From: Eledone cirrhosa
Taxonomy: Eukaryota
Assembly (NCBI GenBank): GCA_964016885.1
Contig: OZ024742.1
Location: forward strand, 150,598,001-150,662,000
Length of the DNA: 64,000 bases
Reading direction: 5' to 3'
Shown here: one piece after another, positions 1 to 64,000 of the stretch
How the letters are laid out: each line of letters opens with the position of its first letter
Numbering within the stretch: the first letter of the stretch is position 1
Position numbers and translations under genes: made by a program
The notes under the pieces: generated by a model
Told to the model about the DNA's origin: nothing
What the model saw: the letters and a program-made list of their open reading frames with translations, nothing else
The model's database searches: none

Positions 1-62
<62 letters not shown>

Positions 63-355
63 AAGGTAAAAAGCAAATAAGCTAATCTAGAGGAGAGAAA
101 GGTGATTAGTTATGCAGGTTACTAGCCAGTATAAGGAAGGTTAGTATGCTCAATGCATATAGGTTGTTAGACTAGCGAGACATGCGATTAGATAGAAAGA
201 GAGATAGCTTAACAATCGTATAATAAGCAGAGCAAAAAATCATTTTTAAAATGCTGGAGAGAACAACAAAGATTTATGAATACATGTATATAGCATTTTA
301 AATATATATATATATATATATTTATATGTGTGTGTGTGTGTGTGTGTATGTGTGT

Positions 356-384
<29 letters not shown>

Positions 385-391
<7 letters not shown>

Positions 392-850
392 ACAAGAATT
401 GGTATAAACATGGACTAAACACAGTATATAATCACGACCTACCTGCAATCATCTGGGATATGCCAATCCAAAGTGACAAGGAAATCAAGGCAAACTCTTC
501 AGGCATAATAGCCAAGGACCAGAACAAAAATAGATACTACACTGATAGATATCGCAACTCCTTCAGGTCCAAATATTGCTTGAAAAGAAGAGTTAAATTG
601 TCAAATTACAAGGATCTCGTAATGAAAATAAGGAGAGTGTGGAACATGAAGGTAAAACAATGGCAGTAGTAATTAGGAGACTAAAAAAACACGAACAAAA
701 GTATACTGTCCATGTGAGGGTTCACAACGCTGCACACTGACCAGAATATAGTTCTGCTAGGAACCGTCCACATCCTACGTTGCACACTGACCAGAATATA
801 GTTCTGCTAGGAACCGTCCACATCCTACGCAAAACATTATTTATTTAATA
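385..850 (+). mobile_element. Decayed 3' fragment of an R4/Dong-like (RLE) non-LTR retrotransposon
   Basis: Translation WYKH...IIWDMPIQSDKEIKAN and KLSNYKDLVMKIRRVWNMKVK resembles the RLE region of other elements here (LWNFSIQTDRKIDANRPD; KLSKYKDLEIEIGKMWKL). About 50-bp tandem duplication at 731-829. Confidence 0.7.
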
Positions 851-1044
851 GGGCGGTGGATTGGCAGTATCGATAGAGGGTCGGACGCCATGCTTTGCAG
901 CAAAGAGTTACGGCCCTTTATGATCTGAGTTCAAATCCCGCCGAGGTTAACTTTGCCTTTCATCCTTACGGGGTCGATAAAATAAAGTACCAGTAACACA
1001 CTGGAATAATTGATGGCCTTGTGCCAAAAGTAGAAACAATTATT
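851..1044 (+). mobile_element. tRNA-derived SINE, family A
   Basis: A-box-like TGGCAGTATCGATAGAG, B-box GAGTTCAAATCCC, shared body (ctttgcctttcatccttacggggtcgataaaataaagtaccag) and tail gccttgtgccaaaagtagaaacaatt. Many copies in the window. Confidence 0.85.
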
Positions 1045-1404
1045 TATTTAATAGCACAAAACACGCGCCTTACAATAAATACATTAAAAAACACTCACCC
1101 CATACAACATATGCCCAAGATTAACAGCATAAGATAACACATGCATGTACATTCCAACCATGATCATCTCGTTTTCTCCAATAGAGACTATTTCAAACTA
1201 TATTATTCAGTACGTCCTGCCTTTCCCTTTTAAAGACATTAGGGTTGTAATATAAGACGTTTCGTTGTTATTTCTAGCAGTTCAAGTAACCAGTTCAAGT
1301 AACCTCACTAGAGCGATTATTTATGTTAGTAAATTAGTAAATCAGATGAAATGAAAAGAGAACAAAAATACAGCTACATATATATATATATATGAGTAAA
1401 AGTG

Positions 1405-1712
1405 TAAAGACCCCCCCTTCGGTCACGAATGACCATGGGATTTGCATCTAGAAAGTTCCCCTCCAAGGCACAAGGCCACTCCGGGCTAGGTTGTTTGTGC
1501 ATACCAGTCTCCCTGCTTCACGCCACCGATGTTGTCCAAGGGAAAGGCAAAGTCCGATACAGCTTGGCACCAGTGATGTCGCAACTCATTTCTACAGCTG
1601 AGTGTACAGGAGCAACGTAAAATGAAGTGTCTTGTTCAAGAACACAACTCAAAGCTCGGTCTCCGAGAATCGAACTCACAACCTCACAATTGTAAGCTCT
1701 AACCATTAAGCC
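1405..1712 (-). mobile_element. tRNA-derived SINE, family B
   Basis: Minus strand reads TGGCTTAATGGTTAGAGC (A box), GTGAGTTCGATTCTC (B box), then cttgaacaagacacttcattttacgttgctcc, shared with the copies at 30473, 56522 and 61430. Confidence 0.8.
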
Positions 1713-1719
1713 ATCCGTC

Positions 1720-1900
<181 letters not shown>

Positions 1901-3165
1901 GTTACGAGCAGGCACTAATTAAGACACATTTACTCTGTCTTAATTAGTGCTAAATAATACTGTCTTATATAGGCCTCAACGGCGAGAATATTAGGTTGAT
2001 AGGAGTCGGAAGACTGTGATCTTCATGCCTTTCATATGAGTTCTACCACGTAGGAGCAGTAAGATTGTTCTGAAACTGTACTTAAAACTAATGAGCACAT
2101 TTGACCCGAACATAGTCATGGAGTAACTACTACAAGTTAATTATTCTTTATTAAATGCAGATTCGTGCATAACAGAAGTCTGTACGCCCCCGCTCACAAG
2201 CACACACATATACACACAGACATACGCACACACACATGCACATACACAAGCACATATACAAGCTCATACACAAGCACACACAGTCACACATATACACAAG
2301 CACACACACACATACATCACATACATATGCAAGCGAACACACATACTCAAGCACACACATACATACACAGGCAAATACTCACATACCCGAATACACACAC
2401 ACACATACAAACACATACACAAGCACACACGAGAAAAGTCTATCCTAACGCGAATAACAAATGAGTCTGTGGTATTAAAATGTGATGTATATTCATCAAT
2501 TTATATTTGGTATTAAAGATTTCGTAGAATATGTTATTTGCAGGATTTAATTAACTAATTCCCTCTGTGGATTTGATGTTGTTTCGCATTAATTGATATA
2601 TTTGCTGTACTCACTTCGCCAGTTTGACGTCTGTCCTACGTTAAGAGATTACTAGTTCAAGTCTAGGAAACATAAATTCAACTCTTGCACATTCATTCAG
2701 ACGTCGCACAACCGGATGCATTTCTACTTCTACAAACTTCTTTCTACAAACTTCTTTTCTTCATAGGTTTCGAGGTTGTTAAAATACTTCTATAGTAAAA
2801 ATCATCCCTATTGTTATTCGAGTCATTCACGGCTGAAATGATGTTTGGGTACTCAATGTTTTGGTTATTTTATTCCATAATCATCCTATTCTAATAGTTA
2901 TTGTTGTTGATCTTGCCATTGGTGTACAGTTCTACAGGAAACATGGGATGAAGCTTAAAGCACAAATATCTTCGGGTCCCATTAAAAAATATGAGTAAAT
3001 GTAAAAAATAAGAATCAAGCAAAAGTATTTATTTCGGGAAAAGAGATACATAAAAATTAAAATGCATTAATCGGTAACTAAAATCAAATAAAAAAAAGTA
3101 ACCTGGAAGGATTTTGCTTTTCATTACATTAAAATTAAAACTAAATGATGTTAGTAATTCATATT

Positions 3166-3347
3166 AATTGTTTCTACTTTTTGGCACAAGGCCAGCAATT
3201 ACCCAGTGTATCACTGATACTTTATTTTATCGACCCCGTAAGGATGAAAGGCAAAGTTAACCTCGGCGGGATTTGAACTCAGATCATAAAGGGACCTAAC
3301 TCTATGCTTCTAAGCATGGTGTCCGACTCTCTACCTATACTGCCAAT
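3166..3347 (-). mobile_element. SINE family A copy
   Basis: Reverse complement of 851-1044 (ggcacaaggcc...tttattttatcgaccccgtaaggatgaaaggcaaagttaacctcggcgggatttgaactc). Confidence 0.85.
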
Positions 3348-6057
3348 ATTAATAATTGAAAAATATCATTTTATATTTTAATTTACGATCTTTTTGTCCA
3401 ATAATTCATTAGTAATATCCTGCAAGTCAGTTTTACCCTAATGTGCTGACTTGATGTACATTAGTGAGAAGTAGTTCAGCTGGTCATCTTTCATTGCTGA
3501 CCTGAAGTAGATTTTGAGACGATTTAGATCAGAAAATGATCGCTACTACAGTTAGATACCATTTTATGTAGATACCGCATTTGATAGAGTATAGGACTCA
3601 CGGATCTCCATCAGCCACCCATTTCAGTATAGAATATTAAGAAGAAGAAAAAAACATTAGCCTACCAGATACCTTAGCTAGATACTGCTTATAAGACTCG
3701 GTGGTATTTCCTGCTTTTCCCAAGAACTGTAACTAAATAAATGGAATTAAAATGATTTCAAGCGTAAATCAAAGCAGAATAAAGGGTATAGTTTATCTGG
3801 AGCTTTACCCAAACTCCGCAGTTCTTGTTACAACAGATGACAAATAACATCAGACATGGATCAAAGTAGAGTAAGTAGCTCAGATTATCTGGAGTTTACC
3901 ACAATACAACAGATTTTTTTGAGGCGGGAAAATGGAGTCTATTAAACCGGAAGGGAAATGTATAATCATATATACACCGATCACAGAATATATAAATATG
4001 TCAATTATATGAATAAATATATATAAACAAAAACATGGATATATAGTTAATGATGTAATTTACTCAGGGTATCCATTCGCACCAAATAATATTTTACCCT
4101 AGATGCTTCTTACATATGTGTGTGCAATGGAAATTCAGTTTTTATAATGTTTTTTTTATAAAGGAACCCAGTCATACATATGTTTAATGCCCAGAAAATA
4201 GGAATCCGATACTTGTTTAACCATTTCCAAGTCAACCTTGTTCAGCAGACTGTGAACAAAGGCATTTCAACCACAACCATCCTATATTTAATTCAGACAT
4301 AATATACCTATGATTATATTATCAAATGTATTCTCATTTGAAGACGATGGGGTGGGGGGGGGGTGACCTGTCGAGTGTTAATGTAGAAGTTCTTCATTGG
4401 TTCATTCTGTTAATAATTCTTTGCCGTTATTTGAAGATTCACAGTTATATTCATGAAAATGTTAACAGACGGTATTTCCTTCCTGACGATAAGTGTTTTG
4501 ATTAAATAAAATTCTCATGCGTTGACGGTGCGTATTGTTCTTTCACAAATGTTTACTTTTTAAATATCCATTTTTGTTTCCAAAAATAGATTAATCTGTA
4601 CAGAATTTCCATAATCTATAATTATCGTAATTTTTTTTATGACAGTTAAATCTCTCTGCAGCCTTTGTTCTTCCAGTTATAATGATAATTGGTCTTATAG
4701 GCAGTGTCTATTAGATTACTCTAAGGCAACATCTATGTAGCATATATTTCAAAGAGGCTAGCATAGTCACTGTTAAAATGTTGTCAGTCTTTCTGAAATG
4801 ATTCCAATTTTGTAATTTATTCTGGTAATTGTCTTGTATAAGTTATCGTTATTTAGCACACCATGATTGATTGGCATTCTGTATTTGTTTGAAGTTTGGA
4901 TATACGTGACTATGGAAGACTGAACCACATACACGCTAATTTACTAGTTGGACGTTTAGTTGATCGAACAATAGAATGTTCATCGTCGAAACCGATAGAG
5001 GATCCATCACATCAAGTTTTTTCGGTATTCGTTTCCCACAAACTATAGGATATATCTATAAACCCTTAACTGACAATAGGTTTAAATTCATCTTGGTCGA
5101 CAATTTTGAAACATTAAATATCGATAATTTAATGTAACGAATATGATTATTCGATGTTATTTTTAGTAGTCTTAATGGTGGTGCTCCAGGATGGCTTCAG
5201 CCTGTTGGCTAGAATACGCAAAAGAGTAATAGTGCTTTGCGCATAATAATGATATTAAAAAGTATAGGAAACATTAAAGGCGTACAACCCGCCTATGGAA
5301 TTTTCCTGGAATTTTTCGTATAGGACATTCAAAGACTTTATTCGTGATCTTGATATTAACTTCCTTACATAACAAATAAGTTAGTTAAACATGCGAATGT
5401 GAAAAGTTTTAGTGACATTTCATTGCAGATCTGGGCCTCAATAGGAAATCCCATTCGAGATAATTACAGGATCCCTTGCAGAAATTTCTAAGAGCACAGC
5501 AACTAAATATAAATGAGCCTATGTTACATATGCGATTCATTTTATCCTTTTTTTTCTTCTAATTTGGTTTTATGTAGATGCATACACAGAACAGACAACC
5601 AAATAAATGCACTAACATAAACATAGACTCCTTACAAATATATATAGAGAGATGTTAGAATATTCCTTGAGGCAAAACTCTCGCTAAGAATTGATTTGTG
5701 TATTGATGAACATAGTGAAAGCATCAAAGAGAGCTGAGATAAATGATCCTGCTATAAGGGTATGAACATTGACCTCCCATAATTTCTTACCATGTACATA
5801 GCTATGTAAATGAATAGCTTTACATGGCTTTACTTATTTTCGTATGGACGTACGTGTGCGTCTATTGAGTGGGAGACGACCCTGTATATATTTACTAACA
5901 GTTGCAAAACAAAACAAAAAATGTGTCCGACAATGTATAAAAGAACGCATGCAGGTATTAAAGGTCAAAATACATGTCAAGTTTTCTATCGCCCAGAAAA
6001 GATTGATAACAGTCTATCTATCTATCGAACTAAAAATCTAACTGGATACACACACAC

Positions 6058-6146
<89 letters not shown>

Positions 6147-6705
6147 GAGATAAAGTGGCACATTCTTAACAAATTCTTAACTGAAAACATATTTTATTGG
6201 TGAATAGTTGCGAACTTGAAGGCATTTACATCGTGTTTCTAGTTTTAAAACTTATCTTCCGAAGAGTATATTAACACGGAAAACTTCAACGGTTTCACCG
6301 TATCAGAAAATGGCATAGATATCTTTTTTTCTCTATGACAACGTACACATTAATTACAAATGATTACATACCTACCTAACTACCTACCTGCGATATATAC
6401 ATATATGTATACAGACGTACAGTAGTATGTATATATATATACATACATGCACACATATATATATGTACGTATATACATACTACTGTACGTCTGTATACAT
6501 ATATGTATGTACGTGTACATACTTATATTTAAGTAACAGCCATACTAAGAGTGGGAAATGAAATTTCGTTTCATTTTTTCCGTTTATCGTTTTCGGTGCA
6601 CCCGGCCGATTAACCCACTCGATATGCAAATTGGGCTACTCAGCCGTTAATATGCATAAGGTAAGTATATACTTTCAGGCGTTCAACAATCTGGCAGGAA
6701 GGTAT

Positions 6706-6748
6706 ACGTTGCTGACAATAGCTAATAAGCTTGAAACTAGTACAGCGT
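6706..6748 (+). ncRNA. Minimal type I hammerhead-like motif with G8A substitution
   Basis: ACGTTG-CTGACAA-T AGCT AATA AGCT T-GAA ACTAGT A-CAGCGT. Stem I is 6 bp with one GU, stem III is the palindrome ACTAGT, triplet GUA. Confidence 0.65.
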
Positions 6749-7032
6749 TCCTTTGTCAGTGTTGAACAAACGAGCAACGGTGGTTGCTAGACACTACGGC
6801 TTAATACGGGATGTTGGTTTACAAACACCCCGAGCATTATAATAAATGTTCGGTGAATCCATACGTACATATATATATGTGTGCATGTATGTATATATAT
6901 ATACATACTACTGTACGTCTATATACATATATGTATGTACGTGTACATACTTATATATATATATATACATATGTTGATTTAAAACTGCACTATCAACAAG
7001 TGTTTTTTTAGCCTTCATATCATGTTCTCCTG

Positions 7033-7099
7033 TTTTATCTGATGAAAACACAAATATTATTGCTTGATGATGTTTGTTTTTGAAATGCGCATAATAAAA
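7033..7099 (+). ncRNA. Type I hammerhead ribozyme, canonical core
   Basis: TTTTAT-CTGATGA-(stem II aaacacaaatatt/gatgtttgttttt)-GAA ATGCGCAT A-ATAAAA. Palindromic stem III, AUA triplet. Confidence 0.8.
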
Positions 7100-7131
7100 T
7101 ATATGGAACTCCTTTAACCATCTTTTGATCT

Positions 7132-7162
<31 letters not shown>

Positions 7163-7194
7163 AGATCAAAAGATGGTTAAAAGAGTTCCATGTA

Positions 7195-7261
7195 TTTTAT
7201 TATGCGCATTTCAAAAACAAATATCATCATGCAATAACATTTGCGTTTTCGTCAGATAAAA
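7195..7261 (-). ncRNA. Type I hammerhead ribozyme, canonical core (inverted partner copy)
   Basis: Minus strand TTTTAT-CTGACGA-aaacgcaaatgttattgcatgatgatatttgttttt-GAA ATGCGCAT A-ATAAAA. Confidence 0.8.
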
Positions 7262-8097
7262 TAGGGAGACATGATATGAAGGTTAAAACACACTTGTGAA
7301 TAGTGCAGTTTTAAATCAACATATGAGAAGTAGTTTTAGATTGATGTGTGATATTGTGGAAACAATTGAGGGGGGGGGGGAGGATGAAAAAGAGGAGGAG
7401 ATGAGAGTAAAAAGTGGAGGGGGAGGAGTATAATGAGGAAGGATGAGATAGGAGAGATGGGTGATAGAGAGAGATAAGATAATTTTTATAACTGAGAAAA
7501 ATATATTGTTTTACATAGAGAGGTTAAAAAAACCGTTGGAAGATAATATAAATTAAAAGAATTTGAAAATTAACGAAGAGAAAAATTTTAGAATAATGTT
7601 AAATTAAGGTTTGTATATTGAAAGGTTTAATAATATGTACGATGAAAAGAAATTGTTAATATGTATTAAGAATAATATTTAAGGGTTTAATAATATGTGC
7701 GATGGAAAGAAATTGTTGATATGTATTATTACAAAATATAACAATATAACAATAGTAATGTAATTAAGGATATATTGTGAAAAGAAGTAGAAGTGTGGAT
7801 GAATAAGTGTAATATGTAGAAGTTAGATGAGCATGAAAGGGAGAAAAAAATAATGAATTGAGGATGAATAATCTAACGTCAAAAAAATGTTTGTTTACGA
7901 AGGATTTTTTCAAGGTGATATTATGAAGTAAGGATATATTGTGCTGAGTAATAATGAGAATTGAGAAGTATCTAGGAAGAAAAGGTACAGATTAGAGGTT
8001 AGAAATTAAAAGAAAAAGAAAAAAAGAAAAGAAAAAAGGAAAAAAGAAAGAAAGATATCTGCATTGCTTTATTGTACTACAATAAAACTCACCTCCT

Positions 8098-8170
<73 letters not shown>

Positions 8171-8173
<3 letters not shown>

Positions 8174-8572
8174 TGGCTGCCAACTCGTTTTCGAGTACGG
8201 CCACTATTTATATCCATGTAGGAGAACCCCTACCGATGCGCTGATAAGTGTGACTTTTAGTCCAGCCAGCGACTTGAAAACTCTGGTACAAACACTACAC
8301 TTGTGACAATTATTGACACATAGTGCTGGGCCCATGGTACCATGTGACGACAAGTGCAGAGAGATCTCCAGATATAAAGCAATGCCTGTGCCGTGAAGCT
8401 TTTATAGTGAGCAAAGGCACTGCACAAAGCCAGTCCCACTCTCTTAACCAAGATGATATTTACCAAAAAGAAGAACAAGTCAACATCATTGGATACCATC
8501 AGGTGTTATATCAGAGTTTTCCTTCTCCTTGAATTCTGCCTTGACAAAGGCTAAGGGATCATCTCTCCCGGA
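8171..8572 (-). mobile_element. 5'-truncated copy of a non-autonomous RTE-associated element
   Basis: Near-identical reverse complement of 40728-41113; flanked by (TA)n. Confidence 0.75.
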
Positions 8573-8615
8573 GATATGTATATATATATATGTATATATA
8601 TACATATATACATAC

Positions 8616-8695
<80 letters not shown>

Positions 8696-8738
8696 TAAAA
8701 AACGAAAAATCAGTGATGCGTTTGGATTCAGTTTATTG

Positions 8739-8829
8739 CGTGTTACAATTGTTTCGCCGGCAGGTAGCTCGAGACATGATCACTGTATGGATCTGGCTGA
8801 TTTTACGGCTGCAGGTTCCTTCGGACACA
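8739..8829 (-). ncRNA. Degenerate hammerhead-like motif with long loop II
   Basis: Minus strand TGTGT-CCGAAGG-aacctgcag...ctgccggc-GAA ACAATTGT A-ACACG followed by AATAAA. Two core deviations. Confidence 0.4.
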
Positions 8830-9039
8830 TGCAATTCTTTCAAGCAAATTTTCTCACTGGGGTGTTATCATAAAAAAACACCTTCAAAAAACATCTTCCA
8901 CTCTTGTCATACCATTGGCTGTTGTTTTTCTACGTCTTCATAAATTCTGGTCACTATTTACTGCTACACTGGTCATCAGCCATTTTCCGTCCGACACACT
9001 TTAATGGAGCCATGCTGGGTTTGGTATCTCACACGTCTG

Positions 9040-9235
9040 TTGTTAGTGTTTCGATCTAGGCCATCTTTGATTGAGCAAACCTATGATTAAAGCCATTCCA
9101 GTAGTGACCATCCTGTCATTTGTCGATGTCTAGGCCTACATTACACAATATAATTCTTTTAAGACAACAGGGTGTATTTTGAGGGATATTTGGCTGCTCT
9201 ATCTAGGAGATCAAGCTACCACCTAAAGGCTCTTT
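9040..9235 (+). repeat. Old dispersed repeat family (…gagggatatttggctgctatttctag… motif)
   Basis: Diverged relatives at about 1150-1290, 4215-4400, 10990-11045, 42010-42095 (minus) and 55850-55960. Confidence 0.5.
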
Positions 9236-9491
9236 CTTTGCTGCTCTATAGTATTGATTGTGATAATATTGCTGACCACCATCGATACCTCCTTCGCTAC
9301 TATTCTCTCCTCTTCAATCTCTACCTTTCTATATCATGTAATTATGTCAAGGCGCTCCAGACGTGTGGTTAATACTTCTTTAACTTTTTCTTTCATTCCG
9401 TATCTATTCATCTCTCTCTCTCTTCCCTCTCTCTCTCTATCTATCTCTTTGTCTTTTTATCTCTACATACACATACATACATGTTTATATA

Positions 9492-9626
<135 letters not shown>

Positions 9627-9877
9627 ATTAATATATATATATATTAATAAATACATACATATATATACACACACATATATATATAAGTATATATATATTT
9701 ATATATATATATATGTATATATATATTTATATATATATATACTTATATATATATTACGTGTGTATATATGAACATGTGTGTATATATGTATATAAATATA
9801 TTAATATATATATATATACACACATATATATATATATTAATATATATATATACACACATTTATATGAATGTATATAA

Positions 9878-9956
<79 letters not shown>

Positions 9957-9980
9957 AATATATATATATATATATGTATT

Positions 9981-10013
<33 letters not shown>

Positions 10014-10044
10014 ATGTATTTATATATATATAGTTTAGGGATTG

Positions 10045-10330
10045 TACACATGGATAAACGTAATGAAAACTGACAATTCGTCCATACTTATTAATATATA
10101 TCTTATTTTTAATCATTTATTTTGTTTTGACCTGTTTAGCTTGATTTGGTTTTTGGCTTGGGTGGTTAATGCTTTCTGGACCACCTTTTCAGTTTTGTAT
10201 GGCTTCTTAACACATTGTTTAGCTCTGGTTTTTAACTATTGAGCACTTTGCCAGTATCATTTCTGATTTTTGCGTTTCGCTTCGCTTTTCCTGCCCGCCG
10301 AAAATGCGATTCTCGCTGAATCTTTATTTG
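10045..10330. repeat. (TA)n-flanked dispersed repeat, related to 43918-44140 in opposite orientation
   Basis: ttttgtttgacctgtttagcttg/caagctaaacgggtcaaacaaaa and cccgccgaaaatgcgattctcgct/agcgagaaccgcatttcggcggg match. Confidence 0.6.
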
Positions 10331-10342
10331 TATATATATATA

Positions 10343-10506
10343 TAACGGAAGAAATGTGGTAAGGAACCAGGTGGACCATAACGCACCGAAGTACTCAATA
10401 CTTAGGGTAGTAGAGTGGGTAATAGGAACGAGTAGGACCCCGACGGCTGAGCTCAAGAATTAGCCGTCGAAACGGCTCGAGCTCAGCCGTCGGGGTCCTA
10501 CTCGTT

Positions 10507-10510
<4 letters not shown>
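10343..10510 (-). mobile_element. Hairpin-terminated short element in (TA)n, family H
   Basis: taggaacgagtaggaccccgacggctgagctc...gagctcagccgtcggggtcctactcgttccta palindrome plus a tail shared with 17070-17273 and 29903-30090. Confidence 0.7.
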
Positions 10511-10558
<48 letters not shown>

Positions 10559-10561
<3 letters not shown>

Positions 10562-10873
10562 TGTACCCCTGGCATTCGCGGTCCCGGTTATTCGCGGAAT
10601 TTTCCTTAGAACCTAACTAATATTTATTTGTGGAAATTACCACATATTCGCGGAATCGTAAATATCTTCCGCGGTTTTTTCATGGCATTATATATTTTTT
10701 CACACTTTTTAACGCTAAATTATTAATAACAATATACCGTATTTGCCGGCCTATATTTTACGTTAAGCTTTGACGTTTATAGGCTTTTTTTCTGGACCAC
10801 GTCCAATATTCGCGGTTTTTCACTTTTCGCGGATGCCATAGGAACGTAACCCCTCGAATACCGGGGAACAACT
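10559..10873. mobile_element. Tc1-mariner/pogo (Tigger-like) MITE
   Basis: Imperfect TIRs gtgtacccctggcattcg / cgaataccggggaacaac, internal ttcgcgg repeats, subterminal ggaacgtaacccc, TA context. Confidence 0.55.
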
Positions 10874-11329
10874 GGATATATTAACATATGTTTACATATT
10901 CTAAGACGTTATAGAGGTGAAAATATTCTATTAATCTCTTCCCACACAGATAAAATTCTAAAGATTATCTTAACATGTGTCACAGCTAATTCACCTTCGT
11001 AATTCTGGGGAAATTTGGCTGCTATTTCTAGCAAGTGGAGCGAAAACAGCGTCATGCTGTATACTTTTATCCTCAGGTCAGACCTGAACGAGCAAGACAA
11101 GATGACTTGACATATATATAACACTGGTCAACATTTTTGATGCATTGATACTGACACTTGATGTTACCTAATATGAGTGGACTGAATTGAAATATGAAGT
11201 TACTTTTCCTCTGATAGCTCCACATTTTTAGGCAATTAAGCTTCTTTTATATTTTCCGAAATTTGAATTTTTCTCGTATGAAGATGCAATCCATCTGAAC
11301 AATTTATAGTTATACATAAACTACAACAA

Positions 11330-11740
11330 CAAAAACCCCAGCACTACATCAACAACACCACCACAGGAAAAATACACCATCATCATACCAGCAATCACCA
11401 CACAATAGAGAGTAAATAACGTTACAGTCCTTTACCAAAATAACGTCCAAGACATTTGTAATAGCCAATGACCTTGCTTCTTCGGTCAATGAAGGCACTG
11501 GAGCTTCACTCATAGAACTTGATTCAGCAACCAGCTTGACAGCCCAAATAGTTAGCAGTAACAACTATCACTGCCATTAACAAGAGGAAGCCAATGCCAG
11601 CAACAGTGACAGTAACAACACCAGCAACAACAACATATATGTGTATGCACCAACATCCTACCAGCAATCACCACCACTACCATTAACAAGAGGAAGCCAA
11701 CACCAGCAACAGTGACAATAACAACAACACCAGCAACAAC
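11330..11740. repeat. CAA/CAC-rich low complexity with internal ~55-bp direct repeat
   Basis: ccattaacaagaggaagccaa...cagcaacagtgaca at about 11574 and 11680. Confidence 0.7.
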
Positions 11741-12199
11741 ATATTTTCAGGATTTATAGACTCACTTTTTAGCAACGTGGTTCTATGAGAAACTGTTAAT
11801 ATGCTCGCATGTGTGCGCGAAGATCTCTGAGTTTTTCCACTGGCAACAACCCCTGGTATTGCTTGTCCACCTATTTATTCATTTATTCATTTTTTTCTCT
11901 CGTGTGTTCCTCCCCATACTCCACCCCCTTTTTTCTGTCTTATCTTCTGTTACCTCCGGATCGAGTGTAGGTGAGCTATGAGGCTTCACTCATATTAGCA
12001 CCCTGTCCACCCCCACCCTGATTCCGTTTTTTCCCTTCCACCCACATACCGTTGAGCCTAGCACCCAGACCAGTGACAACCAGCCACTCGCCCTTGATGC
12101 CGCTTAGTTCTCCAGTCACCGGCTCCACATCCCATCCTCTATCCCCACCTATCCGACACCTGCAGCACTTGCAGCACCACGAACATGTGGAAAAGGAGC

Positions 12200-12775
12200 A
12201 GGAACTGTTCGGGTGCGACTGTTTCCACCAACTTACTTCTGTTGGCTTGACGCGTCGAGCCTCCAGTGCCCTCGCAGCGTGGAGATGCAGCAACTGTCTC
12301 TTCCCTTCGTCTGCTCAGCCGTGGCCGTCTGCTACACCACCAGATGAGACAGTGAGCTTGTCTGATGCTCAAGCCTCGCTGGTCATCATCGCACGGCTCA
12401 GGCGGCTCCGGAAGATTCCGCTCAAGATCCCGAGAGTGGCTCGGGTGTCGGTAGCCGATGCCATCGCTTCCTTAATCAAGAGGACCCTGGACTCTAATCG
12501 AGCAAGTGACTGGGAGCGCCTTTATTTATTTCGCCCCACTCGCCCTCGGTCTCCTTAACTCTGGAGCTGACCGAGGCGACCTGTCGACAGCAGCTTTTGT
12601 CAAGGCCAATGTTTCGTCCTTTGGAGAAGCACCCATCCCAAGGACACCACAACCTCTGCTCTCGGGTGTCTCCAATCCTCTACCCCCGAGGCCAGTGCAA
12701 AGCGTTTACGCGACTGCGTAAACGCTAAACTAATCATGGGTGATGTCTCAGCTGCAATCAGAGTGATTGCCATCA
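12200..12775 (+). mobile_element. Frameshifted N-terminal remnant of a CRE-like RLE non-LTR retrotransposon
   Basis: GC-richer island. CDCFHQL...WRCSNC (Zn/PHD-like tail), KIPRVARVSVADAIASLI...WERLYLF, and in another frame KRVNAKLIMGDVSAAIRVI, resembling pre-RT motifs of CRE-clade ORFs. Interrupted by a SINE-A fragment at about 12775-12870. Confidence 0.5.
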
Positions 12776-13833
12776 AAGTCGAAAGTTTGACCTCGGCGGG
12801 ATTTGTACTCAAAATGCAAAGAATCGGAATGAATACCCCAAACCATTCCATCCGACGTTCTAACGTCTCTGATAAATCGCTGCCATTCGATCTGTCGAGA
12901 AAAGGTAAATTGATGAACCCATTAAATAAGGTAGTCCTTGATTTTCTTTCAATAGTCAGATTTTCTGTATTGGGGTCGATCTTGGGGCTAAACAATAAGA
13001 ACAACAGCACATTCATCACGTACACAACTCCACCTCAATGAATATTTTACTTGGCCGTGGGGAGGAGATCCAGTAAGAAGTAGAAGGGAAGAGTATTTCT
13101 TCTGTTTTATATGAATATCAATTATTTTTATATAAATACCTAAATATATTTGGACACTTAACTTCACTAATAAAAAATTAACAAACTTTGATTATCTTGA
13201 CTTCTTAAAAACTAAGTATTTAGAAATAACTATTTATGCACAACTCATCGTATTGTAAGATAAATTTGATGCGGATATAAGTACAGTTTATAAGCCTCGC
13301 TGTGAAAATCTAAATAAATCTAAATAACATTTTCTTATTTTCTTCGTGCGCAAAAGAGAAATACGAATTTGATTTTATGTTTCATGGGTAATAGGACGTT
13401 CATCAGAAGAAACAATTGCACTTACCCTCCTGTGACCCAAGAGTATTTAGAAATATTAATGTATTTCTTATGTACCCATTTCTTTACATCAATACAATAA
13501 AAAGCTGAGTAATTCGTATGAAACTATGCACAAACAAATTTTCCCTCGCCATAGAAAAACAAAAACAGTAACAAAGGCAGGATAAAAATGCCAGATCTAC
13601 CCAGACAGATGCCTCTAGCGAGCTTTAAGTTTTAATATTTATTTAATTATTTTCATCAACAGATTTTAGATAGTAATCTCCAAAATGTAAAAGAGTATTT
13701 GCTTATTTTTTATTTAATATCTTATTTTCACCCTGCCCCGTTCGTTTCTTTTCTGCTCCTTGTATGTAATATATGTGTGGTGCATATGTATGTATATATA
13801 TAGATACACACCTACACAATACACGCATGCGCT

Positions 13834-13874
<41 letters not shown>

Positions 13875-13910
13875 CTTAACATATATATATATGTATATAC
13901 ACACACACAC

Positions 13911-13952
<42 letters not shown>

Positions 13953-14192
13953 GTGTATATACACACACACACATATATATATATATGTGTGTGTGTGTGT
14001 ATATAAAGATTGTGTGACATCTGCATCTGTATATTTCGCGTGAATCTATTCTCTTTACATAAATCTATTTAGAAACCCCGCAGTTATTCAATGATAGCTA
14101 ATTCCTATGACTCCTGTGGTCATGAAGAATAAGAATGTTTGCCCATTGACACGGAGTGGAAGTTATAGAAAATTGTAATAGGTGAATAATTG

Positions 14193-14271
<79 letters not shown>

Positions 14272-14277
14272 CGCACG

Positions 14278-14409
<132 letters not shown>

Positions 14410-14779
14410 TATATACCATCTGTAGCTGTTCTATAATACATTTCTCCTGAAATTGTTATTTTCTGAGTAAATGATTTGAGTTATCTACTATTTAAAGAAT
14501 AATAAAAGATGTTTGCCAATATTCAAGTTTATTAAAGATTTGGGTAAGAAAGGGTTGGTAATTTAAATAGAAATATATTAATGATAAATTAAATGTTTCT
14601 CATTGAAAGAAAGAAAAATATATATCATAAATAAATAATAATCGTTCGTGTATCGTATACGTAAGCCCAGCCATAGAGTTACAATTCCTACTGACGTTAA
14701 AGACTTTGTAAACAGACTGTTTTATAAAATTGTTTTAATGTGCTGTTGGCGTTTCGGCGTTTTCAACGAAGCGTACTCA

Positions 14780-15055
14780 AGAAGATTTAATCAATAGAAC
14801 TGCCTACTCGTGGAATTAACGTGTAAGCAGCTGAACATTCTACAGTCATATGTCCCAATGATGTAGTTCTCGGGGAGATTCAGCATGGTTCAATGAGGGC
14901 TGGCTCTTTGAATTACAAGTACAACTCTGAGCAGACTGGAGTAACGCGAAATTTAGCGCCTTGCTCAAGAGCACACCGGGCTGCCACTCCAGTAATCGAA
15001 CTCACGACAGTCGGATCGTGAAATAAACACCCTAATCACCAATCACGCACTTTCA
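14780..15055 (-). mobile_element. Diverged SINE, family-B-like head
   Basis: gtaacgcgaaatttagcgccttgctcaagagcac...aatcgaactcacgac mirrors the family B core and B box. Confidence 0.55.
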
Positions 15056-15416
15056 CTGCTCTAATATACATATATAATACAAGGTTATTTATCAGATATT
15101 TGTAGGAGTTTTACCAATATTTACTTGAAATAATGCCAGATGTTTACTACAGAAGAAAACTATTTCTATGGTTAGATTAATGTTTCAGACTGTTCTCGTT
15201 CAGCGTACATTATGTTGAGCATAAGAAGAGCTCTTAGAGAAATACATAAACATTACCACTAACGGAGTCAACTAAGATTTCAAGAGATGCCTCGTCAGAA
15301 TCGAGATATCTGACATGGTTAAGTAAACAAAGAGACTATCTTTAAAGATATATTTATATATGTACATATGTATATATGTATATGTACAAACACTCACATA
15401 CACACACACACACACA

Positions 15417-15457
<41 letters not shown>

Positions 15458-15875
15458 GCCCACACGCGCACACACAAACACATTGATATATATACATATA
15501 TACATTAGAGTATGTGTTCTGGTTCCTCCACTCAGAGTTAAAATTCCACCGAGATCAACTTTGCCGTTCATTCATTCGACATCGATAAATAAAGTACTAA
15601 TTCAATACTTGGGTCAATTTTCTTCTTCCATATTTCTTTCTTGATTCTCTCTCGCTCTCTATTAGTCTCGGAGAGATCGGCTTTGTTCAGATCAGGAGAG
15701 GGATGTGATCTGTCAGGTGAAAATAATTAACAACAGCATGCATTACAACATAATTCATTTTCAGTTTTACTAGGGTGAATATGTTATCTCAGAGATAGTG
15801 TATTTGGTATTGACATTAGTATATGATGATTAATTTAGTGCATCTTCTTCTCTCTCTCTCTGTATCACACACACA

Positions 15876-15949
<74 letters not shown>

Positions 15950-16885
15950 CTGCATGCTTGCGTACATGTGTGTATGTACATGTAAACGAAACTTCATCGT
16001 TTTTCTTTATATATATACTCACTCATCCCACTAACACCTCTACTAATACACACACACACCCTCCTCACTCCAACTTTCACACCTACCCATCCTCGCCCCT
16101 TTACCATTCCACCGACTGCTGCTATGCCCTCTGACCACCTCCCAGCACAAACAGACACACAGCACTCCCACTGCTTGACCACTTCCTGTTGCGCGCGCAC
16201 CCCACATCTCTCCTCTTCCGACCATCTCTTCATGGAATACTCGTATGTGGAACTTGACCACCACGGAATCTACTAAACATCATAGGAATTTACCAACTTT
16301 TCAACCATCCTCTTACGGAATCACCTATATAACTCACCCACACACACACCCAAAAATTTTTTTTCTCCACACGCCACCTACACCCACAACACGCTTAAAC
16401 CCCACACACACGCGCTTTCCACCACATATGTATACCCTCAGCCTCCTGATTCCTCTCCCCCCACCCCTCTATCCACACACGCACAGACACTCTGACCTAC
16501 AACCCCCCCACACACACACACACCTCTTCCTGAACATGCAACCCCGTTCTTCCCCCAACCCTTACTTTCACATACACACACACACACGTACACCTACACA
16601 CACACACCACCTTCAGCCCTCCCCGCTCGGACACCCCGTCTCCCTCTCCCCACTCCACCCGCCACCACCCCTACACACCCCACACCCTTCCACCACCTGT
16701 TTTACCCCTTTTTAATTTCAGTTTATTTTGATCATGCTTTTATATTTAATTTTATTTCATTCCTTGTATTTTGATCATGCTTTATTTTTATTTTTATTTT
16801 TAATTTCATTCGCACCGTTTCCTTTCGCTATATGTCTCTCCACCACTCCCCTACACACCCTTTGAACTCTGTTCCCACACACTTC

Positions 16886-16920
16886 TCACCTGAGGAAGGG
16901 CTTATGCCCGAAACGTCGTT
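16886..16920 (+). ncRNA. Penelope-type minimal hammerhead-like motif, weak stem I
   Basis: CTGAGGA-A GGGC TTAT GCCC-GAA ACGT C; AATAAA about 40 nt downstream, then (TA)n. Stem I has only about 2 bp. Confidence 0.5.
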
Positions 16921-17007
16921 CCCCACCACCACCCCACTCTCCAGAGCGTGAAATTAATAAACATTCGTTGTACTACCTCTCTGTTTTGTTCCTGTTCAAA
17001 TTTTTCC

Positions 17008-17069
<62 letters not shown>

Positions 17070-17073
<4 letters not shown>

Positions 17074-17273
17074 AAAAAGTATCACCCCAACGGCAGAGCT
17101 CAAGCCGTTTCGACGGCCATTTCTGGACTATTTCAGTCCAGAAATAGCCGTCAAAACGGCTTGAACTCTGCCGTCGGGGTCATACTTTTTCCTATTACCC
17201 ACTCTACTACCCTAAGTATTGAGTACTCTGGTTCGTTATGGTCCATCCAGTTCCTTACCACAATTCCTTCGTT
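17070..17273 (+). mobile_element. Family H hairpin element
   Basis: About 60-bp-arm palindrome taggaaaaagtat...ctggact atttc agtccag...atactttttccta plus a unique tail; (TA)n on both sides. Confidence 0.7.
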
Positions 17274-17291
17274 ATATATATATATATATAT

Positions 17292-20200
17292 AAATTGGAA
17301 TAAATGCTCTGAAATAGCGATATATATGTGAATATAGACATAGAATATTCGAAAATATTCTGTATGTTTATAATAAACATTTTGAAGACCTAATCGCTAT
17401 AGAATAGAATACGTCACGTATTACAATTAGATTCTCGACAAAAGCAAGGGAAGTAATCTACGCGTTTCATTCTTGTTAGAAATCATCAGGACTACATATC
17501 CAGTGCTTTTATCGAGAATGACACAGCTAGAGACTTATAGAATACTTAGCTGTGTACAGGAACTGGTTTGAAAGAGCGGTTGCCGGTCCGGCAGAAATTA
17601 GAAATTGGAATAAATGCTCTGAAATAGCGATATATATGTGAATATAGACATAGAATATTCGAAAATATTCTGTATGTTTATAATAAACATTTTGAAGACC
17701 TAATCGCTATAGAATAGAATACGTCACGTATTACAATTAGATTCTCGACAAAAGCAAGGGAAGTAATCTACGCGTTTCATTCTTGTTAGAAATCATCAGG
17801 ACTACATATCCAGTGCTTTTATCGAGAATGACACAGCTAGAGACTTATAGAATACTTAGCTGTGTACAGGAACTGGTTTGAAAGAGCGGTTGCCGGTCCG
17901 GCAGAAATTAGAAATTGGAATAAATGCTCTGAAATAGCGATATATATGTGAATATAGACATAGAATATTCGAAAATATTCTGTATGTTTATAATAAACAT
18001 TTTGAAGACCTAATCGCTATAGAATAGAATACGTCACGTATTACAATTAGATTCTCGACAAAAGCAAGGGAAGTAATCTACGCGTTTCATTCTTGTTAGA
18101 AATCATCAGGACTACATATCCAGTGCTTTTATCGAGAATGACACAGCTAGAGACTTATAGAATACTTAGCTGTGTACAGGAACTGGTTTGAAAGAGCGGT
18201 TGCCGGTCCGGCAGAAATTAGAAATTGGAATAAATGCTCTGAAATAGCGATATATATGTGAATATAGACATAGAATATTCGAAAATATTCTGTATGTTTA
18301 TAATAAACATTTTGAAGACCTAATCGCTATAGAATAGAATACGTCACGTATTACAATTAGATTCTCGACAAAAGCAAGGGAAGTAATCTACGCGTTTCAT
18401 TCTTGTTAGAAATCATCAGGACTACATATCCAGTGCTTTTATCGAGAATGACACAGCTAGAGACTTATAGAATACTTAGCTGTGTACAGGAACTGGTTTG
18501 AAAGAGCGGTTGCCGGTCCGGCAGAAATTAGAAATTGGAATAAATGCTCTGAAATAGCGATATATATGTGAATATAGACATAGAATATTCGAAAATATTC
18601 TGTATGTTTATAATAAACATTTTGAAGACCTAATCGCTATAGAATAGAATACGTCACGTATTACAATTAGATTCTCGACAAAAGCAAGGGAAGTAATCTA
18701 CGCGTTTCATTCTTGTTAGAAATCATCAGGACTACATATCCAGTGCTTTTATCGAGAATGACACAGCTAGAGACTTATAGAATACTTAGCTGTGTACAGG
18801 AACTGGTTTGAAAGAGCGGTTGCCGGTCCGGCAGAAATTAGAAATTGGAATAAATGCTCTGAAATAGCGATATATATGTGAATATAGACATAGAATATTC
18901 GAAAATATTCTGTATGTTTATAATAAACATTTTGAAGACCTAATCGCTATAGAATAGAATACGTCACGTATTACAATTAGATTCTCGACAAAAGCAAGGG
19001 AAGTAATCTACGCGTTTCATTCTTGTTAGAAATCATCAGGACTACATATCCAGTGCTTTTATCGAGAATGACACAGCTAGAGACTTATAGAATACTTAGC
19101 TGTGTACAGGAACTGGTTTGAAAGAGCGGTTGCCGGTCCGGCAGAAATTAGAAATTGGAATAAATGCTCTGAAATAGCGATATATATGTGAATATAGACA
19201 TAGAATATTCGAAAATATTCTGTATGTTTATAATAAACATTTTGAAGACCTAATCGCTATAGAATAGAATACGTCACGTATTACAATTAGATTCTCGACA
19301 AAAGCAAGGGAAGTAATCTACGCGTTTCATTCTTGTTAGAAATCATCAGGACTACATATCCAGTGCTTTTATCGAGAATGACACAGCTAGAGACTTATAG
19401 AATACTTAGCTGTGTACAGGAACTGGTTTGAAAGAGCGGTTGCCGGTCCGGCAGAAATTAGAAATTGGAATAAATGCTCTGAAATAGCGATATATATGTG
19501 AATATAGACATAGAATATTCGAAAATATTCTGTATGTTTATAATAAACATTTTGAAGACCTAATCGCTATAGAATAGAATACGTCACGTATTACAATTAG
19601 ATTCTCGACAAAAGCAAGGGAAGTAATCTACGCGTTTCATTCTTGTTAGAAATCATCAGGACTACATATCCAGTGCTTTTATCGAGAATGACACAGCTAG
19701 AGACTTATAGAATACTTAGCTGTGTACAGGAACTGGTTTGAAAGAGCGGTTGCCGGTCCGGCAGAAATTAGAAATTGGAATAAATGCTCTGAAATAGCGA
19801 TATATATGTGAATATAGACATAGAATATTCGAAAATATTCTGTATGTTTATAATAAACATTTTGAAGACCTAATCGCTATAGAATAGAATACGTCACGTA
19901 TTACAATTAGATTCTCGACAAAAGCAAGGGAAGTAATCTACGCGTTTCATTCTTGTTAGAAATCATCAGGACTACATATCCAGTGCTTTTATCGAGAATG
20001 ACACAGCTAGAGACTTATAGAATACTTAGCTGTGTACAGGAACTGGTTTGAAAGAGCGGTTGCCGGTCCGGCAGAAATTAGAAATTGGAATAAATGCTCT
20101 GAAATAGCGATATATATGTGAATATAGACATAGAATATTCGAAAATATTCTGTATGTTTATAATAAACATTTTGAAGACCTAATCGCTATAGAATAGAAT

Positions 20201-23200
20201 ACGTCACGTATTACAATTAGATTCTCGACAAAAGCAAGGGAAGTAATCTACGCGTTTCATTCTTGTTAGAAATCATCAGGACTACATATCCAGTGCTTTT
20301 ATCGAGAATGACACAGCTAGAGACTTATAGAATACTTAGCTGTGTACAGGAACTGGTTTGAAAGAGCGGTTGCCGGTCCGGCAGAAATTAGAAATTGGAA
20401 TAAATGCTCTGAAATAGCGATATATATGTGAATATAGACATAGAATATTCGAAAATATTCTGTATGTTTATAATAAACATTTTGAAGACCTAATCGCTAT
20501 AGAATAGAATACGTCACGTATTACAATTAGATTCTCGACAAAAGCAAGGGAAGTAATCTACGCGTTTCATTCTTGTTAGAAATCATCAGGACTACATATC
20601 CAGTGCTTTTATCGAGAATGACACAGCTAGAGACTTATAGAATACTTAGCTGTGTACAGGAACTGGTTTGAAAGAGCGGTTGCCGGTCCGGCAGAAATTA
20701 GAAATTGGAATAAATGCTCTGAAATAGCGATATATATGTGAATATAGACATAGAATATTCGAAAATATTCTGTATGTTTATAATAAACATTTTGAAGACC
20801 TAATCGCTATAGAATAGAATACGTCACGTATTACAATTAGATTCTCGACAAAAGCAAGGGAAGTAATCTACGCGTTTCATTCTTGTTAGAAATCATCAGG
20901 ACTACATATCCAGTGCTTTTATCGAGAATGACACAGCTAGAGACTTATAGAATACTTAGCTGTGTACAGGAACTGGTTTGAAAGAGCGGTTGCCGGTCCG
21001 GCAGAAATTAGAAATTGGAATAAATGCTCTGAAATAGCGATATATATGTGAATATAGACATAGAATATTCGAAAATATTCTGTATGTTTATAATAAACAT
21101 TTTGAAGACCTAATCGCTATAGAATAGAATACGTCACGTATTACAATTAGATTCTCGACAAAAGCAAGGGAAGTAATCTACGCGTTTCATTCTTGTTAGA
21201 AATCATCAGGACTACATATCCAGTGCTTTTATCGAGAATGACACAGCTAGAGACTTATAGAATACTTAGCTGTGTACAGGAACTGGTTTGAAAGAGCGGT
21301 TGCCGGTCCGGCAGAAATTAGAAATTGGAATAAATGCTCTGAAATAGCGATATATATGTGAATATAGACATAGAATATTCGAAAATATTCTGTATGTTTA
21401 TAATAAACATTTTGAAGACCTAATCGCTATAGAATAGAATACGTCACGTATTACAATTAGATTCTCGACAAAAGCAAGGGAAGTAATCTACGCGTTTCAT
21501 TCTTGTTAGAAATCATCAGGACTACATATCCAGTGCTTTTATCGAGAATGACACAGCTAGAGACTTATAGAATACTTAGCTGTGTACAGGAACTGGTTTG
21601 AAAGAGCGGTTGCCGGTCCGGCAGAAATTAGAAATTGGAATAAATGCTCTGAAATAGCGATATATATGTGAATATAGACATAGAATATTCGAAAATATTC
21701 TGTATGTTTATAATAAACATTTTGAAGACCTAATCGCTATAGAATAGAATACGTCACGTATTACAATTAGATTCTCGACAAAAGCAAGGGAAGTAATCTA
21801 CGCGTTTCATTCTTGTTAGAAATCATCAGGACTACATATCCAGTGCTTTTATCGAGAATGACACAGCTAGAGACTTATAGAATACTTAGCTGTGTACAGG
21901 AACTGGTTTGAAAGAGCGGTTGCCGGTCCGGCAGAAATTAGAAATTGGAATAAATGCTCTGAAATAGCGATATATATGTGAATATAGACATAGAATATTC
22001 GAAAATATTCTGTATGTTTATAATAAACATTTTGAAGACCTAATCGCTATAGAATAGAATACGTCACGTATTACAATTAGATTCTCGACAAAAGCAAGGG
22101 AAGTAATCTACGCGTTTCATTCTTGTTAGAAATCATCAGGACTACATATCCAGTGCTTTTATCGAGAATGACACAGCTAGAGACTTATAGAATACTTAGC
22201 TGTGTACAGGAACTGGTTTGAAAGAGCGGTTGCCGGTCCGGCAGAAATTAGAAATTGGAATAAATGCTCTGAAATAGCGATATATATGTGAATATAGACA
22301 TAGAATATTCGAAAATATTCTGTATGTTTATAATAAACATTTTGAAGACCTAATCGCTATAGAATAGAATACGTCACGTATTACAATTAGATTCTCGACA
22401 AAAGCAAGGGAAGTAATCTACGCGTTTCATTCTTGTTAGAAATCATCAGGACTACATATCCAGTGCTTTTATCGAGAATGACACAGCTAGAGACTTATAG
22501 AATACTTAGCTGTGTACAGGAACTGGTTTGAAAGAGCGGTTGCCGGTCCGGCAGAAATTAGAAATTGGAATAAATGCTCTGAAATAGCGATATATATGTG
22601 AATATAGACATAGAATATTCGAAAATATTCTGTATGTTTATAATAAACATTTTGAAGACCTAATCGCTATAGAATAGAATACGTCACGTATTACAATTAG
22701 ATTCTCGACAAAAGCAAGGGAAGTAATCTACGCGTTTCATTCTTGTTAGAAATCATCAGGACTACATATCCAGTGCTTTTATCGAGAATGACACAGCTAG
22801 AGACTTATAGAATACTTAGCTGTGTACAGGAACTGGTTTGAAAGAGCGGTTGCCGGTCCGGCAGAAATTAGAAATTGGAATAAATGCTCTGAAATAGCGA
22901 TATATATGTGAATATAGACATAGAATATTCGAAAATATTCTGTATGTTTATAATAAACATTTTGAAGACCTAATCGCTATAGAATAGAATACGTCACGTA
23001 TTACAATTAGATTCTCGACAAAAGCAAGGGAAGTAATCTACGCGTTTCATTCTTGTTAGAAATCATCAGGACTACATATCCAGTGCTTTTATCGAGAATG
23101 ACACAGCTAGAGACTTATAGAATACTTAGCTGTGTACAGGAACTGGTTTGAAAGAGCGGTTGCCGGTCCGGCAGAAATTAGAAATTGGAATAAATGCTCT

Positions 23201-26200
23201 GAAATAGCGATATATATGTGAATATAGACATAGAATATTCGAAAATATTCTGTATGTTTATAATAAACATTTTGAAGACCTAATCGCTATAGAATAGAAT
23301 ACGTCACGTATTACAATTAGATTCTCGACAAAAGCAAGGGAAGTAATCTACGCGTTTCATTCTTGTTAGAAATCATCAGGACTACATATCCAGTGCTTTT
23401 ATCGAGAATGACACAGCTAGAGACTTATAGAATACTTAGCTGTGTACAGGAACTGGTTTGAAAGAGCGGTTGCCGGTCCGGCAGAAATTAGAAATTGGAA
23501 TAAATGCTCTGAAATAGCGATATATATGTGAATATAGACATAGAATATTCGAAAATATTCTGTATGTTTATAATAAACATTTTGAAGACCTAATCGCTAT
23601 AGAATAGAATACGTCACGTATTACAATTAGATTCTCGACAAAAGCAAGGGAAGTAATCTACGCGTTTCATTCTTGTTAGAAATCATCAGGACTACATATC
23701 CAGTGCTTTTATCGAGAATGACACAGCTAGAGACTTATAGAATACTTAGCTGTGTACAGGAACTGGTTTGAAAGAGCGGTTGCCGGTCCGGCAGAAATTA
23801 GAAATTGGAATAAATGCTCTGAAATAGCGATATATATGTGAATATAGACATAGAATATTCGAAAATATTCTGTATGTTTATAATAAACATTTTGAAGACC
23901 TAATCGCTATAGAATAGAATACGTCACGTATTACAATTAGATTCTCGACAAAAGCAAGGGAAGTAATCTACGCGTTTCATTCTTGTTAGAAATCATCAGG
24001 ACTACATATCCAGTGCTTTTATCGAGAATGACACAGCTAGAGACTTATAGAATACTTAGCTGTGTACAGGAACTGGTTTGAAAGAGCGGTTGCCGGTCCG
24101 GCAGAAATTAGAAATTGGAATAAATGCTCTGAAATAGCGATATATATGTGAATATAGACATAGAATATTCGAAAATATTCTGTATGTTTATAATAAACAT
24201 TTTGAAGACCTAATCGCTATAGAATAGAATACGTCACGTATTACAATTAGATTCTCGACAAAAGCAAGGGAAGTAATCTACGCGTTTCATTCTTGTTAGA
24301 AATCATCAGGACTACATATCCAGTGCTTTTATCGAGAATGACACAGCTAGAGACTTATAGAATACTTAGCTGTGTACAGGAACTGGTTTGAAAGAGCGGT
24401 TGCCGGTCCGGCAGAAATTAGAAATTGGAATAAATGCTCTGAAATAGCGATATATATGTGAATATAGACATAGAATATTCGAAAATATTCTGTATGTTTA
24501 TAATAAACATTTTGAAGACCTAATCGCTATAGAATAGAATACGTCACGTATTACAATTAGATTCTCGACAAAAGCAAGGGAAGTAATCTACGCGTTTCAT
24601 TCTTGTTAGAAATCATCAGGACTACATATCCAGTGCTTTTATCGAGAATGACACAGCTAGAGACTTATAGAATACTTAGCTGTGTACAGGAACTGGTTTG
24701 AAAGAGCGGTTGCCGGTCCGGCAGAAATTAGAAATTGGAATAAATGCTCTGAAATAGCGATATATATGTGAATATAGACATAGAATATTCGAAAATATTC
24801 TGTATGTTTATAATAAACATTTTGAAGACCTAATCGCTATAGAATAGAATACGTCACGTATTACAATTAGATTCTCGACAAAAGCAAGGGAAGTAATCTA
24901 CGCGTTTCATTCTTGTTAGAAATCATCAGGACTACATATCCAGTGCTTTTATCGAGAATGACACAGCTAGAGACTTATAGAATACTTAGCTGTGTACAGG
25001 AACTGGTTTGAAAGAGCGGTTGCCGGTCCGGCAGAAATTAGAAATTGGAATAAATGCTCTGAAATAGCGATATATATGTGAATATAGACATAGAATATTC
25101 GAAAATATTCTGTATGTTTATAATAAACATTTTGAAGACCTAATCGCTATAGAATAGAATACGTCACGTATTACAATTAGATTCTCGACAAAAGCAAGGG
25201 AAGTAATCTACGCGTTTCATTCTTGTTAGAAATCATCAGGACTACATATCCAGTGCTTTTATCGAGAATGACACAGCTAGAGACTTATAGAATACTTAGC
25301 TGTGTACAGGAACTGGTTTGAAAGAGCGGTTGCCGGTCCGGCAGAAATTAGAAATTGGAATAAATGCTCTGAAATAGCGATATATATGTGAATATAGACA
25401 TAGAATATTCGAAAATATTCTGTATGTTTATAATAAACATTTTGAAGACCTAATCGCTATAGAATAGAATACGTCACGTATTACAATTAGATTCTCGACA
25501 AAAGCAAGGGAAGTAATCTACGCGTTTCATTCTTGTTAGAAATCATCAGGACTACATATCCAGTGCTTTTATCGAGAATGACACAGCTAGAGACTTATAG
25601 AATACTTAGCTGTGTACAGGAACTGGTTTGAAAGAGCGGTTGCCGGTCCGGCAGAAATTAGAAATTGGAATAAATGCTCTGAAATAGCGATATATATGTG
25701 AATATAGACATAGAATATTCGAAAATATTCTGTATGTTTATAATAAACATTTTGAAGACCTAATCGCTATAGAATAGAATACGTCACGTATTACAATTAG
25801 ATTCTCGACAAAAGCAAGGGAAGTAATCTACGCGTTTCATTCTTGTTAGAAATCATCAGGACTACATATCCAGTGCTTTTATCGAGAATGACACAGCTAG
25901 AGACTTATAGAATACTTAGCTGTGTACAGGAACTGGTTTGAAAGAGCGGTTGCCGGTCCGGCAGAAATTAGAAATTGGAATAAATGCTCTGAAATAGCGA
26001 TATATATGTGAATATAGACATAGAATATTCGAAAATATTCTGTATGTTTATAATAAACATTTTGAAGACCTAATCGCTATAGAATAGAATACGTCACGTA
26101 TTACAATTAGATTCTCGACAAAAGCAAGGGAAGTAATCTACGCGTTTCATTCTTGTTAGAAATCATCAGGACTACATATCCAGTGCTTTTATCGAGAATG

Positions 26201-26775
26201 ACACAGCTAGAGACTTATAGAATACTTAGCTGTGTACAGGAACTGGTTTGAAAGAGCGGTTGCCGGTCCGGCAGAAATTAGAAATTGGAATAAATGCTCT
26301 GAAATAGCGATATATATGTGAATATAGACATAGAATATTCGAAAATATTCTGTATGTTTATAATAAACATTTTGAAGACCTAATCGCTATAGAATAGAAT
26401 ACGTCACGTATTACAATTAGATTCTCGACAAAAGCAAGGGAAGTAATCTACGCGTTTCATTCTTGTTAGAAATCATCAGGACTACATATCCAGTGCTTTT
26501 ATCGAGAATGACACAGCTAGAGACTTATAGAATACTTAGCTGTGTACAGGAACTGGTTTGAAAGAGCGGTTGCCGGTCCGGCAGAAATTAGAAATTGGAA
26601 TAAATGCTCTGAAATAGCGATATATATGTGAATATAGACATAGAATATTCGAAAATATTCTGTATGTTTATAATAAACATTTTGAAGACCTAATCGCTAT
26701 AGAATAGAATACGTCACGTATTACAATTAGATTCTCGACAAAAGCAAGGGAAGTAATCTACGCGTTTCATTCTTG
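17292..26775 (-). repeat. Tandem array of 310-bp units (about 30.6 copies), ribozyme on the minus strand
   Basis: gaaattggaa recurs at 17601, 17911 and every 310 bp; no variant units spotted by eye. Confidence 0.97.
17453..17495 (-). ncRNA. Type I hammerhead ribozyme, first of 30 complete minus-strand copies (every 310 bp)
   Basis: GTAGTC-CTGATGA-T TTCT AACA AGAA T-GAA ACGCGT A-GATTAC. Stem I 6 bp, intact core, palindromic stem III, GUA triplet. Confidence 0.85.
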
Positions 26776-28747
26776 CTTTTGTCGAGAATCTAATTGTAAT
26801 ACGTGACGTATTCTATTCTATAGCGATTAGGTCTTCAAAATGTTTATTATAAACATACAGAATATTTTCGAATATTCTATGTCTATATTCACATATATAT
26901 CGCTATTTCAGAGCATTTATTCCAATTTCTAATTTCTGCCGGACCGGCAACCGCTCTTTCAAACCAGTTCCTGTACACAGCTAAGTATTCTATAAGTCTC
27001 TAGCTGTGTCATTCTCGATAAAAGCACTGGATATGTAGTCCTGATGATTTCTAACAAGAATGAAACGCGTAGATTACTTCCCTTGCTTTTGTCGAGAATC
27101 TAATTGTAATACGTGACGTATTCTATTCTATAGCGATTAGGTCTTCAAAATGTTTATTATAAACATACAGAATATTTTCGAATATTCTATGTCTATATTC
27201 ACATATATATCGCTATTTCAGAGCATTTATTCCAATTTCTAATTTCTGCCGGACCGGCAACCGCTCTTTCAAACCAGTTCCTGTACACAGCTAAGTATTC
27301 TATAAGTCTCTAGCTGTGTCATTCTCGATAAAAGCACTGGATATGTAGTCCTGATGATTTCTAACAAGAATGAAACGCGTAGATTACTTCCCTTGCTTTT
27401 GTCGAGAATCTAATTGTAATACGTGACGTATTCTATTCTATAGCGATTAGGTCTTCAAAATGTTTATTATAAACATACAGAATATTTTCGAATATTCTAT
27501 GTCTATATTCACATATATATCGCTATTTCAGAGCATTTATTCCAATTTCTAATTTCTGCCGGACCGGCAACCGCTCTTTCAAACCAGTTCCTGTACACAG
27601 CTAAGTATTCTATAAGTCTCTAGCTGTGTCATTCTCGATAAAAGCACTGGATATGTAGTCCTGATGATTTCTAACAAGAATGAAACGCGTAGATTACTTC
27701 CCTTGCTTTTGTCGAGAATCTAATTGTAATACGTGACGTATTCTATTCTATAGCGATTAGGTCTTCAAAATGTTTATTATAAACATACAGAATATTTTCG
27801 AATATTCTATGTCTATATTCACATATATATCGCTATTTCAGAGCATTTATTCCAATTTCTAATTTCTGCCGGACCGGCAACCGCTCTTTCAAACCAGTTC
27901 CTGTACACAGCTAAGTATTCTATAAGTCTCTAGCTGTGTCATTCTCGATAAAAGCACTGGATATGTAGTCCTGATGATTTCTAACAAGAATGAAACGCGT
28001 AGATTACTTCCCTTGCTTTTGTCGAGAATCTAATTGTAATACGTGACGTATTCTATTCTATAGCGATTAGGTCTTCAAAATGTTTATTATAAACATACAG
28101 AATATTTTCGAATATTCTATGTCTATATTCACATATATATCGCTATTTCAGAGCATTTATTCCAATTTCTAATTTCTGCCGGACCGGCAACCGCTCTTTC
28201 AAACCAGTTCCTGTACACAGCTAAGTATTCTATAAGTCTCTAGCTGTGTCATTCTCGATAAAAGCACTGGATATGTAGTCCTGATGATTTCTAACAAGAA
28301 TGAAACGCGTAGATTACTTCCCTTGCTTTTGTCGAGAATCTAATTGTAATACGTGACGTATTCTATTCTATAGCGATTAGGTCTTCAAAATGTTTATTAT
28401 AAACATACAGAATATTTTCGAATATTCTATGTCTATATTCACATATATATCGCTATTTCAGAGCATTTATTCCAATTTCTAATTTCTGCCGGACCGGCAA
28501 CCGCTCTTTCAAACCAGTTCCTGTACACAGCTAAGTATTCTATAAGTCTCTAGCTGTGTCATTCTCGATAAAAGCACTGGATATGTAGTCCTGATGATTT
28601 CTAACAAGAATGAAACGCGTAGATTACTTCCCTTGCTTTTGTCGAGAATCTAATTGTAATACGTGACGTATTCTATTCTATAGCGATTAGGTCTTCAAAA
28701 TGTTTATTATAAACATACAGAATATTTTCGAATATTCTATGTCTATA

Positions 28748-28751
<4 letters not shown>
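26772..28751 (+). repeat. Inverted continuation of the 310-bp array (about 6.4 copies)
   Basis: Reverse complement of the unit; ends in (TA)n at 28751. Confidence 0.97.
27035..27077 (+). ncRNA. Type I hammerhead ribozyme, first of 6 plus-strand copies (27035, 27345, 27655, 27965, 28275, 28585)
   Basis: gtagtc ctgatga tttctaacaagaat gaa acgcgt a gattac; predicted cleavage 3' of A27071. Confidence 0.85.
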
Positions 28752-28786
<35 letters not shown>

Positions 28787-28996
28787 TTTAGCTTCTAAAG
28801 AATTTCCCTTTTCTTTAAACCATTGAACCCCACCCATCCTGTAGACACCTGTCTTACAGGCATTGTTAGTCTAAGCGATAAACAAGGATTGGTATTCAAA
28901 TTTTGAACTTGCTTACTGTATTCTTTCTATACATATATAGACACACACACAAGCATATATATATATATGGGAGCGTGTGTGTGTGTGTATATATAT

Positions 28997-29870
28997 ATGT
29001 ATTTAATTATATCTCATATAAAATAATACAGCCGGCTATCTGCAAAATACAATATAGTTAGCACCCCAAACATATAATTAGGGTTATACTCAGGTATATC
29101 CTAATGTTTGTTGAGTGAGATGGATGTCGGTCGGAATATTGCTTAAAGCTTTCTCTGTTAATGTATTAAGTATTATACTCTTGAATGGCCGGAGATGAAA
29201 ATTCCAGATATCTAGGTATGACTTTATTTATTCTTTGTATGAAGTATTGATTGTTTTACTTGTATCTCATGTCCGATTTTGCCTGAAAAAATACATCTAT
29301 GTGTGTATAAATAATACATACATATATTTACTTTTTTAATATCCAATTGAGTTCTTCACGCGTGGTTAAAATTCATGACAGAATTAATTGACCTACGTAT
29401 ATATTATTTTATGTTTTACGATGACCTCCCCTTCCCGTTTGGGGACAGTGTGAAATTTCTTTTTGAGAGACTGCTGGAATTTCAAATTTGGCGGTCATTC
29501 TAGCACTGACGGGGACCATCGCTGAATATTAATATCAGTATGGTTTTTTATATTGATATTGGTGGGCATCCACTGATGAGTTATAAGTGCCCACCTGCAT
29601 GTATACCTGTGGACTATATTCAGGCTTCTACATAACCTGGACATTATTTTCCCAATTTGTAGAAAACTTATAACGAAACAATCGTTTGGAAGGAGAGATG
29701 TATTTAATTATGTCTCATATAAAATAATACAGCCGGCTATCTGCAAAATACAATATAGTTAGCACCCCAAACATATAATTAGGGTTATACTCAGGTATAT
29801 CCTATTGTTTGTTGAGTGAGATGGATGTCGGTCGGAGTATTGCTTAAAGCTTTTTCTGTTAATGTATTAA
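28997..29870 (+). mobile_element. 1.25-copy 701-bp element with 173-bp terminal direct repeats, retrozyme or non-autonomous Penelope-like
   Basis: 28997-29169 nearly equals 29698-29870 with a few mismatches; (TA)n on both sides; internal HHR; no ORF. Confidence 0.75.
29569..29690 (+). ncRNA. Type I hammerhead ribozyme with 77-nt loop II insertion
   Basis: TCCA-CTGATGA-GTTATAAGT-[77 nt]-ACTTATAAC-GAA ACAATCGT T-TGGA. Perfect 9-bp stem II with G10.1-C11.1, 4-bp stem I, GUU triplet. Confidence 0.8.
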
Positions 29871-29902
29871 ATATATATATTTATATATATATATATATAT
29901 AT

Positions 29903-30090
29903 ATAACGAAGTAGGTGTGGTAAGGAACCAGATGGACCATAATGTAGGGTGGTAGAGTGCGTAATAGCAAAATGTTTAACCCTGACGGCAGAGCTCAAGC
30001 AATTTCGACGGCTATTTCTGGACTGAAATAGTCCAGAAATAGCCGTCGAAACGACTTGAGTTCTGCCGTCGGGGTTAAACATTTTGCTAT
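29903..30090 (-). mobile_element. Family H hairpin element (a partial copy lies at 30721-30780)
   Basis: Homologous to 17070-17273 in reverse orientation. Confidence 0.7.
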
Positions 30091-30104
30091 ATATATATAT
30101 CGAT

Positions 30105-30419
<315 letters not shown>

Positions 30420-30472
30420 GTATATATATATATATATATGTATATATATTTATATATGTATATATATATATG

Positions 30473-30688
30473 TGAAGGCGTGTGGCTGTGTGGTTAGAGA
30501 ATTGGATTCGCAATCGTAAGGTTGTGAGTTCGATTCCTGGACCAGGTGATGCGTTATGTCCTTGAGCAAGACACTTTATTTCACGTTGCTCCTTCTACCT
30601 GGAGTTGCGACCGATAGATAGTATTAGCAATTGGAAAGACCAACGGAAACATTGTTCCCTCGGTCCGATTTGACGAAAGTCGATCGTT

Positions 30689-30690
<2 letters not shown>
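30473..30690 (+). mobile_element. SINE family B, same subfamily, divergently oriented
   Basis: gaaggcgtgtggctgtgtggttagag...gtgagttcgattcc...ccttgagcaagacactttatttcacgttgctcc. Confidence 0.85.
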
Positions 30691-30724
<34 letters not shown>

Positions 30725-30825
30725 AAAAAGTATGACCCCGACGACAGAGCTCAAGCCGTTTCGACGGCTATTTCTTCTGGATATATATATATATTGTACA
30801 GCAAACCATGTTAATCTTCATTCTT

Positions 30826-30864
<39 letters not shown>

Positions 30865-30880
30865 AATAATAATAATAGTA

Positions 30881-32190
30881 ACCTACAGTTACAATGTCAT
30901 CAACTGGTCAAGCACAGAAATTCGAAAACTCTTAACCATGCACAGAATGCATCACCCTAAGGTAGATATAAATAGAATATATCTCCCTAGGAAAGAAGGA
31001 GGACGTGGGTTAATCCAGTTAGACATTGCATTGAAAACTGCAACAATTGGATTATCTACATATCTAAGGGAATCACATAATTGGATGATCAAACTCGTTT
31101 TGAAACACGAAAGCATCAAAAGATCATATTCCATTACAAAAGATGCACAAAGATACAGTAATGGACTACAAATTTCAGAAGTCCCATTTACTACTGCTGA
31201 AATGGAAAACACAGAAAAAGCAAAGCAGGTAAAAGTAACTGCAAAGAAAGAACTGCTACAGAAACTGGCTAAGAAATGGCAAGAAAAGCCTCTGTATGGA
31301 AAATACCCAGAACGAGCTAACAATCCTGATGTTGACAAAACTTTAACCCATCAGTGGTTGGCATCCTCTGGACTGAAATCGGAGACTGAAGGACTGATTA
31401 TATCAGCACAAGATCAGTGTCTGCCAACAAAAAATTACCAAGCCAACATAATAAAAAATGGATGCAGCCCATTATGCCGTGTATGCAAAAAAACAACCAG
31501 AGACCATTGACCATATAATTTCAATGTGCAGTCCTATAGCTCCAACCGAATACCTAAACAGGCATGACAGAGCTGCACAATACATACATTGAATAATGTG
31601 TAAGCATTTTGACCTGCCCCATCAAAAGAATTGGTAGGAGCATCAACCACCTCCCATACTTGAAAAAGATCACATCTCAATCTTGTGGAACTTTAGCATC
31701 CAAACAGACCGAAAAATAGATGCAAATAGACCTGATATAATATTGAAGGACTTTCAAAAGAGGGTATGCCTGCTAATTGATATGTGCGTTCCAATAGACA
31801 AGAATGTATCTATAAAAACATTTGAAAAATTGAGCAAGTATAAGGACCTGGAGATAGAAATTGGAAAAATGTGGAAATTGAGAACTAAAACAATGCCAGT
31901 GGTTGTAGGCGCTCTGGGAATGATACCTAAGGGGTCTAATGATTACTTATCGCAAATCCCAGGAAACCCGCGTATAGGAGAAATACAAAAGATAGTAGTA
32001 ATGGGAACAGATTCTGTCAATATAAGTACATCACAAGTCTAAACACTAAAGATGCATGTGTGAGTATGTATATTCTTTCTTGAACATGGCGGACCTTGTT
32101 GTCTCTTGAGGTCACTGGTTGTGACTTGGTGATAACTCGTATGAACATAAAGCAAGATAAATGCAACTGTAATAATAATAATAATAATAA
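30881..32190 (+). mobile_element. 5'-truncated R4/Dong-like LINE (family 2), inactivated, in (TAA)n
   Basis: RIYLPRKEGGRGL, SETEGLIISAQDQ, CRVC zinc knuckle, ANRPDII and KLSKYKDL RLE motifs; frameshift and stops; (TAA)n on both sides. Confidence 0.9.
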
Positions 32191-32210
32191 TAATTGTTTC
32201 TACTTTTGGC

Positions 32211-32272
32211 ACAAGGCCAACAATTACCCAATCCATTACTGGTACGTTATTCTATCGACCCCGGAAGGATGA

Positions 32273-32273
<1 letters not shown>
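32211..32273 (-). mobile_element. SINE family A 3' fragment within (TAA)n
   Basis: aattgtttctacttttggcacaaggcc...tatcgaccccggaaggatgaaa. Confidence 0.7.
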
Positions 32274-32317
<44 letters not shown>

Positions 32318-32322
<5 letters not shown>

Positions 32323-33183
32323 TCCTGATGTTGACAAAACTTTAACCCATCAGTGGTTGGCATCCTCTGGACTGAAATCGGAGACTGAAGGACTGATTAT
32401 ATCGGCACAAGATCAGTGTCTGCCAACAAAAAATTACCAAGCCAACATAATAAAAAATGGGCGCAGCCCATTATGCCGAGTATGCAAAAAACAACCAGAG
32501 ACCATTGACCATATAATTTCAATGTGCAGTCCTATAGCTCCAACCGAATACCTAAACAGGCATGACAGAGCTGCACAATACATACATTGGATAATGTGTA
32601 AGCATTTTGACCTGCCCCATCAAAAGAATTGGTGGGAGCATCAACCACCTCCCATACTTGAAAAAGATCACATCTCAATCTTGTGGAACTTTAGCATCCA
32701 AACAGACCGAAAAATAGATGCAAACAGACCTGATATAATATTGAAAGACTTTCAAAAGAGGGTATGCCTGCTAATTGATATGTCTGTTCCAATAGACAAG
32801 AATGTATCTATAAAAACATTTAAAAAATTGAGCAAGTATAAGGACCTGGAGATAGAAATTGGAAAAATGTGGAAATTGAGAACTAAAACAATACCAGTGG
32901 TTATAGGCGCTCTGGGAATGATACCTAAGGGGTCTAATGATTACTTATCGCAAATCCCAGGAAACCCGCGTATAGGAGAAATACAAAAGATAGTACTAAT
33001 GGGAACTGCCCATATACTAAGGAAGATTCTGTCAATATAAGTACATCACAAGTCTAAAAACTAAAGATGCATGTGTGAATATGTATGTTCTTTCTTGAAC
33101 ATGGAGGACCTTGTTGTCTCTTGAGGTCACTGGTTGTGACTTGGTGATAACTCGTATGAACATAAAGCAAGATTAATGCAACT

Positions 33184-33185
<2 letters not shown>
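32318..33185 (+). mobile_element. Second, shorter copy of R4/Dong-like family 2 with (TAA)n tail
   Basis: Open ORF 32357-33040 (CRVC..ETIDHIISMC, RHD, NRPD, KYKDL); near-identical to 31320-32190; tail 33186-33233. Confidence 0.9.
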
Positions 33186-33234
<49 letters not shown>

Positions 33235-33419
33235 GTAAGTTTTTGATTTTTAACATATTTAAATCAGTTGTGAAATAACAATTCTTAGTACAAATGATAC
33301 ATAAAGCATCCGACTTAAGTCTCAGAAAAATTCGGATCCATAATATATTGTTATATCGCTCAAATATTCAATTTTGTATTATACATTTTATATTCAAAAA
33401 AGAAAATGGTTATAAATGG

Positions 33420-34240
33420 AAGAAAACCCCCTCTGTCTACACTATATAGAACAGCCAAATAACAGCAATTTCACCAACACCAGAAACTAGATACACCACC
33501 TACCTCATCACCCCTCTGTGTACACTACATACAACAGCCAGATAACGGCAATTTCACCACCACCACCACCACCAATCTCAGCATAATAATAATTACTATT
33601 ATTATTGTCTCAATTTTTAACAAAATGTTTAATTCCAATATTAAGAAAATATGTCAACACATATACGCGACTAACCCCATAGATTCACCGATCAAACAAA
33701 AATACAGTCTATTCAACAAAACTCAGTAACGACAACGCCATCACTACAGTCACTGCCGCTACCACCCATCCATCATTACTACCACTATCCCATCACCACC
33801 ACCACCACTCCTTCATTGCTACCACCGCTATCCCCCCATTACCTTCTGTTAACTTACGAAAGGGGAAGGTGGCGGTATCACTAGACAATATTAATAAACA
33901 AGATTAATATTTAATTTTGGATCAGGAATGTTAGAGTCGAAAAGGAGAAAAATGGCAAAATGACTAAATAGCTAAATATAATTTCACCACCAACACCACC
34001 ACCACTACCACGATGAAAACTCTGGTCAAGTCGACTCAACCGCTATTTCTACTCCAACTTCAACACCATCACTACAGTACTACGATCACATCACCACCAC
34101 CACTGCCTCATTATCGCTACCGCCGCTATTCTCTCCAACTACCTCCTGCTAGTTGCTGCTAGTACAGCACCGCCACCACCACCACCACCACTGCCTCATT
34201 ATCACTACCGCCGCTATTCTCTCCCGCTACCCCCTGCTAC
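33420..34240. repeat. CAC/ACT-rich low-complexity region with short duplications
   Basis: (CAC)n runs; repeated cccctctgt...acacta and cactgcctcattatc...cgccgctattctctcc. Confidence 0.65.
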
Positions 34241-34599
34241 ATCGTAGTGTCCCCACTAAAAGAGGAAGGCATCAAAATATATAAATAGACTGAATTGATG
34301 ACCCGGTCAAAATCAAAAAAACAAAAATCAAAATCAAAGCAGCACAGCAACAACGAAAAACGTAAAGAAAAGAAAAATGAAGAGAAAAACAAACAGACGG
34401 ACAGAGAAGGGAAGGGAAAAACTAAGTCAGACATTCAAACATTACATTACAATGAAACTTATGCTTATTCATTTTGGGGGGGTTTTTTGCCTGTTTGTTT
34501 GTTTGTTTATTTATGTTCGTCTACAGCGTGATAATGCCACACAAAAATCACCGGGAGTGACGAAATCACCGGAGGTGATGAAATCACCGGTGGTTATGT

Positions 34600-37500
34600 A
34601 ACCATACATTCGCCAATCCTCGATAAGAGTGTTTAAATGTCGAACCTAAACAGTTTGAATAACGGTGAAATGGAGACTAGAATGTCATGTGACAGACTCT
34701 CACCCAACAGGTGCTCCCTGGCTCAGCAGCAGGGACCTGGCTGTCAACCAAATACTGCTGGTGTCGGAGGAAGAAGAGGAAGGAAAGGGACCAGAACCAA
34801 CTGGACGAAAGAATTGAATAGAACTGTTATGCAATGTTACCTGAAGAGTAACCCCAAGGAGAAAGGCTATAGGAAACGGATGCATAACATCTGGAACGAG
34901 ATTGGTCTATTTAAATTAGATGAACAAAAATTGGCCGGGCAGGCTCGGGTAATAAGAACTAATGGGTGGATAAGCGAGCTGGAACTGGAGGAACTGAGCA
35001 GAGAGATTAGCTTGGAGATGGAGAGTGGAGTATGCCAGGCAAACGAGCCAGTGGGAAATGAAGGTGAAGAGGTCGAGAGAACGGAGGAACCACCCGAAGC
35101 AGACAATGATCTGAATGCTGAGATAAATAATACCTGGAACAGAGATACAGCCACTGAGGAGATGAATGCTGACGGGCTAGGACAAGATTTGGTTGATATC
35201 CTAAACTTAGTGGTAGATGAATTGAACAATGATAGTGGGAGACCTATGAACCTAAGATTTGTAGACAGGAAAAAGTTAAAAGAAACAACAGCTAAGGTAA
35301 ACAAAGTCATCCCATACCTTGAGGCGAGGAGCCTTCACCAGTGCAACAATATCCTCAAAGCAACAGCAAATACGGTGAGGAAACTGCTTGGTATAAAAGC
35401 GAGAGGAAACAACAGACATGAAAGACCAGAGCCTTGGTGGAAGAAACGACTGAGTGGTCAAATCAGGGAAATGAGAAATGACATTGGAAAGCTTGAGTCC
35501 CTACTGAATGGGACACTAAAAACAGAGACACTAAAAATAGACTGGAAATAAAGTACAAAACTAGGAGGAAAAAGCTAAATATTATCATAGAGGAACTGAA
35601 GCAACGCATTGTAGCAAAGAGTGCAAAAATCAGGCGATACGAGAACAGAGTCAGTCAGTATAGACAGAACCGCATGTTCGACAACAAGCAGAAGATGCTG
35701 TTTGGACAGCTTGAAGGGAAAGAAAGAGGCAACGACTTGATCCCTGAGGCGGAACAAACTAAAACATTCTGGAGAGGAATATGGGAGCAGGATGTTAAAC
35801 ATAATGACCAGGCAGTGTGGATTGAGACAGTACAGAAGGAGATTAGTGAACAGGCACACCAACAAACTGATTTGAGTATCACAGTTGAAACTCTTAAGGG
35901 GCAGGCCAAAAAATTAACCAACTGGAAATCACCAGGCCCAGATGGTGTGCAGGGTTATTGGATTAAAAATATAACATCCCTCCACCCGAAACTGACAACC
36001 ATGTTCAATGACTGCTTGATGTCAGGTGAGGTACCAGAGTGGTTGACAAAAGGTACCACAGTTCTGATAATGAAAGACCGAATCAAGGGTAATGATGTTA
36101 CCAACTATAGACCTATCACATGTCTGTCCGTAATGTGGAAACTGTTGACAAGCATTATGTCTGAGGAAATCTACCATCACCTCCACACAAACAACTTGTT
36201 ACCGGACGAACAGAAAGGATGCCGAAAGAAGTCACGTGGTACAAAGGACCAGTTACTTATTGATAAGATGGTAATGAGGAATTACAAGAGGAGACACACT
36301 GGTCTTGCCATGGGATGGATAGACTACAAAAAGGCATTTGACATGGTGCCTCATTCTTGGATCACCAAAAGCCTGGAGATCTTCAAGGTGGCAGATAACA
36401 TCAGACAGTTGTTGGGCAAAAGTATGAAGTCCTGGGAAACAGAGTTAACATCAACTGGAGAATCCTTGGGAAGCGTGAAGATAAAGAGAGGTATCTTCCA
36501 GGGAGATAGTCTGTCCCCTCTGTTGTTTGTCCTTGCCCTGATGTCCCTGACCAGTGTACTGCGAAAAGTGAGAGCAGGATACGGGTTGGGAAAGGGAGGG
36601 CTTACCATCAATCACCTCCTCTTCATGGACGATCTTAAGCTCTTCGGGAAGAGTGAGAAGGAGTTGGATGTGCTTGTTGACACTGTCCGTATTTTCAGCA
36701 ATAATATATGTATGCAATTTGGTATTAGTAAGTGTGGAGTCATTGTAATGAAGAGGGGTAAGTTGAGCAGAAGTAACGGAATCCAGGTACCTACAGGTGA
36801 GATGATAAAGGAAATTGACTCTGAAGAAGGATACAAGTATTTGGGTGTTCTGGAGGCTGATGACATCAAGAACAAAAAAAATGAAGGAATTGATAAGAAC
36901 TAAATACATTCGGAGAGTAAGGAGCGTATTAAAGTCACATCTGAACAGTAGGAATGCCATAAGTGCAGTAAATTCCCGAGCTGTGTCTATTATTAGGTAC
37001 AGTGCAGGAATTCTGAGATGGAATGTTGCTGAACAAAAAGAAATGGATAGGAAGACTAGGAAGCTATTGACTATCTACAACATGTTCCACAAGAGGAGTG
37101 ATGTCGATAGACTCTACTTAAGGAGATCTGAAGGTGGAAGAGGTCTTATCAGCATAGAGGACTGTGTTCAGATGGAGAAAAACAACCTACACAAATACGT
37201 GACTGATAGTAAGGAGCCAATGCTCAGAACTGTACTGAAGGATGGGACAATAGGCCAGGGGATGTCCAAGGAGGAAATAACATCAAGGAGAAAGAGCAGC
37301 CTTCAGGAAAAATCCCTTCATAGTACCTTCTTTGAGAAAACTGAATTTAGAGATCCACAGACATGGAACTGGTTAAAAAGAGGAGACCTTAAAAAGGCTA
37401 CAGAAGGAATGTTAATGGCTGCGCAGGAGCAGGCGCTCAAAACGAAGTGGTTGAAACACCATATTTACAAGGAGGAGGCTAGCCCACTGTGCAGGATCTG

Positions 37501-38135
37501 TGGTGAGAGAGAGGAGACTGTGGCTCACATTGTATCCGAGTGTAAACACCTAGCCCAGACTCACTATAAGGGCTGGAGGCATGATGTAATGGGCAGGGTG
37601 ATCCACTGGCACCTATGCAAAGTAAACAATTTACCACATTCTGAGAAGTGGTATGAGCATAAGCCAGAGTCGGTGATAAAAACGATCAGGTGAAGGTGCT
37701 GTGGGATTTTAGGATACAGACGGACAAGAAACTGGAACACAATAGACCTGACCTGGTGGTTGTAGACAAAGAAAAAAGTTCGTGCCTGATTGTGGATGTG
37801 GCCTGCCCATTCGAAACGGGAGTGCAAGAGAAGGAGAGGGAGAAAATTAACCGATACCAGGACTTAAAGTGGGAGGTAAAAAGGATTTGGAACTGCCATG
37901 AAGTCAAAGTGATCCCGATTGTCATAGGCGCCCTAGGGACTATCTCAAAAAGTTTCCAGGGATGGTTAAAGAAAATTGGCCCCTTCACGCTTTTTGGAAC
38001 GCTTCAAAAGGCATGCTTGCTGGGAACAGCAAGAACCCTCCGATACGTCCTGAATATCTGAGGCTGCAGGTAGTGGCTTGATATTCATTTCAACAAACTT
38101 TCCAGTTAACTAACATCAATGACTGAGACTCAAAG
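34600..38135 (+). mobile_element. Near full-length R4/Dong-clade non-LTR retrotransposon (family 1), single ORF broken by three frameshifts
   Basis: N-terminal RTNWTKELNRTVMQCY; RT motifs KSPGPDG, YRPITCL, IDYKKAFD, GIFQGDSLSP, FMDDLK, YKYLG; CRIC..ETVAHIVSEC; RHD; NRPDLV and KINRYQDL RLE; (TAA)n tail at 38136-38160. Confidence 0.93.
34637..38061 (+). pseudogene. RT-RLE polyprotein pseudogene of the R4/Dong element
   Basis: Consecutive ORFs 34637-35551, 35674-36903, 36815-37693 and 37690-38061 in different frames. Confidence 0.88.
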
Positions 38136-38239
38136 AATAATAATAATAGTAATAATAATAAATTTGAAGACTAAAATCCAAAGAGGGCTCGATAAGGATA
38201 AATATATATCAAATATATAAGAACCGTAGAGCAAATATT

Positions 38240-38665
38240 TATTAAAATAACAGATTAAAGTTTAAGCAAAGAATCGCTGCTTTCACCCTTAACGGGATCT
38301 TCTGAAACTAACAACGCTCCACATATGACGTATTATCTTCGTTTTTTTTCGTTCATTGCCAGAGAACGTCTCTATGAACCATCTAAGAGAACATTAGTCT
38401 ACGACCTCTTTTATACCATAAACGTGGTTCTGTCTTTGCGCGTAATTGTTTTTCACCGCTCCTATTAATGACGTATTATATTCGTTTTTTCCCGTTCTTT
38501 GCCAGGGAACGTTTCCACGAATCAAAGTATCGTCTTCCTGTCTTCTTCCGGTTGCAACGTTTTTTTGAAATATCCACTTCTGCGTTTACAGATTGACTTT
38601 GTTAGTTTCAGAAGATCCCGTTAAGGGTGAAAGCAGCGATTCTTTGCTTAAACTTTAATCTGTTA

Positions 38666-38673
<8 letters not shown>
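38240..38673. repeat. Perfect 75-bp inverted repeats (38240-38314 / 38599-38673) around an internal ~45-bp direct repeat
   Basis: Arms are exact reverse complements; atgacgtattat...ttgccag occurs at about 38326 and 38468; right arm abuts (TA)n. Confidence 0.85.
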
Positions 38674-38724
<51 letters not shown>

Positions 38725-38728
<4 letters not shown>

Positions 38729-39332
38729 ACAGGGAGAAAGAGACGATTATGAGGAAGAAAAAAATTCTTTTTTCTTTTTTTGTTTCTCTCTCTCTTTTTT
38801 CTGGGTTAGAAAATGATTAAAACGAAATGTTTTACTTTGTGTGAAGTGTTAAGGTATTAGTTGATGTATTTATTATTTGACAATGGCATTTATTTATCTA
38901 TTTATATATTTAATTATTGTCTATTACCGGTTTCAGCATTTATATGCATTATCAAATGATAGTGAAATGTATTAGTGTGGTGTCGCACATGTTAAAGAGA
39001 AGGTGCAGAAAGAATAATGTTATATACAAACAAGGTTTAAGAATTGAAAAGAAAAAAGAAAAAGGAAAAAAAAAACGTGCATAATGTGGAACGTAAAAAG
39101 TCAATGTGGAAGGAAAAATGTTATTTACAAGCACACAATAATTAAATAATTAAATATATAAATAGATAAATAAATGCCATTGCTAAATAATAAATAAATC
39201 AACTAATACCTTAACACTTCACACAAAGTAAAACATTTCGTTTTAATCATTTTCTAACCCAGAAAAAAGAGAGAGAAACAAAAAAGGAAAAAAAAATATT
39301 TTTCTTCCTCATAATCGTCTCTTTCTCCTTGT

Positions 39333-39336
<4 letters not shown>
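38725..39336. repeat. About 200-bp inverted repeats (38725-38920 / 39135-39336) between (TA)n tracts
   Basis: Arms are near reverse complements. Confidence 0.9.
38921..38964 (-). ncRNA. Minimal hammerhead-like motif with U3-A8 in place of C3-G8
   Basis: Minus strand cactatcat-TTGATAA-T GCAT ATAA ATGC T-GAA ACCGGT A-atag. Palindromic stem III; stem I weak or bulged. Confidence 0.55.
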
Positions 39337-39376
<40 letters not shown>

Positions 39377-39407
39377 TAACTCGTGTGCTTCCTCTCCACA
39401 TTTTATT

Positions 39408-39527
39408 CTGAGTTCAAATCCCGTCGAGGTTGACTTTGCCTTTCATCCTTACGGGGTCGATAAAATAAAGTACCAGTAATGCATTGGGTAATTGCTGGCC
39501 TTGTGCCTAACGTAGAAACAATTATTA
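39408..39527 (+). mobile_element. SINE family A, 5'-truncated
   Basis: ctgagttcaaatcccgtcgaggttgactttgcctttcatcc...gtagaaacaatt. Confidence 0.8.
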
Positions 39528-39601
39528 TATATATATATATATATATAGTTAAAGAATGAAGATTAACATGGTTGGCTGTACAATAAGGGCTTTATTTAAA
39601 G

Positions 39602-39705
39602 TACTGACAATTGTTTCGTTGATCATGTGGGTCTAGAGTTCGCTAATCGCTTGATGTTATTCGATCTCCAATACATTATTCACCTATGGTCAACACATCA
39701 GAGTA
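39602..39705 (-). ncRNA. Hammerhead-like motif with long loop II (A9U)
   Basis: Minus strand TACT-CTGATGT-GTTGACCAT...ATGATCAAC-GAA ACAATTGT C-AGTA, then AATAAA, and (TA)n about 50 nt further. Confidence 0.6.
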
Positions 39706-40532
39706 TGTAGATATGAAAATAATTCACTCGAGGCAAGACTTCTAGAGAAATAGTGTAATTTAGAACTACTACATATTTTAAGGTACGATGGGATGCTGCT
39801 TAACAGGCAAAATAGAAAGATCTATTTGTAGACATCTATCTGTAGACATAAAATAGCTACTAGATTCACAAACTTTAAACAACCATGAATTGAACCAGCA
39901 ATTCCAAAATTAGTACTGAACCACCTAGAATCCAGAGTCAGGTTCGATCTACAAATAGATCGCTCCTCGAACTGTTCGCCGGAGAAACAATTGTAATACG
40001 TTAATAAATTGTGTTCCGATGCATCAGTGATTCTTCGTTTTCCATATTATTATACTCTGCTCCGAAGGAGCATAGAGTGCTCAACTGGCATACCGCCTAT
40101 GGAAGCATCCAAGCAGCCTTACTACAAATATATATATATATATACAATATCAATTATATCCCTAGGGATATTTGTACAAGTTGAAAATATCTTATGTATA
40201 CATATATATATAAATATATATATGTACATGCACACATATACACGCATTCCCATAGAGTGTGAAAGACCAAACGTCATTATTGAAAGTCTCTGGATTTCGC
40301 AAAATACATATTTTTTATTGGAGAAAGTAAGATATTTTTCCGCAAAAATTTGATTGCTAGTTTTGTTACCACTTATGTATTTTTTGAAAATGTTATTTAT
40401 TCATAATAAAAATTAAATGATAGCATTCTATATGTAGGTGGGCCCCCTTCATCTCCTGGCAACCAATATTTTTAGACCCAGTCCGCTACTGTATGTATGT
40501 ACTGTATGTATTTATGTATGTATTTATGTATG

Positions 40533-41113
40533 TCAGGTCACCAGTTGGTGCTACTGGTAACATGTATCCCAGTACAACCTGTCTCATGGTCGGGTTGTTG
40601 GCGACTAAACTGGCAACCCCACTAAGGTTTCTTGGTGAGGAGGGTGACTTTGGACATCCTGTAGGACTAAAAACAAAACCTGTCAAAGAGCAAAGGAGCT
40701 CTTAAGAGTCAATGTCCATCCAAATTCACCGGGAGAGATGACCCTTAGACTTTGTCAAGGCAGAATTCTAGGAGAAGGAAAACTCTGATATAACACCTGC
40801 AACCCTGATGGTATCCAATGATGTTGACTTGTTCTTCTTTTTGGTAAATATCATCTTGGTTAAGAGAGTGGGACTGGCTTTGTGCAGTGCCTTTGCTCAC
40901 TATAAAAGCTTCACGGCACAGGCATTGCTTTATATCTGGAGATCTATCTGCACTTGTCATCACATGGTACCATGGGCCCAGCACTATGCGTCAATAATTG
41001 TCACAGGTGTAGTGTTTGTACCAGAGTTTTCAAGTCGTTCAGCGCATCGGTAGGGGTTCTCCTACATGGATATAAAGTAGTGGCCGTACTCGAAAACGAG
41101 TTGGCAGCCACCA
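40533..41113 (+). mobile_element. Non-autonomous element sharing its 5' region with an RTE LINE
   Basis: 40600-40722 matches the inverted segment 46112-46251 attached to the RTE RT fragment; the 3' part matches 8171-8572; it follows (TATG)n. Confidence 0.7.
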
Positions 41114-42650
41114 TGTATATAAGTATGCTATTGAGATGATCAGCTATCCAGTGGATCATTAAACATCAGTGAAACGAGATCATACATGTGTCACCATTTT
41201 AAAACCCATCACGTCTTTACCTATGTTGTAAATTTATGTTTGCAAATGTGATTATTGGTGCACTTTGTTATGGTATAGTGTTTGGAGTTTAAGTAATATT
41301 GTTTTTTTTCTTTTGTTTTTTTTTTCAAATCAGCAAGTGGAACAGTTAAAGTATGCAAGAATTCAGCATTTAATTTTATATTTTTGTTGATATCTAAATT
41401 CGAATAATGAAACTTTGTTTCTTATTTAGAAAACGAAACCTTTTTGTAAAACAAAAACAAACAAACAAACAGACAAAAAATCACGCAGAAGCACTTTACA
41501 TTACTTTTCGCAGTTTGTATTAACCTGAGAATTGTAAGTTCTTCGATATCATCTTTATCATTATTCATAACGAATGTTCTGGCATTTTGTTTGGTTCTTT
41601 GTTTTCATCTTCATTATCCTATGTGTTAATAAAGAATATAATGTCGCTCGGAAGCCATACAAATATCATTGCCGAATCCAATTTATGCATTGCCAATCTA
41701 TTAAAAAACTTATAATTAGTGTAAAACTAATTAATTCAACCATTAATGTACTAATTCTCCAATAAAAATAATTGAGTTACTTGTAAAAAAAAAGTATTTG
41801 CGGAATTCTTTTTTTTTTTTTTCAGTTTTAAATTTGGATATCTTTCATTGTATATTGCAACATTAGTTTGATCAAATAGTGAGTTGTGTTGGAAGAATTT
41901 AACTATTGAAATAAATTATAGCAGCACAATACCTCTTATACACGCTAATGACTGCCATCCATCCATTGACTATTGAGATAGAATAGAAAATAAAGTAAAG
42001 ATGAATTGCTGAGAGAACCTTTATGTGGCCATTCGGCTTGCTAGAAGGAGTAGCCACATTTCCTTCAAATCACATTATACCGTCTTAAAAAAGAAACGGA
42101 AACATTATTGAGTTTCATTCTCTTTCTTCGGTGACCGCTAGTACGGCTTCCATAAACCCATTTCTTTGGGGATATGCTCTCTAATGTTATATAGTGAATT
42201 TACAGCCATGAAAAATTTTCCAAGATAAATGACGTCGGCAAAGCATTCCACCGTTTCTGGTATTTGTGGCCCATCACTTGGATTGGAAACTCTCTAATCC
42301 AAGACACTATCAAATCTGGTGTTACCTCGAAACTAGGTTTTATATCCCACAATTTCTGCTCCTTAACATTATCAATCTGCTCTCTGTAAACTCTTTCAAC
42401 ACTAATTCCTGTGACATCTTTACTGTTTCCAATCTTTCACATATAAGCATTATCTATATAAAATCAATACTACACATGATGAATCGGCACTACTTCCACG
42501 AACAATGACAAACATTCTCCAGTGGATACATGACAATTTTGACTCCAACAGCAGCACAAAAATGCCAATAATATATAGAATTCGAACCAGTCGTTTTTAC
42601 TCTATTTTTTTCTTTAATAAACCAAGTCTTCTCATGATTAAAACATATAT

Positions 42651-43840
<1,190 letters not shown>

Positions 43841-43875
43841 TTTGCGCAGTGTTTGCCTCAGAATCGTATTATATA

Positions 43876-43918
<43 letters not shown>

Positions 43919-44540
43919 AATATAAATTTAGCGAGAACCGCATTTCGGCGGGTAGAAATTAGCGAAACGCAACTTCCATATTGTGCAGACAAGCGCTCCA
44001 TGGATATGAAGAAGAAGATAGCAGAGCTATAAACATAAGTTAAAATGGTCATACCTGCTAAGACGATGGTTAAGAAGCCATTAACACCATAGCCAAAAAC
44101 GCGAACAAGCTAAACGGGTCAAACAAAATGAGATATGATTGAAATAGTTACCCGGACCCTTGGGGAAGATGGAATATTCCGAAATTGGGTTTCTGCAACA
44201 CCTAAATCAATAATACTGTCTGCTTATAAAAAATAAGCTTTTGGTATAATGATCGAACAAGGCATCGCTTTCTCAACAGGTTTTTGTTGTTCTTGCGCCA
44301 GAATCTCACAGGTTATGAAAGCACATGTGAGATTCTATATAAATTGGAAGAAACAATTGTAAGCAAATAAATGTATTAAACCAAGATTTGATTGTTTTAA
44401 CACTTTGTATCTTGGCTCTGTAAAAACGTGATAATTCGCTTTGAGCCTTTTATCATACCGGTAACCGGATAGTTCTTAATACTACCCTCCATATTTATAA
44501 TTGTATATTAAACATATATAAATATAAATATTGTTATTAT

Positions 44541-44600
<60 letters not shown>

Positions 44601-44684
44601 TCATACATATATGTAACACACACACACACATATATATATGTGTGCGTATATTTATATATATATATATATATATACATATACACA

Positions 44685-44728
<44 letters not shown>

Positions 44729-44823
44729 CACACACATATATATGTGTGGGTGTGTGTTACATATATGTATGAATAAATATATATATATATTTATTCATAC
44801 ATATATGTAACACACACACAAAC

Positions 44824-44862
<39 letters not shown>

Positions 44863-44872
44863 CGTGTGTGTA

Positions 44873-44927
<55 letters not shown>

Positions 44928-44988
44928 CCCAAGGCTCTGATACCATCAACACTATAAACACAGAGCTGGCATATCTAAGAACTGACTA

Positions 44989-45044
44989 ACTGCCTGATGA
45001 AGTCATAGCCATTCAATGGCTATCATCGAAATATATATAGCAGT
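44989..45044 (+). ncRNA. Type I hammerhead ribozyme, canonical core
   Basis: ACTGC-CTGATGA-agtc ATAGCCAT tca ATGGCTAT catc-GAA ATATATAT A-GCAGT then AATAAA. Perfect 5-bp stem I, palindromic stem III; base of stem II mismatched. Confidence 0.7.
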
Positions 45045-45089
45045 AAATAAAGGATTATGAGTTCATGCAATTGACTTATGTTTCGTCAC

Positions 45090-45188
<99 letters not shown>

Positions 45189-45241
45189 CAGGAAAGAAGA
45201 GTGACACGGTTTGCTATACAAAAAAGGTTTTTAATCTCATT

Positions 45242-45346
45242 GCTGACAATTGTTTCTCTGAACTGGTACGTCTAGAGATCGCTATCCGCTTATTTCGCGT
45301 TACTCGATCGCCAATACAAAATTATAACCAGTCAGTTCATCGGAGC
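45242..45346 (-). ncRNA. Hammerhead-like motif with long loop II (U4C), related to 39602-39705
   Basis: Minus strand GCT-CCGATGA-actgactggt...accagttcaga-GAA ACAATTGT C-AGC; ATTAAA then (TA)n downstream. Confidence 0.55.
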
Positions 45347-45984
45347 TTGCGAGAATGAAGAAAATATACAGGCATGAAAAGAATATACAGGCTACTATAT
45401 GTAGTAGTAATGGCATTCAGTTAGAACAATAACAACAATATCAACAATGCCAGCAATAAATTATTTGAAATAATCACAACATCAATCTAGGTGGGAAGTA
45501 TAGTATATCTATGATTTTAGCGTGTAAAACTAGCTGACATGAGGCAGATGTATAAAATTGACATGTAAAGACTGTCGTATGGTGTATTATATCAAGTGTA
45601 AAGATAAGCTGGTGTTTTTAAACAATGTAGGTCAGGTGGCCGTAATAGTCGGTTTTTATCTGACCGATGAAGTATTTATCACTGTAGTAGAATTTGTGCG
45701 GTCTATATTAGATGAGAGTTCTGTCTATCTTTTCCATCCTCAATAACATACATGTATAAGACAACACTAACAAAGCTAAATAATGGGCAAGTTAATACAG
45801 AGGTTATGGAGGTAATATATATATATATATATATACACATATATATACACACACACATGCACACAAACATATACATACATATACACACACACTCATATAA
45901 ATACATACATACAAAGAGAAAACATGCTGACTATAATTATAGCAAGATGAAGGTAAAGTTCCGTTGTAATAGTATTTTGAGTAG

Positions 45985-46251
45985 TCGCTAACCAAAGCTA
46001 CGGACCCACTCTATCCGTCTGGAGATACGTTGTACTAGCTTACCAGCATACTAGTAGCAGGAAGTTGACTTTTCCGGCACTGCAGAGCCTTTCGGCGGGC
46101 CGTGCTGGTTTTGGATGGCCATTGACTCCAAGAGCTCTTAAGAGCTCCCAGGAGTTCCTTTGCCCTTTGACAGGTTTTATTTTTAGTCCTGCAGGATGTC
46201 CAAAGTCACCCTCCTCACCAAGAAACCTTGGTGGGGTTGCCAGTTTAGTCG
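45985..46251 (-). mobile_element. Inverted putative RTE 5' region joined to the RT fragment
   Basis: 46112-46251 is the reverse complement of 40600-40722; the left boundary is approximate. Confidence 0.55.
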
Positions 46252-47120
46252 TGGATTATGTTTTGCGCATGTCTGTGGATAGGATTCAGGATAGGGGATA
46301 CCAACTACAGCCTAGGAGAAGCTCACGCTACCCAGCAAAATACTTGACCGACACCGACTTTGCTGACGACATCGCATTGATCAGTCGGTCACTGGAAAAT
46401 GCTGAGAGTCTTTTGAAGTCATTAGAGCAAGCGTCCAACTGTGTTGGACTGTACCTCAACGAATCCAAGACTGAGTGTGTGAACAGATGCGCAAACAGCC
46501 CAATCTACCCCATCAGAACCCTTAATGGCACCACCCTTAAGCAGGTGGAAGATTACAAGTATCTTGGCTCATATATCTCCTCCTCCAAAAAAGATTTTCT
46601 AACCAGGAAGGGTATGGCATGGTCAGCGTGCAATGACATGCACGCCATATGGACATCTCAACTTACCAACAAGCTAAAACTGGAAATATTCCAAGCAACC
46701 ATTAAGCCAATATTACTTTATGGATCCGAAACTTGGACACTAACATCACAACTTGAGAGGAGATTGGATGGCACATATACCCGCCTCTTAATGAGAGTGC
46801 AAAACCCATCCTGGAAACGACATCTCACCTTGTCTAAAATCTATGGCAAACTCCCTCGAGCCTCTGCCCTTCTAAAATCCCGGAAAGCTCAATTTGCTGG
46901 CCACTGTCACCGTGCCAGCAATGAAATCATATCCGCTCTCTTGCTCTGGAACCCTGACTCCAGCCTGACTAGGAGTAGGAAGCTGTCATTCCCTGACGTT
47001 ATCTCTAGGGATACGGGAATCAGCAGACAGGACCTGGGGGCAGCAATGGGGGACAGGGGATTCTGGGGCATGAGAGTGAGATCCATCATCTCGACAGTAG
47101 TCGACAAGTGATGGTGATGA
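46252..47120 (+). mobile_element. RTE-clade LINE 3' fragment (RT C-terminus)
   Basis: TDFADDIAL, YKYLGSYI, ILLYGSETW, QFAGHCHR; stop at 47111 followed by a short tgatggtgatg tail. Confidence 0.9.
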
Positions 47121-47489
47121 GTATTTTGAAATGTTCTTGGATTTAGGATCAAGTGGTGACAGCAGCTGAGAAGAGATAAGTTTATGGGTTGATGAGGTAC
47201 TTACAGACATTAGTGTGGTATAGAACTAAGAAGGCTAGAATGTACTTAATGATTATATTTCTGTGGTGATTCGTGCAGAGTAGTGGGTATCCTAGTTGAA
47301 AGCTATGTTACGTCGGTTCGGTTCATGGAGGTTTAAATCTTATGAATTTAGTGGCAATTTTGTGTCTGCAGAAGATAGATCTTTCTAACTTGTTGTTAAG
47401 TAGCCTTTTTACATTTTTAAGGATATACAGTAGTTCTATATCATATAGCCCACGGTCGTAAAATAATGATGATGATAATAATATGTATA

Positions 47490-47543
<54 letters not shown>

Positions 47544-47977
47544 TATACATATTATCATCATCATCATTATTTTACGCCCGTTTCCCGTACTAGCATAGGC
47601 TTGATGGATTGTCACAATGCTAGACTAGACGAGTCGAGTGACCACGTCTTGCTTATACGATCCATCGTTATCATGGTTTCTACAGCTGGATACCCTACTG
47701 CTCTACGTAACTTCAACTACTTTACAGAGTGCAATGAGTGTATTTTATAGCGACACTATCACTTACAGTGTGTACAGGGTGCGTTTTAGTGCGTCACCAA
47801 CTTTATAATTTACAGAGTATATCGGGTGCATTTTAACTTGACACTAGATCTACCACTCTACAGAACGTACTGAGTGCATTTTTCACTGCTACTAGTACCA
47901 CCCCTTATAGCGTGAACTGGATGCATTGATACATATTTGTTACTGGGCGAGAGGTGCAGGAAGAGAGCACACACATA

Positions 47978-48026
<49 letters not shown>

Positions 48027-48237
48027 CTGGGATGGACACACGCGTATAACTTGCTGAGTAAGTTCTGTTTAAATTTCTATAGAAATTCTTGTCTGATAAC
48101 TTTAATTTTTGTACCATTTTGTAGAGAGACTGCCAGGTCAAACTTTGATCTGGTCAGTCTCTCAAAATATTCTACGCCTTTAGGCGAAATAGTTAAAAAA
48201 AAAGTTTTTTCTTGTTGAAAAGTCAATATTTTTTTAA

Positions 48238-50025
48238 ATGGCCGAAGCTTCTTCACCAAAATTCGAAGGAGGAAAGGGGAAGATGAACTTACAGCTTCCC
48301 CCTGCCACTGTCACAGTAGCAGAGGTCAAGAAGATAGGTCAGCCAGAGGAAGAATTCTCTCCACCTGTTAACCGACAACTTGACGTTGCCATGGCAACAA
48401 CCCAAAGAACCAGCAGCAACAGCAACAACAACAACAATGCGACGGACGAAAACAACACCAATAACAATAACAATAACAACAACAAGACCAATAACGGTGA
48501 CAACAACAACAATGATAACAACAACACCACCAACGACAACAACAACACAAACAAACAAAATTTCTCCTTCGCCGAGACGACAAGGAAAACCCTCGACTAT
48601 CTGCCAGTAGATATAACAAAAGCGAAGGAGCTACTGGCGGATGCGAAAAAATATATAGTGTACGGAGAAAATGGTTCATTCACAATCCATTCCCCCCCGG
48701 AACTAAAAAGCCAGAGACTCCTAAACACGGTCATGTTTAGGACAATCTCGAACAAAAGTAAAAAACCAGCTCAACCATCACAGAGCGAGATAGAGCTGGT
48801 TTTAAAAGACGTCATGAAGGACATCACCTTCATTCAGAAGGATAGACTCTACGGGAGTCTATCCATCTCATGAAGGACAGGGACAAAGCAGTGAAACTGT
48901 CCATCAAACCAATCACATCCACCGCATACACCTTCTACCCTACGTACATGGGTAGAAGAACACAAAAAATAAAAATCCACACCATCCTGCCGATTATGGA
49001 CATATGGTGGGTTTTGACAGGTTTTCTGGACCTGGAGGATGACATGCTGGTGTCCATGGGAAAGGCATCGGGTGACGCGTTCAGTGGAACGAGCCTCGAA
49101 CTTGTAGTTCAAATGAGGCCCGAAAGGATCGCCCAGATCCCTGAACGCGTCATACTGGATGATCTAACCTTCATCAACATTACCGTTGAGGGTAGACGGC
49201 CCTCGTGTTACCTCTGCGGAACCAGAGGTCACCTGAGGGCTGTCTGTCCCCAACTTAATAAGAAAACCCCAATCCTGCCTACACCACCAACAACTGCACA
49301 ACCAACACAATCACCACAACTACCACTACAAAAACATCCACCACAGCTCAAACCAAAACAAAACAATGTCCAACCCATCCCCTCCACTCAAAAAACAAAA
49401 TCAATTTCCAAAACACCCGTACCGCAAACACAACCCGAAAAATATACCCCTCCCCTCCAACGCGGAAGATGACCCTAGTTCGTCGTCAGACGAGGAGGAG
49501 CACTTCCACACAATCAAAAGAAAAAAAAGAAAACACACCTCAGACACACAAATGAAAAAAACCCCTCCCCAAAACATAACACTGACACCAACACAAAAGA
49601 GCTCACAACAGCAAACAAAAAACACCACACAAAAACAAAAACATGCATACACATACATAAATACAAGAAACAAAAAACTGTTAAACATTGTGTACAACAA
49701 CAATCTAATAAAAACACAAGGGCCTAACTTCACCCAGGCAGGGGATTTCCCCCACCTCAAAATGATTAAGGCCCCACAGGACACCTATAAAACTTTAAAA
49801 AACAATTTTAAAGAGGACGTGGGTCCCCCCTGCGTCGGGCCCATTAACCGCGTCCTCCTAAAAAACTATCCCACCCCCTCCCCAAACACCCTCACAACTC
49901 CAAGCTCCCCAACCACACAACACACTGATGCCCCCACACTTCCACAAACCACCACCCCACCCAACAACCCATCCCCCACCCTAATGGAAATTGTGCAGCC
50001 CGATACCCGGGACGCAGAGAGGTAA
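48238..50025 (+). pseudogene. LINE ORF1 (Asn-rich tract, zinc knuckle CYLCGTRGHLRAVC), two frameshifts
   Basis: ORFs 48238-48873, 48870-49472 and 49366-50025 overlap in different frames and end 25 nt before ORF2. Confidence 0.75.
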
Positions 50026-50049
50026 GTGCCTTTTCTCTTCACCACCAAC

Positions 50050-53000
50050 ATGGCTATGCTAAGAGTAGGCTGTTTAAATGCGCGTGGCCTGGGCTCAACT
50101 TGGAAGCAAGCAATGCTTCTAAATGACCTCAGGTCACAACGTATAGATGTGATGGTTATTTGCGAGGCCCGGATCAGCAACGTGCGACAGCTGGCCCCCA
50201 CCTTTGATGACTTTGAGATGCACGCATCTCTCTGTCAGCCCGGAGGTGGGGGTGGAGTTGTCGTTCTGCTGCAAAAACATCTGGGTCTCGCAACACAGAT
50301 GGTACATTTGGACCCGGAGGGTCGACTAGTGGTTCTGGACCTTGGCAGTGGTAAAGGCGGAGCGTTTAGGTTGGTAGCCGCCTACGGCCCTTTCGGCTCA
50401 ATGCGGCCGGACTTCTTCCATCGTCTGGAGACTTTTCTAGGGACGTCCCGCTCCTTGCTATTAGTGGGGGACTGGAATGGTATCCTAGATGCACGCTGGG
50501 ACTACGTAGGGGCCTGCCCCGATAGAGAGGGGTGTAATAGCCTCAAAGGGTTAATCGGTCGATTTGACCTGGCCGATAGATATCGACTAGATTTTCCGAC
50601 TGCGCCAACCTGGACTTGGGCAAATCGTAGCGGATCATCTAGGTCGTACCTAGATAGGTTCTTAGTTAGAATTAAGGATAAGGACTTTTTAAGTTGTCCA
50701 AAAATGCGCATTGTTGGCTATTCAGACCACAAATTAGTGACCTGCATGGTCAACCTTGACAGAACTCATAGACAGGGCCCCGGTTACTGGAAGCTCAACT
50801 TGTCCTTGCCGGCAAGTAGAGCCTACAGGAATCGGATTAGTACGTTAGTTAAGGAACGGTTGACTGGAGCGATCGTCAACAGCAGGTGGTGGGTATCTCT
50901 AAAGAGAGAGATTAGAGTAGTCTCGATAGAATTTAGTAAGGTTCTAGCTGCGAATAGGAATAGGAAGGAAAGGGAGCTAATAGATAGAGTAGAAGAGGCA
51001 ATTAGAAGCGGCGACGTGGCCAGAGTGCTAGCGTCGAGAACGGCTTTGAGCCAGTTTTTCGACGCGAAGCACGAAGGCTGCGTTGTCCGAAGTAAAATAC
51101 GTGCTCTAGGGAACGAGGGGACCAAAGCTGTTAGCTGGGCCCGCGTGACAGAGGCCAACAGTGGAACTAAATCCACCATCCGGTCTTTGCGAGACCTGGA
51201 TGGACGGGCGATTCTTGAGCCTAAGCAGATGTGTGAGGCCTTTCAAAGGCACTTTGCTCGACTGTTCGGGAGGGGCGGGGAGCCGGTTGGGAACGTGGAC
51301 TTCGGTCCATACCTCGACGGCCTGCCGCGCCTCTCGGACAGGGAGGCGAAGTCCTGCGAGGAGCCGATTTCGGCCGCTGAGATAGAGGACGTGCTGAGCC
51401 AATGCGGCAAACGCAAATCCCCGGGTCTCGATGGTCTTCCTTACGAATTATATCTAGCTATGCCGGACTTGTTCCCCGATCTCCTCGAGGCGGTCTACTG
51501 CAACTGGCAACAGAACGGGAGAATTCCCTGTATTGTGACCAAGGGCGTAGTCACGCTAGTGAGGAAGGACGAGAACAAGGGGGACGAAATAAGTAACTTC
51601 AGGCCCATAACACTGCTAAATACAGAGTTACAGATTTTGGCCAAGGTGCTAGCAAAGAGGTTGGCGCTTGTCGTGGGCAACCTGGTGGGAGATGCGCAGA
51701 CATGCGCTATCCCGTCCAGGTCCATCCATGACAACCTCCACCTCATGCGATACATCATAGAGAGGGTTGGGAACGAACCCGGCTTTGGTGGGGCTCTGAT
51801 CAACTTGGATCAATCTAAGGCGTTCGATAGGGTCGACCATGGTTACCTGGATGCGGTGCTAGCGGCGGCAGGCTTCGGACCCGTTTTCAGGGGCTGGATC
51901 ACTGCTATGCACAGCAGCCGCATCTGCTCTAGGGTCAAGGTGAACGGCTACCTCTCGGAGCCGTTCAAAATCGCGCGGTCCATCCGACAAGGGTGCCCTC
52001 TCTCCTCCCTTCTGTATGTGTTGACTCTCGAGCCACTACTGCGGAAGTTGGAGTTGTTGCAGGGCATCCCTTTGGAACCGGGATTGCGGAAAGCGGTGTC
52101 GGCCTACGCCGATGACGTGACAGTAATGGTGTCGACGGCCTCCGAAATCGAGGCGGTCGGCACCTTACTGGAGGAGTACGAAAAGTTCACAGGGGCTAAG
52201 CTGAACCGGGACAAGTCGATCGGTTTGCAACTCGGCACGTGGAGGGGCAGACCGATGCCCTCCGATAGCGTCGTCGGACGCTGGACGGAGGGCCCGGTGA
52301 AGTTGCTCGGGGTCTGGTTCGGACCGGACCTCCAGGTGGAGAAAAACTGGGCGGAGGTTACGAACAGGGTGTTTGCACTGACCCAGAAGTGGGCCAGTTG
52401 CAAACTATCCCTGAAAGGTCGGGCGGAGGTGGCGAACACCTACATAGCGTCCGTCATCTACTACCGCCTGACCGTAGTGCCCTGCCCAAGGGAAACCCTC
52501 ACCAAGATGGAGCGCGCGCTCTTCCAATTCCTTTGGAAGAGGCGGGCTCCTATGGTGAGGAGATCCATCTGCTGTCAACACCCTTCGAAAGGAGGGCTGG
52601 GGATGCCGTGGCTAATGATGCGTAAACACGCATTAAGGCTACGGCACCTCTACGTATTCCTCACCGGACAACCGGTGTGGGCCTCGTTTGTGAGACGAAC
52701 CTTTCCCAGACTCGTCTCACTCACCGAGCTGCAATCCTGGGTCAAGCAAAGACCGAGAAAACTGGGCGCCTGGCACACTGAGTGTGCCCAGGCGCTCACC
52801 GCCCTCTGGCAGGCGGATCCGGTTATCAGTGGAGACTCCACCGCAACATTCTATAGAGGGCTGGTACGCAGCAGGTGCGACGACGCCCTCGGAGAAGCCC
52901 TAGACATGGAGGAGGACGAACTGGCCAGCCTGTTCGGTAGGACATTCAGCCCGGGACCTATGGACAACTTCCAGAAGTCCCTGGCCTGGCAGTGCTACCG

Positions 53001-53487
53001 AGGGGCTTTACCCGTTCGAGAAAGGCTCTACAGACACGGGCGCCCGGGTAGGGACCCCGCCAAAAAGATCTGTCCCAGATGCGTGTGCGACGAGGAAACC
53101 GTTGCACACGCATTAGTACACTGCTCGGGCGTAGCCGATCTGTGGGGCTATGTCGAACAACTGCTGTCAAGGGTGGGACCGATCCGGTTGACCACCGAGT
53201 CTATTGTAATGATCAAGCCGCCTCCCCCCTTCAAAGATGAAGCAGAGGCGGTGTTTCTGTGCGTAATAGCCATGGCGAAAGAGGTTGTATGGTGGACGCG
53301 TCTGAAAGGACTGAGGTCGGGCACCTTTCTCTCTGGCCAACAACTGGTCCGTTTCTTCCGATATCATTTCGGAAGAAGGATCAGGATGGAGAGAGAGGTG
53401 CTGCACCCCAGCCGTTTCTATGAAAGATGGGTGAAAGTGGCGAGAATGGCCCGTGTGAATGGGCCTTCACTCTACATCAGACTATAG
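50050..53487 (+). CDS. LINE ORF2: AP endonuclease, reverse transcriptase and C-terminal zinc motif (about 1145 aa, intact)
   Basis: CLNARGL, GDWN, SYLDRF, SDHK, YWKLN, KSPGLDG, FRPITLLN, DQSKAFDRV, RQGCPLS, AYADD, CPRC..ETVAHALVHC; ATG at 50050. Confidence 0.93.
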   Translation: MAMLRVGCLNARGLGSTWKQAMLLNDLRSQRIDVMVICEARISNVRQLAPTFDDFEMHASLCQPGGGGGVVVLLQKHLGLATQMVHLDPEGRLVVLDLGSGKGGAFRLVAAYGPFGSMRPDFFHRLETFLGTSRSLLLVGDWNGILDARWDYVGACPDREGCNSLKGLIGRFDLADRYRLDFPTAPTWTWANRSGSSRSYLDRFLVRIKDKDFLSCPKMRIVGYSDHKLVTCMVNLDRTHRQGPGYWKLNLSLPASRAYRNRISTLVKERLTGAIVNSRWWVSLKREIRVVSIEFSKVLAANRNRKERELIDRVEEAIRSGDVARVLASRTALSQFFDAKHEGCVVRSKIRALGNEGTKAVSWARVTEANSGTKSTIRSLRDLDGRAILEPKQMCEAFQRHFARLFGRGGEPVGNVDFGPYLDGLPRLSDREAKSCEEPISAAEIEDVLSQCGKRKSPGLDGLPYELYLAMPDLFPDLLEAVYCNWQQNGRIPCIVTKGVVTLVRKDENKGDEISNFRPITLLNTELQILAKVLAKRLALVVGNLVGDAQTCAIPSRSIHDNLHLMRYIIERVGNEPGFGGALINLDQSKAFDRVDHGYLDAVLAAAGFGPVFRGWITAMHSSRICSRVKVNGYLSEPFKIARSIRQGCPLSSLLYVLTLEPLLRKLELLQGIPLEPGLRKAVSAYADDVTVMVSTASEIEAVGTLLEEYEKFTGAKLNRDKSIGLQLGTWRGRPMPSDSVVGRWTEGPVKLLGVWFGPDLQVEKNWAEVTNRVFALTQKWASCKLSLKGRAEVANTYIASVIYYRLTVVPCPRETLTKMERALFQFLWKRRAPMVRRSICCQHPSKGGLGMPWLMMRKHALRLRHLYVFLTGQPVWASFVRRTFPRLVSLTELQSWVKQRPRKLGAWHTECAQALTALWQADPVISGDSTATFYRGLVRSRCDDALGEALDMEEDELASLFGRTFSPGPMDNFQKSLAWQCYRGALPVRERLYRHGRPGRDPAKKICPRCVCDEETVAHALVHCSGVADLWGYVEQLLSRVGPIRLTTESIVMIKPPPPFKDEAEAVFLCVIAMAKEVVWWTRLKGLRSGTFLSGQQLVRFFRYHFGRRIRMEREVLHPSRFYERWVKVARMARVNGPSLYIRL

Positions 53488-53772
53488 GTGAGGAAGATGA
53501 AAGACCAAGGGAGCACCCCTTCTCTGTGCTCCTGAGGAGAAGGGTTGCACACTTTTTTCGGGGGTGTGTGCGACCCCCCAAGGCGCCTCCTCTCTATTGA
53601 GGATTTTGTTAAAAATTTTATTTTTTGTTATATCTTATTTTATTTTTATATTTTGTTATTGCCTCCTCCTTATTGAGGACGCCTTTTTGTGTAAACTCCC
53701 CCCTTTGTACTTGTCCCACTTTTGATGCCCTAGTGGCAAATAAAAGAAATATATCTATCTATCTATCTATCT

Positions 53773-54690
53773 CTCTGGCAGGCGGACCCGGCGATCAGTG
53801 GAGACTCCATTTCGTCATTCTATAGAGGGTTGATCCGCAGCAAGTGCGACGACGCGCTCGGAGAAACTCTAGGCGTAGAGGAAGACGAACTGGCCAGTCT
53901 GTTCGGCAGGACCTTCCGCCCGGGACCGATGGACAACTTCCAAAAGTCCCTGGCCTGGCAGTGCTACCGAGGAGCTCTACCAGTTAGAGACAAGCTCTAC
54001 AGATATGGGCGCCCGGGTAGGGACCCTTCGAAAAAGATCTGTCCGAGATGCGTGCGAGACGAAGAAACCATCGCGCACGCATTCATACACTGCCCGAGCG
54101 TTACCGACCTGTGGGGCTCTGTAGAACGACTATTGTCGCGAGTGGGACCAATCCGGTTGACCACCGAGTCTATTGTCATGATCAAACCGCCACCCTCCTT
54201 CAAAAACGAAGGAGAGGCGGTTTTCCTTTGTGTGATAGCTATGGCGAAAGAGGTTGTATGATGGACGAGGTTAAAAGGGCTGAGGTCAGACACCTTTCTC
54301 TCCGGCCAACAACTGACTCTTTTTTCAAATACCACTTTGGAAGAAGAATCAGGATGGAGAGAGAGGTGCTGTACCCCAGCAAGTTTTATGAAAGGTGGGT
54401 GAAAGTGGAGAGAATGGCCCAAGTGAATGGGCCTTATTTCTATATCAGCCTGTAGGTTGAGGAAAAAGAGGAAGCGAGGAAAGGAGTACAAACTCTTCGT
54501 ATTCCTGGAGATGAGGGTTGCACATTTTTTCGGGGGTATGTGTTACCCATATGAAATGTCTCCCCCTATTGGGGAAAATCGATTAATTTTTAAATTGCAT
54601 TTGTGATAGTATTTTACACGTTTTTATTGTATGTAAACTTCCCCCTTTGTATTTGTCCCCTTCTTTTGTGTCCCTGTGGCTAATAAAGAA
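53773..54690 (+). mobile_element. 5'-truncated diverged second Tx1/L1 copy in tandem, ending in (TATC)n
   Basis: Homologous to 52803-53748 (RSKCDDALGE...CPRC..ETIAH); has a stop and frameshift; AATAAA then atatctatctatttatctatct. Confidence 0.9.
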
Positions 54691-54718
54691 ACATATCTAT
54701 CTATTTATCTATCTATAT

Positions 54719-54809
<91 letters not shown>

Positions 54810-54812
54810 ATA

Positions 54813-54860
<48 letters not shown>

Positions 54861-55589
54861 TTATATGTATTTATATGTGTGTGATATACAGAATCACACA
54901 CATAAATGTATATATAAATACTTATACACACACATACATATATATGTGTGTGTGTGTCTGTGTGTGTGTGTGTCTATGTATGTGTCTGTGTGTGTATCTG
55001 TGTCTGTGTCGGTGTCTGTGTCTGTGTATAATCATCACATGCAGAAATATATTGGTATTTAAAAATGTATTGTTGCTGGCTGCACCCATATAATCTTTTG
55101 GCAGTAACTTGGAACCGAGGTTAAATAGACAGCGTTATTCTAGTTTTGTGTTTCTTTATGTATAATGATGTTCCATGGGAACGAATACTTAGCCATAAAA
55201 TAAGAGCCGAGCCTAAATAATTAGTTCATTGATAGAATGCGGGTTCTTTGATAGATTATATTTGAAAGAATATCTTTCATAGAAGCTCATGTAGCGCTAA
55301 AGCCATCGAAATCGATTCCTCTTTCCTATCATGTTCAGTGATTAAGATATTGAAACTGCAAAACTACATTTGTTTCATTCATTCAGATGGTGTTGATAAA
55401 ACAACTAACAATTCTACTGAAAAGAAGCTCATATTTTAGAGTGTTTTCATTTCAAAGTTAATTGAATATTTCACCGAAGAAATGGCAAGTTATTAATTTA
55501 GAGTTTGTATCTTGATGGAAGTATCATTGACTGTAGTTGATTTTATTGTTGTCATAGTTATTGTTGTTAATGTTGTCATTGTTGTTACT

Positions 55590-55785
55590 AATTTTAGCAT
55601 AAGGCCCGCAATTTGAAGGGAAGAGGGAAAGTCGATAAAACTGACCCCAGTGTGTTCCTAATACTTTATTTTATCGACCCAATAAGGTTGAAAGGTAAAG
55701 TTAATCTCGGCGGAATTTGAACTCAAGGCTATAACTATATGTCGCAAAGCATGTTTCCTGACGCTCTACCAACACTGCAATTCCA
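55590..55785 (-). mobile_element. SINE family A, diverged
   Basis: tactttattttatcgaccc...aaaggtaaagttaatctcggcggaatttgaactc. Confidence 0.7.
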
Positions 55786-56521
55786 TGGTGTTGTTGCTGT
55801 TCTTGTTGTTACCGAGGATTAGCTGCAGGAAGGTATGCTCTAGCATGCCTACGATCAATGACAGCGTTTCAGACTATGTTATTTATTGTATCCTTCCTTC
55901 TTTAAAACAGTGGCGTGTGGTTTGAGGAAGATTTGACAACTATTTCTAGTAGATTGATCGATTGCATACAGGCGCTTAGTTACTTTGATATCGCTGAGTG
56001 TGAGATGTTTGAATAAATATAGCTAGAAGCACCGCAACAACAGAAAATAAATTAAAGTATTTAAACATATTTTAGATGTTTACGAAACGTCCATCTTATA
56101 GAACCGTAGCAGCAATTTCATTCGTCAATAGTGACTGTGATTTCTCATATATCATTCGTGTTCTCAATATTAGAGATTACATTACTGATCTTAAGAGTCT
56201 TATGCGTTGTTCATAGGTTCAGAATTGATTGCAGACCAATAGCGTACCTGGTGGGTGGGGACCATAGTAATAGTGCGCCTCGTCGACACTTTTATGGGGA
56301 TAGCACTTTTGGGTCTGTTGTATATATTCGAGTTAGTGGTATGGGCCACAGGATGGCGAGTATGCGGACGACTGAGGGTGTCATTTTTGTCTGTATGGGG
56401 GAGGGGGCCTTGGCTTCTGTCTGGGGCGGCAAATTCAAGGGCTGCTCTGGGAGGCACACAATCTAGCTACGCCACGGCTACAGATGTTACATTGAGAATT
56501 TGTATAGTCCATTTAATTCTG

Positions 56522-56690
56522 TGAAGGCGCATGGCTTAGTGGTTAGAGCATTGGTCTTCCAATCGAAAGGTTGTGAGTTCAATTCTCGGACCGGGTGATG
56601 TGTTGTTTCCTTGAGCAAGACACTTTATTTCACGTTGCTCCAGTTTACTCAACTCTAGAAATGAGATGATAGGTACCCCACTCCCTGGAT
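56522..56690 (+). mobile_element. SINE family B
   Basis: gaaggcgcatggcttagtggttagagc...gtgagttcaattctc...ccttgagcaagacactttatttcacgttgctcc. Confidence 0.85.
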
Positions 56691-57013
56691 ATATATATAT
56701 ATATATATAAGCAAATAGTAAAAAGTAAAAAATACAGTAGAAAATGCTACAGGGATTTTTCAGGATAACATCAAAGCATTTATTTACAAAGTAGGGATTT
56801 ACCACTCCTTCATTGTAGAGTAGATTTAGACGGTTTTCTGTTGCTATTTCTGTTGTATTGTCCTAATATATACAAAGAGATTTGTTCATTTAGTAGTTCA
56901 ACTACGTAACGTTTTGGACAACATGTGATTTAGGTAATGGTTTGTATACTTTATGAGCAATATCTCCGTTTATTCCAAAGAACTCTTCCCTGAAAGAGCA
57001 ATGTTCTTTCAAT

Positions 57014-57197
57014 ATTTGTTTCTACTTTAGGCACAAGGCCAGCATTTACCCAGTGCATTACTGGTACTTTATTTTATCGACCCCGTAAGGATGAAAGGCA
57101 AAGTCAACCTCGGCGGGATTTGAATTCAGATCGTAAAGGGACGTAACTATGCTGGAAAGCATGACGTCCGACCCTCTACCGATACTGCCAATCCACC
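57014..57197 (-). mobile_element. SINE family A
   Basis: Full-length reverse copy of 851-1044, abutting the R4-like RT fragment. Confidence 0.85.
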
Positions 57198-59417
57198 AAG
57201 CAGCTGGAAAGAAAGAGGTTTGGGGGTGTGCTGAACAACTCCTAATCAACAAAACTGCGATGTCGGAGGTGCGACAACTTAGGAGGAATATGGTTACAGC
57301 CTGGGTGGACTACAGGAAAGCTTTCGATTCTGTTCCCTACTCTTGGATGATAGAGGCCCTCCAACTTGCTAAAGTCCCAGACATTATTGTCAGAGCCATA
57401 GAGAGGTTGTCTTCTTCTTGGGCTACTATCCTAAGGTTAAAGACAGAGAGGGAGGACTCTATTTTCACTGATAAAATAAAATATTGCAGGGGTATATTTC
57501 AGGGGGACAGTCTCTCTGTGATATTATTCATCTTGTCATTAAACCCCTTGTCCTTTCTGCTCAAGAAATGTGAGGGATACATCATTGGCTCACAGGAGGA
57601 CAGAAATACGAACCTAACCCATAATTTCTTTGTAGACGATCTGAAACTCTATGCCAAGTACAGGGATGCGATAAAGAAAAATCTTGACCTGGTTACAACG
57701 TTCTCAAAGGATATAGGAATGGAGTTTGGCCAAGATAAATGCTCATAGATGACTGAAAAGCGGGGAAAAACAACAACCCAATATAGCAACATTGTTATCA
57801 ATGGCCTAACTGTTTCACCGATATCTGATGAGGACTGCTACAGATACCTGGGGATAGATGAGAACATATCCTATAATGGTATCTGTAATAAAGAACGCGT
57901 AACCAGGGAATACTACACCCGATTAAGAAAGATCTGGTCATCGGAACTCTCTGTGCAAAACAAAACAGTGGCTCACAATGTGTTTGCTGTGCCTGTCCTA
58001 ACACCAACTTTTGGAATACTCAATTGGACGATAGACGAAATCCGAGCAGTTGACGTTGGAACTCGAAAAATACTGAACAACACCGGAAACTTCCACATCA
58101 ACAGTGACATAGACCGCCTTTACTTGAAACGTAAGCAGGGAGGCAGAGGCCTAACATCAGTCCAGACAACATTTGAATGTCGGATCATATCTCTCCGACA
58201 ATATCTACGAACCTCGAAGCGTAGGAGCCCGTTTCTCGAGCAAGTCTATCTGCATGAAACAGATAAGATCATGAGAGTTGGGAAGGAACTCCTCGAGAGA
58301 TATTCCCTGTGTGATAATCAAAAACTCACACCCAGGGATGTCGCTCAGCAGTATCGCAGTGAATTCATGGATGAAAAACTGCATGCCTATCAGCAAAAAA
58401 TCATGCATGGATATGTTGCCAGGAAGCTCCATAGTGAGAGTAATATAGATAAGGAAAGTAGTCTATCTTGGACCAACAACCGCTATATTGGCTCCCACGT
58501 TGAAGGATACGCTTTTGCAATCCAGGAACAAGAGATTAACACGAAATACCTGATTCACAAAAGAGATAGGGATGCAGGCAAAACACCTAGATGTGATAAC
58601 AAGTGCAGACTTTGCAGAACTAACATCGAGGATATCACCCATGTCATCAGCAGCTGTCCAAAGATGTCATCGCGGTACTATCTACCTATGAGGCATGATG
58701 TAGTGGCCAAAACACTGTACAATGCAGTTCGTAAAAAAGATAGCCCCGATAATAAACACATTAAAAGCTACAGCAATGTGGAAGACATACATGTACAAAA
58801 TATGAAAGACTACTGGTGGAATGTTCCAGTAAAAACCCCAATAAAATGCAGGCATAACAGACCAGATATTATGATATGGGACAGGGAGAAGAAAGCATGT
58901 ACACTAGTGGAAATTAGCTGCCCAGCAGATGCCAATATAATATCAAAGATTAGTGAAAAGGAGAATATTTATGCAGAACTGATGAGAAATCTGCAGATAC
59001 TCCACCCTGATTACACCTTCAGATTTATGCCTGTGATTATTGGGTCACTGGGACATGTTAGTAACTGCCTCAATACAAATCTTGAGAAGCTAGGCTTCAC
59101 AGGAACAGAAAGAATACAACTAGTTAGGAAATTACAAGTACAATCCCTTAATGGAACAGTAAAAATATGTAAAACATTCCAAAGATTTTGCATCTAATAA
59201 CTGCATATACACATGTACCGATACAAAGCATGTACACATGCACACATACAACTCAAAACATCCACATCCACACTACAATAACATCCATATCTACACATGC
59301 ATGCATACATACATATCTACCTAGTTGATGTTGTGTAAATTCCAATGAGAGAGTCTTGTGTCTATGTTAGAAACCGACTCTCTATTGGTAAAACTTTGTG
59401 AAATTATAAAACCAGAA
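57198..59417 (+). mobile_element. 5'-truncated R4/Dong-like LINE (family 3) ending in (CATA)n
   Basis: VDYRKAFDSV, GIFQGDSLS, FVDDLK, YRYLG, GGRGL, CRLC..EDITHVISSC, RHD, NRPDI; one in-frame stop at 57746-57748. Confidence 0.9.
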
Positions 59418-59424
59418 GTACATA

Positions 59425-59835
59425 CATGAGAAATCTGCAGATACTCCACCCTGATTACATCTTCAGATTTATTCCTGTGATTATTGGGCACTGGGGTATG
59501 TCAGTAACTCCCTCAATACAAATCTTGAGAAGCTAGGCTTCACGGGAACAGAAAGAACACAACTAGTTAGGAAATTACAAGTACAATCCAGTAAAAATAT
59601 GTAAAACGTTCCAAAAATGTTGCACCTAATAACTACATATACACATGTACAGATACAAAGCATATACACATCCACACATACAATAACATCCATATCTACA
59701 CATGCATGCATGCAGGCATGCATACATAATCTACCTAGTTGATGTGTAAATTCCAATGAGAGAGTCGTGTGTCTATTTTAGAAACCGACTCTCTCTCTAT
59801 TGGTAAAAATTTGTGAAATTATTTAAACCAGAAGA
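59425..59835 (+). mobile_element. Family 3 R4-like 3' fragment (copy 2)
   Basis: Repeats 58982-59417 with small deletions; followed by (CATA)n. Confidence 0.85.
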
Positions 59836-59879
59836 TATATACATACATACATACATATATATATATACATACATACATA

Positions 59880-60770
59880 AAAAAAATCATGCATGAATAT
59901 GTTGCCAGGAAGCTCCATAGTGAGAATAATATATATAAGCAAAGTAGTCTATCTTGGAATAACCACCGCTATATTGGCTCCCACATTGAAGGATACGCTT
60001 TTGCAGTCGAAGAACAGGAAATCAACACGGAATACTTGATTCACAAAAAAGATAGGGATGCAGGCACAACATCTAGATGTGTCAACAAATGCAGACTCTG
60101 CAGAATTAACATCGAAGATGTCACCCATGTCATAAGCAACTGTCCAAAGATGTCATCACGGTACTATCTACCTATGAGGCATGATGTAGTGGCCAAAACA
60201 CTGTACAATGCAGTTCGTAGAAAAGATAGCTTCGACAATAAACACATTAAAGGCTACAGCAATGTGGAAGACATACATATACATAATATGAAAGAGTACT
60301 GGTGGAATGTTCTAGTCAAAACACCAATAAAGTGCGAGCATAATAAACCAGATATTATGATATGTGACAAGGAAAGGAAGGCATACACACCAGTGCAAGT
60401 TAGCTGCCCAGCAGATGCCAATGAAATATTAAAGATTAGCGAAAAGGAGAATATCTATGCAGAACTAATGAGCAATCTGCAGATACTCCACCCTGAATAT
60501 ACCTTCAGATTTATACCTGTGATTATTGGAACACTGGGTTATGTTAGTAACTACTTCAGCACAAACCTTGAGAAGATATGCTTCACGGAAACAGAAAGAA
60601 CACGACTAGTTAGGAAATTACATTAATGGAACAGTAAAAATTTGAAAACATTCCAAAGAATTCTGCATATACACTTGTACAGATTCAAAGCATATGCACA
60701 TGCACAAACCAACTCTCTCTATTGGTAAAAAATTATAAAATCATAAAACCAAAAAAATACATAAATTCAT
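59880..60770 (+). mobile_element. Family 3 R4-like 3' fragment (copy 3)
   Basis: ORF 59889-60626 is homologous to 58400-59150; followed by (CATA)n. Confidence 0.85.
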
Positions 60771-60796
60771 ACGTACATACATACATACATACATAC

Positions 60797-61357
60797 CTAA
60801 CTGCCTCAGTACAAATCGTGAGATGCTGAGTTTTACAGAACCAGAAACAACGCGACTAGTTAGGAAGTTACACATTAACACGACTAGTTAGGAAGTTACA
60901 CATTAATGGAACTGTAAAATTGTGTAAAACATTCCAAAAATTATGCATGTAATAATTCTTTCTACTTTTGGCACAAGGCCAGCAATTACCCAGTGTATTA
61001 CTGGTACTTTATTTTGTCGACCCCATAAGGATGAAAGGCAAAGTTAACCTCGGCGGGATTTGAACTCAGAATAGCAAAGGCCGTAACTCTATGCGTCAAA
61101 GCATGGCGTCCGACCCTCTACCGATACATATAATAATGTCATATACACGTAGAGATACAAAACATATGCACATATATAACTCAAAACATACAGACCCACA
61201 CATACAATAACATCCATACCTTCCCACACTCGCACGCATGTAGGCATACATACATGTTTACCTAGTTGATGTCTAAATTCCTATGAGAGTCTTGTATCTA
61301 TGTTAGAAACCGACACTTTCTCTATTGGCAAAAGTTTGTGAAATTATGAAACCAGAA
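60797..61357 (+). mobile_element. Family 3 R4-like 3' fragment (copy 4), interrupted by a SINE-A copy at about 60952-61127 (minus)
   Basis: taactgcctc...gaaaccagaa then catacata; SINE body in reverse orientation inside. Confidence 0.8.
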
Positions 61358-61429
61358 CATACATAAATACATACGTACATACATCGTATTACGCTTTTTG
61401 GTCCTCGACAATTATCTATCAGTTAAGGA

Positions 61430-61725
61430 GAAGACACGCGGTCTAGTGGTTAAAGTGTTGAACTTACAATCCTAATCTCATAGGTTCGATTCCCAAACAA
61501 GGTGCCGCGTTGAGTTCTTGAGTAAAACACTTCATTTCACATTGTTCCTGTACACTCAGCTGATAAAGAGTACCAGCAGTGGCTGGGGATTAACCAGGTG
61601 ATGGACTGGCATCCTATGCAGAGGGAAGCCTTGTACTCTCGGTCCCTTAACGCCAATGAAATATAAAATCGAGGATAAGCACCGGCCTGATGAATCTGAT
61701 GGCTTGGGACAGACTTTAACTTTTA
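61430..61725 (+). mobile_element. SINE family B head with a different tail
   Basis: ggtctagtggttaaag...ggttcgattccc...cttgagtaaaacacttcatttcacattgttcc. Confidence 0.7.
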
Positions 61726-62336
61726 ACTTATCAGTTACTTGAGTTGATTTAAACGACTGTGCCCGCCCAATAATTTGTGGTTTCCAGTTAAAGTTAGAAA
61801 CAACAGCTAAAACAGCGGATAGAATGTTTTTTATTCAAGGTTTCTGCATTCAAAATTCCAATTCCAATAATGTCAACTTTACCTTTCATCCTTTCGAGGT
61901 CGATAAATAAAGTACTGGGATAGATTTTCTGTCTCTTTCTCTCCCCTCTCTGGCTCCCTCCCCTCCCTCTCTCTCTCTCTCCTCCCTCTCCTCTCTGTCT
62001 CTTCCTCCCTCTCCTCTCCTCTCCTCGCTGTGCTCAGACATGACGTGAGGTGGGTTCCGCCAGATTTAAATTACTAAGACGCCATATGTCACAACAGCAC
62101 CACTTCGATTCTATTTGGAGTTCAAAGCTCATGAATAGATGGATGGATTATGGAAGGACGGACGAGTGGATAGAAGTAACGACAGCGTGGTGATCCACCT
62201 TAGTCATGTCTCTATTTATTATTATGTTAAAATCATATTGTTGTAGACTTTTTATCATCTCAACAGCACCAAAAAATAAAAACCAATAATATACGGGTTT
62301 ACAGATCTGTTGCTTTATGCCAATGCAAGAAGTGAC

Positions 62337-62386
<50 letters not shown>

Positions 62387-62759
62387 TATATATTTTTTTG
62401 TATTTCTAATTATTAGAATTCATGTAGATATAGTTTCTCATATTAGTGAAAATACTGTTCTTTCCTTTTGTTCGTTCGTATCCTGGTTTCCTGTAAATGT
62501 CAGCTACCAATTAGAAATGCTAAATATTACGCAACATTAATGTTATCATAATATACGTGTTCACTCCTGGACTGTTGTGGGTTGCATTGATTGAATTGGC
62601 CTAATTTTAAAGAGCAGCTTTGCCACCTTATAGTGAAAATAATATGTAATATTGTCAAACAATATACTGTATACCGAATGATCAACATTTTCCTTGTGCA
62701 ATTGCCTGCAATGTTCTGGATTTCTGGGCAAGACACTAAATTTCGCTGACTAAGCCAAA

Positions 62760-62970
62760 ATAGTCGTAGTCATAGTCTAGGGTTCTTCCACGCCATTCGG
62801 TGCGTTGAGCAGTAAGAAGTCGCCAACGATCACGATTAGCGGCAGCTTTTTCGCGTCCGTGCCAAGTGGTGATGTTGTCTGCCATCAGGTCTTTTTGGAA
62901 CGTTCGTCGCCAGGTAATCCTGGGGCAAGCCCGCTTTCATTTGCCGCTTGGTGGAGTACAGTTCATCGCC
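62760..62970 (-). mobile_element. RTE-like LINE 3' end fragment
   Basis: Minus-strand translation GLPRITWRRTFQKDL and DAKKAAANRDRWRLL, followed by a (GACTAY)n short-repeat tail. Confidence 0.6.
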
Positions 62971-62984
62971 GTTTTATATATATG

Positions 62985-63849
62985 CTAGCAGAATGGCCCG
63001 GCGTTGCTCGGAATTCTAAACATAGATTGGCATATTTATCCCTCCTTTCTGAAACAGTACAGAGAAGTACGGAATACCTCCGCCTGGGGATGGTGTCTAC
63101 ATTTTGTGCTTATAAAAAGAATTCGTCGTAGATTACCAGGGGTTTAACTTAATTAGGTGCCTGAGAGTAAAATGTTCAATCCACGAAAGCCAAGACGATA
63201 GGGTTAAGTAAAAAGGCATTCGACAAAGCGAACATGTATTTGTTGTGCTATGGTACAATGAAAGCAATAGTTACAGAGCAGTAAGCATGTGGGACTGCAG
63301 TGGTGGAGAGCATGAAGGAATTTAGTTGCATTCTTTTAAGGTTACAGGCCCTAACGCAACCAAAATGCTAAACAATGTGGTCCCCGGACAAAAATTTGAA
63401 ATCTTTTACAGTCAAGAAAATTTGTGAAACATAAGTAATGCATATGCAAAGTTTTAAAAAACATCGGTTGGGTATTTCTCGAGTTACAGGCCCTAACGCA
63501 ACCAAAATGCTTTTAAAAATCGGGTTTTCGCCTAATGCGGTCCCTGGGGCAAAAGCTGAGAAAATCTTTTTTGCTCAAAACATTTTAAATGACATAAGTA
63601 ATGCAAATTTTAAAGAAATTGCCTGGATTATTGTTCCGTTATGCCTAAAAAAAGCCTTTAAAGCCTAAAATATGCGGTTTTTCGCCTAATGCGGTCTCTA
63701 GAACATTAAAAATTCGAAATATTGTTTGCTCAAAACACTCACACGACCATAAGTATTACATGTGTAAAGTTTGAAAAAAATCGGTTTGGTGGTTCTCAAG
63801 TTTTAGGGGAACAGACAGACAGACAGGCATTCTGTTTTAGATATATAGA
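62985..63849 (-). mobile_element. Non-autonomous Helitron-like element
   Basis: Minus strand begins A|TCTATATAT and ends with a GC-rich hairpin (ccgagcaacgccgg) then CTAG; internal direct repeats ttacaggccctaacgcaaccaaaatgct; (CAGA)n near the 5' end. Confidence 0.65.
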
Positions 63850-64000
63850 TATATCACTTTGCCTTCTGTGCATACTTCCTCTTCTTGTCTAATATGTTGG
63901 GCTTTGTTTCCATCTCTTCTCCCCGGTTGTAGTACATTGGTTAGTAGCAAATTTTATTTATTTGTAAATATATGAAGGGTTAACCACCATGTCTTGTGTC

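Follow-up and report, generated by a model that had tools for sequence, protein, structure and literature searches.

A palindromic hammerhead-repeat insertion with a footprint suggesting paired priming on one RNA

Positions 17292-28751 of the window (the whole 64-kb stretch of DNA analyzed here) are occupied by a perfect repeat array, a single young insertion built from a non-coding hammerhead repeat of 310 nt. The family to which it belongs numbers over a thousand insertions, and the features they share point to a probable origin, to which we assign a likelihood of roughly 70%: a reverse transcriptase-endonuclease of the Penelope-like element (PLE) type was primed from both target strands on a single RNA molecule, probably a circle.

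The insertion totals 11.46 kb and consists of two perfect tandem blocks of the 310-bp unit in opposite orientation, with no variants relative to the unit across its length. The left block, here the B arm (17292-26775, minus strand), holds 30.6 identical copies running from unit position 167 at its outer end to 294 at its inner end, and is the longest arm among the complete elements measured. The right block, the A arm (26772-28751, plus strand), is the reverse complement and holds 6.4 identical copies with an outer end at unit position 130. The ribozyme sense lies on the minus strand in the B arm and on the plus strand in the A arm; an initial annotation had read the plus strand of the left block as cDNA sense, which is supported. 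At the inversion junction (26745-26775), the arms overlap by four nucleotides, CTTG (26772-26775), which pair with CAAG at 26745-26748 across a 23-nt unpaired spacer. From there the sequence continues as a perfect inverted arm of exactly 1,980 bp (24769-26748 against 26772-28751). These coordinates agree exactly with the initial annotation, as does the presence in the spacer of the complement of the cleavage site, here a predicted one. Two of its descriptions need adjustment: the ~4-kb palindrome is real but is the paired portion only of the insertion, and CTTG, taken to be the complement of stem II, is the complement of the last two bases of loop II and the first two of the stem II 3' strand.

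Both outer ends adjoin (TA)n. On the left, a run at 17273-17291 meets the array at unit position 167; on the right, the array meets (TA)17 (28752-28785) at unit position 130, where, as previously noted, the unit itself continues CATATATAT. The left and right runs are the putative target ends that primed at RNA sites B and A, respectively. The sequences flanking the insertion differ between the two sides, and the structure is therefore not what a fold-back chimeric read would give. Contigs from four sequencing runs do not span the junction, but they are short and probably come from a different individual or a relative, so this result is neutral. No ORF of at least 150 aa was found over the array, which thus lacks the RT and GIY-YIG reading frame of an autonomous PLE.

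Every unit in both arms carries a minimal type I hammerhead motif, read from the sequence and recurring every 310 nt (one copy at 27035-27077, plus strand). Its parts are stem I (GTAGTC/GATTAC), CTGATGA, stem II, GAAA and a short stem III, with cleavage predicted after GUA, following 27071. Aligned to Rfam HH9, the motif scores 18.3 bits (E 0.1), which is under the gathering score, with all core bases present by eye; at the gathering threshold, Rfam gave no match in the 64-kb window. Stem III is very short. Among 14 core positions, a fixed change (GUA to GUU) was seen in one sampled element only. A predicted type I hammerhead in every unit and dispersed non-coding tandem units within the ~150-1000 nt range are hallmarks of metazoan non-LTR retrozymes, and both are present here. 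A search for the A end joined to (TA)n returned 1,205 matches, some of them inside arrays.

The ends of these insertions follow a strict rule. We examined 129 complete sister insertions, 119 of which are head-to-head inverted, and in 117 of the 119 one side ends at site A (unit 124-140) and the other at site B (150-173). No A/A and no B/B pair occurred among the 119. The rule held however loci were picked: by unit similarity (30/31), by A end (65/65) or by B end (22/23). The commonest pair of outer ends is 130 and 165, and each insertion carries on one end only a ~35-nt tail, within the 30-40 nt described for PLEs. One copy of the stretch bounded by the A site (unit 127-139) and the B site (unit 160-172), both included, lies at 27198-27243, plus strand. 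In 98 of the 117 A/B elements, each arm is longer than one unit. The longer arm is A in 54 of 117 and B in the remainder, so neither is regularly copied from the other.

At least (TA)3 or (AT)3 lies within 20 nt on both sides of 80 of 82 complete A/B elements. With a test that demands a letter outside the TA pattern within sequence belonging to the flank alone, on each side, we detected target duplications, mostly of 12 bp, in 11 of 117 elements, or 11 of the 31 with impure TA flanks (shuffled control: mean 0.8, maximum 4). This test replaced an earlier, looser one that gave 36/117 against 24% in its control, which was not clearly higher. The family thus shows head-to-head inversion and short duplications of AT-rich or (TA)n targets, two characteristics of PLE-type insertion. 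The A/B ends, the inversion, the one-sided tail and the target duplication together match the PLE footprint and the two reverse transcription starts observed in vitro (PMC11167929).

Sequence variants bear on the template. Both arms share their majority haplotype in 81 of 83 elements, which represent 37 haplotypes (shuffled control: mean 8.0, maximum 17). This points to one template molecule and excludes dual priming on two RNAs for these 81 elements. Against a single monomer circle stand L058, in which the arms start on different haplotypes, and L031, which switches haplotype close to the junction in both arms. Moreover, 20 variants were confined to one sampled element yet fixed in every copy it contains (up to 20/20), the sample against which they count as private covering roughly one-tenth of the family, and 46 haplotypes were found among 120 elements. 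A monomer bottleneck is needed to account for these two observations. The every-second-lap pattern expected of dimer circles was not seen.

Taken together, these data lead us to propose the following sequence of events. A transcript would cleave itself and be ligated into a monomer circle, as demonstrated in other animals (PMC7229834). The enzyme would then cut (TA)n in a staggered fashion, which would give rise to the observed ~12-bp duplication. One target end would prime at the AU-rich site A, where up to 10 nt could pair with (TA)n, and the other at site B, ~35 nt downstream, with 1-2 nt of pairing. The two polymerases may displace each other's product over several laps, here 30.6 and 6.4. 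Synthesis would halt at unrelated points, and host repair would link the cDNA 3' ends through short microhomology or a short templated insertion, features that are seen at the junctions. We presume that polymerase theta is the joining activity. The type I hammerhead motif, priming at a (TA)n run and many laps on one template, all in line with the initial annotation, are supported.

An unlikely alternative keeps paired priming at A and B but places it on a long, linear, uncleaved multimer transcript of an existing array, such that the copies do not represent circle laps. Three elements (L070, L081 and L122; 6 of 88 rare variants) show a lap-specific change in both arms at equal distance from the primed ends, which a monomer circle leaves unexplained; they suggest that a minority of insertions used linear templates. 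Unprocessed RNA is also the main substrate of a PLE protein in vitro (PMC11167929), stem III is very short, and eight of nine Xenopus dimers were uncleaved in vitro (10.64898/2026.07.22.740005). However, copying of whole arrays over generations should mirror inherited variants between arms, and within the shared zone 82 of the 88 rare variants lack a mirrored counterpart. The 20 private array-wide variants and the 46 haplotypes call for a monomer bottleneck, the cut site shows no accumulation of junction ends, and the 30.6-copy arm would demand a uniform source of at least that length. We therefore favor the circle as the principal template.

The initial annotation proposed a different course, in which priming at the left (TA)n and about 30 laps were followed by a 4-nt fold-back inside the ribozyme, copy-back and joining to the right (TA)n by microhomology. 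Taken by itself, this junction, with its short loop on the longer arm and 4-nt match, is geometrically compatible with fold-back, and the array contains no variants that could discriminate. Self-priming on an antisense template has been proposed for head-to-head PLE palindromes (PMC3846280), and short loops occur in two coding PLE copies described below. The family nonetheless refutes fold-back as its mechanism. Inversion points, predicted to cluster near the ribozyme, are scattered and slightly avoid it, with 22 of 254 junction ends inside the hammerhead against 35.2 expected; near the cut site there are 14 where 20.5 are expected. The two arm ends are offset by uniformly distributed distances (KS p=0.34), and loop lengths are likewise uniform. 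Of 34 cases with loops of up to 40 nt, only 12 have the loop on the longer arm, where a fold-back requires it, and the A arm is longer in nearly half of the elements. Within the zone that a fold-back would copy, 34 rare variants include just one that is mirrored, and in that case, L122, each arm outreaches the other, so neither is a copy. Nothing would make copy-back end at site B, whose match to (TA)n is 1-2 nt, and the 4-bp CAAG/CTTG hairpin is absent from the predicted DNA fold. We consider this course very improbable for the array studied here. Microhomology does survive from that proposal as the joint at the inversion junction, but not as a late join at the right end. Across the family, microhomology averages 2.42 nt in 100 of 127 junctions (chance 0.74). 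The other 27 contain insertions, and 9 of the 12 insertions of at least 8 nt share 9-13 nt with the unit. Two apparent junction patterns were discarded. A pile-up at unit position 21 reflected a reference minority allele at position 20 and vanished with element-specific alleles, and a short-loop excess in the first 19 junctions was gone at 117.

We give equally little credence to a short insertion that was later expanded as a satellite by unequal crossover, with the inversion arising from a DNA replication or repair event. Local tandem amplification is suggested in 10.64898/2026.07.22.740005, and in L016, L053 and L015 a few variants recur in neighboring or spaced copies within one arm, but crossover leaves unexplained the fixed A/B ends in 117 of 119 elements, the ~12-bp duplications, the single polarity and the variant-free 11.46 kb. 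An assembly or fold-back read artifact is scarcely credible given 127 distinct junctions with distinct flanks, the presence of target duplications and the constancy of the end rule, as well as the differing flanks of this array, even though the number of copies in a perfect 9.5-kb array can be mis-sized.

Candidate enzymes exist: ORFs with RT and C-terminal GIY-YIG domains are present in the genome. L158 and L166 are head-to-head with TA flanks and a one-ended tail, and the inversion loops of the coding PLE copies L158 and L159 are ~8 and 26 nt, resembling fold-back. Neither blastn nor a three-sequence profile matched the A/B region to the ends of coding PLEs at 32 loci out of 10,595 GIY-YIG candidates; its only match was to a second non-coding family. 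ORFs within the 64-kb window encode RT domains, one with an AP-type endonuclease, and none of them has a GIY-YIG match.

More tentatively, and with somewhat less than even confidence, we speculate that PLE integration is paired priming by design, in which a two-subunit enzyme makes one cDNA per target strand from two fixed RNA sites. On a ribozyme-made circle, this would become a strand-displacing chase of up to 30 laps, yielding a kilobase palindromic satellite in one step, and each array would be the record of a single RNA, including heritable A-to-I edits. On the ribozyme strand, A>G changes account for 12 of 37 array-fixed variants versus 12 of 141 single-copy variants (p=5e-4), and they recur across lineages (four-gamete failures 23/80 versus 5/55, p=0.009). 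The ADAR neighbor preference is weak at the 12 A>G sites, 7 of which have a 5' U versus 36 of 92 for all A, and 7 of the 12 lie in predicted stems. This lean may reflect either RNA editing or G-U tolerance.

The origin of inverted copies and one-sided tails in PLEs is still undefined according to Craig et al. (10.1101/2021.04.23.441226), and reverse transcription of animal retrozyme circles by PLEs has been proposed since 2020. A young family of over a thousand insertions provides countable in vivo footprints that favor one answer to both questions, and with a template, two start sites and a target named, the existing in vitro PLE assay becomes applicable. The mechanism would account for the spread of such ribozyme repeats; if true, it would also offer a one-step origin of long perfect palindromes and satellites and a possible path from RNA editing into the genome.

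Among known systems, PLEs with GIY-YIG insert with an inverted 5'-truncated copy, a one-sided tail of 30-40 nt and reported duplications of 8-10 bp (10.1101/2021.04.23.441226; PMC3846280; PMC11167929). In these papers the tail is ascribed to endonuclease resolution or alternative starts, and the inversion to self-priming or left open. The family studied here shares their (TA)n or AT-rich targets, inverted copy, one-sided tail and target duplication, but it has no ORF and each arm of an insertion is a long array built from a single short unit. A purified PLE protein, a predicted dimer, cuts and extends both target strands, and its reverse transcription begins at a pair of adjacent internal RNA sites that delimit the tail; hammerhead cleavage was dispensable for insertion in vitro, and no start-site difference between strands was seen (PMC11167929). 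Our data, unlike these papers, assign one start site to each target strand and one RNA molecule to both.

Metazoan non-LTR retrozymes (PMC7229834; 10.64898/2026.07.22.740005) resemble the array in being non-coding tandem units of a few hundred nucleotides with one type I hammerhead each. Their copying from circular RNA by PLE proteins was proposed; in the text of the two sources examined, we found no insertion-site evidence for this route. The word "inverted" is absent from the main text of the first and occurs once in the second. Unlike the elements in those reports, nearly all insertions in the family studied here are head-to-head multi-copy pairs with fixed ends and target duplications. L1 twin priming, or the proposed dual priming (PMC2837659), likewise places an inverted insertion between target duplications, with two target ends on one RNA and an inner joint that often has microhomology. 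In L1, however, inversion is a variant, the second site is upstream and internal, and each arm represents a separate part of the RNA (PMC2837659), whereas in this family inversion is the rule (119/129), the sites have a fixed spacing of 35 nt and each arm spans the full unit many times over.

The array in the window is a real, young retrozyme insertion that carries the full footprint of a Penelope-like element (PLE). It comprises two opposed arrays of a 310-bp unit, 30.6 perfect copies on the left (17292-26775) and 6.4 perfect copies in reversed orientation on the right (26772-28751), with (TA)n adjoining both outer ends. The ~4-kb palindrome described in the initial annotation was borne out: the perfect inverted arm measures exactly 1,980 bp, and a 23-nt spacer separates CAAG (26745-26748) from CTTG (26772-26775). 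A minimal type I hammerhead motif occurs once per unit (predicted cut after 27071, plus strand of the right block), and unit numbering starts at the base following this cut. Because no match in the window reaches the Rfam gathering threshold and alignment to Rfam HH9 is weak (E 0.1), the hammerhead identification rests on its core bases.

We compared the window with a further 140 stretches of its genome (3.0 Gb). Two outer-end positions in the unit, sites A and B, lie ~35 nt apart. Forty stretches were chosen by similarity to the unit, 74 were the first A-end pattern matches listed on one contig (C1), and 26 were B-end matches without such an A-end match nearby. Across the genome, 1,205 sites match the A-end pattern, some of them inside arrays, and 785 on the forward strand match the B-end pattern; the family therefore exceeds 1,000 insertions, of which we sampled about one-tenth. 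Including the window, this yielded 143 elements, 129 of them complete after 14 were set aside for a fetch edge, contig end or N.

Head-to-head architecture was found in 119 of the 129 complete elements, with the ribozyme strand facing outward in every one; the remainder are 9 single arms and one 23-bp fragment. One A and one B outer end are paired in 117 of these 119, and no A/A or B/B pair occurs among them. The two exceptions are L039, which is complex, and L121, with ends at 118 and 165. Site A ends fall at unit 124-140 (mostly 130 or 139), an AU-rich sequence matching (TA)n, and site B ends at 150-173 (mostly 165-172). The rule holds in each subset: 30/31 for unit-similarity picks, 65/65 for A-end picks, and 22/23 for B-end picks. 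An informative target duplication, mostly of 12 bp, was detected in 11 of the 117 A/B elements, equivalent to 11 of the 31 with impure TA flanks (0.8 for shuffled pairings); an earlier, looser test was not clearly over its control. The counts across the family lend good support to paired priming on one RNA.

In 98 of the 117 A/B elements each arm is longer than one unit, and in 54 of the 117 the A arm is the longer one (medians 1,040 and 1,478 nt). The majority haplotype is common to both arms in 81 of 83 elements, compared with 8.0 when shuffled. Moreover, 20 variants are each confined to one sampled element and fixed throughout its copies, and 46 haplotypes are present among 120 elements. 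Each array therefore descends from a single monomer sequence, for which a circle is the simplest explanation; the circle, its laps, the enzyme and the editing discussed below are steps that we infer. Counting against this, 6 of the 88 rare variants, located in L070, L081, and L122, appear in mirrored form relative to the primed ends. These elements carry an identical lap-specific variant in both arms at equal distance from the primed ends, and in L081 the haplotype changes after two laps in both arms. The template was thus not uniform from lap to lap there, pointing to linear multimers or joint template switches in a few percent.

Mosaics of a different kind occur in L058, whose B arm begins on one haplotype and finishes near the junction on that of the A arm, and in L031 (a 13.8-kb contig), where both arms switch haplotype near the junction. 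Five elements (L047, L073, L075, L078, and L098) have a fixed one-base insertion 2-4 nt past the predicted cut and ligation site.

On the ribozyme strand, A>G accounts for 12 of 37 array-fixed variants; among single-copy variants the figure is 12 of 141 (p=5e-4). A caveat is that the window's own allele at unit position 20 is over-represented in the first 40 loci. Four-gamete failures affect 23 of 80 pairs with A>G versus 5 of 55 others. A-to-I editing of the template would produce this bias. Tolerance of G-U pairs would do so too, given that 7 of the 12 A>G sites lie within predicted stems. Under either explanation, the working RNA would be the ribozyme strand, which counts against an antisense template.

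The initial annotation attributed the inversion to cDNA folding back and self-priming at a 4-nt match inside the ribozyme. The sampled family does not support this. Of 254 ends at 127 junctions, 22 fall inside the hammerhead where 35.2 would be expected; along the unit, the distribution is compatible with uniformity (p=0.09). The arm-end offset follows a uniform distribution (KS p=0.34). Of 34 short-loop cases, 12 have the loop on the longer arm. In the zone that fold-back would copy, rare variants are mirrored in 1 of 34 cases, in an element whose arms both reach past each other; this test is weak on its own because many rare variants may postdate insertion. The 4-bp CAAG/CTTG hairpin is absent from the predicted DNA fold. 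Microhomology averages 2.42 nt in 100 junctions versus 0.74 by chance, making the window's 4-nt overlap ordinary for the family. Another 27 junctions carry insertions, and most of those long enough to test share a few nucleotides with the unit. We conclude that the hammerhead position of the window junction is probably chance and the joint an ordinary repair joint. In L053, 272 bp of unrelated sequence (1449-1720) is captured within the inversion junction, and the junction of L085 contains 54 nt from the ~200-bp hairpin element family described below.

Thousands of GIY-YIG candidates are present in the genome, as are open reading frames (ORFs) encoding a reverse transcriptase (RT) followed by GIY-YIG. 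No autonomous PLE partner of the 310-bp unit was found among 32 GIY-YIG loci examined. Among the coding copies, L158 and L166 have the head-to-head form, TA-rich flanks and a one-sided tail; both sides of a third, L152, appear to end at the same position. L158 (3260-6525) and L159 (1558-5155), both of RT plus GIY-YIG type, are near-perfect palindromes with loops of ~8 and ~26 nt. Such short loops suggest that fold-back may occur on some linear PLE templates; alternatively, two polymerases may have halted at one RNA end. A second non-coding hammerhead family (L142, 2437-2880; L169, 8990-9116) shares ~78% identity with unit 59-154, a region that may be a recognition element for the enzyme. Its end, next to (TA)n, corresponds to the tail position of the unit, and L142 is also head-to-head.

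Directly left of the window array, an element of ~200 bp that is abundant in the genome lies flanked by (TA)n runs (17072-17275), consisting of a ~60-bp imperfect hairpin and an unpaired tail, with further copies near 10342-10511, 29903-30090, and 30720-30775 and at many loci. A C-rich stretch ending at (TA)n (17010-17071) contains a minimal hammerhead-like motif (~16885-16925) and resembles the terminus of a different PLE-type element. LINE-type ORFs lie at 50026-53487, where an open frame of 1,153 aa encodes AP-type endonuclease, RT, and zinc-binding domains, and at 34637-37693, where an RT copy is interrupted by a frameshift.

In a literature search that mostly covered journals other than subscription titles, no title or abstract start concerned retrozyme arrays that are inverted and have paired ends, or editing fixed in such arrays; some of these findings may already be anticipated in older work on PLEs. 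Retrozyme circles have been demonstrated in animals, with PLE mobilization into tandem cDNA proposed (PMC7229834), and a 2026 preprint ties retrozymes to PLE terminal repeats through distribution and phylogeny, favoring local amplification (10.64898/2026.07.22.740005). Craig et al. described PLEs as having an inverted copy, a tail on one side, and a bias toward (TA)n, and called the cycle undefined (10.1101/2021.04.23.441226); self-priming on an antisense template has been proposed for PLEs (PMC3846280). In vitro, a PLE started at two neighboring sites and extended both strands, and the start sites did not differ between the strands (PMC11167929). Twin priming and dual priming have been defined for L1 (PMC2837659).
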